This document shows, one piece after another, positions 1-64,000 of a stretch of 64,000 nt of DNA. The notes below the pieces were generated by a model. That model worked only from the letters and a program-made list of their open reading frames with translations. It searched no databases and was not told the DNA's origin. Position numbers and translations under genes: made by a program. Position 1 is the stretch's first letter, and every line of letters begins with the position of its first letter. This DNA comes from a bacterium (GTDB taxonomy: Bacteria; Hinthialibacterota; Hinthialibacteria; Hinthialibacterales; Hinthialibacteraceae): NCBI GenBank assembly GCA_963663405.2, contig CAXXSM010000132.1, positions 64,001 to 128,000 of the forward strand, read 5' to 3'.

Positions 1-95
1 CAAAAATCGAAAGCATGGTTCGAAAGAACGGGTAGCCGCAGTTCTTCTTTCCACAAATTGAGCAAAAATTCCTCAAAATGTTTTGCTGGCTGCAT
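1..95 (-). CDS. Possible 5' end of a gene running off the window (MQPAKHFEEFLLNLWKEELRLPV...)
   Basis: ATG at 95-93 and open frame to the window edge; not in the ORF track. Confidence 0.35.
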   Translation of the reverse strand, partial: MQPAKHFEEFLLNLWKEELRLPVLSNHAFDF

Positions 96-805
96 TGATT
101 GAGCCAATTACTTTCCGATCTGAATATCAAATGCTCCCTATGATTTATTAAATTTATAGTTTGTATAAGTATTTTCTATGGCGAAATGATTGCGCGTTAA
201 CCGCTTGATTGCATTTAGTTTATGACCATATTTGCGTCACTGCGCCTTAACAGATTGTCGAATATTTTTTTTGTCTCACTAAACTTTGGGATATAAACTC
301 ATGTCTATTAAGTAAATCTATTGCCCGATGATATGAGTTCGGCATATTCTAATTAAATAATAAAGAAAAAAGGTAAAAAAAACATCAATATATCAACTCA
401 TGAGTTGTTTGATAGAAGAATCCGTCTTCGAAGAGACTTAAGGTAAACATTTAACGCAAAAAATTTATTGCTCAGTGATCGGATCATCTTTTAAGCCATA
501 ACTAGCTGATTTTAACTGATTTATTACGATGTTATTCGTTCTATTTATTAATAAATAGTTGAAAATTTCTATAAAAATATCAAAAAAAATACTCGAACAA
601 GATATCGTATTGATATATATTCCTATTTAACGGCGTTATTTATAGTTTTTTTGTTAGCGACACAAAAAATGAAAGGGTGATATTGATATTGAAAAGAGCT
701 AATACATCATGTTTAAGGATAAGAGAATCTTATTGAGTGAATAATTGTTTAAGCGAATTTTTTATTTATCCATAGATAGACACAAGTTCAAGAGGCGTAT
801 CTATT

Positions 806-1630
806 ATGTTCAAAAGAAAAACGATATATATCACACATTTCTCTATATGTTTCCTTTTCCTCGCTGGAATTCCATGTGCTATTCACTCGAATGAAACGAT
901 TCTTAAAGATGGTATAACTGAATCCGAATTTATTGCGTTTGTCACAAACCATTTGTCTCCATTCAAGTCGGCGAAGATCACCTATGAAGGTGTTCATTAC
1001 ATTCCCCCATCGTCATCCAAGGAAGGAAAGAGCACTAACGGCACCTATGTCTATAGAAGATGCGGAGAAAAACAACGAAAAGATATTCACTGGTTGGGGG
1101 AAACTCCTGACAATCATTATTATGTTTATGATGGTTCTACAGGTTATTTTGTTCACCTAGATCCAGGGGATCCCACGATTCGATCCGGTCCTGGTTTTAC
1201 AAAAATGTGGATGACGCCGGATTTTTTATCGTTCTATGGATCGAATTTGGATCATTTCATAACAAAATCTTTCCAAATATTGAAGATCGATCCGGAACAA
1301 AAAAAGATACGAGTTTTCTCCGATCAATATATGAGACCAGATCAATATTATGAGTTTACACTGCTTGATGACCACCATGCGTATTGGAAACAATGTGATG
1401 TTGTCTATGGTGATTTCGTTGATCGGCGCGTAATTTGTGATGATTTCACAGAAATTAGTGGAATGTTGGTACCAAAGACAATACATATTCAGAGAATAGG
1501 GAAAGATGGGTTGTACGATCAATATCAACTTAAACTCATTGAAGGCCAAGTGAATAATGTCGAATTTGAAGATGGCGCATTTGAGTCGCCAAAAGATGAA
1601 CATTTCTCACATAGATTTATTAATCGGTGA
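806..1630 (+). CDS. Secreted hypothetical protein
   Basis: 274-aa ORF with N-terminal signal peptide (FSICFLFLAGIPCAIHS); beta-rich body; AT-rich. Confidence 0.75.
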   Translation: MFKRKTIYITHFSICFLFLAGIPCAIHSNETILKDGITESEFIAFVTNHLSPFKSAKITYEGVHYIPPSSSKEGKSTNGTYVYRRCGEKQRKDIHWLGETPDNHYYVYDGSTGYFVHLDPGDPTIRSGPGFTKMWMTPDFLSFYGSNLDHFITKSFQILKIDPEQKKIRVFSDQYMRPDQYYEFTLLDDHHAYWKQCDVVYGDFVDRRVICDDFTEISGMLVPKTIHIQRIGKDGLYDQYQLKLIEGQVNNVEFEDGAFESPKDEHFSHRFINR

Positions 1631-1799
1631 TGTTATGAATAAGTATTAGAAATCCCCATGTATTTTCGATAATCCCCCCCCAAAAAAAAATACCCGCAAA
1701 GCGAACCACCTTTCCATTTTTTGAATATGGCGCCAAGATGTATCCCCATCTCATTGGGGATTTTTCATTTTAGATTCATTCCAAAAAAGCAGAGGAACA

Positions 1800-3945
1800 A
1801 TGAATAAATTACTTCTATTAACAACCGGTCTCATCATTTGTCTCATCCCCCCATCCAAGCGAACGAATCGGAAAACACCTGCTTCCAAACCGGTCGTGGG
1901 TGGATTCCTGCGTTGGATTTACGGTCGGATGTGGCGATTGTGTATGGAGTCAACGCGTCGTTTCCGGAGCGGTTGGAAAGTTGGCGGTCGCGGGGGTATG
2001 GCGTGCATTTGATGACCGGCGTGGCGTGGGGCGGGTATCAGGATTATCTCGACGGCCGGTTCGATGGTTCCAAACATTGGGATGAAGGGCAGGTCGACCG
2101 GCAGGGGGATATGATCATGCACGGCGGCGGCGTTCCCTACATGGTTCCATCGCCCAGCTATGTTGAATATCTCAAGAGCCTGGTCAAAACCGCCATCGAT
2201 GAGGGCGTCACCGCATCCACTTGGAAGAACCGGAATTCTGGAACCGGGGCGGATACAGTGAAGGCTTCAAACGGGAATGGAAAGAGTATTATGACGAATC
2301 CTGGCAGGCGCAGCACGAATCCCCCGAAGCGGCCTACCGCTCCGCCAAGTTAAAATATCACCTCTATTTCCGCGCCTTGGAACAGGTCTTTCTCTTCGCC
2401 AAAGAATACAGCGAGAAAAAGGGGCGGCGCGTCCGGTGTTACGTTCCCACCCACACGCTGATTAATTACTCCGCCTGGGAGATCGTGAGTCCGGAATCGA
2501 GCCTCGCGGACCTGGCCGGCATGGATGGGTACATCGGCCAAGTCTGGACCGGCACAGCGCGCACGCCCGTGATCTACGAAGGAATCGAAAAAGAACGCAC
2601 ATTCGAAAACGCTTTCCTTGAATACGGCTCCATGGTGGCCATGACAAAACCCGCCGGACGCCGCGTCTACTTCCTCACCGATCCCATCGAAGATAACCCG
2701 AATCACACCTGGGAGGACTACAAAAACAATTACGAAGCGACGTTCACCGCGCAGCTGATGTATCCCTCCGTATCCCATTATGAGGTAATGCCCTGGCCCA
2801 GCCGGATCTTTCTTGGAAAATATAGGGTGGAAGGTTCCGATAAACGCGAGCCCATCCCCACAAAATACGCCACGGAAATCCTAACGCTCATCAATGCGTT
2901 GAACGAAATGCGATCCTCAAACAATCAAATCCCCGGTACCCAAGGCGTCGGCGTTCTTCTCTCCGACACCATGATGTTCCAGCGCTTCCCCACATTCGGC
3001 GAAGAATATACAGACCGGCGTCACTCCAATTTCTACGGCTTGGCGCTCCCGCTTCTCAAACACGGCGTTCCTGTTCAGCTCGTTCAAATGGAGAACCTTC
3101 TTCACCCCGAAACGTTGCGGGATATTCGGGTTCTGCTGATGAGTTACGCCCACATGAAACCAATGAAGCCGGAGTATCACAAAGTCCTGGCGGATTGGGT
3201 GAAGAACGGCGGCGCGCTGGTTTACGTGGGACGCGACAACGATCCTTATCAAACGATCCGTGAATGGTGGAATCAAGGAAAGAACCACTACAAAGCCCCA
3301 TCAGAACATCTATTCGAACAACTGGGCGCAGAACCAAAATCAAAAACGCTGACGATAAAAGAAGGGAAGGGAATCCTTTCCATCCTGCGCAAAAATCCCA
3401 AAGAGATCGCCACGGCCAAAGGCGGAGGCGATGAACTGCGGGCATTAATCAAAACCTGTCTATGTGAAATAGGATATGAAAACGAGTGGAAGAAACAGAA
3501 CGTTCTCCACCTCCAACGTGGGCCATACGATATCGCGGCAGTATTGGAAGAAAGCGTATCAGATACGCCCTACACAATCCCTGGCCCGGTCATCGATCTA
3601 TACAATCCAGACCTGCTAGTATTGGACAAAAAAGTGATCGAACCGGGCGAACGGGCGTTTCTGCTTTCGCTATCGCGCTTCACAAAAGAATCGCCCTGCA
3701 TCCTCGCGGCGGCGTCCCGCGTGAGTGATAGGAAAAAAGAAGGAGCCACATATACCTTCACGCTCAAAGGCCCTGCAAACACGCAGGGCATCGCGCGAAT
3801 TCTCCTCAAATCGAAGCCGGAAAAATTGACGATTCAATCAAGCGCCGAAACGCCTATGGAGCCAGAGTGGGATGAAACAACAAAAACCATGCTAATCCGC
3901 TATCCAAACTCACCGGATGGTGTTCAGGTGATTGTTGAGGATTAG
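1800..3945 (+). CDS. Secreted conserved hypothetical, glycoside-hydrolase-like (TIM barrel plus GATase-like domain), split by two frameshifts
   Basis: Signal peptide in ORF 1800 joins ORF 1838 at the C-run near 1847 and ORF 2221 near 2213 (restoring VTAIHLEEPEFW); GAGG RBS before 1800. Confidence 0.7.
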
Positions 3946-6614
3946 TGGGATTCTGTGGTATAAACATCGTATGTAACGCGGATCACTTCTTCCACAGACG
4001 TCGCGCCGGAAAGCGCTTTCATAATTCCTTCTTCGCGCAGTGTTTTCTGATCCGAATTCTGGATGGCTTTGTGAATTGTCGAAAGCCCGGCGCCTTCGAC
4101 AATCAAATCCCGGATATTCTCTTTGATAATCAGCAATTCATAAAATCCAGTGCGGCCCAGGTAACCGGTGTTGAAACATTCCTTGCACCCCCGTGGCCGG
4201 AAGATCGGCTGTCCTTCTAACAGAAGGGCTTCCTCACCCAATTGTTGCAGTTCATTGGATGTCGGGGAACTCTGTTTTTTACAGTGAGGACAGAGTTTTC
4301 GCACGAGCCGCGAAGAAACGATTCCCAATAGCGCCGCGCCGATCGTTTCCCGGTTGAATCCAGTGTCGTACAGCCGGTGAATCGCCCCAATCGCATCGGC
4401 GGCGTCGAGTCCGGCGAGGAACGTATAATGAGACGCGGAGGCGTCAAAAATCAGCGACGCGGTATCCAAATCCTTCAGTTCCCCAGCCATTACAATGTCC
4501 GGCTCATGCTGCATGACGGAATTGACGACGCTCGCATACGGCAGTCCGCCGGACGCGCGGAATGAATTCTGGTTGATATTCTTTAATTCATATTCAATCG
4601 GCGCTTCGATGGTAGCGATTTTCCGCGTGCCGTTATTCAGGAAATTCAAGCACGCGTATTGCAGCGTAGTTCTCCCGCTCCCCCGCGGCCCCGCGGTCAA
4701 GATCAGTCCATTCGGCGCTCGCAGCAGTGTTTGCAGCGGATCCAGCAATTCTTCGCGTATACCCAAACGGTCCAAAGTGATCGACGCCATTTTCTCATCG
4801 ATCAGCCGCATTGCTAACGATTCCCTTTTATCACCGGGAAGAATAGACGCTCGTACGTTGATTTGTTCTCCTAACAAGAGGCGGCTGAAAAAACCATCTT
4901 GGGTGAATTCGGCTTCGGTAGGATTCATTTTACATAACTGTTTCACGGCGTTGATGAGAGGTTTCAACATGCCTTGATGAAATGTGATTGATTCCGTTTG
5001 GACACCGTCGATTTGGTATTGAATGGAAGCGCTGTTTTCCTGCGCCGTGATCTCAATTTCATTCGCGCGGATTCGAATCCCTTGAATTAGGATGTAATTG
5101 AGCAGGTCGATAAGTTGATGTTGATGGCTCTCATCAAGATACGCCCCCGCAAATTCCTTCGACTTAGCCATAGACTCAGACCGGGATTCGATGAGACCGG
5201 GCAGTGTATAGGGCGTCTTCACAGGCGCTTTACAAAACGGGCATTCCTCAAAATTTAAATTCTCAAAAAAAGCGGGATCATCGATTGACCGTCCGCAGGA
5301 CGAACAGACCAGTTTGGATTCCTGTGTTCTCCACCGTCCGATGTAATAAAAAATCAGCCCGAAGATTCCGGAGTAACTGACGATTTTTTTCCAATCGCTG
5401 TAAACGACCTGCCGATTCGGTAAATCACGCACGACGATCTTCAAAGGCAGATACCAGAGCAGAAGAACAGCCAATACGACTCCGAGAATAATCCATACCC
5501 AGATGATATCAAACGAACTCGTATCGACCTTTCCTGAAAATAGATTGCTGAAAAATCGCTGGGTTCCGCCCCATGCGCCACGAAACCAATTGGTGACTTT
5601 ATCGGTTGTCGAGGGAACCGGCGTCGGCGCCGGAGCGGGGATATATCGTGTCTTGGGTTGTTCTTTGACGGAAGGAATCAGCGCGGATTGCGCCTGCGCC
5701 AGCGCGATTCGCAAGCGTTTCTTCTCGTTGGCCGTTAAAACGGTTTCATCGATATCTTTCAAATAAAGCACGGCGTCGCTGTAATTTTTTTCATACAATT
5801 CGATCAAACCGAGGTGATACATCGCGCGGGAATTGTTGGGAGAAAGTTCGATGGCTTTAATAAAAAGCTGCTTCGCTTCCGGCGATTGTCTATCCCGGCT
5901 TCGCAGGAGGACGAGTTCTCCCCATTCGATATACAGGTTGGTCACTTTTTCCGGCAGATCTCTAGCAAGCAAGTGATTTGGATAATGGGTGAGGATCACT
6001 TCGTAATGCTCGATCGCCTTTTCATAATCGTTCCGGTTCCGCTGGCGCTGCCCTTCTTCGATATGTTTTTGAACGACCGTTTTCTCCAGTTTCAGTTTCG
6101 CGCCTTGCAAGCGGGATAAAATATCCGCGTCGGATATCAATCGTTTCACTTCTTCGATTTGTTGAATGTCATCCAATCCTTGGACCAGCGGATCGTGTTG
6201 ATCCAAGGCGGCGATATATTTTTGAATGACCGATTTCTGCTGGATTATAACGGAATTCTTTTCCGCGGACGTATTCGCAAGTTTAAGCGCTTCGGCATAG
6301 TAGCGCACAGCGGCGATGTAATTTTCCCGCACATCCTCCACATGAGCGCGCGCCAGAAGGTTCATAAACGGAGTTCCCTTTTCCACACGCTCAATAGCGT
6401 CTTCCGGGAACGAAAAAACGCCGCCCGCCGTTTCGATCACAACGTTTCCATTCGTAGATTCGCGCAGAATCCCTTCAATTTTCTTGCCGGTCTTCAGGTG
6501 AATGATGTCCGCATAGAGACTGAAACAAGTCAAAAAAGCAAAGAAAAAAGCCGTGAAAAAGAAAATTCTGTGTCTTGGGAAAATTGGAGTAATTGTTTTC
6601 ATCGCAATCCGCAT
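3942..6614 (-). CDS. Signal peptide + TPR + TM + Zn ribbon fused to GspE/PilB-family ATPase domain with degenerate motifs
   Basis: C-terminal GLILTAGPRGSGRTT, TIEAPIEY, EPDIVMAGELKD, RLVRKLCPHC...GCKEC.NTGYLGRTG.YE, TSVEEVIRV; TPR-like helices at N-terminus; start 6614 or 6602. Confidence 0.85.
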   Translation of the reverse strand: MRIAMKTITPIFPRHRIFFFTAFFFAFLTCFSLYADIIHLKTGKKIEGILRESTNGNVVIETAGGVFSFPEDAIERVEKGTPFMNLLARAHVEDVRENYIAAVRYYAEALKLANTSAEKNSVIIQQKSVIQKYIAALDQHDPLVQGLDDIQQIEEVKRLISDADILSRLQGAKLKLEKTVVQKHIEEGQRQRNRNDYEKAIEHYEVILTHYPNHLLARDLPEKVTNLYIEWGELVLLRSRDRQSPEAKQLFIKAIELSPNNSRAMYHLGLIELYEKNYSDAVLYLKDIDETVLTANEKKRLRIALAQAQSALIPSVKEQPKTRYIPAPAPTPVPSTTDKVTNWFRGAWGGTQRFFSNLFSGKVDTSSFDIIWVWIILGVVLAVLLLWYLPLKIVVRDLPNRQVVYSDWKKIVSYSGIFGLIFYYIGRWRTQESKLVCSSCGRSIDDPAFFENLNFEECPFCKAPVKTPYTLPGLIESRSESMAKSKEFAGAYLDESHQHQLIDLLNYILIQGIRIRANEIEITAQENSASIQYQIDGVQTESITFHQGMLKPLINAVKQLCKMNPTEAEFTQDGFFSRLLLGEQINVRASILPGDKRESLAMRLIDEKMASITLDRLGIREELLDPLQTLLRAPNGLILTAGPRGSGRTTLQYACLNFLNNGTRKIATIEAPIEYELKNINQNSFRASGGLPYASVVNSVMQHEPDIVMAGELKDLDTASLIFDASASHYTFLAGLDAADAIGAIHRLYDTGFNRETIGAALLGIVSSRLVRKLCPHCKKQSSPTSNELQQLGEEALLLEGQPIFRPRGCKECFNTGYLGRTGFYELLIIKENIRDLIVEGAGLSTIHKAIQNSDQKTLREEGIMKALSGATSVEEVIRVTYDVYTTESH

Positions 6615-6957
6615 GGTTTGTTTTTGTGGAAAGGTAATGTTCCGGCCGATCTCACCCATTCTTCGTTCCGCATAAAATAAAACTACGCGGCACGATTTAG
6701 AAAAGAAAAATTGCTCCGGTATACATATACTTTACAAACATCGATCCAAATATGTAAGGCGGAACCACATCGCGCCGTTTTCTTGAACGTACAATATCAC
6801 CGCTTTCCCGAATCGTCTATAAAAGACTGATATCAGAACAAGAGATTACAAAATGATACAAGTCAAGAGATATTTTGGGTTCATCTGAGTGAATACATTA
6901 CTGTCAAAGATCGTTTCTTTCTGACAGAAGATACAGAATCATAATGAATACCCAGCC

Positions 6958-7100
6958 TTGAAAGGCTCTTACCTTGAGCGGTTTATCACTTGTTCCCATT
7001 CCACTTGTTCGTGCCATCAAGGCCAACGGCATGGGCCGCGAATCTATGTGGTCATCATCCGGAACCAGGCCCAACGGCAGGTGTATGTGCCCCAAACGCA
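6958..7100 (+). pseudogene. Truncated DUF6788-like Cys/His protein (IS-associated)
   Basis: KGSY...CSHSTCSCHQGQRHGP..YV....RQVYVP, then abrupt loss of similarity. Confidence 0.55.
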
Positions 7101-7540
7101 ACCACCGCTATTTCCAAATCCCGCATCCGATCCAACTCCACCTAGTCGTTATACGGGAGACCGATCTTCCCCTCGGAGTGGAACCTCTTCTTTGGGCGCT
7201 TTTTACCAGCTTGCCGGTTGCTACCTGGGAACTGTTGCGCTAAATCGGGCGCCTGTATGAATTCCGCTGGAAGATTGAAGACTTCTTCAAATTGTTGAAG
7301 TCCGGGTATGGGATCGAAAAACATCGCTTTTGTAATGCCACGAAAACAGTGAAATTGCTCGTGCTGCTAACCATGGCGGCGATGACGCTTTTCCATCTGA
7401 AGGAGGCGCTTGGATTGCCGTCTAGAGGCTAACTCGTTAAACGGGGATACCAAAAACTTAAACAAACTTCGCGTGACCTTCATAATCCCGATTTCGATCT
7501 CCGTTGGCGATTACTTGCTTACTTACCGGATAAGCCAATT
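7100..7540 (+). mobile_element. IS4-family (IS50/Tn5-like) transposase remnant
   Basis: Frame reads EPLLWALFTSLPV...*IGRLYEFRWKIEDFFKLLKSGYGIE, giving the Y-2-R-3-E-6-K (YREK) signature; in-frame stops at 7241 and 7430. Confidence 0.8.
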
Positions 7541-7573
7541 TTATATTTCGATGGATTGCCGTTTCGGTATAAA

Positions 7574-7602
7574 AAAAGGAGTGAAATAAATCCACTCCTT
7601 TT
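7574..7602 (-). terminator. Intrinsic terminator after pilin genes (probably bidirectional)
   Basis: AAAAGGAGTG...CACTCCTTTT inverted repeat with A/T tails. Confidence 0.65.
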
Positions 7603-7630
7603 ACGAGTTGCATTTGTTTGAAAATTCAAC

Positions 7631-8197
7631 TTACGCAGTACCGACGCGAACGATATCTCCATAACTCTTCAGCCCATTGGTGGGCTCATAGATATCAAAC
7701 AACGAACTTGGGGCGTGGATTCCATCGGGGCCGAAACTCCAGATGTAATACACGTTACCCGCATGACAATCGCCTTCATTATATCGCAACCGGCCTTGCT
7801 TCGCCTGCGAATAAAGCGAAGGATCTTGAATCAGACGTTCGGGAGCTACGGCAGGGAACCAGTCTGCGTGATACTCACCAAAACTCCATTCTATCGTTCC
7901 CAATCCCACCGTATTGGCTTGTTGGAAGGGATCTTTTGGAATGGAACCGACATACGAGATGGGAGTGGTCAAATATTTATTCTGGTTGGCTGAATGACCG
8001 CAATGCGGTGGCGGACCACCGTTGTCAAGGTTATACATGGAATATGCGTTCTCAAACGCCCGCATCTCCGCTTCGCATTTCGCGATCTTGGCCCGCATTT
8101 GGGCATTCAGAAAATTCGGTACGGCGATCGCCGCCAAAATCCCGATAATGGCGACGACGATCAACAATTCGATGAGTGTAAATCCTTTCTTCTTCAT
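7631..8197 (-). CDS. Prepilin-type N-methylation domain protein (pilin/pseudopilin-like)
   Basis: MKKKG|FTLIELLIVVAIIGILAAIAVPNF; LTTPISY...PKDPF; SFGPDG; GAGG RBS. Confidence 0.9.
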   Translation of the reverse strand: MKKKGFTLIELLIVVAIIGILAAIAVPNFLNAQMRAKIAKCEAEMRAFENAYSMYNLDNGGPPPHCGHSANQNKYLTTPISYVGSIPKDPFQQANTVGLGTIEWSFGEYHADWFPAVAPERLIQDPSLYSQAKQGRLRYNEGDCHAGNVYYIWSFGPDGIHAPSSLFDIYEPTNGLKSYGDIVRVGTA

Positions 8198-8357
8198 TCG
8201 ATGCAACCTCCCCAAAAAAATAATATATTCTTCAAAATCACCTTAAAATAGGTAAATTGAATCCATCATTTCAGCTGTCGACACGAGCGATGTCAACAAA
8301 AATGAATCGTATAGCAATTTATCCCTTCATTTAAGAAGAACAGTTCAAAACAATCGA

Positions 8358-8975
8358 TTACTGCCCGCCAAGAATCTGGCTGTTCAATACAAAAATATTC
8401 CCACTAGACGTCAAGCCATTGGATGGCATATAAATAAAGCCGGCGTTTCGATCTTTCAATCCCTGCGCGCCGGTGGTTCCCCACGGATAATCCTGCAAAC
8501 CATTCGGACCGAGAGATGTCATGATGTAGGCGATATTGTATTGATTGAGCATATTAAACGTCGCCGTGGTGTTGATGCACGATGGCGTTCCCTTTGGGCC
8601 GAATGAAACCGCGGACGTATATTCATATACGGGTTTTAAGCCGGTTTTGATCGTCTGGCGGTTCTCAAATTCAGGATTGATCCCGGCAAACGCGTCTTCT
8701 GGAATTGATGCGATGTAGGAGACCGGTGTCGTCAAAGGAAGGTAGGATAAATGTTCCGCCTGTCCCACTCCACAATCACCATCGTAGGTATACTGTCCCC
8801 GGTCCAAGTGATATTGCTCTTCCGCCATGGCGACGGCTTTCATATCCGAGACGACCCGCGCAACCTTGGCCCGCATTTGGGCGTTCAAAAAATTCGGCAC
8901 CGCGATCGCAGCGAGGATGCCAATAATGGCGACAACAATGAGTAATTCAATCAAAGTAAACGCGTTTCTTTTCAT
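8358..8975 (-). CDS. Prepilin-type N-methylation domain protein
   Basis: MKRNA|FTLIELLIVVAIIGILAAIAVPNF; LTTPVSY; SLGPNG; SNGLTSSGNI. Confidence 0.9.
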   Translation of the reverse strand: MKRNAFTLIELLIVVAIIGILAAIAVPNFLNAQMRAKVARVVSDMKAVAMAEEQYHLDRGQYTYDGDCGVGQAEHLSYLPLTTPVSYIASIPEDAFAGINPEFENRQTIKTGLKPVYEYTSAVSFGPKGTPSCINTTATFNMLNQYNIAYIMTSLGPNGLQDYPWGTTGAQGLKDRNAGFIYMPSNGLTSSGNIFVLNSQILGGQ

Positions 8976-9122
8976 TTACGTCTAATCTCCCTTATAAAAT
9001 TAAAGACATTATTCTATCAAATAAAAAATTATAGGATGGAAATAAAAGAAAATCTATACCTATCGTTAATCCGAATCAATTAAAATAGGGATGTTTTATC
9101 TCATTTTTGGCAGGGCTGGTTT

Positions 9123-9488
9123 TTAGTCAGTTTTTTTCCTTGATTTTTTAGCCGTTTTCAGTTTCGCGGCTGAAGGGGGAACCGATGTCAGGATATCGGG
9201 ACCGGTCGGGGTTGTTTCCGGCTCATGCTCGATCAACAGTTCCACGCTGTCCTCCGGGCGTGGAATCACGTGCGCGGAAATGACTTCACCCACGCGCCGG
9301 GCCGCGGAAGCGCCCGCTTCGACCGCCGCTTGAATATCCGCCACTTCCCCCCGCAACTTGACCGTGCAGAGCCCCGGTTCGGTATATTCAATTTGCGTCA
9401 ACACCGCTTCGGCGGTTTTCACCGCCGCGTCCGAGGCTTCAATCGCGCCGATCAATCCTTGTGTTTCGATCAGTCCTAATGCCTTCAT
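9123..9488 (-). CDS. BMC-H microcompartment shell protein with Pro/Lys-rich tail
   Basis: MKALGLIET.GL..AIEA.DAAVK.A...GEVA.IQAAVEAG...SAHVIPRP. Confidence 0.9.
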   Translation of the reverse strand: MKALGLIETQGLIGAIEASDAAVKTAEAVLTQIEYTEPGLCTVKLRGEVADIQAAVEAGASAARRVGEVISAHVIPRPEDSVELLIEHEPETTPTGPDILTSVPPSAAKLKTAKKSRKKTD

Positions 9489-9661
9489 CTCTCTCCGCGA
9501 ATCCCTTTCCATTCAATCTCGCTCTTTCCATCATACGTCCGAATTTGAAAAAAGAGAAGTCACAAGTCACCCAGATCCGCAAAAGCCCATCCAGCAGGCG
9601 CCTTTGTGAAGTTCACCTCCTGTCCTCTCCTCTCGAATTTCATCTTTTCTCACAATCCCTC

Positions 9662-9703
9662 TTGCTATTTCATCCGGATTCCATATACTGTACATATGTT
9701 CAT
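9662..9703 (+). promoter_or_regulatory. umuD promoter with putative LexA (SOS) box
   Basis: TTGCTA-16-TATACT followed by GTAC-ATAT-GTTC, also readable as CTG-N10-CAT. Confidence 0.6.
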
Positions 9704-9757
9704 TTATTTGGCGCGTTGGCGCTTGACTTGAGAGACACGGCCGCATGGGAGGTTCCT

Positions 9758-10183
9758 GTGTGTATCCGCAAGATTTACACGCCCGGCGCGGGAAGAAAAT
9801 TCTCCGCGCCGCTGGCGGAATCGTTTGTCCCGGCGGGGTTCCCCTCCCCGGCGGACGACTACATCGAGAAGGCGCTCGATCTCAATGAATACCTGATCGC
9901 CAACCAGGCGGCTACGTTTTTCGTGCGGGTCTCCGGCGATTCCATGACCGGCGCGGGTATCCACGACGGGGATATTCTCATCGTCGACCGCTCGATCGAT
10001 CCTGTGCGCGGCCAGGTGGCCGTCGCCGTCATCGATGGAGAGATGACGGTCAAACGCCTGCGTTGGCGCGGGGGAAAACTGACGCTGGAACCGGAAAACG
10101 ACAAGTATCCGCCCATCGAAATCAACAGCGAGTCCGAATGCCTGATTTGGGGGGTGGTCACCTATGTCATCCACGCTTTGTAA
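9758..10183 (+). CDS. umuD: DNA polymerase V subunit UmuD (S24 peptidase)
   Basis: [27 protein letters not shown]; GGAGG RBS before GTG 9758. Confidence 0.93.
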
Positions 10184-11468
10184 ACCGCGCAAAAGTCCAG
10201 CCGTCGCGCTGGTGGATTGCAACAATTTCTACGTCTCCTGCGAGCGTGTGTTCAACCTCAAATTGGAGAACAAGCCGGTTATTGTGCTCTCCAATAACGA
10301 TGGCTGCGTCATCGCCCGCTCGAACGAAGCGAAAGCGCTGGGATTGAAGGTGGGCGATCCATTTTTTAAGGTCCTCCCATTCGTTCGCAAGGCGGGGATG
10401 AGTTACTACTCCTCCAATTATGCGCTTTATGCGGATATGTCCGCGCGGGTGATGGCGGCGCTCTCTCATTTCACCCCCCGCCTGGAGATTTATTCCATCG
10501 ATGAAGCCTTCCTGGACCTGGCCGGCGTGAAGGAGCCTTCGTTGACCGAGTACGCCCGGCGGATTCGCTCGACCGTGCGGCGCTGGACCGGCATCCCCGT
10601 ATCTGTGGGGATCGCGGAGACCAAAACCCTCGCCAAGATCGCCAACCGCCTCGCCAAAAAATACCCCCATCTGAACGGCGTGCTCGATCTGCGTGGGATG
10701 CCGGAGCCGGAACGGACGCTCTCGCTGGTGGATGTAAAAGACGTATGGGGGATCGGCCATCGCCACACCGCCCGCCTTCAGCGTCACGGAATTTTCAACG
10801 CCTGGCAGCTGCGCAACGCCGATGACGCATGGATTCAGAAACAGATGGGAATCGTGGGATTACGCTTGATTCATGAACTGCGGGCCATCCCCTGTTTAGC
10901 GTTGGATCTCTGCCCGGCTCCCAAGAAAGGGATCACCTGTTCCCGCTCGTTCGGGAACCCTGTCGAATCGCTCACCGATCTCAAACAGGCGGCCGCCACG
11001 TTCACCACCCGCGCGGCGGAAAAACTGCGCGGCCAGCGCTCGTTGACGAAAACGATCACCGTCTTCCTGATGACCAATCCGTTCAAGAACGATCCCCAGT
11101 ATTACAACTCCATCTGGATCGATCTCCCCGTCGCGACGTCCTGCACGGGCGAATTGATCCGCTATGCCACACGGGGCGTCGAAGCGATCTACCGGCCGGG
11201 ATACAAGTACAAGAAAACAGGCGTCATGTTCGCCGAGATCGTGCCCGGCGAGTGCTACCAGGCCAATTTCTTCGATGAAGAAAACCGCCCCCGCGACCAA
11301 CGTCTCATGCGTGTCCTAGACCACATCAACACCCGCATGGGCCCCGGCGCGTTAAAATACGCCGCCGCAGGAATCAAACCCCGCTGGAAAATGCGCCAAG
11401 AATACCGCTCCCCCCGCTATACAACCCGCTGGGAGCATCTCCCTATCGTATTGGCGTTTTTGAGGTGA
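10164..11468 (+). CDS. umuC: DNA polymerase V subunit UmuC (Y-family)
   Basis: [24 protein letters not shown]-terminal [16 protein letters not shown]. Confidence 0.95.
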
Positions 11469-11661
11469 GGGGGGCTTATATGGTCTCAGATAAAAGTTAA
11501 AACATCTAACCATTTTTTAAATCATGAATGGTCGATTCGTGAGCGTCAAGATTGGATATTATATGAATGGCTTAATTTTTCATAGACAACAAATAACCGT
11601 CGTGCAGCGTATTTTGAAGAAACAATATATAAAAAAACAATCGATATATTTATTTTTTTTC

Positions 11662-11691
11662 TTGACTTTCCAGGGAATGTGTCATAAGTTC
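11662..11691 (+). promoter_or_regulatory. Sigma70-like promoter, copy 1 of a duplicated motif
   Basis: TTGACT-17-TAAGTT; AATGTGTCATAAGTTC also present at 13151-13166. Confidence 0.55.
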
Positions 11692-11736
11692 TAGTAAATA
11701 TTTTATTGTACATCAATATAATAGGAATGAAACAAC

Positions 11737-12945
11737 ATGGGTCAATGGAAGGAACAGTTAATTAGAGGTTATTTTGATATAGGTGAAAAATATGTGTGTG
11801 AAAACTGCTTTGATGATTATGCCATCAAAGAATTCATAGTTGAAAATGCAGTAAAAAAACATTGTGACTATTGTGGTTTATCATCTAATAAAAAAATATC
11901 AGCTCCAATAGATGATGTCCTTTCTTTTATAATGGATGGAATTTATTCAGGATGGAGTGATCCAGGAGATGAAGGTGTTCCATGGGAATCAAGGGAAGGC
12001 GGATGGCAAGGATATGTGATAGATTCTTATGATTTAATAAGAGATCAATGGATCGTTCCAACAGAAAACGAAGAAATACTTGAAGATATTACAAATGCAA
12101 TCGCAGAGATGCAGTGGTGTAGAAAAAACTTTTATCAACTTCCACTTGATGATGCACTTATATTTGGGTGGGAACGATTTTCCAAAAAAGTGAAACATTC
12201 AACCAGATATGTATTCTTTCAAGCAAGAGATGAATCAAATACATATGAAGATCCTGATGATATTCCCACTTATGCAATGCTTGAGAAACTAGAAAATATT
12301 ATTTCCGAAGCAAATTTAATAAAAAATATCAATAAAGGGAAAAAAATATTTCGGGTAAGAATTCATAATCCGAGTGAGATATTCAACACAGCAAAAGACC
12401 TCGGAACTCCAAAGTTAGTGTATGCAAAATTCTCAAACAGAATGAGTCCTGCAGGAATACCTATGTTTTATGGAGCATTTTCCATAAAAACAGCAATTGC
12501 TGAAACGTTCGAAAAGGGACACAAAGAGCCCAAAGTTGCTACAATAGCAACTTTTAAAACGACGAAGAACTTAAAAATTCTCGATTTAACGAACCTTCCA
12601 GATATACCTAGTATATTCGATCCCGAAAAACGAAATATTCGTTCAGGTATAATTTTCTTACATTCTTTTGTTATAGATGTAAGCAAACCAATAATCAAAG
12701 ATGGAAAGGAACATATAGAATATGTACCAACACAGATTTTTACTGAATATTTTAGGCATATTTTTGTAGATAAAGATAATGACAATATCAATGGTATTTT
12801 TTTTAACAGTTCTAAAGACAGCGATGGTGTATCATGTGTACTGTTTTTTGAGAATAAAAATTGTTGTGATTCACCAGACGCTACGAAATCAGATTGCTAC
12901 CTCGAGCTAGTTAAAACAGAAAGGAAAAATCTAAATACAAAATAA
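11737..12945 (+). CDS. HEPN-associated N-terminal domain + RES domain protein
   Basis: N-terminal CxxC...CxxC and VPWESREGGWQG; RES motifs FRVR, NRMSPAGIPMFY, AET, EYVPTQIFTEY, NSSK; very AT-rich. Confidence 0.85.
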   Translation: MGQWKEQLIRGYFDIGEKYVCENCFDDYAIKEFIVENAVKKHCDYCGLSSNKKISAPIDDVLSFIMDGIYSGWSDPGDEGVPWESREGGWQGYVIDSYDLIRDQWIVPTENEEILEDITNAIAEMQWCRKNFYQLPLDDALIFGWERFSKKVKHSTRYVFFQARDESNTYEDPDDIPTYAMLEKLENIISEANLIKNINKGKKIFRVRIHNPSEIFNTAKDLGTPKLVYAKFSNRMSPAGIPMFYGAFSIKTAIAETFEKGHKEPKVATIATFKTTKNLKILDLTNLPDIPSIFDPEKRNIRSGIIFLHSFVIDVSKPIIKDGKEHIEYVPTQIFTEYFRHIFVDKDNDNINGIFFNSSKDSDGVSCVLFFENKNCCDSPDATKSDCYLELVKTERKNLNTK

Positions 12946-12970
12946 TCAATAAAAAATTTATTCGGTGGGT

Positions 12971-13002
12971 GGCAAAGGCAAGGTTTTTTTTCTGCCTTTG
13001 CC
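12971..13002 (+). repeat. Hairpin (terminator or REP-like)
   Basis: GGCAAAGGCA...TGCCTTTGCC 10-bp perfect inverted repeat. Confidence 0.55.
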
Positions 13003-13136
13003 TTATTCAAAACCACATTCGTATCATATCGTTCCAGCATTTCCCCAATCCATCCTCAAATCGACGTCATTTCATTCATAAAGGAAAATAATGAAATAAA
13101 TCAGATAGAAAACCAGTAGATATAATTAAATATGTC

Positions 13137-13195
13137 TTTACATACGAGAAAATGTGTCATAAGTTCCATTAAACTTTGAATAACTTGTTCTATGT
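13137..13195 (+). promoter_or_regulatory. Promoter (Pc-like) and candidate attI/first crossover site
   Basis: TTTACA-17-TAAGTT, then G|TTCTATGT at 13187, exactly complementary to ACATAGAAC at 13452-13460. Confidence 0.55.
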
Positions 13196-13210
13196 AAGAG
13201 GATAAAAATA

Positions 13211-13441
13211 ATGAATCCAGATGACTTTGTAACTATCGCTACCGGCAGCAGCGTTCAAGCCGACCAGATGAAAATGTATCTTGAGAGCGAAGGCATTACC
13301 GTCTTCCTGCACGGCCAGTTTTTCGGCACGGCGGCTCCACATCTTGCGGCGCCTGGCGGCGCCGGCGCTGTCCGAGTCCAAGTCCCCAAATCCCAGGAAA
13401 GGCAGGCGAGGCTTTTGCTCGATCGAGGAGACAACACGTGA
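13211..13441 (+). CDS. DUF2007-like small protein (cassette 1)
   Basis: QADQMKMYLESEGI...GAVRVQVP..QE.QAR.LL; GAGG RBS. Confidence 0.75.
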   Translation: MNPDDFVTIATGSSVQADQMKMYLESEGITVFLHGQFFGTAAPHLAAPGGAGAVRVQVPKSQERQARLLLDRGDNT

Positions 13442-13453
13442 CAATTGATGGAC

Positions 13454-13516
13454 ATAGAACCATAAGGTGAAGGCTATCAGCACATTTCACGCCGAAGCCT
13501 CACTTTCACGTTATCT
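13454..13516 (+). mobile_element. attC site 1
   Basis: ATAGAAC-N5-GGTGAAGGCT...AGCCTCACT-N5-GTTATCT; L'' has one extra base relative to L'. Confidence 0.7.
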
Positions 13517-13542
13517 CGACTCAATCATCATCAAAGGCAGTT

Positions 13543-14130
13543 ATGAATATCATCAAAGCCATAGGAACAGTATTCGCCGCCACATTGATCGTAACAGGTG
13601 TCATCATCTGGGCGCTGAAGACCTATGGTTTTCGAAGTGTTTCATTTGCTCTGCTGGCCAATTTCATGCTCCTTGATTGGATCGCTGTGGTCTCCCTCCT
13701 TATAAGTGAGGAACGGCGTTTTTACTTGCCCCAGAAATACTACAAAGCCAAACCATTAGAAAAAAATGGCCGGATATATAGATACGCAGGGGTACACTAT
13801 TTCAAAAAGCTGGTAGCTAAGGGATTTCTGGCCAATCTGGCCTCTATACGCTTTGACGGTAAACGCTCGCGTATTGACAGTTATTACCGCGAAACTCAAT
13901 GGGGCGAACTGCTGCATTTATTTATGTTTGTGATGATTAGCCTTTTAGCGCTTTATGCGCTTGTCCAAAGGTGGTATGACGCAATACTTTACTTGATGGT
14001 CTTTAACATCCTGCTCAACGGCTATCCTGTTTTGCTGCAACGATACAATCGCTTCCGCTTAGAGAAGGTCATACAGTTACGGGATTCCAGGAAATTAAAG
14101 ACATCCGATAATTTGAGTGACATATGCTAA
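13543..14130 (+). CDS. CrtO-like (glycosyl-4,4'-diaponeurosporenoate acyltransferase family) membrane protein (cassette 2)
   Basis: E.NGRIY...GV..FKK, ETQWGELLH, NGYPVLLQRYNRFRL; several TM segments. Confidence 0.75.
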   Translation: MNIIKAIGTVFAATLIVTGVIIWALKTYGFRSVSFALLANFMLLDWIAVVSLLISEERRFYLPQKYYKAKPLEKNGRIYRYAGVHYFKKLVAKGFLANLASIRFDGKRSRIDSYYRETQWGELLHLFMFVMISLLALYALVQRWYDAILYLMVFNILLNGYPVLLQRYNRFRLEKVIQLRDSRKLKTSDNLSDIC

Positions 14131-14195
14131 CACGCTGGTTCTAGGGCTTTCGTATCTCGATCTCGTACCTCGACCCTAGACCAGCGGCGTTCTCA
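14125..14195 (+). mobile_element. attC site 2
   Basis: TGCTAAC (contains the stop codon)-N5-GGTTCTAGGG...CCCTAGACC-N6-GTTCTCA; extrahelical T. Confidence 0.75.
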
Positions 14196-14220
14196 TAAAC
14201 TAAAAAGAAAAAAGATACCC

Positions 14221-14772
14221 ATGTTACCAATGTTTCTACGACGATGGATTCATGATCTCAATGAGAAGCGAAGGATCGTCTGTGACGCGAGATTTAAAAT
14301 TAGTGCGCTGATTGGCAGTGACTCTGTCATTGAGATCGGGTGTGGGTTCGGGCCGAATACCAATTACATCCAAGGCGCCTATCTTGGGATAGATAGCAAT
14401 CCAGACGCCATCCAGGAGGCAAAAAGGCGCTATCCAACAAAGGATTTCCTTTGTAAAGACGTAATGGCAGTCAAAGAAGAGGCTTCCGGATACAATACCG
14501 CTCTCTTCTGCGCTGTGCTGCATGAAATACCGGATTACAAAGGCGCATTGAACGCGGTCATACGCGCCGGCGTTCGCCGTATTCTCATATGCGATTACGA
14601 TCCCGAATTAGGGGGCTGGCTCCGATTTTGGATGGATCGATTCGAACCAGAGGCTAAAAGATGGTGGGGCTGTCAACCAGATCTGTTTCTTCCGGAATCG
14701 GAATGGTCCCTTCGGATGGGACAGATCACCCGTTCACTTCTTTGGTGGGAATTCAGAAAAAGATTACAATGA
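14221..14772 (+). CDS. Class I SAM-dependent methyltransferase (cassette 3)
   Basis: VIEIGCGFG, YLGID, VLHEI. Confidence 0.8.
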   Translation: MLPMFLRRWIHDLNEKRRIVCDARFKISALIGSDSVIEIGCGFGPNTNYIQGAYLGIDSNPDAIQEAKRRYPTKDFLCKDVMAVKEEASGYNTALFCAVLHEIPDYKGALNAVIRAGVRRILICDYDPELGGWLRFWMDRFEPEAKRWWGCQPDLFLPESEWSLRMGQITRSLLWWEFRKRLQ

Positions 14773-14933
14773 ATTGAGGACCAGGAGGCGAGTTTTAAGA
14801 AAGAAATATTATAACAATACAATGAATGCTCTTGCGATTAAAAAAAGTGGTTATTCTTCTTGACTCCAATGCTTAGATATGTGAGTATTTTGTTGGAATA
14901 TTCAAATTTCTGAAATTAATGCAAAAGGAGGAA

Positions 14934-15983
14934 ATGATGAAAAAGATTTTGTTATTCGCAAGTCTCATGATGATTGTCGCAGTATCGACTTCGCTGTGCC
15001 AAGATGTGGCCGAGGTAAGAACCTATAATGTCAACCGTGTCCCTGGCGATCCACCTGTCATCGATGGAGAATGGACGGAAGAGGAATGGGCTGGATCGGA
15101 GTGGTCCGGTGATTTTTATGGAACGAGGCATAGTTATAATGACGCTTCGTTATGGGGCGAAGTACTGGATATAGGTTATCAATGGCGAGCGTTGTGGGAT
15201 GACGATCAAGTGTATATTCTGATCATTATGCCTATGTTGTATATCAATCCAAATGGTTTGGTGTGGCCAGAAGATTTAGTCGACGCTCTGGTGGCGGATG
15301 ATGTGGGATATGCTGGTTGGGGAAATGGGCAATGTCTTAATGTTGAATTCTTTGTAACGCCTAACTGGCCTACATTTGTCGAATGGGGAGAACTGAATGA
15401 AGTCGGTACAGATCCTCCGAATTATCATTTCGCTTATTTCCCGCTCTTAGCCGACATCGATGAATCCGGCACAGAATGGGCTCCTAGCAATTTTGGTGTC
15501 CGAGGCGCTGAAGGACCGCCGTTTTTCGCTACATCTCACGATCTCCCAGGAGATTGGCTTCCAATCACAGATCCTGCGGCCGCTGAAGACGCCGGTGTCT
15601 TGCCGTTCCAATTGGCTGCGCTTCCTCATTTAATTGAAGGCGCCGTGGCAGGGGAAGAAATCGTAGGCATTCCTGCTATGGAATTAGCGGTCCCTTATAC
15701 ATCATTGAGTTTTGAAGGCTCCCCTGATATTACGGATATTTTAGATACCCCTGTTGACTTAGAGCCTTTAGTCTTAGTCCCTGATGAAGATGGTAAGTAT
15801 GTAAATGTGGGGGATGAATGGTTATTTAATTGGTGCTGCTACATAGATGGAGCCCGCCTTGAAAAACAAGGTCTTGGACTGGCCAATTGGAATGATATGG
15901 GAGAGGGTGGTTTTCATAACGCTCCTCGTGGTATTTTAATATTCGCCGAAGGAACCGCTGTAGCAAGTTGGATGATGTATTAG
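14934..15983 (+). CDS. Secreted acidic CBM9/DOMON-like protein with C-terminal VxxWxMY motif
   Basis: Signal peptide; PPVIDG...EW, ALWDDD.VY, ELAVPY; AGGAGG RBS. Confidence 0.75.
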   Translation: MMKKILLFASLMMIVAVSTSLCQDVAEVRTYNVNRVPGDPPVIDGEWTEEEWAGSEWSGDFYGTRHSYNDASLWGEVLDIGYQWRALWDDDQVYILIIMPMLYINPNGLVWPEDLVDALVADDVGYAGWGNGQCLNVEFFVTPNWPTFVEWGELNEVGTDPPNYHFAYFPLLADIDESGTEWAPSNFGVRGAEGPPFFATSHDLPGDWLPITDPAAAEDAGVLPFQLAALPHLIEGAVAGEEIVGIPAMELAVPYTSLSFEGSPDITDILDTPVDLEPLVLVPDEDGKYVNVGDEWLFNWCCYIDGARLEKQGLGLANWNDMGEGGFHNAPRGILIFAEGTAVASWMMY

Positions 15984-16014
15984 AATATTTTTCAATCCGA
16001 GATAAAAAAGAAGG

Positions 16015-16042
16015 TCCGGTCATTTTGGCCGGATTTTTTTTT
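16015..16042 (+). terminator. Intrinsic terminator
   Basis: TCCGGTCA-TTT-TGGCCGGA followed by a T run. Confidence 0.7.
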
Positions 16043-16334
16043 ATCGAAAGTCAGTGAGACACGCAAAGTATAGGCGCAGAGAGGGTGATATTGGCGGCTT
16101 GGAATTTTATCGTTGTGCTCAGATAAATGGATTTCATTTAATGATCTACAACATACATATACTGAGCGCGGGCATAGTCTGAGCTTTTCAATCCATATTT
16201 TGCTACTATTGCATAATTTCCGGGACGTAGCCAGGGCAGAAAAAAGCCTTGCCCTGGGCGCCCGCGTCCCACTCTTCTCTTTGATCCATCGTGATACAAT
16301 TTCTTGAAGAACTAACACTTGAGAGAATCCACAC

Positions 16335-17024
16335 ATGAATCGGATCGTAATCTGCGCCGCTCTTCCTGATGAAGTCCGTTTCCTGCGCCGCTGGCTGCGG
16401 GATGGAATACGTTCCATCGATAAGAAACTCTCTATTGAGATTCTTGTATCCGGCGTTGGGCGTGAACGTATGAAACGAACTCTTGATTCAACTCCGTATG
16501 ATTCAGTTTCATGTTGGCTCTCCGTGGGCTATTCCGGCGCGTTAATTCCAGACTTAAAAGTGGGAGACTGCCTGCAAGGATCAACGATCCTCACAGCGAA
16601 TGGCGCTCGAATTCAACCAGAATGTCCCGCCATTCACTCCTTCCAAGAAAGCCGGCGCGCGTTGCTCTGTTCGGATATTATCCTCTCCACGCCTACCCAA
16701 AAACATCAGTATCATGAGAAGACCAGCGCCGACGTCGTCGATATGGAATCCGCCGCTGTCGCTGAACACGCCTTGGCCCGTGGGGAAGCGTTCGCATGGA
16801 TTCGGATTGTGTCCGATACAGTGGAGGAATTATTGCCCCTCGAATTGACGCATTGTGTCAATCAAGACGGATTCCCCAGCCCTTTGGCGGGTATCCGGAC
16901 ATTACTTGGCGCCCCTCGCCTGCTGCCAGTGATGCTGCGGATGGCGGCTCGAAACACTCGTCTTGGCAAAAGCCTGGCGCGGGCGATCCTGGAAACGCTT
17001 GAAGGTTTTGAGGCGCCTAAATGA
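16335..17024 (+). CDS. Nucleoside phosphorylase family (MTA/SAH nucleosidase or HpnG-like)
   Basis: ICAALPDE, SGVG, SVGYSGAL, VVDMESAAVA, IRIVSD. Confidence 0.85.
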   Translation: MNRIVICAALPDEVRFLRRWLRDGIRSIDKKLSIEILVSGVGRERMKRTLDSTPYDSVSCWLSVGYSGALIPDLKVGDCLQGSTILTANGARIQPECPAIHSFQESRRALLCSDIILSTPTQKHQYHEKTSADVVDMESAAVAEHALARGEAFAWIRIVSDTVEELLPLELTHCVNQDGFPSPLAGIRTLLGAPRLLPVMLRMAARNTRLGKSLARAILETLEGFEAPK

Positions 17025-18120
17025 GATCGGCGAATTCACGATGGCAGCGTGTGAACGTCCAATATCCAAGGATGAACGTTACTAGCGAAATCGCGCCAAA
17101 CGCAATCCATCGACCGATCCCCGGCCAAATTCCATGCAGGACCAGATCGTGATGGATTACGATCATGTAGGTGATCGGGTTGGAATAGATTAACGGCAGA
17201 AAGGAATCGGGGACCATTTCGATAGGATACAACATCGGTGTCGACCACATCATGAGCATCGTTCCAATGGAAACCAACGGTCCGATATCTCTCAGATATG
17301 TGTTTAAGGTGGCGAACAATAAACCCGCGCCTAAGAAAAAGATCATCTCCAATACTAAAACCAGCGGCAACGCAACCAACGTCAGCTGCAGGCTCCCATA
17401 ATAACCGAGTAGGACGATGAGAAAAATTCCCGTCCCGATCAGCTGATTGGTGATACTCGACAGTGTCAGATACGTGGGAATAACCTTGGCGGGGAACCGC
17501 ACTTGTTTGATCAAATGCGCGTTATCAATAATGCAGGTCGTGGATCGCACCAGCGATTCCTGAAAAGCGTACCAGGGCAGGAGGCCGGTGAAAATATAGA
17601 AGGCAAACGCGAAAATTCCACTCTCGGGGACTGCGCGATCGAGATCGTTGGCTCCCAGCGCCGCATTGAGAATCTCCCTGGCGGTTGGATTCTCCCAACG
17701 CAGCGTTACTGTGGGAGAAGCCTCCTTCCCCAGCTCCAGGTCGAAATGCAGATCGCATTTTTTCTCCAGCGTTTTTATGACTTCTGAAAGGTCCGCGTGG
17801 TTAAATTCGATCCATCCGGGAAAACGTGTGTTCAATAGTTCTTCTATATTCTCGGGGAGTGGGGGTTGTGAGGAATTCTCTGCTGCGGGGAAAATACGAA
17901 TCGTGTTTTCATGGATCAATCCCCGGTGCTCGTATTTGGCTTTCAGAATCACACCGAATACGAATGTATAGACGATCAGTAATACCAATGGATTGATCAC
18001 GGACCAGAAAAAACCCATCGCCGATCCGATGTAACGCGCCTGCAGATCCCGCCGTAGAAATTCCCACAGCAGATGACGGTGAAATAGAATATGTCCAATT
18101 CGCTCTTTCATATAAACCAT
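17017..18120 (-). CDS. wzm: ABC-2 polysaccharide export permease (Wzm-like) with inserted STN-like domain
   Basis: RRDLQARYIGSAMGFFWSVINP, GLLPW..F, LIKQVRFP, YLRD, TPMLYP, NPITY, EFADLI; about 100-aa insertion after TM1. Confidence 0.85.
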   Translation of the reverse strand: MVYMKERIGHILFHRHLLWEFLRRDLQARYIGSAMGFFWSVINPLVLLIVYTFVFGVILKAKYEHRGLIHENTIRIFPAAENSSQPPLPENIEELLNTRFPGWIEFNHADLSEVIKTLEKKCDLHFDLELGKEASPTVTLRWENPTAREILNAALGANDLDRAVPESGIFAFAFYIFTGLLPWYAFQESLVRSTTCIIDNAHLIKQVRFPAKVIPTYLTLSSITNQLIGTGIFLIVLLGYYGSLQLTLVALPLVLVLEMIFFLGAGLLFATLNTYLRDIGPLVSIGTMLMMWSTPMLYPIEMVPDSFLPLIYSNPITYMIVIHHDLVLHGIWPGIGRWIAFGAISLVTFILGYWTFTRCHREFADLI

Positions 18121-18350
18121 CTTGATTGAGATCACAACCTGCAAATGAAAATGAGTCGCGAGAGTAATTACGAACGAGCAAGTCTCGGAGACTCATTTTC
18201 ATATAAAAACTTCGTAATTCAAAATCAACGGACAGATAAACCGGATCGTATTATACTCCGTTCTAAAAAAAATATCCCCCGCTTGGCAAGTAATACCCGC
18301 GCCGCGCAGGGGATTTGAATGGTTTTCCTTGAATATGGAAACGAGAACGC

Positions 18351-18815
18351 TTATTTCTTGAACCAAGTTCTCGGATTCAATCTGGATAGTATCGAACCAA
18401 AGCGATTCTCACCAATGTGAGTCTCTTTCAAAGCGGACCAGACGGCGTCCAATAACTGTTTTCCAACGACTGGGCGGTTACTTATTTTATAGATCTCATC
18501 TCGATGCTCAACGTTTTCCGGCGGAGTTGAATAAATCAGAATAAACTTGCATCGAACCGCTACTCCTTTCAGCAGCCAAATCAGATACGTTGGATTGGGG
18601 ATCTCTTCCGACTGACCCAGAATGTAAAGGTCGTAATGACAGGATTGGGCGTGATCCCACAGATCTAGATCGTTCTGTGCGATATCGGCTATTACACCTA
18701 GATTATCCGCAATTTGGTTTACAAGTTCCGCTTCTCCGGCTTGTAATCCTAAAGCTAATATTCTTTTTTTTGTTGTATTATCATTTGGCGCGATCATGGG
18801 TCTGTCCTTTCTCAA
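18351..18815 (-). CDS. Hypothetical protein, degenerate receiver-like fold
   Basis: RILAL...YDLYIL...FILIYS...RPV...LLDAV pattern. Confidence 0.55.
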   Translation of the reverse strand: MRKDRPMIAPNDNTTKKRILALGLQAGEAELVNQIADNLGVIADIAQNDLDLWDHAQSCHYDLYILGQSEEIPNPTYLIWLLKGVAVRCKFILIYSTPPENVEHRDEIYKISNRPVVGKQLLDAVWSALKETHIGENRFGSILSRLNPRTWFKK

Positions 18816-18830
18816 TCAGGATTAAAACAA

Positions 18831-19253
18831 CTACAAGGTGATATCATTACAACGAGTCATTTGATTGGTTTCACGGTCGATCGCGTGGAATAATTTTTCA
18901 CAAAAAATGTATAGATCGTTTTCTTTATCAATCGCTACAAAATCTACGGCGCCCGCGTCTAATAGTTTAGTACGCAGTTCATCGTCCTCCATTTCATGAA
19001 TGACAATGACGGGAACATGGGGATACTTTTTTTTGATTTTTCTCAAAGAAGAAAGTCGAGAACCGTCAGGGAGCGATGAATTCATTACAATCAAATCTAA
19101 CGAGAAGATGGTTGGATTATTGATCGAGTCGCTTAGGAATCGATGCCAGATCAGGTTATAGTTTTTTGATACGGAACACAAAAAATCATGAATGACAAAC
19201 ATCCCTTGAGGATTATTTTCAATCAGCAGAATATTGATTCCTGTTTTATTCAT
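18831..19253 (-). CDS. Single-domain pseudo-receiver
   Basis: NILLIENN, DLIVMNSSLPD (phospho-Asp replaced by Asn), PVIVI, GAVDFV. Confidence 0.75.
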   Translation of the reverse strand: MNKTGINILLIENNPQGMFVIHDFLCSVSKNYNLIWHRFLSDSINNPTIFSLDLIVMNSSLPDGSRLSSLRKIKKKYPHVPVIVIHEMEDDELRTKLLDAGAVDFVAIDKENDLYIFCEKLFHAIDRETNQMTRCNDITL

Positions 19254-19890
19254 TTCGCGCCTCCTTTGTCATGGATTTGGGCAGCGCAATGCTGTCGATA
19301 ACAGCGCGGAAACCCACGTCGACGCACTCGATCAGATTCGTTTCCGCAAAGCCACTGAGATGATGTTCGACAAGTCCCTTATACATACCAATCAAGATTT
19401 CCGAAATGTTTTCCACATCTACATCATTTCTTAACTTCCCTTCTTTTTGTACTTTTGACAGGAGGCGCCGGATGTCTTTAAAGGGACCGTGTTTAAACTG
19501 TTTGATTTTATCCCGTATGAATGCGAGTGTTTCAACGGTCCATTCCATTTGAAGAGTCAAAAAGAACATGAACTTATTGCATTCTTCGTCTTCGAGAACG
19601 AGTTCAGCTCGTCTCACAAAGTAGTTACGTAAATCATCCAAAGTCTCGAGTTGTGGAACCTTTTTTTTAGTTAACTTGTCTTCTTTCACAAGCATGATGT
19701 TAATCAATTCGGTCAGCAAATCCGGTTTGGTTTTGAAATGCCAATACACGGCGCCTTTGGTCAAATCGATCCGCTCTGCAATATCAACAAAGGTTGTATT
19801 GAAATATCCCTTTTCACTGAATAGATCCAACGCGGCTTTCAAAATCTTCTCTCGCGTTTCTTTCGCCTCTTCTTTGGTTCTTCTCGCCAT
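19246..19890 (-). CDS. TetR/AcrR-family regulator
   Basis: MARRTKEEAKETREKIL.AA...TKGAVYWHFKTK. Confidence 0.92.
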   Translation of the reverse strand: MARRTKEEAKETREKILKAALDLFSEKGYFNTTFVDIAERIDLTKGAVYWHFKTKPDLLTELINIMLVKEDKLTKKKVPQLETLDDLRNYFVRRAELVLEDEECNKFMFFLTLQMEWTVETLAFIRDKIKQFKHGPFKDIRRLLSKVQKEGKLRNDVDVENISEILIGMYKGLVEHHLSGFAETNLIECVDVGFRAVIDSIALPKSMTKEARNE

Positions 19891-19935
19891 CGTTCTTCGT
19901 CCTTGTTTTATTCTCTAACGAAGTCCTCATACTAT

Positions 19936-19965
19936 ATTATACATACCTGCGGGAAGGTATGTCAA
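19936..19965 (-). promoter_or_regulatory. TetR promoter with AcrR-type operator
   Basis: TTGACA-18-TATAAT on minus strand enclosing palindrome ACATACCT-N6-AGGTATGT (19941-19962). Confidence 0.75.
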
Positions 19966-20154
19966 GTAAAAATACTATTCCTCGAAAAAATTTACTTTTG
20001 GATGAACTTTATTGCTGGTGATTTGAAGTGATTCAGGATAGTCGTTGTGTAACGGCGCGCCACTATAAGACCGCCGATACGGCAAGCGGAAAAGGCAGGA
20101 TCATTATTCGGTTAAGCGGATGATATACGGAAGCGATTCTCAAAAAAAATACAA

Positions 20155-23100
20155 CTATTCAGTGATCTCCTTGCCCTCTAAATATTCAAACGCTTTTCTT
20201 AATGGAGGAAAAATATCAAGAAGACGTTCTCTTCGAGATAAACCGGAATAGTTTTTGTTTTGGATTTTTTTCAATTCTTCTGAGGTAAATATGCCCGCTT
20301 CAATATCCGGTGAAATACCGTTTTCATTGATGTCATGCCCCGCTGGAGTGAAAAGGCGGGTATCGGGATCGTTCTGACATAGACTCTTCGTCCCGATCAG
20401 AAGCGCGTTTCGATGTTCCTTTAACGCGTTGGCCAACATGCCCACGGCGTTTCCTGATAAATTATTGATTAAAACCACAATCGGCGTTTTAAACAGCCAA
20501 CGTTCTCCGTCCGTCTTCGATACAAAATCCTTCCGGGGGGAATCGATATAGGCGATCGCTTTCCCTTTGGGTAAAAATAGATCGGCGGTCTTAATCGCTT
20601 CTTCCAATAAACCACCCATATTGCACTGGAAATCTAAAATCAACTTCTTCATTCCATCCGCTCTCAGTTTCAATAGAGCCTTCCGAATATTCTCCGCGCT
20701 TTTCTCATCAAACGATCGAATCTTAAGATATCCAATCTCATCGTTCAACATCTCAGATCTTATCTGTTGGATGATGGGTTGTGGCGCTCGTTTCAATGTG
20801 ATATCGATTAGTTCTGAGTCGCTTTTTCGTAAGATTGTGAGAGTGACGGAGGTATCCTTCTCGCCTCTGATTTTATTCACTGCTTTGGCTAATTTATCTT
20901 GATATTCACCTTCCCAATCCTCCAAACTCTCACCATTTACAGCTATAATAATATCCCCGCTCTGAATGCCTTCTTTTTCAGCGGGAGTACCGGGTATGGG
21001 AGAAACAACGAGAATTCCTAGATCTCTCTCTGTATCCCAATCTGCAATAATTCCAACGCCATAGACAGAATTTTTGAGAACACGCATAGACCATTCCTGG
21101 CCAATAGTCTCCGTGATCACAATATCTTCAGACTTGGGTGTATACGCTGCATCTATTGCATCTTTAAAATGCTTAATATAGTCCGTAGTGGATTGTACTC
21201 CGCTCGCAGGATGGATCGTTCCTTTCGACTCGAAGAAAAAATTTCCCGGCGTTGTTAAATAAGGAAAGACTTTAGTTTTGGATACATTCCCCTTTCCATC
21301 GAGGATGTAATTCTCAGGTGTTTTTTCTTCAACTGATGAAGAAAGATCTGTGGTATTGGATACCTCACTCATACCGATTGTTTTGGGCTGTTTTACTTCA
21401 CGTATCCGAACGACACCCGGTTTGATTTCCTCATACGAAAGTCCATACGAGGGCAATACCATATCCAACACATCCCGCGCGGTTGGATTGTCTAGGCTGA
21501 ACGTCACTTTTTTCGAAACGCCTTCATCGAGAACGTACTGCAATCCACATTGATCCTTGAGTAGATTCAACATGAGTGACAACTCAATGTCCTGCGCTTC
21601 AACCGGCCCATCGATCTTCTTATCAAGAGTTGTATTCTTTTTCGGAGTTTTTATCACTTGAACACGGCTGGGTTGTTGTTTTTTCGGTTGCTCGAAAAGA
21701 ACGCATTGCAGGACAAATTGATGTGGATCGCCCTGTGTTTCCTTTGCTGGAAGACCGATTGTAACCCGGAGCATGGATTTTAATATGTTTAATTCATCTG
21801 CGCTGAAAGGAATTCTTTCCCCCTCTTCGCTTTCCTTGTAATTTAAAAGAACCGCGATTGCGATCTCTTTGATTTTTGCTCCGCTATCTTCTGCGATTGT
21901 TTCAAACCAAGGATGAACGTAATTCGTTACTTCTTCTGTGATTTCAGTGTTGTTGACATTCGATTCCGATCCGATTCCCTCATCTTGGACGGTACTGGAT
22001 ACTCCAGGAGCCCCCGTAACGCCTTTCTGTGCGCTTGTCTCAGAATATTCTTTCGTGGAGATAGGCGCCTTATTCACTTTATCAATAGTAATATTCTTTA
22101 TCGGTGATTTTTTCCAATCCAACTTTGCGTTGACAGTGACATTATAATTATCAGGGCCAATGAGCCGCCCCAGCGCTTTCTCCAATTTCTGCTGTAATGC
22201 GTTCTCAATACTGCGCTGTACTTCCAATTGTTTAATTGATCCTGCTGCTGTGGATGCCACGGTTTTCGCATAGCCTAGAGCATTCAAGTTCTGTTGTGTC
22301 TTCCCGCTGTCTGTTGTGACTTGATAAGGCGTTGCGTCCTCTTGGACTGCCGCATACGTTTCCTCCGCGTTTGTTTGCGAGATCACACTCCAAACCGGCA
22401 GCATCAGCGATACAATCAAACCCAATGCGATGTAGGCGCGGGCGCTTAATGGCGAAATCAGACCTGATTTGGAGAGTATCCGTTTTAATCGGCGGCCCAG
22501 GCCGTTTTTTGACTCGGTAAACGCCACCGCCGCGTAGGAATATTGCTGATTCACGGTCATTTCCGCTACATCCAACAGCAGGCGGCTGTATTCCCGTTTG
22601 TCTCCTGGATAGCGCTGCAGGACGAGATCGTCACAGCTGCGTTCACTCTCTTCATTTACTCGCGTATGGAGGTACCAGACAATCGGATTCCACCACGCCA
22701 GGATCGTAATTACTACCCACAACCAATTCAATTGATGATCCCGGCGGCGGATATGCGCCAGTTCATGACAGAGCAGCATTCGTAAGCGGGGCAAATCCAA
22801 CGCGGCGGTCTCGTGGGAAAGCAATATAACCGGACGGAAAAAGCCTACTACCATTGGGCTGTGTGATTCTTCTGTCACTAAAACTGGAATGGAGCGGGAA
22901 AGTCCTAATTCCTTACTAATTTCTTGCGTGGCGTGGATCAGTTTATCGTCTTGTGTGGGAGCGCGTTTTATCGAATACACATTCCGAACCTGCCACGCGG
23001 TCCGCGCGCCAAACGCGATCAATCCCATCCCCCAGAGGAGAAACAACGCTTCAAACCAGCCGAACGTAAAACCTGACGAATCCTCTCCCTTTTCAAAAGC

Positions 23101-23481
23101 GGTAACCGTAGCCGTTTCCCCTAAAGAAATGGGGGTATTCTCTTCAAATCCAACAACCGGTTCCATTAAATCCGCATCGGTTATTATTGGAGCGTACGCG
23201 CCCTTCATTTCCGTGATTGCGCTGGTGTTTGAAGGCAGCAATGGAAGTTCTATCCCCAACGGCCAGGGAATCACGAATTTCACCAACACAATCGCCCAGC
23301 ACAAATACCGCCACCGCGCCGGCCATGTCCGCATCCACCGGATCGCCAAAAGCAGGATCGCCAGGGTGGCCAAGCCTTGTAGAAAAACCGTTTGATTCCA
23401 TTGAAACCAAATTCCGGATATGTTTGTTAACCATTCGAAACTATTCGCCATCGGATTTCTCCCATCCTTTTTAGGATTCAA
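20155..23481 (-). CDS. BlaR1-type M56 peptidase fused to FliF C-terminal-like, STN-like, PDZ and degenerate S41 domains
   Basis: SPMVVGFFRPVILL, HELAHIRRRD, WWNP, ERSCDD; PDZ PGTPAEKEGIQSGDII.VNG; S41 IGYLKI.SF; start 23481 or 23451. Confidence 0.85.
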   Translation of the reverse strand: MNPKKDGRNPMANSFEWLTNISGIWFQWNQTVFLQGLATLAILLLAIRWMRTWPARWRYLCWAIVLVKFVIPWPLGIELPLLPSNTSAITEMKGAYAPIITDADLMEPVVGFEENTPISLGETATVTAFEKGEDSSGFTFGWFEALFLLWGMGLIAFGARTAWQVRNVYSIKRAPTQDDKLIHATQEISKELGLSRSIPVLVTEESHSPMVVGFFRPVILLSHETAALDLPRLRMLLCHELAHIRRRDHQLNWLWVVITILAWWNPIVWYLHTRVNEESERSCDDLVLQRYPGDKREYSRLLLDVAEMTVNQQYSYAAVAFTESKNGLGRRLKRILSKSGLISPLSARAYIALGLIVSLMLPVWSVISQTNAEETYAAVQEDATPYQVTTDSGKTQQNLNALGYAKTVASTAAGSIKQLEVQRSIENALQQKLEKALGRLIGPDNYNVTVNAKLDWKKSPIKNITIDKVNKAPISTKEYSETSAQKGVTGAPGVSSTVQDEGIGSESNVNNTEITEEVTNYVHPWFETIAEDSGAKIKEIAIAVLLNYKESEEGERIPFSADELNILKSMLRVTIGLPAKETQGDPHQFVLQCVLFEQPKKQQPSRVQVIKTPKKNTTLDKKIDGPVEAQDIELSLMLNLLKDQCGLQYVLDEGVSKKVTFSLDNPTARDVLDMVLPSYGLSYEEIKPGVVRIREVKQPKTIGMSEVSNTTDLSSSVEEKTPENYILDGKGNVSKTKVFPYLTTPGNFFFESKGTIHPASGVQSTTDYIKHFKDAIDAAYTPKSEDIVITETIGQEWSMRVLKNSVYGVGIIADWDTERDLGILVVSPIPGTPAEKEGIQSGDIIIAVNGESLEDWEGEYQDKLAKAVNKIRGEKDTSVTLTILRKSDSELIDITLKRAPQPIIQQIRSEMLNDEIGYLKIRSFDEKSAENIRKALLKLRADGMKKLILDFQCNMGGLLEEAIKTADLFLPKGKAIAYIDSPRKDFVSKTDGERWLFKTPIVVLINNLSGNAVGMLANALKEHRNALLIGTKSLCQNDPDTRLFTPAGHDINENGISPDIEAGIFTSEELKKIQNKNYSGLSRRERLLDIFPPLRKAFEYLEGKEITE

Positions 23482-23854
23482 GTTCGTCCAACATCGCCCG
23501 CAGTTTTTGAATCTCTTCCGCGTTCAATTTTTGCGTTCGCACAAGGGTGGAAAATACGGTAAGAGGATCATCCTGAAAGTATCGCTTCAGCAGCGACCGC
23601 ACCGCGTTCTTGCGCACTTGCTCCGGTTTGATCTCCGCATGAAACACAAAGGCTTTTCCCTTATCACTTCGGGTGTGCCGGACCACGCCCTTCGCCTCCA
23701 TCCGTTGGAGCAGTGTAATAATTGTTGAATACGCCGGATTCCGGCCCTTCGGTGTCTTCTCCAACACCTGCCGCGCAGTAATGGGACCATGCTCCCATAA
23801 CACCTGCAGAATCTCCATCTCCGCTTCGGATATATTCACCTGTTCTTTAGCCAT
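23471..23854 (-). CDS. BlaI/MecI/CopY-family repressor
   Basis: ISEAEMEILQVLW, AYSTIITLLQRMEAKG. Confidence 0.92.
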   Translation of the reverse strand: MAKEQVNISEAEMEILQVLWEHGPITARQVLEKTPKGRNPAYSTIITLLQRMEAKGVVRHTRSDKGKAFVFHAEIKPEQVRKNAVRSLLKRYFQDDPLTVFSTLVRTQKLNAEEIQKLRAMLDELES

Positions 23855-23879
23855 AATGTTTCTTTCCTCAATAACGATT

Positions 23880-23928
23880 CTCCAACACTGTTGGAGGCAA
23901 GAATATCGCGTTCTGTAAATATTGTCAA
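23880..23928 (-). promoter_or_regulatory. Promoter and probable BlaI operator
   Basis: TTGACA-17-TATTCT followed by palindrome CTCCAACA-G-TGTTGGAG (23880-23896). Confidence 0.7.
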
Positions 23929-24032
23929 GAGTAAATATTTACTTATGTAAATTTTTTGTAGAAAAAGTTTTGCCGATTACCTGAGAAGAGCAGAGTAATT
24001 TCTTTTTGTTGTGAATGAATAATGATTCGTGT

Positions 24033-25634
24033 TTATGGATTCAAACAAAGCCCCCGCCCCCGAAGTCGTTCATTGACCACAGGATTGAGATAGTACTTCG
24101 CGATCCATTCAATCACAGGAACGCAGACGGCGTCACCAAGGCCGAACAACGCCTGGTTTACTGGCGCGCCGATTTTATATTTATCCGCTCCCATCAGCCG
24201 GGCGCATTCACGTGGTGTCAGCAATCGGGCGTAATAATTTCCTTTTCCCGCTTTGAAGAGGATCTGTCTTCCGCTGCCCCCGCGTGGTGTCCGCAGACAA
24301 CCCGCGATACCGTCCGTCCGTAATTCGGCCATCGATTGTTGATTGCGGATTCGGCGGAAGATGGTCCCATAGGTCCAGTCTTTTCCACGAATCATACGCT
24401 CTGCGGTTTCCCTGTGGTGTGGGCTCATCTGATTTAAAAGATATTCCGCGCGTTCCGGACCCCACCAAGCCTCCGCGTCATCAGACAAATCTTCAAGAAT
24501 ATCCTGCAGTACGAGTGTGCGCTGTGGCGGGGAAGGGAGATTGCGGATATTCCAATCAATCTCTGGATGATGATAGATAAAATGAATCAGGGCTTTGGGC
24601 CGAAGCGCGCTTTCCTCCGCTTCTTTGGAAACTGTTTTGGATGGTGTCCCGTCTGTTTGTGTTCCAATTACGAAAAGGCGTTTCCGGCTTTGAGGGACGA
24701 AGTGAACGGCGTCGAGAATAAATACATCTATTTTATAATTGAGCCGATTCAAAGAGAGCAACGCGTCCGTCAAATCTTTTCCTTCATGAGATGTAAGAAA
24801 TCCGGCCACATTTTCCAACAAAACCAGTGGAGGGCGCCGTGTCTCCATCGCTTCAAGTATACGGACAAAACCCCAAAACGCGGACGATTGCTTTCCTCTC
24901 AATCCCTTTCGTGAACCCGCCAGCGAGAGATCGTTGCACGGAAACGACGCCGTCGCGAGACTCACGGATGGGACTTTATCGGGAGAAAGATTATGTACGT
25001 CCTCAAGTACATAATTCCCGTACGAGGCGCCGAAATGATGGGTATGCATCGCATATTTCTTCTCATCGATATCGCTTTCAAAGGGAACCGTCCATCCCTC
25101 TTTTTCCAATCCCATCCGCATCAAACCGATCCCTGCGAAAAAGTCCGCCGAACTCTTTGCCGCTGCAAGAGACCAGGGATTGAAATCCGCTCCCCGCTGA
25201 ATCGTATCCAACGTCAATTTGACGCATCCCTGCAGATCTGTTTTGATCTGGCTTTCCCAGAATCGCAGAACAGTCCAGCCATCTGACAAAAGCGCGGCGG
25301 TCACTGAACAATCCCTCGCCATGTTGCGGCGGATCTTCCGCAGCCAATACGCTTTGGATTTTGTCTCCCGGAACTGTACTTCCAGCGCTGGCAACCGCCT
25401 CAACCGCCATTGGTTACCATGCCAGTAATCTCCATCCACGAAGATCGCGAGCCGCTTGGAAGGCAGCGCAAGATCGGGTTTTCCTGGCAGATCCACAGGA
25501 CAGATTTTATAACGAAGTCCTTCCCTCCAAAGCGCCTTACGGAATAGGAGTTCCGGTGTAGTGTCACTCGAATGGACCTTCCGCATAATCGCGGATATAT
25601 CTCTTGCTGGGGGGATTGTGTCCGGAGTGGCCAC
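24033..25634 (-). CDS. Vsr endonuclease fused to C5 DNA cytosine methyltransferase
   Basis: N-terminal DTTPE, LPGKPD, FVDGDYWHG, GWTVLRFWE; C-terminal FFAGIG, SFPCND, LENV, QSRKR, RECARLMG, GDAV. Confidence 0.9.
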   Translation of the reverse strand: MATPDTIPPARDISAIMRKVHSSDTTPELLFRKALWREGLRYKICPVDLPGKPDLALPSKRLAIFVDGDYWHGNQWRLRRLPALEVQFRETKSKAYWLRKIRRNMARDCSVTAALLSDGWTVLRFWESQIKTDLQGCVKLTLDTIQRGADFNPWSLAAAKSSADFFAGIGLMRMGLEKEGWTVPFESDIDEKKYAMHTHHFGASYGNYVLEDVHNLSPDKVPSVSLATASFPCNDLSLAGSRKGLRGKQSSAFWGFVRILEAMETRRPPLVLLENVAGFLTSHEGKDLTDALLSLNRLNYKIDVFILDAVHFVPQSRKRLFVIGTQTDGTPSKTVSKEAEESALRPKALIHFIYHHPEIDWNIRNLPSPPQRTLVLQDILEDLSDDAEAWWGPERAEYLLNQMSPHHRETAERMIRGKDWTYGTIFRRIRNQQSMAELRTDGIAGCLRTPRGGSGRQILFKAGKGNYYARLLTPRECARLMGADKYKIGAPVNQALFGLGDAVCVPVIEWIAKYYLNPVVNERLRGRGLCLNP

Positions 25635-25646
25635 TATTTTGTACCG

Positions 25647-26756
25647 TTAGGCGTTCACACTTGTGCGGTGTGCGGTTTCTTTTAGGCAGGCGATTAAACG
25701 CTGGTTCTCCTCCGGCGTTCCTACAGCGATGCGAATCGCCGGTCGTTCAATTCCTGGCGCGGATGATTGGTCGGAAACGAGAATCCCCTGTTCCGCGAGT
25801 GTTTGAGAAAGATTGATCTTTTGCATTGAAACCGGTGGAAAGGCGAGGATGAAATTGGTGTGAGATTCTGGAATTTCAAATCCAAGTTGGATTAATTCTC
25901 CACGCATCGCGTCCCGTGAGCGTTTCAATTCATCAATCCGTTCTTGATACGCGGGAAGATCGCCGATCGCCGCGATACCCGCCGCCTGCGCGATCACGTT
26001 TACGGGAAACGTCAACGCATAGCGGGCCATTGTATCAATCAACTGTTCATTCGCGACTGCGTATCCCAACCGCAAACCGGATAAACCGAAACTTTTTGAT
26101 AAGCTGCGGAACACGATCAAATTGTCATACTCGAAGATACTATCGACTAGAGTAGCGCCGGAATATTCAAAATAACACTCATCGATGACCACGATCCCAG
26201 GCGCTTTCCCGATCCATTCCAACAACCGCTCCCTTGCTGTAAGCGTCCCGGTTGGATTATTTGGATTGGCGATGAACATGAGGGCGGTATTTTGCCATTC
26301 GTCTTCGTGGATTGTAGAAATATCGGGGATTTCAAAATCCTTCGTTTGGGAAAGGGAGAGCGTTGGGCGCCCATGCCGTTTCGCGGCGAAAGAATAAACA
26401 AAAAAAGTGGGATTGAATACAGCCGCGCATTGCCCCTGCCGGATGAACGAAACCACGGCGAGATCGATCAATTCATCGGATCCGTTGCCAACAATCACGT
26501 TCTCAGGCTTGACGCTGTAACCTACATATTCCGCAATCACCTCGCGCAACATGCCGCAATTTGTGTCGGGATAGCGGTTGGCGTGTCGCGCAGCGTCTTC
26601 GATCGCCTTCCGCACGGCGTTCGTTGGAGCGTAGGGATTTTCTCCCAAATGCAAAAACACGTTGTTGTCCTCCATCCGGTTCCAAAAGGAGGGAATGGCT
26701 TTCCGTGGAGGCAGACCAGTACCAACCGCCTTGTTGGATGATTGTTTTTGATCCAT
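25647..26756 (-). CDS. Histidinol-phosphate aminotransferase family (class I/II PLP)
   Basis: GENPY, RYPD, GNGSDELI, NPNNPTG, DECY, RSLSKSFGLSGLRLGY. Confidence 0.88.
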   Translation of the reverse strand: MDQKQSSNKAVGTGLPPRKAIPSFWNRMEDNNVFLHLGENPYAPTNAVRKAIEDAARHANRYPDTNCGMLREVIAEYVGYSVKPENVIVGNGSDELIDLAVVSFIRQGQCAAVFNPTFFVYSFAAKRHGRPTLSLSQTKDFEIPDISTIHEDEWQNTALMFIANPNNPTGTLTARERLLEWIGKAPGIVVIDECYFEYSGATLVDSIFEYDNLIVFRSLSKSFGLSGLRLGYAVANEQLIDTMARYALTFPVNVIAQAAGIAAIGDLPAYQERIDELKRSRDAMRGELIQLGFEIPESHTNFILAFPPVSMQKINLSQTLAEQGILVSDQSSAPGIERPAIRIAVGTPEENQRLIACLKETAHRTSVNA

Positions 26757-26853
26757 TCTGTTTTCCCATAATTGCAATGATAAAAGGGGGCACGCTCACG
26801 TGCCCCCATCGCTGATCCAATTCATGTTTTAATCGAAAGTCGGATTCGGTAAT

Positions 26854-27876
26854 TTAATCCGCTCCCATACCATCTTCGAAGGAGCCTTCCGCAATATTGA
26901 AGCAAAGTACGTCGCGGACATATTTGATTCCATCCGAACTGGCGGCGTCTAAGTGCCAATGCGCGCTTTCCGCTTCGACAACGAGTGGGGCTGTATCGCT
27001 ACCCATTTTGGAAAGGTATTTTTCTGGATACCCGACAAAGCACATCAATTCAGCGAACCGGACCAGATTGATATCACCGCTGGGCAGGTCGGTAAATTGC
27101 ATTGCGCGTTTTTGCCAATCGCCTTCGATGGCGCGCAGGGGGAAACGGGGCCGGATGACGTGGTTTTTTACGTGACAGCCATAGCACCGGTCTCCGACTT
27201 TGAGGAAACGGGTTTCCCAATCTTCACCTTCCCAGCAATGGGATGGGTCTACATTCACGCCGAGGCAGGGATCGTTATCACAAATATCCACCAGCATGTT
27301 GAAATCGTCGGCGCACATAGCGCCGGTGCCGGGATGAATCTCATGCGCGAATATCAGACCGAGCTGGTTCGCTTTCTCCCGCAGTTTCGCGGTTCTCGTA
27401 ACGAAGCGTTCTTTGCCTTCAGCGATGAGATCGTAATCACCTCCTGCGAAGAATCCCCAGGGATAACCGGTCGCCACTTCCCAGCCGAACGCCGTGCCCC
27501 AGAACATCGGTATGATCTTCACACCCAATTCGACCGCGAGATCGAATTTGCTCATTAGGTAATCTTCCGCCCACTGTTCGATTTCATTGGGGGATTTCTT
27601 CGCGACATCGCCGGGGATGAAGGGACGAATGGTTGGACTCTGTGTCCACGCTGTGGTGTGAACCCAGAATGGACAGTGCATGGAAATCCCATCCAATTTT
27701 AATCCACGGGAATCGAAAGCGGCCTTGATTTCAGAAGCGCTTTTTCCATCCAACATAAAATTCGACGGTTGAGCGCCAGCTGCCCCTGACTGTTTCGCAA
27801 AATCCAGAAACCCTTCAAGACCCTTATCGCCGTGCTGAGCTCCCTCTACGCTAGGATGAAAACAAGGTTTCGCCAT
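26854..27876 (-). CDS. Sugar phosphate isomerase/epimerase (xylose-isomerase-like TIM barrel)
   Basis: HEIHPG, NVDPSH, CHVK, VEAE metal ligands; AGGAG RBS. Confidence 0.85.
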   Translation of the reverse strand: MAKPCFHPSVEGAQHGDKGLEGFLDFAKQSGAAGAQPSNFMLDGKSASEIKAAFDSRGLKLDGISMHCPFWVHTTAWTQSPTIRPFIPGDVAKKSPNEIEQWAEDYLMSKFDLAVELGVKIIPMFWGTAFGWEVATGYPWGFFAGGDYDLIAEGKERFVTRTAKLREKANQLGLIFAHEIHPGTGAMCADDFNMLVDICDNDPCLGVNVDPSHCWEGEDWETRFLKVGDRCYGCHVKNHVIRPRFPLRAIEGDWQKRAMQFTDLPSGDINLVRFAELMCFVGYPEKYLSKMGSDTAPLVVEAESAHWHLDAASSDGIKYVRDVLCFNIAEGSFEDGMGAD

Positions 27877-28037
27877 GATAATTTCTCTCCTTAAATATAA
27901 ATCCTAATAAAATTAGTATTTGATGAATATAAAATGTAATTGATTTCGCAATTGACTTCAAGCCTTTGGGAAATGGGGAATGGGTAAAATGCGGAAAAGA
28001 ACAAAGTAAGTGTTTGAGTAGATACTCAGAATATTGC

Positions 28038-28469
28038 TTATACAGTTTCTTTTGGTGGATCTTCGATCCAACATATCTGGTTTGAGTAAGAACTGCTTTT
28101 TACTTTATTGTAGAACTGCTTGTCCGCCGTTACCATGACGCCACCATATTTCTCAGTAATCGCTAGATAAACGCAGTCATAGGCGGGATGGTCAAGTTCG
28201 CAGGAAATCCGGTAAGCGTTTTCCATTAAATCGAGGGTTGGAATGTAATGGATCGTCAATTCGTGAAAACGTTTTAACGATTCGCAGCCGTACGAGTGTG
28301 TGATTTTCTTAATCCTGGTATTTTTGTGGACGATATTAATAAACTCAGATACAAGGAGATCCGGCGCAACGAATCGATAATAGGGTTGTAAAAGATAGTC
28401 CGCCGCTTCTTTTAGTGGTTCATCAAAAAACCATTTTCCTGCTACACTGGCGTCGATTATAATATCCAC
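28038..28469 (-). CDS. VapC/PIN-domain toxin
   Basis: IIDASVAGKWF.DE, APDL..SE, YDCVYLA, VTAD. Confidence 0.88.
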   Translation of the reverse strand: MDIIIDASVAGKWFFDEPLKEAADYLLQPYYRFVAPDLLVSEFINIVHKNTRIKKITHSYGCESLKRFHELTIHYIPTLDLMENAYRISCELDHPAYDCVYLAITEKYGGVMVTADKQFYNKVKSSSYSNQICWIEDPPKETV

Positions 28470-28472
28470 AAG

Positions 28473-28715
28473 CTAACCTTTTCTCCGATCCAGATGGGTA
28501 AAATCCTGCCTTGGCCCTTTTGATAGCGCCGCGCGCTTCATATCTCTCTCATCCAACCATTCACGGCCTTCACGTACAATTTGAGCGCTATTAGTGTTGT
28601 CTGATTTTTCTTCGGCAAAGAGACCATATTCCCGAGCCATCGCATTCAGATTATCGAAGAAAGCGGGATCGATCTCCTTTTGATCAGTGTGGAAACGGAT
28701 GGTAATTTCAGTCAT
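28473..28715 (-). CDS. Putative antitoxin of the PIN toxin
   Basis: 80-aa ORF with AGGA RBS ending 3 bp before vapC. Confidence 0.6.
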   Translation of the reverse strand: MTEITIRFHTDQKEIDPAFFDNLNAMAREYGLFAEEKSDNTNSAQIVREGREWLDERDMKRAALSKGPRQDFTHLDRRKG

Positions 28716-28781
28716 GGTTTGAGTCCTTTATTCGTTTTTCTTATTCTAATTGTATCACACAGGGAATGATGAAAGAAAGGA

Positions 28782-29588
28782 TTATTCACTCCCCTCCAAC
28801 TCTTTTAGTTCCTTCGCAAGCGAAAGGAAAAAGGAGAGATGGTCAAACTGAGGCTGGACCCAGGGGATGATGCGTAATCCGCATAATTCACTATGATCGG
28901 CAGGCAGGATCCCTTTGAATTCTCCCCATTTGGCTGATTTTACCGTCACCATTCCATCATAATCTTCATCGCTGTTGCGAACAAATCGATCGAACACCTT
29001 GCGAAGCCGAATGAGAAGAGTCGGAGCGTTAAAATCGATTTTCCCCGCATAAGAAATATAGCGGACATGGGGATCGTCTACGATCCGGGGATTGAATTCC
29101 TCCCGCAGATATTTTGTTTTCAGTTGATCCATCCCATCCCAGCGATGTTCCGCGATGTTTCCAAGAAACGTTTTCTGTTCTTCTGAGGATATCATCTGCA
29201 TGAGGATACCCGCCCCATTCGAGAACGCCGTTCGGATTGGGAGGGGAATCCGATCCGCCAATATCGCTCCCCGGTGAGGGGTAGAGAGTGTCGTGACCGA
29301 AATGATCCGTTCTCCCTGCGCCAATCCATTGGGAGAGGCGATGTACCGGCAATCCAATCCTCCCATGCTGTGTCCGATTAAATGTACAGGCTCGTTATGC
29401 CCAAATTCCTGTTCGATTGCTTGGAGGAGCCGCTCCGCTCGTTCTTCAATCGATACGATGGGATGAACGAGAGGTTGAATCGCGCGGATTCCTTCTTTCG
29501 CTAATGCGTCAACCACGCCGGGAAACATCTCCCAAACCAGGAATTTCCGGTAGCCGAGGAATCCGTGCGCGAGAACGATTGGCCGCAT
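28782..29588 (-). CDS. Triacylglycerol lipase-like alpha/beta hydrolase
   Basis: PIVLAHG, GHSMGGLD, TPHRG, DGMV...SAKWG, DH. Confidence 0.88.
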   Translation of the reverse strand: MRPIVLAHGFLGYRKFLVWEMFPGVVDALAKEGIRAIQPLVHPIVSIEERAERLLQAIEQEFGHNEPVHLIGHSMGGLDCRYIASPNGLAQGERIISVTTLSTPHRGAILADRIPLPIRTAFSNGAGILMQMISSEEQKTFLGNIAEHRWDGMDQLKTKYLREEFNPRIVDDPHVRYISYAGKIDFNAPTLLIRLRKVFDRFVRNSDEDYDGMVTVKSAKWGEFKGILPADHSELCGLRIIPWVQPQFDHLSFFLSLAKELKELEGSE

Positions 29589-29649
29589 AGTTTTGAATGA
29601 TTTTATTATTCGCCACTTTGAAAAGGAAAATCTTGAGAGTCTACTTTGG

Positions 29650-30222
29650 TTACCGGACTTGGAATCGAGCCATCGCCCAATTCGCGCGGTCGTATTCACT
29701 GCCGTCTCCCGCGTCCGATACTTTCAAAACCAATGTGCGGCGTCCTTCGACAGGCACATGAACGAGCCGGGGCGCCATACCAGAACGAAGCACCGGGCTT
29801 TCATACAACAACGCGCCATCAGATAGCACGGAGAAAATCGCGGACGCTGCGTTTTTCTCTTCCACTTCAGCGTCAATGCCAATCTCGGCCGTGAAATGCG
29901 TATAGCCGTCGGGGATAATCCGGAGAAAAATCTCCGAATTCGCGTTCACACTAAGCCCCTTTGGATAGTAGGTCGTATGAATTTGCAGCGTTCTTCCATT
30001 GACGGAGGTATCGTCCTTTGGTTCGTACCGGTCGCTTTGAATAACCTCATAATCAAGATCACTGAAATAGATATCGTCTGGAATGTACGCGTTGTAAACG
30101 AGAACGGCGCCAAGCGCTACAAGGAAAATCACAGTGGAAATCCGGCCGGCCGTCCATTCGTTTTGGGTTGTACATGGATCTTCGATGAGGGTATTTTGAG
30201 GATTTTGTATAGTATTATTCAC
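29650..30222 (-). CDS. Membrane-anchored NPCBM/NEW2 carbohydrate-binding protein
   Basis: TM segment; KGL.V.A.SE, F.AEIGID, DAGDG..YD.ANWA.AR. Confidence 0.85.
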   Translation of the reverse strand: MNNTIQNPQNTLIEDPCTTQNEWTAGRISTVIFLVALGAVLVYNAYIPDDIYFSDLDYEVIQSDRYEPKDDTSVNGRTLQIHTTYYPKGLSVNANSEIFLRIIPDGYTHFTAEIGIDAEVEEKNAASAIFSVLSDGALLYESPVLRSGMAPRLVHVPVEGRRTLVLKVSDAGDGSEYDRANWAMARFQVR

Positions 30223-30231
30223 GATAACGTA

Positions 30232-30864
30232 TTATTGTTTTTGTTGTGTTTTCTCTTGTTGCTCAGTTTCAACCAAACTTTTTACAATGGATAAGAACTC
30301 GCCCATGTCCATTTTGTTCGACCGCAAACGGGATATTCCCTTGGCTTGGACTCCATTTGAGTCCAGCGTCGCGATCGTAGTGGACATCCCTTCAAAAAGT
30401 GTCAGAGCGGGCATGCCATTGGTGACATACTTGGTGTTTGTTTCGGTGTTTTCTTGAATTTGGAATTTCCCTTGGTTAATACCCACCGCGCTGTTAAAAC
30501 CGAGCCGGCTTTTTCCATACAAAAATAAAATCAATGTTTCACCCACTTTATATTGCGAGGTGGGAACATGGACCGTCTTGACTCCATCTGTGCCGCCGTA
30601 TTGTTTTAGAACGTATTCGTCCCCGATGGCGCCTTTATACACATCATGAATCTGAAACGTATACCACGTCGCCATTAATCCAGATTCCGGATCGATCCCG
30701 GATTTCACCGCAGTACATTCCCCCATGAAAATCACATGCGCGCTTTTCGTGATTTGTTGTAGATTGAGCGGCCTGATTTTATCCGCCCATGTGTCACTTG
30801 AGCAAAAAGACGCTATTGTGAATACAACAGTGACTGCTATGCGATATTGGGTGTTCTGTTTCAT
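30232..30864 (-). CDS. Secreted hypothetical protein
   Basis: Signal peptide; LQQIT.SAHVIF.G...GG...GE..ILFL...VG..QGKF. Confidence 0.75.
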   Translation of the reverse strand: MKQNTQYRIAVTVVFTIASFCSSDTWADKIRPLNLQQITKSAHVIFMGECTAVKSGIDPESGLMATWYTFQIHDVYKGAIGDEYVLKQYGGTDGVKTVHVPTSQYKVGETLILFLYGKSRLGFNSAVGINQGKFQIQENTETNTKYVTNGMPALTLFEGMSTTIATLDSNGVQAKGISRLRSNKMDMGEFLSIVKSLVETEQQEKTQQKQ

Positions 30865-31388
30865 TTTCTGTCCTTCGGTGATCCGTTTTTCGCTGGGGGA
30901 TCACCGTTTCTTTTATATGAATGAGTTCCAAAAGCTTTCTCGTTTGAATTCGCTCCCGCAACTCATTTTCATTTGCACGTTGTGATCTCAAATCATGATG
31001 GTTTATATGACAAATCAAATTCCTTCACCATTATATCATAAGATGATGATATTGCAGAACGAAATGGGAAAAAACGGAAATAGGATTGATCATTCTGTAA
31101 TAGGACCTTGAACGAAGTGTAATGTGAATAGTCTCTCCAAAGATCGCCTTATGTGAACCTGGCCGCCACGGTGTTTTTTGAGCCCGATTGTGACTTCTTT
31201 TCTTTGAATCTGGTATTTTGAACCATTTCTGCTATTATAATAAGTTCTGCGCGATCCAGTAAAAATCTATGAATCGGCTCTCATTCCTTTTAACGAATCA
31301 CATAGAACAGTAATAAAAGAAGCAGCGGAATGGGACCAATTCTGAACGATTCCCATACGCATTCTCTTATTACGATAGGACTGTCCGA

Positions 31389-33929
31389 ATGGTTACTCTC
31401 AATGAAATAAACGAGTTGCGGTCAAAAGAACAGTGGGATGAGATTCTCTCTCTCGGCCGCGAACATTTGCAAAACGACTCCTCCTCCGCGTTCGTTCTTC
31501 GCGCCATTACCCAAGCGTTGGAACACAAAGATCAAAAAGATGATGAATATGAAGGTTCGCTTCTACGGTTGTTGGAGCTGAACGACCGGGTGGTTGAAAC
31601 CGCCCAAAAACTCGGTCATTACTATCGGGAAAAAGGGGAGAACGAAGAAGCCGTCCGCCACTTGCAGATCGCTCTCGAAGCCGCCGCCGCCGACCGGCAA
31701 TACGAATCGCTGGAAGCGCTCTGGCTTGAACTTTCCGAACTCGCCCCCAATGATCTCCACTTCTATTTAGACATCGCCGGACGCCTTGCGGGCATCAAGC
31801 AGAAACAACGGGCGGCGGTTTTGCTTCAAATGCTACTTCCAAGTTGTGAAGAACGCGGTGATTGGGAAGGTCAATATCAACTGCTCAAACAGATTCTTGA
31901 ATATACCCCCAAGGATAACACCTTGCGGGAATTGATTGTCAACGCTCTCCGGAAAATCTACGCCGATTCTTCTCATTGCGATCTCGTTCTCGCCCACACC
32001 GGGATTCAGAGAGACCGTCCTTTGGGTGAGGCGCTGGAGGAAACGGAACTCCTGATGGATTTCCTGCCCGATTCGTTTGTTCGTCATCCGGATTGGGGCA
32101 TTGGCCGGGTGAAAGACCTCGATATGACCGATAAAAAGGTCCTGATCAATTTCCAGCGCAAGCGGAACAATCTCATGGACCTGAAACTGGCGGTGAATGT
32201 CGTCGATCGTTTAGCCAAGGATGACTTCCGGGTCTTGAGTGTGATCGATTTGGACAAATTGCAAAATTTGACAAATGAGAATCCTGTTGAACTGATCAAA
32301 ATCCTCCTGCGGAGTTTTTCCAATTCCCTCTCTGCCAAGGAAATCAAGGAACAACTGGTTCCCAATGTGATCCCGATGAGAAAATGGACCTCCTGGTGGT
32401 CCGCGGCCAATTCAGAACTGCGCAAGGATCCTTATATCGCGATCGAAGGGGGATCGGGAAAACGCTATACGATCCGTCAACAGGCTGCCAGCACGGAAGA
32501 GGAACTCCTCAAAAAATTCGATGAAACCAAAGTTCCTCACGCCAAGGTAGATCGGATCTACGAATATCTTCGCAGCACAAAGAAAGATGACATTCAAGCC
32601 TCGGTAATCAAACACTTTTCCAATAAGATCCACGCCATCATCCCCCGCCGCCGCAGCCAGTCCGAACGAGTGGAACTCTGGTTCACTAATGAAGACTTGA
32701 AAGACATTGTGGAGGGGATTCAATCTGTTAAAACAGAAATCCTGGATGAATCGGTCAAGGATATGAAACGGGCGATCCGTATTCTCCAACGTCTCCGCTT
32801 CAAACCCCACCAGCTTCGATTCATCAAACACTTCCAGCAAGTCTATCCGGATCACTGGATCGGCACGTTCTGTGATTTACTCTTGGAACCAAACGTTCTT
32901 ATCCGGGATGAACTGATCAAGGAACTCGTCAGCGCGGACGCCAATGAGAAAATCGCGGGAGTTGTTGATACCGTCCTGAATGATTTCCGCCAGTATCCAT
33001 TTACCTTCATATGGATGGCTGCGAGATCGTTCGCGGGTAAATTTACCTGGCTGGAAGGAAAAATAGAGAATTACACGTTGATCGACCGCCTTCTCCTTTT
33101 GGTGGATAACCTGACGAACCAGGCCAAACGGCGTGAGAAAGATGAAGCGCTCTGGCTCCGTAAAGTCGCGGGAGACGCTCGCGAGATTATCCGCCGCAAT
33201 CATTATTCGCTCTTCAAAGAGAACATCATTGACGCGCCGGACGCGGTCGCCCAATCGATCTATCGCCGCGCGCAGACCAATGAAGGCATTGATTCCCGCA
33301 CGTCATCGGATCTTACCACCATTGTTCGGGCGCGGTATCCGGATCTGTTCGAAACGCACGTAGAAGAAGAAGACATCATTCCGGAAGGTTTGCTCTGCTT
33401 GAAGGCGTCACTCACGGTGAAGAAAACGCTCCTTAGACGTCTCATTGAACATGATCTGCCGGAAGTGGTCCAAGAAATCGAAATCGCCCGTCAGCATGGT
33501 GACTTGAAGGAAAACGCGGAATATCACGCCGCGAAAGACAAACAAAAACTCCTCGCCGCCCAAACGGGAGAATTACAGGAAGCGCTGCAAATCGCGAGAG
33601 TAGTCGAAATGGACGATGTAGACGCCAGCATCGTAGGATTTGGAACTCACTTCCATGTCTCACCACTTGGCGCCGAATCCCACGAAGATTATATCATGCT
33701 GGGCCCTTGGGAATCCGATCCCGAAAAGGGAGTTCTTTCCTACCAAGCCCCCTTCGCCCAAGCCTTCATGGGAAAAACACCCGGTGACAAAGTGGAAGTC
33801 GAACTCCCCCTTCACACAGGCCGCTATGAGATTATCTCCATCGAATCCATCCCACAAGAACGCCTAAGCAATATTATCAAAACCATCGAAGAACCTTTTG
33901 CATCCCTAGAACCAGTCACAGATGAATGA
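31389..33929 (+). CDS. greA: Long GreA/GreB elongation factor with TPR-like N-terminal extension
   Basis: C-terminal ARQHGDLKENAEYHAAK, GPWESDP...SYQAP; HPDWGIG. Confidence 0.88.
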   Translation: MVTLNEINELRSKEQWDEILSLGREHLQNDSSSAFVLRAITQALEHKDQKDDEYEGSLLRLLELNDRVVETAQKLGHYYREKGENEEAVRHLQIALEAAAADRQYESLEALWLELSELAPNDLHFYLDIAGRLAGIKQKQRAAVLLQMLLPSCEERGDWEGQYQLLKQILEYTPKDNTLRELIVNALRKIYADSSHCDLVLAHTGIQRDRPLGEALEETELLMDFLPDSFVRHPDWGIGRVKDLDMTDKKVLINFQRKRNNLMDLKLAVNVVDRLAKDDFRVLSVIDLDKLQNLTNENPVELIKILLRSFSNSLSAKEIKEQLVPNVIPMRKWTSWWSAANSELRKDPYIAIEGGSGKRYTIRQQAASTEEELLKKFDETKVPHAKVDRIYEYLRSTKKDDIQASVIKHFSNKIHAIIPRRRSQSERVELWFTNEDLKDIVEGIQSVKTEILDESVKDMKRAIRILQRLRFKPHQLRFIKHFQQVYPDHWIGTFCDLLLEPNVLIRDELIKELVSADANEKIAGVVDTVLNDFRQYPFTFIWMAARSFAGKFTWLEGKIENYTLIDRLLLLVDNLTNQAKRREKDEALWLRKVAGDAREIIRRNHYSLFKENIIDAPDAVAQSIYRRAQTNEGIDSRTSSDLTTIVRARYPDLFETHVEEEDIIPEGLLCLKASLTVKKTLLRRLIEHDLPEVVQEIEIARQHGDLKENAEYHAAKDKQKLLAAQTGELQEALQIARVVEMDDVDASIVGFGTHFHVSPLGAESHEDYIMLGPWESDPEKGVLSYQAPFAQAFMGKTPGDKVEVELPLHTGRYEIISIESIPQERLSNIIKTIEEPFASLEPVTDE

Positions 33930-34078
33930 TGTTTAAGCCATTGTAATTCAAGTATTTTTGAAGGGCGAATGGGGATGACGGCAATTACAATTACAAATCC
34001 GATACGTTTTAATGATATCATTCTCAGTGATCGTACTCACCTTTCTTTGTTGATGTAATATTGTTGATGCTTTAAAGA

Positions 34079-34975
34079 ATGGAGCATATCATGAATAATA
34101 TGTCTCTTATTATGTTTTTGAGTATTTTTGTTATCTTTTCATTAAGCATTGCTTCCGCTCAAGATGGGGAATTCGATATCCAAGAAAATCTTCGGATCTA
34201 TGTCGAAACCATGACTCCTGAGCTGTGGCAGTGGCCCGATCGCGTGATAATGATGGAAAAGAAAGGAATAAATATCAATAAATTTTCATACGCTATTCTT
34301 AATGATCTAGAGTATTCTGAATATTGGAACGATGCATTATTCTTAAATGCTGGGAATTACTATCTTCATAAAAAGAATGAATACAATCAGTTATTTTTTG
34401 AAATGTGTGATTTTCTCCAAAGAGAAGAACGTGTGACGAGTTATCCTGTTTTGAATGCTAAGGTATCTGCATTGAATATTATTAAATCGCTTCTTGGCCC
34501 TAAATCTTTTGATGACTCCAAGTATAAGTCCAAAGTTTTAGATACTCTATCTATTATTTTTAAAGATGGGAATCCGGTTGTCCCCACATATTGGATCAAT
34601 AAGTTCAATTTATCCTCTTTGGCAGATTCGCCGAAAGAGGATTTAGATGAATCTCAAATCAATTTATTACATATACCGGTTACAGCTTCAAGGATGTGTA
34701 TGAAGTTATTTTGGAGGCTATCCATTCTCACCGGGGATCCTAAATATTTTGAATCCTGTGAATCTGTATATAACTCTGATAATCCTCATCCTCAATTACT
34801 CGGTACGTTGGAATTTCTAAAAAGCGACACATGTAAATCTTCATGGAATTCTGGACGTTATGATCTGTTTACTTTCTATGAATCAAGATACTCGAACAAG
34901 AACCAATCGGAGCAAATTCCCATCACTCCCGTTGATCCTATGTCGATCAGAGAAGTTATGAAAAATAAAAAGTAA
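34079..34975 (+). CDS. Secreted hypothetical protein, AT-rich
   Basis: 298-aa ORF; signal peptide ending ASA. Confidence 0.7.
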   Translation: MEHIMNNMSLIMFLSIFVIFSLSIASAQDGEFDIQENLRIYVETMTPELWQWPDRVIMMEKKGININKFSYAILNDLEYSEYWNDALFLNAGNYYLHKKNEYNQLFFEMCDFLQREERVTSYPVLNAKVSALNIIKSLLGPKSFDDSKYKSKVLDTLSIIFKDGNPVVPTYWINKFNLSSLADSPKEDLDESQINLLHIPVTASRMCMKLFWRLSILTGDPKYFESCESVYNSDNPHPQLLGTLEFLKSDTCKSSWNSGRYDLFTFYESRYSNKNQSEQIPITPVDPMSIREVMKNKK

Positions 34976-35018
34976 ATATTGAATTAATCGTGCAGTTAAC
35001 ATTATTCTTGGATCGATT

Positions 35019-35753
35019 ATGACAGAGAAAACCAATAGACAATCCCCGCCACGTCCTTGGATTTTTATGGACGCGGGGGATACGTTCATCTATGGCTATC
35101 CAACCTTCTACCAGGCGCTTCAAGACCGTTGGATCGCCGAAAACAGCCATATTGAAATCGAAACCATAAAACAAACCGTCTCTGAGTTTATGAAGGAGAC
35201 GCCGCCTAGAGACCTGAACACCAATGCGCTATTTGATCAGTATTTTAAAACCCTTTACCGGAGTATTTTCAAAACCCTTTCATTTCCGGGGGATATTGAA
35301 AAATCCATCAAAGTATTGGGGGAAGAATGGCTGGAGGGAAAGCGCCTGCGCCTTCTGGACGATGCGCTTTCTTCGCTGAATCGTTTACGCGGCGCAGGCT
35401 TGAAACTGGGGGTGATTTCGAATTGGGATGAGACGCTTGATTCCGTCCTGCGGCGGCTGGAGGTCATCGATCTGTTTGAAATCACGATCGCATCGTGTCA
35501 GGTGGGCCGTTCAAAACCCGATCCGGAGATCTTCAAAATCGCCTTTGAACGCGCGAATACAACGGCGGACAAATGCTGGTATCTCGGCGATCAAATCGAG
35601 ACCGACATCCACCCCGCTAAAGCGTTGGGAATGAAGACGATTTACGTGGACTATTACGGCAAAGGCGGTGGAGATGGCGAAGCCGATTTTACGGCAAACA
35701 GTTTCAGCGTCGCGGCGGAATTTATTCTTGCCCGGCATAATATCCATAAATAA
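35019..35753 (+). CDS. HAD-family hydrolase
   Basis: DAGDT, ISNWD, KPDP.IF, GDQ..TD. Confidence 0.9.
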   Translation: MTEKTNRQSPPRPWIFMDAGDTFIYGYPTFYQALQDRWIAENSHIEIETIKQTVSEFMKETPPRDLNTNALFDQYFKTLYRSIFKTLSFPGDIEKSIKVLGEEWLEGKRLRLLDDALSSLNRLRGAGLKLGVISNWDETLDSVLRRLEVIDLFEITIASCQVGRSKPDPEIFKIAFERANTTADKCWYLGDQIETDIHPAKALGMKTIYVDYYGKGGGDGEADFTANSFSVAAEFILARHNIHK

Positions 35754-35826
35754 CCCTCATACCTTTTATCCGATACCGCGAATTCTTTAACTGATTTTCC
35801 GCAGATACGTCAATTAATCTCCTCAA

Positions 35827-36909
35827 TTATAGATTGCGGCGTTCAATAGTCGCCATGCGTTGGTGTTTCGTCTTTTCTTTAATGGGCGCGGATTCGTCTT
35901 GAGCTGGAGTGGAGGAAGATTTTAAAGGTTTAATCGTTTCTTCTTTGACGGTTTCTCCAATGATCTCTTGGATCTGGGTTAAAACCATTTCTGTTTCTTT
36001 TTCTTTTTGCCTTACTATGGCCTGTTCCATTTGAACTGCGTTTAATTCCTTCTGATTCTTTTCCATTTGTTGTGCGCAGGCAATCAGTTTTTTTTGGTAT
36101 TCCTCCTTGTTGATCTCGTCTTTCTGTGTGAGAATCTGCTTCAAATTTTCCGCTGCTTTCCGAAGGTTCCTTTGTTCTTCCCGTAAAATACTTTCCCGTT
36201 GCGCGATCAAATGAAGGCGCCAATTCAAAACGATTCTCTTCTGGTTTTCCAATTTCAACCGGAGCCGATTGCCTGCGGCGATATCCGTTGAGAGGCCGCG
36301 GCTTAAGACAAGATAACGTTTTTTCGACCGGGTGAGTTCGATTGCTAACTGGGTCGCTTCATCGGTTCGCCCTTCTTTTTGCAGATTCAACAGCTCGGCC
36401 ATTTTCTGCTCGAATTCTTGGATGAAAGGCGTTTTATCACGTGTTTCTTGAATCCGTTCTTCTCGAATTCGAAGTTCTTTGAGAAGATTGCTGACTTGAT
36501 GAGAAACGCGGTCTAACTGCGCTTTGGCGCGGTTGATTTCTCCTTCGGGAATTTGATACTTGCTTTTATAGCGTTTCAATGTGCTGAACGCCAACACTAC
36601 AAGTACTTTCAGTTCCTTGCCCAGAATTTTTGGATGATTTTTAAGCGAACTGCGAACGCTGCTTTTGATGGTTTCCTTTTGAGTGTTGACCTTCCGGTGC
36701 AGAACCGCTTCAGCCTGCAAAACGTCCAACCAGTGGATTGCGCCGTCTTCCACGACGGGTGTCAGCTCGTGGGGAGAATATTCTGCGCCCTTGAATGTCT
36801 TTGCCACAACCGACTCTAGGAAATCTCCAAATTGTTCAATTGATAATTTCTCGGATTGGGGAACGAAGATATTCTGAAAAGAAATCGTATACTCTTCCTG
36901 GCCCGCCAT
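35827..36909 (-). CDS. Coiled-coil hypothetical protein (paralog A)
   Basis: Long charged helical ORF; shares a block with the next gene. Confidence 0.7.
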   Translation of the reverse strand: MAGQEEYTISFQNIFVPQSEKLSIEQFGDFLESVVAKTFKGAEYSPHELTPVVEDGAIHWLDVLQAEAVLHRKVNTQKETIKSSVRSSLKNHPKILGKELKVLVVLAFSTLKRYKSKYQIPEGEINRAKAQLDRVSHQVSNLLKELRIREERIQETRDKTPFIQEFEQKMAELLNLQKEGRTDEATQLAIELTRSKKRYLVLSRGLSTDIAAGNRLRLKLENQKRIVLNWRLHLIAQRESILREEQRNLRKAAENLKQILTQKDEINKEEYQKKLIACAQQMEKNQKELNAVQMEQAIVRQKEKETEMVLTQIQEIIGETVKEETIKPLKSSSTPAQDESAPIKEKTKHQRMATIERRNL

Positions 36910-37069
36910 TATTTTTGTTACTCCCAATGAATCGGTTGGTGGATCGGAAAAACGAAACACTCTATGATGAAAACTTCTTCTGGACCGGTGAAATTATGTC
37001 TCGTGGAAAATGAGCGCAATCCTAATTCCATCTGCTTTACCCATCCCATTGACTCCCACAAATCCGCAA

Positions 37070-38185
37070 TCACCGGCGATGTTTGCCAAAGTGCATTCCC
37101 TGCGAACGACTCTCTTTTTCCGGAACGTTGGGTGTGGATTCTTGGATCTTGGGCCGTTGACTTTTTTTGACGGATTCTTTGATATCGTCTTTCATGTCAA
37201 CTTCTTGCAAGACGGTTTCCGAAATCGTCGAAATGACGGATTGCACTTCCCGCTCCTGCCGCTCCAGTATTTGTGTTTCCTGATCTAACGCGCCCAATTC
37301 CGTGCTCTTTTTATCGATCTCCTCTTTCTTCGTTTTCAGATCGTAGATCTGCATCCGATAGATTTCCTCTTTCGCTAAATCCTTTCCTTCTTTTTCCGCT
37401 TCTATGAGTTTCTCTTTGATTTCTTTTAGATTGTTCTCGATCGAAGAAATTTCCAATGCCAAGGAATCCCGCCGGGAGGAACAGATTTCATTCTGCGTGC
37501 TGAGTATCCGCTTTTTCGTTTTCTGTAAACCAAGCCGGTGGTAATAAATCGTCCGGACATCCGGTTCGAGCGCGCGGGATAGCAAGATATATCGTTTTTT
37601 GTTTTTCGCCAATTCTCTAGCGAGCGCGCCGGCCCGCGCCATATTCCCGGCGGCTTTTTCATTTAAAAATTCCCCCATTAATTCTTCGTATTCCGACAAC
37701 ATGGGGACACGGCTCCGTTTTTCGTTTAGCAACAACTCGCTTTCCCTTGTATCAGTGATGCCAGCCTTGATCTCACTTTGCCGCCGTATCAAAGTGGGTT
37801 CAATTCGTTGGGCATCCTGGGGACTGATGGTGTTTTCTTTTTTGTACTGCCCTAAAGTGTAGTGCGCCAACGCCAACAGGATTTCCAATTCCTGCCGGAG
37901 ATATTTCAACTCCCCCCGCAACGCCCGTTCGATATCCTGCCTGAGATCGTGTTCCCCTTTCATGTACTCCGTCGCTTGTTTTTGCGTCATCCAACAAATC
38001 GCGCCGTTATGCGCGATCCGCACAAGTTCGTTTGGATTCGACTGGGCTTTTCCCGATGCGATTGTCACCGCCTTCTGCAGGAACGCTTCCACCCGCTCCA
38101 GTGAAATGGAGTTTTGATCGGCGCCAAACAGTTGGTCAAACGATATGTTTGTCAATGCGCTTAAACTCAATTCCACATCCTCCAT
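37070..38185 (-). CDS. Coiled-coil hypothetical protein (paralog B)
   Basis: Long charged helical ORF; start uncertain. Confidence 0.7.
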   Translation of the reverse strand: MEDVELSLSALTNISFDQLFGADQNSISLERVEAFLQKAVTIASGKAQSNPNELVRIAHNGAICWMTQKQATEYMKGEHDLRQDIERALRGELKYLRQELEILLALAHYTLGQYKKENTISPQDAQRIEPTLIRRQSEIKAGITDTRESELLLNEKRSRVPMLSEYEELMGEFLNEKAAGNMARAGALARELAKNKKRYILLSRALEPDVRTIYYHRLGLQKTKKRILSTQNEICSSRRDSLALEISSIENNLKEIKEKLIEAEKEGKDLAKEEIYRMQIYDLKTKKEEIDKKSTELGALDQETQILERQEREVQSVISTISETVLQEVDMKDDIKESVKKSQRPKIQESTPNVPEKESRSQGMHFGKHRR

Positions 38186-38474
38186 ACCCGGCTCAATACA
38201 AGTTACAATGGATAATATATAACATTTTAATGTAAAAATATAGATAGATAAAAACATTATGTAAATTAAAATCGTTAATAGAAATATCAAATGTCTTTGA
38301 GAACAAAAACGCATGAATGAATTAAAGAACGAGTATTCTCCACCGTGATCCAGTATATAATCGAGCGGATTCGCGGTATCGATATGTACATTTTGATAGG
38401 ATCAGATGTACAATAATAAAAGTGTAATTGGCGATTCCCATTTGAGATGAGGATAAAGAGTCTGAATTGCGATT

Positions 38475-39239
38475 ATGATCCGAATAGAAAATCTGACAAA
38501 ATATTATGGAAAAGTACGCGCCGTTCACGATCTGTCTTTGGAGATCGAAAGAGGCGAGTTCTTTGGATTTCTAGGACCCAACGGGGCTGGAAAAACAACG
38601 ACGATTAAAATCATTGTCGGACTGCTGCGGGCGACGTCTGGAAATGTAATACTATCCGGGGGAGACCACGAAGAATATGATATCGAACGGGACGCGGAAA
38701 AGGCCAAAGCCATCACTGGATATATCCCTGACAGTCCCTACCTTTATGATAAACTGACGGGCTATGAATACATCCATTTCGTCGGTGGCCTTTATGGTGT
38801 GCCTGAAAAGAAAGTGGACGAACATATCCAACAGTATTTCTCCTTATTTGGTTTGTTGGACGCCGCGCATTATTTAATTGAATCCTATTCTCATGGCATG
38901 CGCCAAAAAGTGGTGATGACCGGCGCCTTGGTTCATGATCCCAAAGTATTGGTGGTGGATGAACCCATGGTGGGCTTGGATCCGCGCAGCAGCCGGCTCG
39001 TTAAAGACCTGCTGAAACAGAAAAGCAAGGAAGGGATGACCATTTTTCTTTCCACCCACACTCTGGACGTGGCGGAAGAATTATGTGACCGCATCGGGAT
39101 CATCCACAAAAGTCAACTGATCGCGCTTGGGACCATTGAAGAATTGCAGCGGCAGGCGAAAGAAGCCTCCTCCGGCTTGCGCTTGGAATCGGTTTTTCTT
39201 AAACTAACGGAAGAAAATAACGAAAGTACGATCGAATAA
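38475..39239 (+). CDS. ABC transporter ATP-binding protein
   Basis: GPNGAGKTT, YSHGMRQK, VVDEP, STH. Confidence 0.95.
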   Translation: MIRIENLTKYYGKVRAVHDLSLEIERGEFFGFLGPNGAGKTTTIKIIVGLLRATSGNVILSGGDHEEYDIERDAEKAKAITGYIPDSPYLYDKLTGYEYIHFVGGLYGVPEKKVDEHIQQYFSLFGLLDAAHYLIESYSHGMRQKVVMTGALVHDPKVLVVDEPMVGLDPRSSRLVKDLLKQKSKEGMTIFLSTHTLDVAEELCDRIGIIHKSQLIALGTIEELQRQAKEASSGLRLESVFLKLTEENNESTIE

Positions 39240-39243
39240 GTTT

Positions 39244-39777
39244 ATGGATGCGGCTCAATCTCCTCAACAAACGGCGGTTCGTCAATTTACGGCTTCCCGT
39301 TTCGGCGCCATTGAGATTAAGGAAACGGAAATCATCAAGTTTCCCGAAGGGCTCCTTGGATTCAATCACCTGCATGAGTACGTCTTGTTGAAAGATCCCA
39401 AGCAGGAGCCATTCCTCTGGCTGCAATCCCTTGAAGATCCCAATCTCGCTTTTGTCGTGGTCTCTCCGTTTCTGTTTTTTCCCGGCTATGAAATTAATGT
39501 TAAAGCCCACGAACTCACTGTGATACAACTCGAGGATATCACCAAAGCGGAAATATTGACAATCATCACGATTCCCTCCGATCCCAAGAACCTGACGGCC
39601 AACTTGCGCGGGCCCCTTGTCATCAACAGTGAAATGAAATTGGCGAAACAACTGGTTTTGATCGACGAACGCTATAACACAAGACATTTCTTGTTGAAAG
39701 AAATCCCTCCCTATCTAGCGGCGCCAGGGGGACGGGACGTGAATAAAAAAAACGAAACCGCAGACGCGGATGAATAA
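39244..39777 (+). CDS. fliW: Flagellar assembly factor FliW
   Basis: [32 protein letters not shown]. Confidence 0.92.
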
Positions 39778-39887
39778 ATGAAAGTGGCTGGAATGCGAAT
39801 GAACCATGTGTGTATAAACCCTCCTTCCCCGGATCAGCCGGTTGGATGCGGCGGGAATGCGTTGGATATAAGATGGGGGGCGCATGG

Positions 39888-40151
39888 ATGCTTGTCTTAA
39901 GCCGCAAGAAGGATGAAAGCATTATAATCGGTGATGACGTCGTCATCACTGTTGTGGATATCAAGGGCGAACAGGTTAAAATCGGCGTCACCGCGCCGAA
40001 AAGCGTCTCTATCCACCGCAAGGAGGTCTATGAGGCCATCCAAAAAGAGAATAAAGCCGCCGCCCAAGCCAATCTCACCAATCTCACTGGCCTCATCAAG
40101 GTTCTCCAAACTCAACAAACCACCGGCGAAGAATCCCCTGCAAAGAAATAA
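39888..40151 (+). CDS. csrA: Carbon storage regulator CsrA
   Basis: [17 protein letters not shown]...[19 protein letters not shown]. Confidence 0.95.
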
Positions 40152-40234
40152 TACATTCTATTTTCTTTTACTTGGCACACTATTTGCAATTTAATCCCAA
40201 TCAGCGCCCCATAGTTACCGAAGGAGAGGAAAAA

Positions 40235-41422
40235 ATGGCCGATCGATTTATTCCGATTAGGCAAAATGTTCAGCCTGCGGTTTTAGTTCAGCCGCCAATA
40301 CTGCCGGATTCCTACAATCCGGAAGGCCCCTCCGATCTTTCTTTTGAAAGCGTTCTCAGCCGTCAGCAGCTTTCCGCCGCCAATTTGAAAACCATGCGGA
40401 CACCGTCGTTTATGACTGTCCCATCCAACAGCGCCGCAGCCACTACGCCGTCCACACCCACAGCGTCCGTAAACGGCGTTACATTCACTGGACTGCAAGG
40501 CCCTGTTCAATCAATTGATCCGGAAGTACTGGAAACCAGTTCCAGTTTAATTTCAAATATGCCTGTTCAACATCCCCAGGGGAAAGCGCTGGAGAATGAG
40601 GTCATCAACAATTTGAAACAAGGACAAACATGGCGGAACGCTCCATCCGCGGATATAAACACAACAATTACGACTGCGGGAGAAAAGGGAATATCTCAAT
40701 CTCTGCCTCCAAATCAGAAAATGTCAATGAAAGCTTCTTTTTCTCCCGCCTCTTTCCCGCAAAACACCGGACGCCTATCAAGAGCCGGTTCGATGATATC
40801 TCAATACACGCCTGATCAGGCGCCACTGACGAACCAACCGGCTTTTGGAACTATGGCGGCGCCGCAGAACACGGCTGGGAACGCGGTTTCCTCCGAACAA
40901 TCCATCGTTCCTGAAATGTCCATGCCGGCGGTCTATCAACAAGCGCTGGCCGCTTCCTCCACCGCGCCGGTCGGAGAGACTCCGCATACGGACGCGCGCA
41001 AAACACAGTTCAATACCGGGGAACGGACTCATCCACAACCATCCAAACGGAAGGGATTTTTCCAAGCCGCTGGTTCAATCTTCACGAATCTGGCCAGTGG
41101 TTTGACGTTTGGTATATTCCGGCCAAAAGGGGAAGAAGCGCCCCAAGGATTGGCCCGTGTCGCCTATCCGTTCAAGAAACTTGTATGGGATACGCCGAAA
41201 TCCATTATCGTCGATACGCCCGTGGGGATCTATCATTCAGCGGGTCAGGCGTTCAATAAAGGAAAAGACGCTTCATCAAATCCCGAAATCGCTTCGGCCT
41301 CCACGGCGCCGGGCACGGACAACTCCATCGCCGAAAACTCTCGGAGAAGACGCGCTCCCCGCTTTTCCATCGATTCCACCCGTCTGAGCCTACAGCCAAA
41401 ACGCCGCTCTCTTGTTACCTAA
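40235..41422 (+). CDS. Low-complexity Ser/Pro/Thr-rich hypothetical protein
   Basis: AGGAGAGG RBS before MADRF; mostly disordered with a C-terminal amphipathic block. Confidence 0.65.
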   Translation: MADRFIPIRQNVQPAVLVQPPILPDSYNPEGPSDLSFESVLSRQQLSAANLKTMRTPSFMTVPSNSAAATTPSTPTASVNGVTFTGLQGPVQSIDPEVLETSSSLISNMPVQHPQGKALENEVINNLKQGQTWRNAPSADINTTITTAGEKGISQSLPPNQKMSMKASFSPASFPQNTGRLSRAGSMISQYTPDQAPLTNQPAFGTMAAPQNTAGNAVSSEQSIVPEMSMPAVYQQALAASSTAPVGETPHTDARKTQFNTGERTHPQPSKRKGFFQAAGSIFTNLASGLTFGIFRPKGEEAPQGLARVAYPFKKLVWDTPKSIIVDTPVGIYHSAGQAFNKGKDASSNPEIASASTAPGTDNSIAENSRRRRAPRFSIDSTRLSLQPKRRSLVT

Positions 41423-41603
41423 AGAATCCCCCGTGATGTAAGGATCTTTTTCAACCGCTAATTCCGTATGGGGAAATAAGACGTAAGACGCATTTTTCTT
41501 TCCCAGGGAGCTTCCAGGCTTCCATTTCTCATAGTATGGTTATAATTTACATGATATATTTTTTTGGCAGAACCTAAAAAGGAGTAACAAGAAGGAGAAA
41601 GAA

Positions 41604-41837
41604 ATGGCTGATCTGAGTGAACGATGGGAAGATAACGTAGCGGGTAAATATTACGTCGACAAGAACTGCATCGTATGCGCGCTTTGTGTCGAACAGGCGC
41701 CCGATATGTTCAAGGAAAGCGATGATGGCGATCACGATATCGTCTATAAGCAGCCGGAAAATGAAGACGAAGAGAATTTAATAAAGCAAATGATAGAAGA
41801 ATGCCCGGTTGAAGCGATCGGTGATGACGGCGAATAA
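41604..41837 (+). CDS. Ferredoxin
   Basis: CIVCALC...ECPVEAIG; AGGAG RBS. Confidence 0.92.
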   Translation: MADLSERWEDNVAGKYYVDKNCIVCALCVEQAPDMFKESDDGDHDIVYKQPENEDEENLIKQMIEECPVEAIGDDGE

Positions 41838-41862
41838 GTAAACCTATCTTTTAACGCAGCCT

Positions 41863-41887
41863 AAGACCCCTCGGTTCGAGGGGTCTT
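41863..41887. terminator. Hairpin between convergent genes
   Basis: AAGACCCCTCG-GTT-CGAGGGGTCTT. Confidence 0.75.
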
Positions 41888-41933
41888 GCTATTTGAAACG
41901 AGTAGCGGTTTGCGCCGTCCAGAGTTTTTTCTT

Positions 41934-44900
41934 CTAAAACAGGTTTTCCCAGTCGGTCTTTCTCAAGGTGTCCTTCAGCTGCGCAAACGCTTTTAGTAAA
42001 GCGGGTAATAGGGCGGCGCAGCGTTCAAGATGGTCTTCTTCCGCCATCCGTTCCATCTGATACGCGAGTTCCCGAAGCTGGCTCGCGCCGATATTGATGG
42101 CCATTCCACCGAGTTTGTGACTGTTTTTCTCTATCTGATTCAAATCCTCCGCTTCCACTGATTCTTTTAACTGTTGCATAATCTCCGGTGTATCGTCAAG
42201 AAAAATCTGGATAATTTCCTGGACGAGTTCCAATTCTCCATCCAGTTCTTTGATGAGATTTCGGGGATTGAATGTGTCGGATTCTTTTTTTTCGTAGACG
42301 TCTCTTCCTTCGACTCGTGACGGTTCTTCTTGAGGCGCCGGATCAATCGGGGGGACAGAATTTTCAGATGCGCAGTATTTTAAAAGGATTGCTTTCACCG
42401 TATCCTTTCTGATTGGTTTGGATAGATAATCATTCATACCCGCATTCAAACACTTTTGCCGATCCCCTTCCATCGCATAGGCGGTCATGGCCACAATCAG
42501 AGTATCCCGGGCGTCCGTTTCCAAATTCCGGATTTTCTTCACCGCTTCAAATCCATCCATGACAGGCATGGAACAATCCATAAATACAAGATCATACTTG
42601 AACCGCCGGACCGCCTTCACTGCTTTTTTACCGTTGTCGACGATTTCGACTTGGCAGCCAAGGTTTTCCAATATCGCTTTCGCTACTTCCTGGTTGACTT
42701 GATTATCTTCCACTAATAGAATCCGCGCCGCGATTTGTTGTGGTTTCTCCCCTGTCGTTTGTTCCGGTTCTCTTTCTTCTTTTAATATAGGAGAAGAAGT
42801 GGACTTCTCTTGAGTGTGTTGTTGATCGATAAACCAGCATTGCATCAGCGAATCAAGAAGATCGGAGGAACGGACCGGTTTTCGCAGACAAGAGGAAAAA
42901 CCAGTCTCTTTCATAAAACGTGAATCTCGCCGAATTATCGCAGAGGAGAGTAAAAGGAGGATGATATCGTTGATACAGCTGTCTTGTTTGATTGTTTTGG
43001 CGAGTTGGACGCCATCCATTTCAGCCATGTGGTGGTCCAACAAAGCAATATGATAGGGATAGCCCATTTTATGAGCGTTTCGCATCATTGCTAGCGCTTC
43101 CTTGCCGGATACGGCTGGATCGCAAGGCACATCCCATTTCGATAAGTATTCAATAATGATTCTTCTGTTAATAGCGTTGTCATCCACTACAATGGCGCGG
43201 AGTCCTGCGAGAGGAACTTTGGAAATGATTTTCTCTTCATCTTGTTGATGTAAGCGCAATTTGATTTTGAACTGAAAAATGGAACCTATCCCTAATGTGC
43301 TCTCAACTTCGAGCTTTCCCCCCATGATCTTCACAAGTTGTCTACTGATTGCCAGTCCCAGACCGGTTCCTCCATACCGGCGTGTAATCGATGTATCCGC
43401 TTGGGAAAACTGTTTAAAGATTGTTTGTTGTTTATCCCTCGCTATACCGGCGCCGGTGTCTTCCACTCGGATGCGAACGATGGCTTTGTCATTGACGAGA
43501 TGTTTGCAATCAACGTCGATCAATACATAACCCTTCTCAGTAAATTTCACAGCGTTTCCGACCAGATTCATCAGAACCTGCCGTATCCGTACAGGATCCC
43601 CAATGAAATGACTAGGAACGTCGGGCATATAACGAATCATCAGATCAATATTTTTTTCCGGCGCTTTCACTCCGATCAATTGCCCCACTTGTTCGACGAT
43701 AGTTCGCAGATTGAATGGAATGGATTCGATTTCGAGTTTTCCCGCTTCGATTTTTGAAAAATCGAGAATATCGTTCAATATTGTCAGAAGCGCAGAAGCC
43801 GAATTCGCGATTGTTTCGGCATAGTCTCGTTGTTGTGCGCTGAGCGAGGCGCCGAGAAGAAGATCCGTCATACCGACAATTCCATTCATGGGTGTGCGGA
43901 TTTCATGGCTCATATTGGCCAGGAACTCGCTCTTGGCGATGTTTGCCTTTTCGGCCTCTAACCGGGCTTTTTCGAGGCTGCGATTTGTTCTTTCCAACTC
44001 CTGAGCGTACGTATTCAGTTGTTCTTCCACCTGTTTACGTTCAGTAATATCACGGATGATTCCTATAGCGTTCCATTTCCCTTTCAGATTCATCGCAGCC
44101 AGTGAAATCTCAATAGGAAATTCCGTTCCGTCTCTTCGCATGGCCGACAATTCAAGGAATTGGCCGATCGCGCCGCCTTCCCCGGTTTGCTGAAACTGCT
44201 TAAATCCGTTTTCAAAAGCAACGTGATATTTCTTGGGGGCAAGAAGCTTGTGCATATCCTTGCCGATCGCCTCTTCTTTGGTCCATCCAAAAATTGTCTC
44301 CGCCGCGTTGTTCCAGAAGGAGATCCGGCCTTCGGAATCCATCATCAGAATCGCATCCTGGGCATATAGACTGATCGTTCGTATCCGTTCTTCGCTCTCA
44401 AGCAGGCTTTCCTCCGCCTGTTTGCGTTCTGTGATATCTTCTCCCGAACTGAATAAACCCGTAATAGCGCCGGAATAATCCTTGAGAAGGCTGTTATGCC
44501 AATATATAATTCTTTCCTCACCGCTTTTCGTAACAATTGGATTTTCAAAAATTTCATATAAATTCAATGCGCCGGAAAGTGTATTTTCAATAACTGTTCG
44601 GAGCGTTTCTCGACTTTGGTATGGCAAGAAATTGTCAATCCAATTCTTGCCAAGAATCTCATCTTCACAATAGCCTAGGATTTGGCAGCCTTTCTTATTG
44701 ATCAGAGTTACATTGCATTCCGTATCCAAAGCCAGTAGAATGACTCCGGCGATGTCCAGATACATCTGGGCCCGGTCACGTTCCGCCCGCAGCGCCTCTT
44801 CCGCCCGTTTTTGGGAACAAAGCCGCCCCAGCGTGGCGGCGTACAGGCAGAGCAACTCACAATCCCGCTCATATATAGGCTGTCCGCGTAGAAGATTGTC

Positions 44901-46049
44901 GATCGTTATATATCCCATAAATGAATCGCCATCCCAAATTCCTGTGGAGACGGCCGATCCGCGACCCACGACGATGTGTTCTTGGTTAAAAAGCGGATGA
45001 TCATTTTGCAAAAGATACCGTTCTTTTTGCGTGCGGAGTTCTTGGATCTCTTCATATTCCGAAACCAACAATCGTTGATCGCGTTCATCGCGAATTTGGC
45101 CGGTTTCGTCGATCCCGAATGTGCCCTGCATCGTATTGGGTTCTATCGTATCCACAAACCAGATTCCCAACCGTTCAAAGCCCAACCGGCTTTGCCCAAG
45201 TTCCACCGCGCGGCGACACAACTCATCGAACGAAGCGATGGTGGATAGTTCATTATTCACTTCCGTCAGCGTCTTTAGTTTATGTTGATATTGAAGTTCG
45301 ATCTCTTCCCGTTCCCGCAACGCCTTCTCAACGGTTTTTCGCTTGGTAATATCCAGTGTGTATTCGATGATCTGGTCTACATCCCCTTTCTCATCCAAAA
45401 TCGGGAAGGAATGCACTTCGAGATGAATCACCTTTCCACTGTTGTCGTGGTGGATATGCTCGACGACTGCCGGTTGTTTGGTTTGTACGACTTGTTGCAG
45501 GGGACAGGGATGTTCGTGAGAATCGCAAGGCGTTTTCCGGTCGTGTGTCAGAGCGTAGCAGGTGGATCCCTTCAAGGAATCCGTGGTTTGAGCGGCGGAA
45601 TTGCATAACGCAACGGTGAAATCCTTGGTGTTGATGACATAAAAGGGATGCGAAAGAGATTCCAATATAGTATTTAAAAACTCATTTTTTTTTCGGAGTT
45701 CTTCTTCGGACCGCTTTGTTTTTTTTCGGGCGGCCTCCGCTTGTTGGGACAGTCTTCTTAATTCTTTTTGTTGATTTAATAAATAGGTGTTATAGGCGAG
45801 AAACTCCTCATTTCTGGCTTTTAACTCTTCGGATTGCCAGTAGAGATTATCTGTGGTTTCTTTCAGATGGCTTTCCGTTTTTTTTTGTTCGTCTTCCATT
45901 TGTTGCAGATTGACCACAAGCTGGTTGATGCCCTCCACCAACTGGTCCAGTGGATCGTCTTCTCCGGAGAGAGGGAGCCGGATCGAGTAATCACCTTCCA
46001 CGGCTTTCTTGACTGCGCTAATGAATTCATTCACTCGTTCGCTCTTCAT
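41934..46049 (-). CDS. Cytoplasmic hybrid histidine kinase (HAMP-PAS-GAF-PAS-PAS-HK-REC-REC-HPt)
   Basis: FLANMSHEIRTPMNG, NLVGNAVKFT, GGTGLGL, two REC domains, HPt SHKLGG. Confidence 0.93.
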   Translation of the reverse strand: MKSERVNEFISAVKKAVEGDYSIRLPLSGEDDPLDQLVEGINQLVVNLQQMEDEQKKTESHLKETTDNLYWQSEELKARNEEFLAYNTYLLNQQKELRRLSQQAEAARKKTKRSEEELRKKNEFLNTILESLSHPFYVINTKDFTVALCNSAAQTTDSLKGSTCYALTHDRKTPCDSHEHPCPLQQVVQTKQPAVVEHIHHDNSGKVIHLEVHSFPILDEKGDVDQIIEYTLDITKRKTVEKALREREEIELQYQHKLKTLTEVNNELSTIASFDELCRRAVELGQSRLGFERLGIWFVDTIEPNTMQGTFGIDETGQIRDERDQRLLVSEYEEIQELRTQKERYLLQNDHPLFNQEHIVVGRGSAVSTGIWDGDSFMGYITIDNLLRGQPIYERDCELLCLYAATLGRLCSQKRAEEALRAERDRAQMYLDIAGVILLALDTECNVTLINKKGCQILGYCEDEILGKNWIDNFLPYQSRETLRTVIENTLSGALNLYEIFENPIVTKSGEERIIYWHNSLLKDYSGAITGLFSSGEDITERKQAEESLLESEERIRTISLYAQDAILMMDSEGRISFWNNAAETIFGWTKEEAIGKDMHKLLAPKKYHVAFENGFKQFQQTGEGGAIGQFLELSAMRRDGTEFPIEISLAAMNLKGKWNAIGIIRDITERKQVEEQLNTYAQELERTNRSLEKARLEAEKANIAKSEFLANMSHEIRTPMNGIVGMTDLLLGASLSAQQRDYAETIANSASALLTILNDILDFSKIEAGKLEIESIPFNLRTIVEQVGQLIGVKAPEKNIDLMIRYMPDVPSHFIGDPVRIRQVLMNLVGNAVKFTEKGYVLIDVDCKHLVNDKAIVRIRVEDTGAGIARDKQQTIFKQFSQADTSITRRYGGTGLGLAISRQLVKIMGGKLEVESTLGIGSIFQFKIKLRLHQQDEEKIISKVPLAGLRAIVVDDNAINRRIIIEYLSKWDVPCDPAVSGKEALAMMRNAHKMGYPYHIALLDHHMAEMDGVQLAKTIKQDSCINDIILLLLSSAIIRRDSRFMKETGFSSCLRKPVRSSDLLDSLMQCWFIDQQHTQEKSTSSPILKEEREPEQTTGEKPQQIAARILLVEDNQVNQEVAKAILENLGCQVEIVDNGKKAVKAVRRFKYDLVFMDCSMPVMDGFEAVKKIRNLETDARDTLIVAMTAYAMEGDRQKCLNAGMNDYLSKPIRKDTVKAILLKYCASENSVPPIDPAPQEEPSRVEGRDVYEKKESDTFNPRNLIKELDGELELVQEIIQIFLDDTPEIMQQLKESVEAEDLNQIEKNSHKLGGMAINIGASQLRELAYQMERMAEEDHLERCAALLPALLKAFAQLKDTLRKTDWENLF

Positions 46050-46106
46050 ATCACACTCCTAAAGGAATGCTGTCGGCGGGAAACATTTCGTTAATCCGGA
46101 TTCCTT

Positions 46107-46853
46107 TCATGTGAAGATCTTTCCTTCATGCGCGATTTGAAATGTCGCGGTTTTGAACTTGTTCGCCTGGAGCATGAAGCGTTCCACAATCGATCGATCC
46201 AGGTATTCACGAACAAAAATGATCGTGGAAAAAAACAAAGAAGTCCCTAAATAACAACCACCGATCCCAAAAACTGTCTTAATAGAATGTGTTGTTACAA
46301 AATCCTGGGCGGCAATGATTTTCCGGCCTTGCTGATCCACTTCAGACTGGGCGTCCCGGACATAAAATACTCCACTTATATTCTCAAAACTTTTCGCAAC
46401 GAGTTCTGTGTCATTATTGTCGATCCAATCGATTCCCGCGCCAAGTTGTTTTAACAGACGAGACATCATAGGGATTCGGTCGATATAATCCGAAGATATC
46501 ATAGGAATTCCCTTATGGTCTTTAGAATGACGACGATCGTTCCATTCCGGTTTGGCGCCCCGGCTTGCTAGAAGAGACAAGACCATTGTCTGATCCTCTA
46601 TCCGTTCGTTGATGGCGGCCGACCGGGCAAGATTCATTGCAAATTCCTGGTTCTCTTTAGGGAGATTTCCAAACGGGATCATAATGAATAGACGGGCTAG
46701 AACGATAGAATCATACAATTCCTCATAGAGAATAGTCATATAGCATTGTGCGGCCTCTTCCAAACTGGGAAATTGACTAACCTGCGCGGCGATTTTGTCC
46801 TGTAGACAAACGAGATCTTTCAATGATAGCGCGCTGATTAAACTCATCATCAC
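46107..46853 (-). CDS. Conserved hypothetical protein, GAF-like, between two kinases
   Basis: 248-aa ORF with GAGGTG RBS; LARLF, WNDRRHS..H..IP, IPMMSRL, FYVRDA, AQDFV, VFGIGG. Confidence 0.7.
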   Translation of the reverse strand: MMMSLISALSLKDLVCLQDKIAAQVSQFPSLEEAAQCYMTILYEELYDSIVLARLFIMIPFGNLPKENQEFAMNLARSAAINERIEDQTMVLSLLASRGAKPEWNDRRHSKDHKGIPMISSDYIDRIPMMSRLLKQLGAGIDWIDNNDTELVAKSFENISGVFYVRDAQSEVDQQGRKIIAAQDFVTTHSIKTVFGIGGCYLGTSLFFSTIIFVREYLDRSIVERFMLQANKFKTATFQIAHEGKIFT

Positions 46854-46932
46854 CTCTTATGAATCACTACTTTCCACTCTTGCGCCGAGTCTGTGTGTTG
46901 GAACCGGATTTTTCAGGATGTCAGATAAACCG

Positions 46933-49900
46933 TTATTGATCCAATACATCTCTCACCTTTCGCGTTAACGCCTCCGGCGCCATTGGTTTTTGAAGAAAGG
47001 CCAGCCCTTCCTCCAATACGCCGTGGTGAACGATCGCGTTATCTGTATATCCCGACATGTAAAGCACTTTCATCTCCGGAAATGTAGATTCCAATTGTTT
47101 GGCCAAAACCGGCCCGCTTATCCCCGGCATCACGACATCGGTCAATAGGAGATGAATAACACCTTTGCGCCGTTCGCAGAGATGGATCGCTTCACTGCCG
47201 TTCTTCGCTTCTAGAATGGTGTACCCCTGCGCCTCCAATATCCGGTGGACCAGTTTTCTTACATTTGCGTCATCTTCCACCAGCAGGATCGTTTCCTCCC
47301 CGGCGAACGATTTCAACAGTTTGGGCTCCCTTGGCGCCGGTTCCTTTCGTTCCTCGATACGGGGAAGGTAGATCTTAAACGTTGTGCCATTCCCTGGTTC
47401 GCTGTAGACCCAGATGTTTCCGCCGCTCTGTTTCACGATGCCATACACAGTCGAGAGGCCCAGCCCGGTTCCTTTCCCCCGTTCCTTGGTCGTAAAAAAA
47501 GGATCGAAGATTCTTTCCAAGGTTTTTTTGTCCATGCCGCAGCCGGTGTCACTGACCGCCAGCATGACATGGGGCCCCGGTTGGGCGCTGACATGCTTTT
47601 CTATATAGGATTCATCTAAGACCACATTGGCCGTTTCAATCGTTAGTTTGCCCCCATTGGGCATGGCGTCGCGGGCATTCACCGCCAGATTCATAACAAT
47701 CTGTTCGATTTGACCGGGATCCACGTTGACTAAATCCAGCGTTGGATGAAGGAGCGTAACCAATTCGATGTTCTCTCCAATCAGGCGTTGCAGCATTTTA
47801 TCCACATTCACAAGTAAATCATTGAGGTTGAGGATTTTTGGCTCGAGAACTTGCTTGCGGCTGAACGCAAGAAGCTGGCGTGTTAATGACACGGCCCGTT
47901 CACTGGCTTTCTGAATCTCTTCCACATCCTCACGAAGATGCTGATCGCGTCGGATCCCTTTCAAAACAAAATCACAAAAGCCTCGGATCACCAACAATAT
48001 ATTATTAAAATCATGCGCCACCCCCCCCGCCAATTGCCCAATGGCCTCCATCTTCTGCGCTTGACGGAGCTTTTCTTCAAGATTCTTGCGGTCGGTGATG
48101 TCTTTTGCTAGACCAGCTATGGCGATTGGAGTTCCGTGCGCGTCTTTGAGGAGTGTGGTGGTCATCAGCGTGGGGAAGGGGGCGCCATCTCTGCGTATGT
48201 GACCTAATTCACCCATGTGGAATCCCTCCTCCATGACTTTCTTGTTGAAAGGGATCACATCTTCCTCTAGCTGTTTCTCATTGTGGAATATTTTGAGGTT
48301 TTTATTAACTAATGTTTCTTCTGATTCGTAGCCGTGCATATGCGCCCAAGCAGGATTCGCGAACAGGATGTCGCCGTTTATATTGGTGATAGCGATGCCC
48401 TCGGAGGACTGTTCCACCACGGACGAAAGAAATCTAATCCTCTCCTCCGTCTGCTTGCGCACGGTGATCTCCTGCTCCAACGATCTGTTGGTCGCCGCCA
48501 GTTCGCTTGTACGCCGCGCCACTAGTTTGTCGAGCCATATATAGCGGGAGATCGCGTAGCCGAACGATAACAGAAGAAGGACGGATCCCAGCGCCGTGGC
48601 CAACAGAAAACTGGGTTGTTTATACCAAGGCGTTAAAACAGTGAACTCGCAGGAGGCGGGTGAAGGATCGACGTTCCAATTCCTGTCCATCGCCCGGACG
48701 GCGAAATGGTGAATTCCCGGAGTTAATCCTGTTGCGGATATTACGGTATCAGGACTGAAAGGGGACCATGGATTTTCATCGATACGATAGGAAAACAACA
48801 GCCTTTCCGCGCTGGTGTATCTCCACTTGTCAATCCCGGAGAACACAAAATCAATCGATCCCTTGTGAGAGATCTCTTTCCGGTTGCCCTCCTGAGAAAT
48901 CAATGTATTCGGCGGATCGGGATCTGTTTCCGGGTGATAGAGAAACAGGCCTTGCGCGGTACTGGCCCAGATCCGGCCGCGGCTGTCTTCAATCACTTGA
49001 TAGATTCTTGCGTCCGGAAGACCATCCTCATATGTGTAGGATACCCATGTGCCTTCCGCATAGCGGTGCACTCCGCTCCCCGATCCTACCCAGACGCTGC
49101 CATCGCGGCTTTGGAACATGAATCGGACCGTCTCTAACATAGAGGAGCGAATCATTTTCCACTTCCCGGCGCCGTACTCGTATATTTCATCTCTCCCGCC
49201 AAACCATAGGCGATTATTATTCAATTCAACACTGGTATTGGCTCCTTTGCCATGATAGCCGTCTTTGGAATCAATAATGTTAAGGTTCCCCTCTCTAATG
49301 ACTCCCAATCCTTCTGTGCCGCTGAGCCAAAGATCTCCATTCGTTGTCTCTCGAACCACCGACGTAAATTCCCCAGTTCGGGAAACATCGATATGGTCAA
49401 TATACTTACGAAACCGCTGTCCGTCGTAGATATCCAAACGGCGGGATCCGTCTGTATTTCTCAATAGAACCCAAAGGCTGGTTTCGTCTCTTCGATAAAT
49501 GTTTTCAATTTCCAAGGACTCCGGATGAGAGAGTAACGTGAATTCTTCATTGGAAATGTCGAATAAAAGAATCTGATTATAGGAGCCGATACAAAGGACA
49601 AGAGTATGGTTGGATAAAGAATAAAAAGACTCCGCCTTGTTATTGGCTATTTCATGCCCCGCGGGGAGAGGGTAGGACTTACTCTCTCCATCATGCAGTA
49701 AACACAGTTGATTTTGCTTGGTGTACCATAAATAATTGTTGGGATATTCAAGGATTCCAAAAACCGATTCGTCTAGAGTATCCGCTTCGCGGGGAGGTCT
49801 CCACAACGGAGGCGCGTACCGGGCTAAACCCGCGAGTCCGGCAATCCAAAAAATTCCGTTTGGCTCGACGGCTGTTTGATTGATCCAGCTAGAGGTGATC

Positions 49901-50844
49901 TTATTTCTTCTCGCAACCTCCGTGCGATTGTTTTGCGTGTACGATACTTCGCTCGTGGAGGGGTGATTCGCGCCCGTGAGCCTCCACAGTTTCCCATCAT
50001 CGCCCCTCCAACCCGCAAAGATTTCTTTGCCGGACGATTCCGGTACGACGCTCCATATCCGATCGTTTAAATGGACTAACACATTCCGGTTTGTCTCCAT
50101 GGATACGGCGGTTCCGAACACCTCGCCCTTCTCGCCTTCAAAGCATTTTGTCAGCGATCGAAGTCCAGCGTTTTCCGGGAATGGAAATTCATGCCATGCC
50201 GGGATTGAAGAGTCTCTCTCCTCTGTGTCAAGGAATTTGGCTAAGCCTTTTTCGGCTGTGATCCATACGCCGCCGTCGCGGGCGGTTGACATTTCGATAA
50301 ACCGGCCCAGCGCTGTCTCTTCGACATGTTTCAGAATTTCGGTCTGCCGGATTGTGGCGGAAAACCTCATCAGGCGGTCCGGCAGAAGAAAAATAACTCG
50401 ATCGCGCAAGGGAGTCATAAATGAGATCGGGCAAAGTTCAAAACTGGATTTTCGCTGCCATCCAATCTCACTGACTTCGATTTTTTGCCATTGACCGTCA
50501 AAAAATTTCAGAAATCCACCCGGAGAGCCGGGATAAATGGACCATAATTCTTGCGCCTTGTTTTCATATACTAGAATATGAGGTCCGGGACTCGGAAGGT
50601 TGCGAAATGAATATCCATCGTAAACGGTCATCTCGTCCACTTCACCGTGACTGATATAAATCTTCCCGGAGGGGCCGATGGTTAGGGCGCTGACCCACGT
50701 TTCCGCAAGACCGTCCCGTGAAGTGAAGAGCCGCCAATGCAGTGGAGTTTGAGCCTCTGCTTTCCCGCCAACCGTGAATAACAACAGGATACACAGACAT
50801 ATTCTTAAGATGTCTTTATTTATAGAGTAAATCAGGTTGGACAT
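46933..50844 (-). CDS. Hybrid sensor kinase (beta-propeller/Y_Y_Y-like sensor, TM, PAS, HK, REC)
   Basis: Signal peptide, propeller repeats (DG.VWVG), PWYKQ then TM, GGVAHDFNNIL, NARDAMP, LLLTDVVMP. Confidence 0.93.
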   Translation of the reverse strand: MSNLIYSINKDILRICLCILLLFTVGGKAEAQTPLHWRLFTSRDGLAETWVSALTIGPSGKIYISHGEVDEMTVYDGYSFRNLPSPGPHILVYENKAQELWSIYPGSPGGFLKFFDGQWQKIEVSEIGWQRKSSFELCPISFMTPLRDRVIFLLPDRLMRFSATIRQTEILKHVEETALGRFIEMSTARDGGVWITAEKGLAKFLDTEERDSSIPAWHEFPFPENAGLRSLTKCFEGEKGEVFGTAVSMETNRNVLVHLNDRIWSVVPESSGKEIFAGWRGDDGKLWRLTGANHPSTSEVSYTQNNRTEVARRNKITSSWINQTAVEPNGIFWIAGLAGLARYAPPLWRPPREADTLDESVFGILEYPNNYLWYTKQNQLCLLHDGESKSYPLPAGHEIANNKAESFYSLSNHTLVLCIGSYNQILLFDISNEEFTLLSHPESLEIENIYRRDETSLWVLLRNTDGSRRLDIYDGQRFRKYIDHIDVSRTGEFTSVVRETTNGDLWLSGTEGLGVIREGNLNIIDSKDGYHGKGANTSVELNNNRLWFGGRDEIYEYGAGKWKMIRSSMLETVRFMFQSRDGSVWVGSGSGVHRYAEGTWVSYTYEDGLPDARIYQVIEDSRGRIWASTAQGLFLYHPETDPDPPNTLISQEGNRKEISHKGSIDFVFSGIDKWRYTSAERLLFSYRIDENPWSPFSPDTVISATGLTPGIHHFAVRAMDRNWNVDPSPASCEFTVLTPWYKQPSFLLATALGSVLLLLSFGYAISRYIWLDKLVARRTSELAATNRSLEQEITVRKQTEERIRFLSSVVEQSSEGIAITNINGDILFANPAWAHMHGYESEETLVNKNLKIFHNEKQLEEDVIPFNKKVMEEGFHMGELGHIRRDGAPFPTLMTTTLLKDAHGTPIAIAGLAKDITDRKNLEEKLRQAQKMEAIGQLAGGVAHDFNNILLVIRGFCDFVLKGIRRDQHLREDVEEIQKASERAVSLTRQLLAFSRKQVLEPKILNLNDLLVNVDKMLQRLIGENIELVTLLHPTLDLVNVDPGQIEQIVMNLAVNARDAMPNGGKLTIETANVVLDESYIEKHVSAQPGPHVMLAVSDTGCGMDKKTLERIFDPFFTTKERGKGTGLGLSTVYGIVKQSGGNIWVYSEPGNGTTFKIYLPRIEERKEPAPREPKLLKSFAGEETILLVEDDANVRKLVHRILEAQGYTILEAKNGSEAIHLCERRKGVIHLLLTDVVMPGISGPVLAKQLESTFPEMKVLYMSGYTDNAIVHHGVLEEGLAFLQKPMAPEALTRKVRDVLDQ

Positions 50845-51175
50845 GTGTTAATCTCCGCCCGGAATCCGTGAATCGGATTATCCCTAACTCCATAAGATCT
50901 TCATCCCGTGCTTCATGAATCCGGGATTCTAACGTAACCAGCGCCTATGCCGTTCCCACCGTTTATTCCATTGTAACGCAAGAAATGATATTTTGAGGCC
51001 AAAAATGGATTTAGATTATGTCTTTTGTGAATTAATTTTTCACCACTCTTTATTACGCACACATATAAATTTATCTTATTATATAGGAGTATACAATGTT
51101 ATCTTCTTCTCGTAAATCTTGTCTTTTGATGGATCGAATGGGGCGGTAGAATACGCAGATAATGGCGTTCCAATG

Positions 51176-51772
51176 TTAGAAGGCTTGATTGGCTTTGATC
51201 CAATCCGGGGCGTATACGCCACCCGTAATGAAAATCGCGCCTAAGCTTCTCAATCCATTGCTTAAGTCATAAGGCGCGAAATGAGACGGCTTGCCGGGAT
51301 AATTTGGACTGCCGGGAATTCCGTCAATTTGAGATGGACCTACGCCTTCCAATAAATACATATCAGCCTGCACGCCGATCAGGGCTGGCACCTCACTGCC
51401 AAGGCCGTGTTTGCGTGGTGTGTATTCTAACTTTTGGTCGTATGTGTTATCTGACGTGTTTTTATGATTAATGCTGGCGAATGGATTGTCAACCGCGTCC
51501 AGTGATGTTAGATACGCGACAGGAGTTGTAAGCCCCCGGTATGGAATATAATCATTAAACGTTCCCCCATAGGCGTACATGGGAATGTAACTATTGTTAT
51601 CCGTCCGGTACATCTCCAGCGCCGTCGCGACGGCTTTTTGATTGGCGACGGCTTTGGCCACCTTCGCCCGGACCTGGGCGTTCAAAAAATTCGGCACGGC
51701 GATCGCCGCCAAAATCCCAATAATCGCAACAACAATTAGCAACTCAATGAGAGTGAAACTTCTCTCTCGCAT
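51176..51772 (-). CDS. Prepilin-type N-methylation domain protein
   Basis: MRERS|FTLIELLIVVAIIGILAAIAVPNF; LTTPVAY; GVGP; YDLSNGLRSLG. Confidence 0.9.
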   Translation of the reverse strand: MRERSFTLIELLIVVAIIGILAAIAVPNFLNAQVRAKVAKAVANQKAVATALEMYRTDNNSYIPMYAYGGTFNDYIPYRGLTTPVAYLTSLDAVDNPFASINHKNTSDNTYDQKLEYTPRKHGLGSEVPALIGVQADMYLLEGVGPSQIDGIPGSPNYPGKPSHFAPYDLSNGLRSLGAIFITGGVYAPDWIKANQAF

Positions 51773-51831
51773 TACAATTTCCTTTCAAGATTTAGTGGAA
51801 CACGGGCGCCGGCGTCCGTAATAGAGTTAAA

Positions 51832-52419
51832 TTATTTTCCAACGAGCGATTCATCGCATGGGAATGACATCCGGGGGCCTAAACGCACAATATCTCCAAA
51901 ACTTCGGAGACCATTCGATCCTGCGTACGAATATACGTTCCCATACGTGTTCGTCCCATCCGGTCCCGCGCTGGAGACACGCCATTCCGCGCACCGCCGC
52001 GAAGGGGGCAATAAAGTGGCGCCATTGAATCGGATCGTCCCCCACGATTCCACGTAGTCGTATGTGGTGTACGATTCGTTTTGGCTTTCGTCGATACGCG
52101 CGCCGGGAGGGCCATAGATGAATGGATCCTGTGGCACAGCGGAAATATAGGCGATTGGCGTAGTGAGTGGATAGAACCGGCGGGGCAGTGGATTGATATT
52201 GCTCCCATCCGAATTCACCCAATACGGGTAATGATTATTGTCCAACCGGTACATCTCCAACGCGGTGCTCAGCGCCTGCATATCCGATTCCGCATTCGCG
52301 ATCTTCGCCCGGACCTGCGCATTCAGAAAATTCGGTACAGCGATGGCCGCTAAAATACCAATAATCGCCACAACGATCAATAATTCGATCAATGTAAACG
52401 CTCTCCCCAGCTCTCTCAT
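51832..52419 (-). CDS. Prepilin-type N-methylation domain protein
   Basis: GRA|FTLIELLIVVAIIGILAAIAVPNF; LTTPIAY..PQDPF; SAGPDG; SNGLRSFGDI. Confidence 0.9.
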   Translation of the reverse strand: MRELGRAFTLIELLIVVAIIGILAAIAVPNFLNAQVRAKIANAESDMQALSTALEMYRLDNNHYPYWVNSDGSNINPLPRRFYPLTTPIAYISAVPQDPFIYGPPGARIDESQNESYTTYDYVESWGTIRFNGATLLPPSRRCAEWRVSSAGPDGTNTYGNVYSYAGSNGLRSFGDIVRLGPRMSFPCDESLVGK

Positions 52420-52647
52420 GATCGATAACCTCCCAAAGGATTATTCCCCACAAGCGGCTGAGGAATAACCAGTATACTATCAGTTTTTTAAAAAAAGATT
52501 AAGTTATTTTTGGGATCGAGTTAGTGTATGCTTATTCTATAGATGAGAGATTGTGTCCGGGGAATGGATGCATATGAAGATTTTAGTTCTCGAACGAATT
52601 GTTAAAAAGATGAAGAATTGTGTTATCGAGAAAACAGGATACCTGAA

Positions 52648-53585
52648 TTAAAATAGATCCCAACATTTCACCGGGGAAATTTCTCCTCCCAGTGGGAGAT
52701 CGTCCGTAAAGCGTAATTCTTCGAAAAATGGGGGTTGGTTCGCGAGAACGCCGTTCCAGGAATGATTGCTGAAGACTCCCTTGTCCCAATCCGCCCAACT
52801 GATGTTGATTCCAATGGGATGCGTGGATACGAATTCATTGAACGTGCCGAATGGAATCCGGATTTCCATCGTGTAGCCCATATTGTCCGAATCGAGCTGG
52901 GTCGCGGTTTCCACCGTCGAGAGCAGTTCGTATTCGAGATCCCCTCCATCGTTGTATTCCGCGCTCGTTCCAAAGATTTCTTTATATTGGTAGCTGAATG
53001 TATTCATTGTCAAACCATAATCTTCTTCAGGGAGATCGGGAAAGTCACGCCGCTGCAAAGCGTCATCAATCAAAACATCAAATTGCAAGTCGTTGGGAGT
53101 GTCGCCAAGCACATCCGGTAACCGGTCGTTATCGTTATCCAGCCAGAACTCAATTCCATCGCTGGTCCAGCCTGTGGAATTGCCCGTAAAAAAGCCATCC
53201 GCGTCGACGGTATTCGCGCTGGCGTGTTCGAATCCGATTTCGCTGTCGCGGGCGATGTTAAGAACGTAGAAAGCGTCATCGTCCCATGCGATGTAGGTCG
53301 TGGCGCTTAAATCCTCCGGCCCCCCATCCCACGAATTCTCGCCGTTCCAATAGGTGGTATCGGTATCCAGAACAAAGTGATCTCCCGTAGTAAGCGTTCC
53401 ATTCGCGCTTAAAATAGCGGGTGTTGTAAAATCAGGAATCGGCCAATCTTCCGCATTCCCATCAATCGTATATGGAAATGGAAGCGTCGAATTTCCGGCA
53501 GTCGACAAACTGATCTTGTGAGAAAACCCGCTGTACTCATTGCCAAGACGAAAAGAATTGTGAAAAGACGGAACACATTATTCAT
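52648..53585 (-). CDS. Secreted acidic CBM9-like protein, one frameshift after the signal peptide
   Basis: Signal MNNVFRLFTILFVLAMSTAG in another frame; TIDG..EDW, AWDDDAFY, DGIEFWLD, YTMEIRIPF; ends VKCWDLF. Confidence 0.75.
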
Positions 53586-53682
53586 TTGCAAACCCTCTCT
53601 TTCAATATTTTAAAAACAAAATATTTCTTTCGATCTGGTTTAACTATCGTATATGTCAATGTTGTGATAACTTGTGTAACGC

Positions 53683-54674
53683 CTAAGCAAACTGTTTCAA
53701 CGCCTTTTCTTGATATTTGCTTTCACGGTCGAATAAGAATGTTTGTTTCCCCGCGACCGCTTCGAAACTCTGGCCGTTCAGTGTCCGGAGCCATTTGCTC
53801 AGCGCGTAAAACCGGAGCGCGGCCAATCCTTCCCAGAAATTCAGGTCCTCGATAGAAGTGTCCGTTAATCGGACGTACCGTGCGATAAACCGATTCGCGA
53901 GAGATCGGTCTTGTTTCCACTGCAGAGATAACGAAGTTTGCGCGGCGTCCAGCCGGGGATCGCCGATTGCCGCATGTTCCCAGTTTAACACCGTCCGTAC
54001 TTTTCCATTAGACAATAATAGATTATCCAATTCAAAACTTCCATGTAAAAAGGACAGGAGCAATGGGTTTTTGGTTTTTCAATTGCCTGTAACATCCCTG
54101 GAAACAGGTTTTCAATTCATCCGAACCGAGTGGCATCACTCTCGACCAGATTTTCTTTACTATCATCTCCGGTTCAATTTTGGGAATCAAGGGATGCCGG
54201 GCGGGAATGGATTGGTGCAGCTGCGCCAAACAATCCGCCAGAGAATCGACCGTCACTTCTTGAATCGACGACAGGCTGTCTTCTCATATTCCCACCATCG
54301 CTGTCCGTCACCCGCGTCCAGAGATCATGTAGGGATGGCCGAATGGCTGTTGAGAAGGGCTGAAACTGTAAGGGAAAGGAACTGGACAGCCGTTTTGGTA
54401 CGCATGACGCGTCGCCGCGTACTCTTTCGAGGTTTTCAATTCCTCTGTTCCTTTCCAAATCGAGAACATGCCATAATGCAACCGCAGGATCAGCTGAAGT
54501 TCCGTATCCGGTGAGATGAGGGTGAAATCGTATTCTTGATGCGGTGAAATCCGGTTCAAACGCGGCGAGACAGATCCCACCCCGCAAGGCTGGTTCTGTT
54601 GGGAAGACTTTCTTGCACGTCATTAAAATCGCGTGCTCAAGCCAATCGTATGTTTTTTTGCTTTCAACGTTCAC
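53683..54674 (-). CDS. APH/choline-kinase-like phosphotransferase, frameshifted
   Basis: Pieces in several frames: LILRLH, PVP.P, FGHPYMI, LAQLH, FLHGSF...NLL, VLNWE.A.IGDP..D. Confidence 0.65.
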
Positions 54675-55553
54675 GTGTTATTAGGTAGCTTAGGTTGAAG
54701 GTTGAAGACTGAAGGTTTTTTCCTTCGGCCTTTGGCCTTCGGATTTTTTTCTGCTTCGCTATTTCATGTTTATTCTAAATGGTGTAAAGACTTACTGTTT
54801 TTAATTTTAACCAACTGATTGTCAGAATCTGGATGCCCAGGATGAAAGGATGGGCAGGATAAGGTCTTGAATATCTTTGTTGTCAATCCAGATTCTGGCA
54901 GATATCAGCTTCGCTTCGCTCTGTTTTGAGGGCGCCTCTACGTTTATCAGTTAGCGGAATATCCTACATACTTCCGCCTATTTCTTTAATCATGAGTATA
55001 CTAAATTCTTCTACCTTCAAGCGAATTCTCTAAATTACTATCTTTCAACTCGTAGAGATCGGATTAATCCATTCAACACTTTTTCTGCTTCTTGAATTTT
55101 TGGTTCTATTAAAGATAAGTCGTGGTTGTTAATAAATCCTAAACGGTTTGATAAGTCAAACTGATAATGAAGTTCCCTTAACGATCCAAAGGCAATATAG
55201 AGAAAACGAAGGTAATCTGTTTGGCTGTCACGGGCGCAACCTTCTACAATGTTTGAAGGAATCGAGACAGCTGCCCTTCTCATTTGAGAAGTCAATCCAT
55301 ACAATTCTTCTTTCGGAAATCCAGCCGTCACACGATAAACCAGCATTGCTAATTCGTCCGCCAATTCAAAGGCTCTAAGTTTAGTATGATCGCGCATAAC
55401 AGATATTAAAAAAACTAATCTTGTGCTTTACCTTCAGGTCTTCAGCCTTCGACCTAAACCCCTAAAAAGCTTTACCTTCAGCCTTCAAACCTAATCCCCT
55501 AAAAAAGTTTTTCCTTCAGTCTTCAGCCTTCAACCTAATCCCCTAAATAATAC
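54675..55553. repeat. About 880-bp module bounded by about 40-bp imperfect inverted repeats built of CCTTCAG-like heptamers
   Basis: 54690-54715 TTAGGTTGAAGGTTGAAGACTGAAGG matches the reverse complement of 55513-55538 at 25/26; three tandem units at 55425-55550. Confidence 0.8.
55038..55397 (-). CDS. Four helix bundle protein (23S rRNA IVP/Avd-like family)
   Basis: FPKEELYGLTSQMRRAAVSIPSNIVEG, FLYIAFGSLREL. Confidence 0.92.
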   Translation of the reverse strand: MRDHTKLRAFELADELAMLVYRVTAGFPKEELYGLTSQMRRAAVSIPSNIVEGCARDSQTDYLRFLYIAFGSLRELHYQFDLSNRLGFINNHDLSLIEPKIQEAEKVLNGLIRSLRVER

Positions 55554-55565
55554 CTCAAAAATTGT

Positions 55566-56477
55566 TTACAAGAAAAAATTTAATGCGCCTGGAATTAATT
55601 CAATTTCATATGGTGGTTTTCCCAGGATCTCACCATCTATTACTACATGAGGAATATCTTGAAGGTCTATGTTAACGCGCTTGACTTTTTGATGCCGGAT
55701 TTTCGGGATGTTTTAAATGGGCTTGGGATGGCAGAGTGATAAATAATTTCAGCAATTCCATTGCGGAGATCTCTTCCGCGTACAATAATTCGAAGTATCC
55801 GTCATCCACAACAGATTGTGGCGAGATGCGCATTTCCCGGCCTGTGTACTGTGAGTTGCAAACTACAAGCAGAGGGGAATGGATTGTGACCGGGTTACCA
55901 TCGTCAATTCCTAATTGAACGGTATATTGCTTCAACCCGGAAGCAGGGATAAAAATCCCGCGTGATATCCGTATTGACCAAGAAACCGGAATCGGGAATG
56001 ACGCAACCGCGCCGCTTCCGCGAGTGTCCCGAATCCAACTATATTTAAAAAAAAGATTGTCGCAGGGGCGCCATCGTTCATATAATGTAGTTTTCCCACA
56101 TCCACAGCCCGTGTTGAACCTGCTAGAATCCGCTCACAGGCGTCTTTCACAGTCAGTATATTAAAATCACGCAGAAACGCGTTTCCGGTGCCCAGTGGAA
56201 GCATTCCAACTTGTGTTTTATCCGCGTGTCCGCTGCGCATCACTCCATTGATTGTTTCCAACGCGGTTCCGTCTCCCCCGGCGCAGGTAATCCGTCTCAA
56301 ACCGGTTTCAATCATCTGTTCCGCCAAGCGTGACGCATGTCCTGGATATTCCGTCTCGTGAATCTCAACGGAATGACCTGCCTTTTGGAGATATTCGATC
56401 GCCGCATGAAGCCGCTTTATCGTCTTGCCCCGCGCAGCGTTAGGATTGAATATGATATGGAAGACGTTTGTGTCCAT
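55566..56477 (-). CDS. Diacylglycerol kinase family (YegS/BmrU) lipid kinase, frameshifted
   Basis: IFNPNA, AGGDGT, LPLGTGN.F, then CNSQY.G...P.S.VDDG and IDGE in other frames. Confidence 0.8.
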
Positions 56478-56584
56478 CACGAAAATCGATTGACTTTCCG
56501 GCTTTGTTCTGGGCTTGTGATTTCCCTCTCGAAGTTCACAATACATTAGCGGAAATTTAACTTTATCAATAGGGTAAAAAATTA

Positions 56585-57478
56585 ATGGCTGTATCAATCC
56601 CCTGGTGGGGGCGTTTGGCCCTGCAGAGAACGGCCGCGTCTCTTCCTTGGACAATCTGGCTCTGGAAACGCTACCTGCGCGCCAAACATCTTTCATCAAT
56701 CAATGAAGAGACCATTCTCTCCGCTCTCCAGCAAATTGAAATGGCGCGGGCGCATGGTCTCTCCCTAGAGGGTCAATCGGTTTTGGAGATCGGTTCGGGT
56801 TGGAAACCTCTTATTCCATTGATTTTACGTATGGCCGGCGCGAACCGCGTCATCATGAGTGATATCAACCAGACGATGGACCGCGTGATGTTGATGAAAG
56901 CCCTGGAACAAGTCCGCCTTAAAGCCGAAGCCTCGAAAGAGAGTCTTGCAGACCTGGGACTTTCACTGGATCGTCTTATGTTAGATGAAACGCTAAGTTT
57001 TCAGGATACGTTACAGGCGCTTCATTTAGAATACCGGATAGGACCGCTCGAATCGGAACCTATAGATGCGATCGTTTCGCATAATGTATTAGAACACATC
57101 CCCGAAATCGAGTTGCCGGATATCCTGCGCCGATGCGCGAAAATTCTAAAGCCTGGGGGATGGATGATCCATTGCATCGACCATTCCGACCATTTACAAC
57201 ATACATGTCCTTCAATCAGCCCAATGTGTTTTTTGCGCTTTGAAGAAACCACATGGAACCGGTGGTCTAAAGGTCCGTTTCATCAAAACCGCCTCCGCTG
57301 GTTTGAGTATAAAAATCTATTCGAAACCGCTGGATTTCAGATTCTTACATGGGAGAAAGAATGCTACCCAAGCACGATTGAAGAAGCCATAACCATCCCT
57401 CTTTGTAAACGGTACAAAAATACAAAACCAGAAGATCTCGCCGTGTTGAAAAGCCGGGTGGCGCTGAGGAAAATTTGA
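56585..57478 (+). CDS. Class I SAM-dependent methyltransferase
   Basis: VLEIGSGW, SHNVLEHI, LKPGG, NRLR. Confidence 0.85.
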   Translation: MAVSIPWWGRLALQRTAASLPWTIWLWKRYLRAKHLSSINEETILSALQQIEMARAHGLSLEGQSVLEIGSGWKPLIPLILRMAGANRVIMSDINQTMDRVMLMKALEQVRLKAEASKESLADLGLSLDRLMLDETLSFQDTLQALHLEYRIGPLESEPIDAIVSHNVLEHIPEIELPDILRRCAKILKPGGWMIHCIDHSDHLQHTCPSISPMCFLRFEETTWNRWSKGPFHQNRLRWFEYKNLFETAGFQILTWEKECYPSTIEEAITIPLCKRYKNTKPEDLAVLKSRVALRKI

Positions 57479-57636
57479 TGAAACAGAAAAAGGGATATTT
57501 ATGCTCTTAACTACGTCAAATCATTGATATGAGTTCTTCCTTTTTTATTTGAAAATAGGCCTATTGCTCCTACCGTATCCAATCTATCAGTAATTTAGCA
57601 CTTTATCATAATTCAAAGTATTTGCTTGACATTTGT

Positions 57637-57650
57637 TGTCAAATATGACA
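57637..57650 (+). promoter_or_regulatory. Probable TA operator
   Basis: Near-palindrome TGTCA-AATA-TGACA downstream of TTGACA, just before the toxin start. Confidence 0.5.
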
Positions 57651-57660
57651 TCATTCTATT

Positions 57661-58008
57661 ATGAACATAAATACAAGACCAATTTCATGGCTTAAGGGAG
57701 CGCGTAAGGTATTCGATAAGTTCCCGAAAAATGCTCGTGAATATTTTTTTAGAGCGCTTGATTTGGCTGCCGAAGGTAAAAAATCCGATATCGCCAAACC
57801 TATGAAAGGTATCGGTTCAGGAGTTTTCGAAATTGCTCTCCGTTATCAAACGGATGCCTTCCGTGTAGTTTATGCGGTACAAATTGGTGAAGATCTTTGG
57901 GTGATCCATGCGTTTCAGAAAAAATCAACAGAAGGAATAAAAACACCAAAAAACGAAATCGATGTTATACAAGACCGGCTCAAACGATTAAAGGAAATTT
58001 TAAAATGA
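57661..58008 (+). CDS. RelE/HigB-like (Gp49) toxin
   Basis: KPMKGIGSGVFEI, FRVVYAV, VIHAFQKKS..G.KTP. Confidence 0.9.
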   Translation: MNINTRPISWLKGARKVFDKFPKNAREYFFRALDLAAEGKKSDIAKPMKGIGSGVFEIALRYQTDAFRVVYAVQIGEDLWVIHAFQKKSTEGIKTPKNEIDVIQDRLKRLKEILK

Positions 58009-58331
58009 ATGATGATATGGAACTAATACGTGGAAGTGGAAATGTCTGGCGCGATTTTAACTATCCAGACGCGGACATCAGACAAGCCAAAAGCATCATC
58101 GCGGCCCGGATTATCGGAATACTGGATGAAAAAAAACTCACAACCCGAAAAGCCGAAAAGGAAACTGGTTATGCCGCTGCAGATTTTTCTCGTATTCGGA
58201 ATGCTGATTTCGGCCGTTTTACACTGGATCGTCTTATCCGTATACTGCATTCACTCGATCAAAAGTTAGAAGTCACTGTGACGATTCAATCACAACCTTC
58301 AAAAGAACATATTCTTGCTATCCCCAATTGA
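58005..58331 (+). CDS. HigA-like XRE antitoxin
   Basis: GSGNVWRD, HTH AADFSRIRN...FTLDRL; ATGA overlap with the toxin. Confidence 0.88.
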   Translation: MNDDMELIRGSGNVWRDFNYPDADIRQAKSIIAARIIGILDEKKLTTRKAEKETGYAAADFSRIRNADFGRFTLDRLIRILHSLDQKLEVTVTIQSQPSKEHILAIPN

Positions 58332-58508
58332 CAATAGGAAAACGGCTTAAAAGAATCACTCCGTATATAATCCCACCATCACAGTTTTATAGTAATTCTC
58401 CCAATTCCCTACTTTTTCAATGGTTTTCTAACATTTATATCCTAGACTAGTAAAATCAATTCATGATAAGATATCCTCACTGAAATATCCCAATAATGAG
58501 GTTCAAAA

Positions 58509-59157
58509 ATGGTAAACAGAAAACGCTTTCACCTTGATCGAACTGTTGATCGTCGTCGCTATCATTGGGATTCTCGCGGCGATCGCCGTTCCGAACTTCA
58601 TGAACGCCCAAATCCGCGGCTAAAGTCGCCCGCTCCCAGGCGGATATGAAAAACCTGGGAACCGCGATCGAATCCTTTCGCCTTGATCAAGGTGTGATGT
58701 TGGTCGATTTTTGGGATGAAGGCTCTCTGATCGAACGTGTGCAGAACATGGGGATTGTGTTCGCCTGATAATGTGGACGACGCCGTGCGTAATCAACGCC
58801 TGCATCTTCGCTAATCTGACCAGCCCTGTTTCGTATATTACGTCAATTCCAAACGATCCCTTTTTTGGAAGTATCAACCAACACCAGCGACCGACTTGTG
58901 ATCGCTCTGGATGGCACATATTTTTACGGAGATAATGAACCCTCTATAGAAGGTAACGATAACAATTTCCAAGCGCTCTGGCCGGAAAACGCTGAAACCT
59001 ATGGTTTGACGCCTCTTAGGGAAAACCATTGGGCGCTGTTGGGGATGGGTCCCGACGGCCACAGTCGAGGAACTTGGCGACCGGTTGCGGGGAATCCCCT
59101 ACGACGCCACCAATGACCTTCACAGCCCTGGAGAAATTTCTCACCGGGGATAATTGA
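58509..59157 (+). CDS. Prepilin-type N-methylation domain protein, multiply frameshifted
   Basis: AFTLIELLIVVAIIGILAAIAVPNFMNAQIR, LTSPVSYITSIPNDPF and GMGPDG lie in different frames. Confidence 0.75.
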
Positions 59158-59277
59158 ATCGCTTTATTTGTTGTTCTTCCAATCTTCTCATTAATCATTT
59201 ATTCGTACGCTATTTAAAAAATGTTTCAGGGAATACTTTGATTCTTTGAATTCAGCGTCCGTTCTTCTTCGCTCCCG

Positions 59278-59306
59278 TTGAAACACGCCTGGCAATAACC
59301 TATAAT
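59278..59306 (+). promoter_or_regulatory. Sigma70 promoter of the permease
   Basis: TTGAAA-17-TATAAT. Confidence 0.6.
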
Positions 59307-59457
59307 TTCCTCGCTTCAAAAAGTCTAAAAGCCGGGATTATTGAATTTATCTCACAAAGGGGATCTTCTAGGCTTGCTCCATGCGCTTTTTGAAAGTGGC
59401 CGTAATAAGAATGAATTTATTGTAGAATCAATCATACTATCCAGGAGGACAAAGATT

Positions 59458-60854
59458 ATGGCAGGTAACTATGCATATCCCGATTATTTGGTGAAGGCGC
59501 AAACCCAACCCGCAGGAGAACCGCGCGGCGTGGTTTTTAAACACGGCGCCCTTCGTACGCGGGGATTTTTCTATGGATCGCGTTTTATGATCAGATGGCG
59601 AGTGGGACGCTCTCCGTTGGTGGAATTGGGGCGGCGGTTATAGGATTAATCGCAGGGGCGTTGATCGCGTTCTTTCTTTTTTACATGGGCGCCCGCCATG
59701 TGGGAATGAAAACCGGGTATCCGCTCTACATCGTTGGCACATCGACCTTTGGCGATAAGGGCGGGTATTTCCTGCCGGGGCTCTTCATGGGCGCTCTGCA
59801 AGTCGGCTGGTATAGCGTGGGCACGTATTTCGCGACGAAATTCGTCCTCAATTTCATTATGGGGCCCGCTAACGCGCCAGATCCGGCTGTCGGGGGATTT
59901 AGTATCGTCTTTACGATCACAGGAATTATCTGGGGATATTTATTCGCATACGTAGGAGTGAAAGGGATTGATTATGTGGCGAAAATATCCACCTATCTTC
60001 CCATCGTTCCTTTCCTTATGCTATTGTACGCTGTGATCGCGGGATCGGGCGGTCTTTCTTCCTTCGATGTCAAAACCATCACATCCGTGGATCCAAATTC
60101 TGTTTCGGCGCGCTTATGATGGTTCAAGTGGTAATTGGATTCTTCGCCACGGCGGGCGCTGCGGGCGCTGATTTTGGCACAAACAGTCGAAATAAAAATG
60201 ATGTCTTCATGGGGGGTCTTGTAGGTGTCGCTGTATCGATTTTCATTTGTGGTTTACTTCCGATGCTCGCGATCGCCGGAATTATGGGCTCCAACCCGGA
60301 ACTCGCCAACGCGGAAGAGGGCGCGTGGACATTCTCCCAGGCTATCGGGACACTCGCTGGCGGCCAATTCATGTTCCTCCTCTTCGCGATCGCTTCCATG
60401 TCACCGGCGTGTTTCTGTTCGTTCATCATCGGTAACAGTTTTTCGACCATGATTCCAAGTATTTCGCGTATGGCATGGACAATGGGCGGCGCGACAATTG
60501 GTATCATCTTGGCGATTACTGGCGTCGCGGGAAACTTGCTTTCTTCTTCACAGTGATCGGCGCTTGCTTCGGTCCTGTTTGTGGCGCGATGGCGGCGGAT
60601 TACATTCTTTGTGGTGGCAAATGGCCCGGGACCCGCGTAAAGGGATCAACTTGGCTGGCTATATTTCAGTCGCGATCGGTTTCATTGTGGGAATTCTTCC
60701 GAACCTTGATTGGTATCTTCCAAATCTTGGATTAGCTTCAGTCGTTCCCCTCGGCGTCTATTCCTTCATCGTCGGCTTCGTGCTGTATATCATCCTGGCC
60801 AAAGCCGGTATGGAACCCGAAGCTCTTCCCATGCCAAACGAAGAACAGGCTTAA
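59458..60854 (+). CDS. NCS1 (cytosine/purine permease-like) transporter, multiply frameshifted
   Basis: AGGAGG RBS; G..TG.PL....STFG..G, GWY, ADFG, FGPV.GAM.ADY across four or more frames. Confidence 0.75.
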
Positions 60855-60932
60855 TAGGGGGACTCGGTTGAAAACTGAAGGGAAAAAGGCGTAAGTATTT
60901 GTATACGTCTTACTATAATAATGAATAATCGT

Positions 60933-60969
60933 GAGGGGGCGCTCTGTTGAATCGCCCCCTCTCTTTTTT
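60933..60969 (+). terminator. Intrinsic terminator
   Basis: GAGGGGGCG...CGCCCCCTC followed by a T run. Confidence 0.65.
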
Positions 60970-61039
60970 CATTCCCCGTATAAATTTTTTTTCTTCTCAC
61001 CTTAAGTTCCCCCAACCGCAGAGTACAATTTTATATCTA

Positions 61040-61779
61040 ATGAATACGCCACGAATCAAAGGACTCTTCATAACCGGAACCGATACGGAAATTGGGAAGA
61101 CATTCATCACCTCACTGTTAACGATCGGTCTGCGAAGCCGGAAAGTAAACGTCTGTCCGGTCAAGCCAATCGGCGCGGGTGGCGTTCTGATCGATGATAA
61201 AATCGTTTCGGAAGACGCGCTCATCTATCAGCGATTGACGCATGTGGATGAACCGGTGTCCAAACTTAATCCCCTCTGTTTGAAGCGCCCCGCGTCCCCC
61301 CATTACGCGGCGGAATTGGAAAGCCGGCCGATTTCAATCCACAAGACGATCACCGCGGTTGAGGAACTCGGTCATAAATACGAGTATGTAATCGTAGAGG
61401 GAATCGGTGGATGGCTGGTTCCTATCCGGTACGATTACAGTGTGGCGGATTTCGCGAAAGATCTTGATCTTCCTGTCGTTATCGTTTCCGCCAACCGGCT
61501 GGGCACATTAAACCATACGCTCTTGACGATTGAATCGATCCGCGTCCATGGACTGGAACCGGCGGGTGTTATTGTGACGAATCCATCCCAGGGCGCCGAA
61601 ACCGATCTGCGGGAAAATAACATCACGACAATGGAGTGGATCGGTAATGTTAAAATTCTTGGCAATGTGCCATATATACAAAAGATATAATCGAAAACGC
61701 AGATACAAGTGTTCTCTGGGAACAAACGAAGGACACAATTCAATGGGAAGCGATCGAGAAAATCCTCCATACTCAATAG
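61040..61779 (+). CDS. bioD: Dethiobiotin synthase (frameshift near the C-terminus)
   Basis: FITGTDTEIGKT, KP, SPH.AA, VEGIGG, LGTLNHTLLT. Confidence 0.9.
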
Positions 61780-63137
61780 AAGATATCCAACGGCTGCGGA
61801 AGTGGGATCATCAATACGTCTGGCATCCATTCACACAGATGCAGGATTACGTCAAACAGGAACCGCTGATTATCGCCCGCGCTGAAGGCGCGTATCTCTA
61901 TGATATAAAGGGGAAGCGGTATTTCGATGGCAACTCTCACTGTGGGTTAATCTGCATGGACACCTGCGACCGGAAATAACCAAGGCGATCAAGAACCAAG
62001 CGGACCGGATCGCGCATTCAACCCTGCTGGGATCAGCAAATGTTCCTTCCATCGAATTCGCCAAGAGATTAATCGATTGCGCTCCCGTAGGATTGGAAAA
62101 AGTCTTTTACTCTGACAACGGTTCAACGGCAGTCGAGGCCGCTTTAAAAATCGCGTTTCAATATTGGCGTCAATCCAAACCACCCCGTGAAAAACGGATC
62201 ACCTACATCAGTTTCCAGGAAGCCTACCACGGCGACACAGTCGGCAGTGTCAGCGTGGGCGGTATGGATCTTTTTCACGGTATTTTCGGCCCCCTTTTGT
62301 TCAGCCATCATAGTGTTCCCTATCCGGTTTACTCCAAATATACATCGCAAGAAACAACCCGGCGCGATCGCGGACCGTTCCTTGGACGCCTGCGAACAGG
62401 TGATGAAAGAACATGGAGAAGAAATCGCCGCAGTGTTGGTTGAACCGCTGATCCAAGGCGCGGCGGGATTGCGTACCCAGGCCCCCGGTTTCTTGAAAGG
62501 GCTGCGGGAATTGTGTGACCGGTATGAGATCTTCTTGATCGTGGACGAAGTCTTCACTGGATTCGGCCGGACGGGAACCATGTTTGCTTGTGAGAGGGAA
62601 GGTGTTTCCCCGGATTTAATGGCGTTAGCGAAAGGAATCACGGGCGGGTACCTTCCATTAGCCGCGACTCTTGCCACACAAAGAATTTTTAATGGTTTTC
62701 TCGGCGTCCATTCTGAATACCGCACATTCTTCCATGGTCATAGCTACACAGGCAATCAACTGGGCTGCGCGCGCGGCAGGGGGTGGCCATTGCTTTTGGA
62801 TCTCTTTGCATCAGATAATACATTGGAACGCATGAAACCAGTCATCGCTCATCTTGAGAAACGGCTCGATAACCTGTTTGATCAATGCGATTGTGTGGGC
62901 GATATTCATCAATGCGGTCTGACGGCTGGAATCGATTTAATCCGCAGCAGGTCGAAAGGCGAACAATATCCAATGGATCAAACTGTAGGGGCCGATGTCT
63001 GTTTCGCGCTGCGGGAGTATGGGATCTGGCTGCGGCCGCTGGGCAATACGTTGGTCTTAGTCCCTCCATTGATCACAACCATTGAAGAAATTGATTTTCT
63101 GATCGATTCCATTGAAGATTGCTTGCAGAAACTGTAA
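61743..63137 (+). CDS. bioA: DAPA aminotransferase, frameshifted
   Basis: VWHPFTQM, FYSDNGSTAVE.ALK, YHGDT, DEVFTGFGRTG, KGITGGYLPLA, FFHGHSYTGN, LRPLGN. Confidence 0.9.
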
Positions 63138-63300
63138 ATTTATTCTATATTCAATGGGATTGTGTAGAAATTCTCTAGTAAATCGTTCTTCATCCACTAT
63201 GCATTGAATCAATGCGATCGCGGCGCCATCTTGACACACGCTCTTTCCTAAATTAACGTTTGTATTGTATTTAAGTTATCATCAGTGAAATTGGATTGAA

Positions 63301-64000
63301 ATGAACAGTGTCGAAGCAGTCTTGGATTCTTTCCGGTCTGATGCGCGGTTTCGAAACAACATTACGTTCTGGCATACCATCCCGCCGGAACCGGCGGTGT
63401 ATGGCGATTGGCCGGAAGGATTTAACGCGGATTTACAAGCGCTTGCTCGAGAAACGGGGTATTCAACAACTCTATTCCCATCAATCGGAAGCGATTGAGC
63501 GAGCGTTGCAGAGAGAAAACATCATCGTTGTCACTCCTACCGCGTCCGGAAAAACTTTATGTTATAACCTGCCGGTATTAAATCACCTTGTCACGGAGAA
63601 TCCGGAAGCGCGGGCTTTGTATCTCTTCCCGACGAAAGCTCTCTCACAGGATCAGCTGCTTGAACTGCGTGAACTGTCATCAGGTTTGGGACGGGATATC
63701 AAAGTACACACATTTGACGGCGACACCCCACAGAACGCCCGCAGGGCGATTCGGAACTCCGGCCATATCGTTGTTACCAATCCTGATATGCTGCATACAG
63801 GTATTTTGCCCCATCATACATTATGGATTCGCCTGTTTGAGAACCTTCGCTATGTTGTTGTAGATGAGGTGCATCATTATCGTGGTGTATTCGGCAGTCA
63901 TCTTTCGAATTTGATGCGCCGGTTGAAAAGAATTTGCCGATTTTATGACTCGAATCCCCAATTTATCTGCTGCTCGGCGACCATCGCCAATCCAAGAGAA
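63301..64000 (+). CDS. DEAD/DEAH helicase (MrfA/YprA-like), partial and frameshifted
   Basis: LYSHQ, TPTASGKTLCYNLP, FPTKALSQDQ, DGDTP, TNPDMLH, DEVH.YRGVFGSH, SATIANP. Confidence 0.9.

What the first reader, a model, noticed from the sequence alone, without database searches (positions are those of the whole stretch)
3942..6614. Receptor-like, membrane-anchored PilB/GspE pseudo-ATPase
Seen: one ORF joins a signal peptide, a small beta-domain, TPR-like repeats, a PAPAPTPVP linker, a TM region, a CxxC..CxxC ribbon and a complete PilB/GspE module. The catalytic motifs are all altered together: Walker A GPRGSGRTT (K to R), Asp box TIEAPIEY (D to A), Walker B region QHEPD..AGELKD (usually RQDPD..GEIRD), His box SHYTFLAGLDAAD (usually TGHLV.STLHTND), and FTQDGF for RLPQDGR. 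The structural Zn cysteines are kept. Established: PilB/GspE motors are soluble cytoplasmic hexamers. Inference: an extracytoplasmic TPR sensor wired to a dead ATPase subunit could dock onto or co-assemble with the active motor and gate pilus or T2SS assembly. I know no named family with this architecture. It lies 1 kb downstream of two co-oriented pilins.
Basis: partly seen in the sequence, partly recalled or inferred. Interest (0 to 1): 0.85.

Follow-up and report, generated by a model that had tools for sequence, protein, structure and literature searches.

The report
Membrane-anchored GspE-like ATPase gone catalytically dead
This gene encodes a membrane-anchored relative of the pilus/secretion motor ATPases with an exported repeat domain; most related bacteria keep it as an apparently working enzyme, but this genome's copy has lost its catalytic residues while staying otherwise intact.

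Summary
Window 3942-6659 (minus strand) encodes a 905-aa protein with a signal peptide, small beta-domain, TPR-like solenoid, Pro-rich linker, one strong TM helix, a CxxC..CxxC ribbon and a full GspE/PilB module. Walker A Lys, the Asp box, the His box and the Arg fingers are all replaced.

It is not a chimera or an orphan. It is the single-copy orthologue of an unnamed family found in 17 of 19 genomes of the same bacterial family, labelled Candidatus Omnitrophota where titled, and more distantly in 6 of 6 genomes of two sister families.

Of 16 same-family orthologues with an ATPase domain, 13 keep canonical motifs. Catalytic decay happened at least four separate times.

The window copy keeps 21 of 21 family-invariant periplasmic positions but only 91 of 164 ATPase positions, with no indels. 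This fits a maintained pseudo-ATPase rather than a dying gene.

The pilin link is weak. The usual upstream neighbours are a secreted beta+TPR paralogue and an FGE-sulfatase-fold protein. In this genome both sit on another contig, and a decayed insertion-sequence copy separates the gene from the pilins.

Charge distribution supports TPR outside and ATPase inside. Function is inferred, not shown.

The parts
3942..6659 (-). Whole ORF, 905 aa with stop codon included; the likely true start is Met16 at 6614 or Met20 at 6602
   Evidence: orthologue alignment
6510..6614 (-). Signal peptide (residues 16-50): basic n-region, hydrophobic core IFFFTAFFFAFLTCF, and ..LYA followed by D at the likely cleavage site
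   Evidence: Hydropathy. An A-then-D junction is kept in 3 of 3 sequences aligned. Cleavage itself is inferred.
6381..6509 (-). Small beta-domain (residues 51-93)
   Evidence: Six strands in the AF2 model. Weak NCBIfam hits to Leptospira N-terminal domains NF047433 and NF047503. The same module opens the c0 neighbour protein.
5676..6371 (-). TPR-like alpha-solenoid (residues 97-328), predicted periplasmic
   Evidence: Pfam TPR_2, TPR_16 and others; helices at pLDDT about 90; only generic TPR fold hits; 21 of 21 family-invariant periplasmic columns kept
5538..5675 (-). Pro-rich linker (329-350, includes PAPAPTPVP) and juxtamembrane helix (351-374)
   Evidence: low pLDDT linker followed by helix 336-359 in model numbering
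5442..5507 (-). Transmembrane helix (residues 385-406)
   Evidence: KD 2.6-2.8. Net charge is about 0 before it and +3 to +6 after it in 31 of 32 aligned family rows; P0062 is the exception at -1.
5340..5441 (-). Conserved basic loop (407-425) and short hydrophobic helix (426-440), read as a cytoplasmic-face or re-entrant element rather than a second span
   Evidence: 15 residues, KD19 about 1.0, positive charge on both flanks; motif W-Y-x-P...N-W-R-K-I..Y.G..G conserved
5232..5306 (-). CxxC...CxxC zinc-ribbon (C452, C455, C473, C476)
   Evidence: All four Cys invariant in the 32-row alignment. The CxxC pairs are present in 43 of 43 family representatives and absent from 5 of 5 canonical controls.
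3978..5126 (-). GspE/PilB-type module (N2 + C-terminal ATPase domain, residues 512-894)
   Evidence: Pfam T2SSE E 2.1e-77; PDB alignments; Foldseek TM-score to target 0.91 for PilF 5oiu
4884..4913 (-). N2-domain Arg-finger motif, degenerate: AEFTQDGFFS against [KR]R.PQDGHF in intact orthologues
4665..4691 (-). Walker A GPRGSGRTT (Lys to Arg; P-loop glycines and Thr kept)
4587..4613 (-). Asp box TIEAPIEYE (Asp to Ala)
4458..4514 (-). Walker B region MQHEPDIVMAGELKDLDTA (RQDPD becomes QHEPD, GEIRD becomes GELKD; the Glu is kept)
4392..4439 (-). His box, degenerate: SASHYTFLAGLDAADA against ALTGHLVFSTLHTIDT (both His lost)
4176..4292 (-). C4 zinc site of the ATPase C-terminal domain (CPHC...GCKEC), kept
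6957..7522 (.). Internally deleted copy of a roughly 1.6-kb insertion sequence, lying between the pilin genes and this gene
   Evidence: 93% identity in two blocks (window about 6957-7101 and 7092-7522) to copies on C122 (two), C144 and C18, where about 1 kb separates the blocks. The one full copy whose ORFs were read (C122) carries a 590-aa ORF. Raised contig depth and loose ends at 6957, 7101 and 7522.
7631..8215 (-). Pilin/pseudopilin-like gene, 194 aa
   Evidence: Pfam N_methyl E 4.5e-10, T2SSG E 3.4e-4
8358..8975 (-). Pilin-like gene, 205 aa
   Evidence: Pfam N_methyl E 6.8e-8

Best explanation
The gene is this genome's single-copy orthologue of an unnamed, conserved family of inner-membrane-anchored GspE/PilB-type ATPases. 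The family layout is an exported beta-domain plus TPR solenoid, one TM helix, a basic loop with a short membrane-face helix, a cytoplasmic 4-Cys ribbon, and then the N2 and C-terminal ATPase domains in place of the usual soluble N1/GSPII adaptor domains.

In most relatives the ATPase looks catalytically competent. The gene usually sits behind two exported partners: c0, a free-standing paralogue of its own beta+TPR domain, and c1, which has an FGE-sulfatase / PorK-GldK-like fold.

In this lineage the ATPase module has lost the residues needed for hydrolysis: Walker A Lys, the Asp-box Asp, both His-box histidines and the Arg fingers. It still keeps its fold, both zinc sites and the P-loop backbone, and the periplasmic domain is fully conserved.

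Most likely mechanism (inferred). The protein still inserts with the TPR outside and the ATPase shell inside. It still engages its periplasmic partners, which are encoded on another contig. It now acts as a non-hydrolysing transmembrane scaffold, or possibly a nucleotide-binding switch, rather than a motor. A link to the neighbouring pilins is not required and is probably a by-product of a rearrangement.

Shown here: architecture, orthology, motif states, domain-specific relaxation, synteny. Inferred: topology, loss of activity, retained function, partners.
For: Architecture.

Orthology and copy number. The N-terminal 495 aa finds one full-length match in 17 of 19 same-family genomes; the other 2 give only weak partial hits, and one of the 17 is split over two contigs. 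It finds matches at 22-31% identity in 6 of 6 genomes of families f2 and f3. The own genome has no second copy.

Motif states:
- 13 of 16 same-family orthologues with an ATPase domain have GPTGSGKTT / TVEDPIEY / GE[IV]R[DA] (GEVRA in L034) / TGH..STLHT.
- 3 of 16 are degenerate: the window, L010 and L029.
- 4 of 4 in f2/f3 are degenerate, and L037 also has the Lys-to-Arg change.
- All 21 keep the C4 site and the ribbon, and all keep G-x4-G-[KR]-[ST].

Independent losses. A tree built on non-ATPase columns only needs 4 changes of state (bootstrap 5-95%: 4-4). L029 is sister to intact P0002 and L010 is sister to intact L008, both with 100/99 or better support.

Domain-specific relaxation. Intact pairs are 66-91% identical in the ATPase domain against 34-70% (mostly 34-50%) in the periplasmic domain. 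The window is 43-47% against 32-49%.

Family-invariant columns, defined on 15 intact rows:
- periplasmic, window keeps 21 of 21;
- TM/ribbon, 21 of 30;
- ATPase, 91 of 164;
- 0 inserted or deleted residues across 387 ATPase columns.

Pfam T2SSE scores 260.7 bits for the window against 382-424 for 10 intact family members.

Synteny. c0-c1-gene order holds in 11 of 15 informative same-family loci, including the two other degenerate ones. In the own genome intact c4-c0-c1 lie on C89:58022-61813, followed by an opposite-strand gene.

Partners. c0 resembles the gene's own periplasmic part (BLASTP E 4e-5). c1 hits FGE-sulfatase (E 6e-53) and PorK/GldK (E 7e-22, below cut-off).

Topology. K+R counts are 0-3 before the TM helix, 3-7 after it and 2-7 after the short helix in all 32 rows.

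Precedent. Walker-box-inactive PilT still supports retraction together with PilU (passages of PMC11656802).
Against: - No biochemical data exist. Walker A Lys-to-Arg proteins can still bind nucleotide, and the Walker B Glu is kept, so residual activity is not excluded.
- The window copy has left its conserved operon, lies next to a decayed IS, and has the longest terminal branch of its family even in non-ATPase columns (0.87 against a median of 0.38). It also keeps only 21 of 30 invariant TM/ribbon columns. All of this also fits early gene decay.
- Expression is unknown.
- No same-genus genome was available to test whether the substitutions are fixed or to measure dN/dS.
- Topology rests on hydropathy and charge rules only. 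The second hydrophobic helix could change it.
- The genome is 82% complete, so an intact paralogue could be unassembled.
Confidence: 0.7

Rival explanations
1. First reader's model. The dead ATPase subunit, wired to an extracytoplasmic TPR sensor, docks onto or co-assembles with one of the genome's active GspE/PilB hexamers and gates pilus or T2SS assembly, working with the two upstream pilins.
For: - The genome has three canonical GspE/PilB genes, each next to a GspF gene, so active motors exist to dock onto.
- Two co-oriented pilin-like genes lie 1-2.3 kb upstream.
- One other degenerate orthologue (L037, also Lys-to-Arg) has a pilin-like gene 100 bp upstream.
- Inactive PilT can work through PilU (PMC11656802 passages).
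Against: - Pilin adjacency occurs in only 2 of 21 loci.
- The genome holds 140 pilin-like N-termini in 8.44 Mb.
- A decayed IS copy lies between the pilins and the gene.
- No T2SSF gene is on this contig.
- The conserved neighbours are c0 and c1, not pilus genes.
- The family is ancestrally an apparently active enzyme, so the receptor-plus-dead-subunit arrangement is not what the family was built for.
- Hetero-oligomerisation was not tested.
Confidence: 0.12
2. The gene is decaying. After being moved away from its operon by a rearrangement it lost function. The motif losses are the first visible damage, and the open frame is only not yet broken.
For: - Separation from c0-c1.
- An adjacent IS remnant.
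- The longest branch in its family.
- 45% of invariant ATPase columns and 30% of invariant TM/ribbon columns lost.
Against: - The 905-codon frame is open, with 0 indels across 387 ATPase columns and 21 of 21 invariant periplasmic columns kept.
- All 8 zinc-binding Cys and the P-loop glycines are kept.
- By my rough estimate, roughly 4% of random base changes in sense codons create stops. The more than 70 extra replacements in the ATPase domain alone would then be expected to bring several stops under neutrality. This is inference, not computed.
- Degenerate orthologues L010 and L029 remain inside the conserved operon.
- Whole sister families carry only degenerate copies. Catalytic loss is therefore compatible with long-term retention.
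Confidence: 0.12
3. It is still an active ATPase that uses non-canonical residues: Arg in place of the Walker A Lys, and other residues substituting for the His and Asp boxes.
For: The P-loop backbone, the Thr after the Arg and the Walker B Glu are retained. The fold is intact.
Against: Five motifs are changed at once, at positions that are near-invariant in 13 of 16 same-family orthologues, including both Arg fingers and both His-box histidines. Overall constraint on the ATPase domain has dropped to the level of the periplasmic domain. From recall, not from a call: single substitutions in these motifs abolish function in Pseudomonas PilB, PilT and PilU.
Confidence: 0.06

Closest known systems
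GspE/EpsE (type II secretion) and PilB/PilF (type IV pilus extension) ATPases; Pfam T2SSE PF00437
   Same: N2 plus C-terminal ATPase fold (TM-score to target 0.9); C4 zinc site; 31-34% identity.
   Different: - No N1E/GSPII (PF05157) domain. It is replaced by a signal peptide, exported TPR, TM helix and Zn ribbon.
- The catalytic Lys, Asp-box, His-box and Arg-finger residues are lost.
- No adjacent GspF/PilC gene.
- NCBIfam scores of 330 and 280 bits against cut-offs of 630 and 676.
GspL-GspE (or PilM/N-PilB) membrane tethering
   Same: It works like a fusion of the two roles: a bitopic membrane part with a periplasmic domain holds a GspE-type ATPase at the inner membrane. The comparison draws on established knowledge of the GspE-GspL complex, for example PDB 4pht, which is listed.
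   Different: Here the tether is covalent. It uses a TPR ectodomain and a zinc ribbon, with no sequence similarity to GspL found by the Pfam or NCBIfam scans.
Non-hydrolysing partners of secretion-superfamily ATPases (Walker-box-inactive PilT acting through PilU; archaellum FlaH with FlaI)
   Same: They show how an ATPase-fold protein without hydrolysis can still serve as an adaptor or switch in such machines. The PilT/PilU case was read in passages of PMC11656802. For FlaH I saw only a search listing and the start of the abstract of PMC6011876.
   Different: Those are soluble proteins of defined pilus or archaellum systems. This one is membrane-anchored, has an ectodomain, and belongs to no defined system.
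LapB/YciM (TM anchor + TPR + rubredoxin-type zinc finger)
   Same: The combination of a membrane anchor, TPR repeats and a 4-Cys zinc module. There are weak hits in NCBIfam (E about 3e-4) and Foldseek (E 2e-4, TM about 0.2-0.3).
   Different: In LapB the TPR and zinc finger are cytoplasmic and there is no ATPase. The similarity is generic TPR, not membership.
PorK/GldK and GldJ (T9SS FGE-sulfatase-fold lipoproteins) - applies to the conserved neighbour c1 only
   Same: The C-terminal domain of c1 hits FGE-sulfatase (E 6e-53) and PorK/GldK (E 7e-22), a fold that T9SS uses structurally in a periplasmic ring (the ring role is recalled).
   Different: The score of 78 bits is far below the cut-off of 350. 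EgtB and SenA score higher. No other T9SS genes were seen beside it.

Membership tests
GspE/PilB secretion ATPase superfamily (Pfam T2SSE) | T2SSE domain sequence and fold (N2 plus C-terminal domain) | tested here: met
   260.7 bits against cut-off 24.9; Foldseek E 6e-34, TM-score to target 0.91 for PilF
GspE/PilB secretion ATPase superfamily (Pfam T2SSE) | Walker A GxxGxGK[ST] | tested here: not met
   GPRGSGRTT: Lys replaced by Arg
GspE/PilB secretion ATPase superfamily (Pfam T2SSE) | Asp box (..EDPIE..) | tested here: not met
   TIEAPIEYE
GspE/PilB secretion ATPase superfamily (Pfam T2SSE) | Walker B with catalytic Glu (hhhhGE) | tested here: met
   DIVMAGELKD keeps the Gly-Glu pair; the flanking RQDPD and IRD are altered
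GspE/PilB secretion ATPase superfamily (Pfam T2SSE) | His box (TGH....TLHT) | tested here: not met
   SHYTFLAGLDAA: both His lost
GspE/PilB secretion ATPase superfamily (Pfam T2SSE) | N2-domain arginine fingers (R.PQDGR) | tested here: not met
   EFTQDGFF
GspE/PilB secretion ATPase superfamily (Pfam T2SSE) | ATP hydrolysis and hexamer formation | not testable with these tools
   Needs purified protein
GspE (TIGR02533) / PilB (TIGR02538) equivalogs | Score above the curated cut-off; N-terminal N1E/GSPII domain; neighbouring GspF/PilC gene | tested here: not met
   329.8 against 630.25 and 279.8 against 675.65; no PF05157 hit; no T2SSF match on contig C132
Unnamed family: exported beta+TPR, TM, Zn-ribbon, GspE-type ATPase | Co-linear full-length match across all modules | tested here: met
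   38-47% identity over at least 93% of the length to 15 same-family orthologues; P0014 matches residues 39-901
Unnamed family: exported beta+TPR, TM, Zn-ribbon, GspE-type ATPase | TM helix followed by the W-Y-x-P / N-W-R-K-I / G-x-x-G-L motif and a CPxC...CPxC ribbon | tested here: met
   The window has CSSC in place of CPxC in the first pair.
Unnamed family: exported beta+TPR, TM, Zn-ribbon, GspE-type ATPase | Operon c0 (beta+TPR) - c1 (FGE-sulfatase fold) - gene | tested here: not met
   Present in 11 of 15 informative same-family loci. In this genome c0-c1 are on contig C89 without the gene.
Unnamed family: exported beta+TPR, TM, Zn-ribbon, GspE-type ATPase | N-out / C-in topology (TPR periplasmic, ATPase cytoplasmic) | tested here: inconclusive
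   Hydropathy and the positive-inside pattern support it in all 32 rows. No dedicated topology predictor or experiment was available.

The most novel reading that the evidence does not exclude
The family is an undescribed kind of envelope machine. A GspE/PilB-type hexamer is covalently anchored in the inner membrane, and its six TM helices couple the cytoplasmic ATPase ring to a periplasmic TPR assembly that works with a free TPR paralogue (c0) and a PorK-like FGE-fold protein (c1). The repeated, independent loss of catalysis, at least four times and including whole sister families, means the assembly has a second role that needs no ATP hydrolysis, such as scaffold, stator or switch. That role is what the window copy now performs.
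Probability: 0.25. Interest if true: 0.8.

Novelty: new variant of a known kind. Interest (0 to 1): 0.6.

Why it matters
Secretion-superfamily ATPases (GspE, PilB, PilT) are textbook soluble hexamers that are recruited to the membrane by separate adaptor proteins. A conserved lineage in which the ATPase is itself a bitopic membrane protein with a large exported TPR domain would be a new way of wiring this motor to the cell envelope.

The family also offers a natural experiment. Close orthologues with intact and with degenerate active sites sit in the same operon context, which can show which functions of these motors do not need ATP hydrolysis.

The family is so far annotated only generically, as 'ATPase, T2SS/T4P/T4SS family', 'TadA' or 'hypothetical'. 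It occurs in uncultivated bacteria labelled Candidatus Omnitrophota, whose envelope biology is little known.

Tried and rejected
- Complex prediction of the window protein's periplasmic part (alignment A3, residues 36-360) with the own genome's c0 (A4, residues 44-274): no verdict, score 0.00 against a mark of 0.32. I do not use it either way.
- The look-up of sequencing runs: no RNA holder listed, so expression could not be examined.
- Read laying: only contigs were available. Run X3, from another study, holds pieces about 96% identical to parts of the gene, but the contig letters are not given, so no dN/dS could be computed.
- The protein-atlas search on residues 16-510: best score 0.79, generic TPR clusters, below the level that means anything.
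- Foldseek of the N-terminal model against the PDB: only generic TPR solenoids at TM 0.1-0.4. No specific relative of the ectodomain was found.
- Rfam on 6500-7700: one chance-level hit, E 0.46.
- The promoter/terminator scan of 3700-9200 found fewer sites than in shuffles. Nothing can be said about the transcription unit.
- Pfam, NCBIfam and PDB sequence searches of c4 (471 aa, multi-pass by eye) found nothing.
- Four literature searches and passages of two papers found no description of a membrane-anchored or TPR-fused GspE/PilB. This covers only the held open-access library. Supplements were not opened.
- I considered a hetero-oligomer prediction with a canonical PilB and dropped it. Likeness to solved hexamers would make a pass uninformative.
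- I considered reading the TPR as cytoplasmic, as in LapB, and rejected it. That reading would put the basic n-region outside and the +3 to +6 loop in the periplasm.

Full report
WHAT IS THERE. The feature is one open reading frame on the minus strand, window 3942..6659, 905 aa from the first ATG. Pfam finds a complete T2SSE domain at residues 512-894 (E 2.1e-77) and TPR repeats between 199 and 305. NCBIfam ranks GspE and PilB first, but at 330 and 280 bits against cut-offs of 630 and 676. An AlphaFold2 model built on 32 family sequences (mean pLDDT 84.1) shows these elements in order:
- an N-terminal hydrophobic helix;
- six short strands;
- a long alpha-solenoid;
- a low-confidence Pro-rich linker;
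- a juxtamembrane helix;
- a long helix containing the TM segment;
- a second short helix;
- a small ribbon;
- a two-lobed ATPase that superposes on Thermus PilF and Geobacter PilB (TM-score to target about 0.9, rmsd 2.6 A).

THE MOTIFS. Walker A is GPRGSGRTT (Lys to Arg). The Asp box is TIEAPIEYE (Asp to Ala). The His box is SHYTFLAGLDAA (both His lost). The N2 arginine fingers are EFTQDGFF. Retained are the P-loop glycines and Thr, the Walker B Gly-Glu, the C4 zinc site and the upstream CxxC..CxxC ribbon. Independent Logan contigs of run X1 reproduce 4192-7041 without a difference, so these are not consensus errors of one assembler. X1 is probably the source sample.

NOT A CHIMERA, NOT AN ORPHAN. 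A word-indexed search found two full-length relatives at 42% identity. The exhaustive representative search found P0014 (44%, matching 39-901) and many proteins of 720-1000 aa whose match starts at or before the TM segment. BLAST with the TM-ribbon segment alone hit 43 of the 163 proteins then held. All 43 have the CPxC..CPxC ribbon, and five canonical controls do not.

A scan of species-representative genomes with the N-terminal alignment returned nine loci. The three with informative titles are 'Candidatus Omnitrophota bacterium'. In the window's own taxonomic neighbourhood the N-terminal 495 aa finds a single full-length match in 17 of 19 genomes of the same family. The other two give only weak partial hits, and one of the 17 is split over two contigs. 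It finds matches at 22-31% identity in 6 of 6 genomes of two sister families, and only weak or no hits further out. No genome of the same genus was available. The own genome has one copy only.

THE FAMILY IS MOSTLY 'ALIVE'. I extracted the orthologue from 20 loci. Of 16 same-family sequences with an ATPase domain, counting the window, 13 carry GPTGSGKTT, TVEDPIEY, GE[IV]R[DA] (GEVRA in L034), TGH..STLHT and [KR]R.PQDGHF. Three are degenerate: the window, L010 and L029. All 4 from the sister families are degenerate, and L037 shares the Lys-to-Arg change.

A maximum-likelihood tree used only the non-ATPase columns, so that the trait does not shape the tree. It needs four changes of state (bootstrap range 4-4). 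L029 is sister to intact P0002 and L010 is sister to intact L008, each at 100/99 or better (quick version). Catalytic decay is therefore recurrent in this family.

MAINTAINED OR DECAYING? Among intact orthologues the ATPase domain is 66-91% identical, while the periplasmic domain is 34-70% (mostly 34-50%). For the window the figures are 43-47% and 32-49%. Degenerate pairs elsewhere show the same levelling.

I took the columns that are invariant in 15 intact same-family rows. The window keeps 21 of 21 in the periplasmic domain, 21 of 30 in the TM/ribbon part and 91 of 164 in the ATPase domain. It has no inserted or deleted residue across 387 ATPase columns. The ectodomain is thus under unchanged constraint, and the ATPase shell keeps its frame and fold but has lost catalytic constraint.

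L010 and L029 remain in the conserved operon, and whole sister families carry only degenerate copies. Together this favours a retained pseudo-enzyme over a dying gene. Decay is not excluded. The window copy has the longest branch in its family (0.87 against a median of 0.38) and has left its operon.

CONTEXT. In 11 of 15 informative same-family loci the gene follows two co-oriented genes.
- c0 is about 275 aa, with a signal peptide, the same small beta-domain and TPRs. It clusters with the gene's own N-terminal part, and BLASTP of the own-genome copy against P0001 gives E 4e-5.
- c1 is about 420-460 aa, with a signal peptide, an N-terminal domain with a weak DUF3280-like hit, and an FGE-sulfatase domain (E 6e-53). 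That domain also resembles T9SS PorK/GldK below cut-off.
- A multi-pass membrane protein, c4, precedes them in three loci and in the own genome.

In the own genome intact c4-c0-c1 lie on contig C89 (58022-61813) and are followed by an opposite-strand gene. The ATPase gene itself sits in the middle of the 299-kb contig C132.

Between the gene and the two pilin-like genes (N_methyl hits) lies a 971-bp gap. Its core, about 6957-7522, is an internally deleted copy of an insertion sequence. It matches copies on C122 (two), C144 and C18 at 93% identity in two blocks. In those copies about 1 kb separates the blocks, and the C122 copy whose ORFs I read encodes a 590-aa ORF.

Pilin-like genes are common here: 140 N-termini match the prepilin pattern in 8.44 Mb. 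Only 2 of 21 loci have one just upstream, the window and L037. Each canonical GspE/PilB of the genome has its GspF next to it, and none is on C132. The pilin adjacency is thus lineage-specific and plausibly a by-product of rearrangement.

TOPOLOGY. There is one strong TM segment (385-406) and a short, conserved hydrophobic helix (426-440) whose 19-residue hydropathy (about 1.0) is below the usual threshold for a membrane span. Across 32 family rows the 15 residues before the TM helix carry 0-3 K+R (net about 0). The loop after it carries 3-7 K+R (net +3 to +6 in 31 rows, -1 in P0062). The 15 residues after the short helix carry 2-7 K+R.

With a basic n-region and an Ala-Asp junction at the end of the first hydrophobic stretch, the simplest reading is a cleaved signal peptide, an ectodomain outside, one span, and everything from residue 407 on in the cytoplasm. 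The short helix would lie in or on the inner leaflet. The ectodomain has no cysteine, while the cytoplasmic part holds the eight zinc-site cysteines. This is rule-based inference, not a measurement.

HOW IT MOST LIKELY WORKS. Canonical GspE is held at the membrane through its N1 domain by the bitopic GspL (established knowledge; PDB 4pht appears). This family replaces N1/GSPII with its own anchor and ectodomain, so it works like a covalent GspL-GspE. In most members an ATPase ring would be coupled through its TM helices to a periplasmic TPR assembly and to c0 and c1.

In the window copy, and independently in others, hydrolysis is very probably lost. The P-loop is conserved in all 10 degenerate rows, which leaves nucleotide binding possible. 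I therefore read the window protein as a non-hydrolysing transmembrane scaffold or switch of that module. I put about 0.7 on 'maintained, catalytically dead orthologue' and much less on any particular downstream role. A review passage gives a precedent for an inactive secretion-family ATPase that still functions alongside an active paralogue: Walker-box-mutant PilT acting with PilU (PMC11656802).

COMPARISON AND NOVELTY. The protein belongs to the T2SSE superfamily by fold. It fails the GspE and PilB equivalog tests on score, N-terminal domain, catalytic motifs and neighbouring platform gene.

Sources name the family only generically. Four full-text searches and two papers read in passages gave no description of a membrane-anchored, TPR-fused GspE/PilB. 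The library holds open-access papers only, and supplements were closed.

I rate it a new variant of a known kind. The pseudo-ATPase reading is right for this gene but not for the family. The pilus-gating mechanism is unsupported.

Noticed in passing
window 6957-7522; own genome C122:15538-17449 (second copy near 44339-45954), C144:65245-66860, C18:14072-15687: A roughly 1.6-kb insertion sequence is present in at least four other places. The C122 copy whose ORFs were read carries a 590-aa transposase-like ORF and a 128-aa Cys-rich upstream ORF. The window holds an internally deleted copy whose 100-aa ORF (6958-7260, +) is the remnant of the small ORF. The transposase family was not identified.
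   Followed up: partly
proteins P0016-P0023 and P0025-P0030: Among the best hits are about 14 proteins of 978-1047 aa with two matched stretches each. They look like tandem double GspE/PilB ATPases in one polypeptide. Their motifs and origin were not examined.
   Followed up: no
own genome C118:122421-123404: The T2SSF (GspF/PilC) match next to one canonical GspE/PilB is spread over three open frames of 141, 168 and 162 aa. This may be a frameshifted platform gene or an assembly error.
   Followed up: no
window 9123-9512 (-): A 129-aa BMC-domain shell protein (Pfam BMC E 2.6e-24) sits directly upstream of the pilin pair, with no other microcompartment genes looked for.
   Followed up: no
window 9461-11468 (+): Two overlapping ORFs of 240 and 434 aa look by eye like a LexA/UmuD-type peptidase and a Y-family (UmuC/DinB-like) polymerase. 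They were not scanned against any library.
   Followed up: no
own genome, many contigs: The FGE-sulfatase domain of c1 has dozens of paralogues in this genome. tblastn hits at 25-35% identity fall on more than 25 contigs, which points to a large expansion of this fold.
   Followed up: no
window 51760 and 52401 (-): A second pair of pilin-like N-termini (ORFs of 194 and 189 aa) lies in the same window, with sizes similar to the pair at 7631-8975.
   Followed up: no
run X3 laid on window 3700-5640: Contigs from a different study match parts of the gene and its downstream flank at about 96-97% identity. A close relative exists that could settle whether the substitutions are fixed.
   Followed up: partly
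window 2221-3945 (+) and 806-1630 (+): The convergent 574-aa ORF that ends at the gene's stop codon and a 274-aa ORF with a signal-like N-terminus have no Pfam match at E 0.01 or better.
   Followed up: partly
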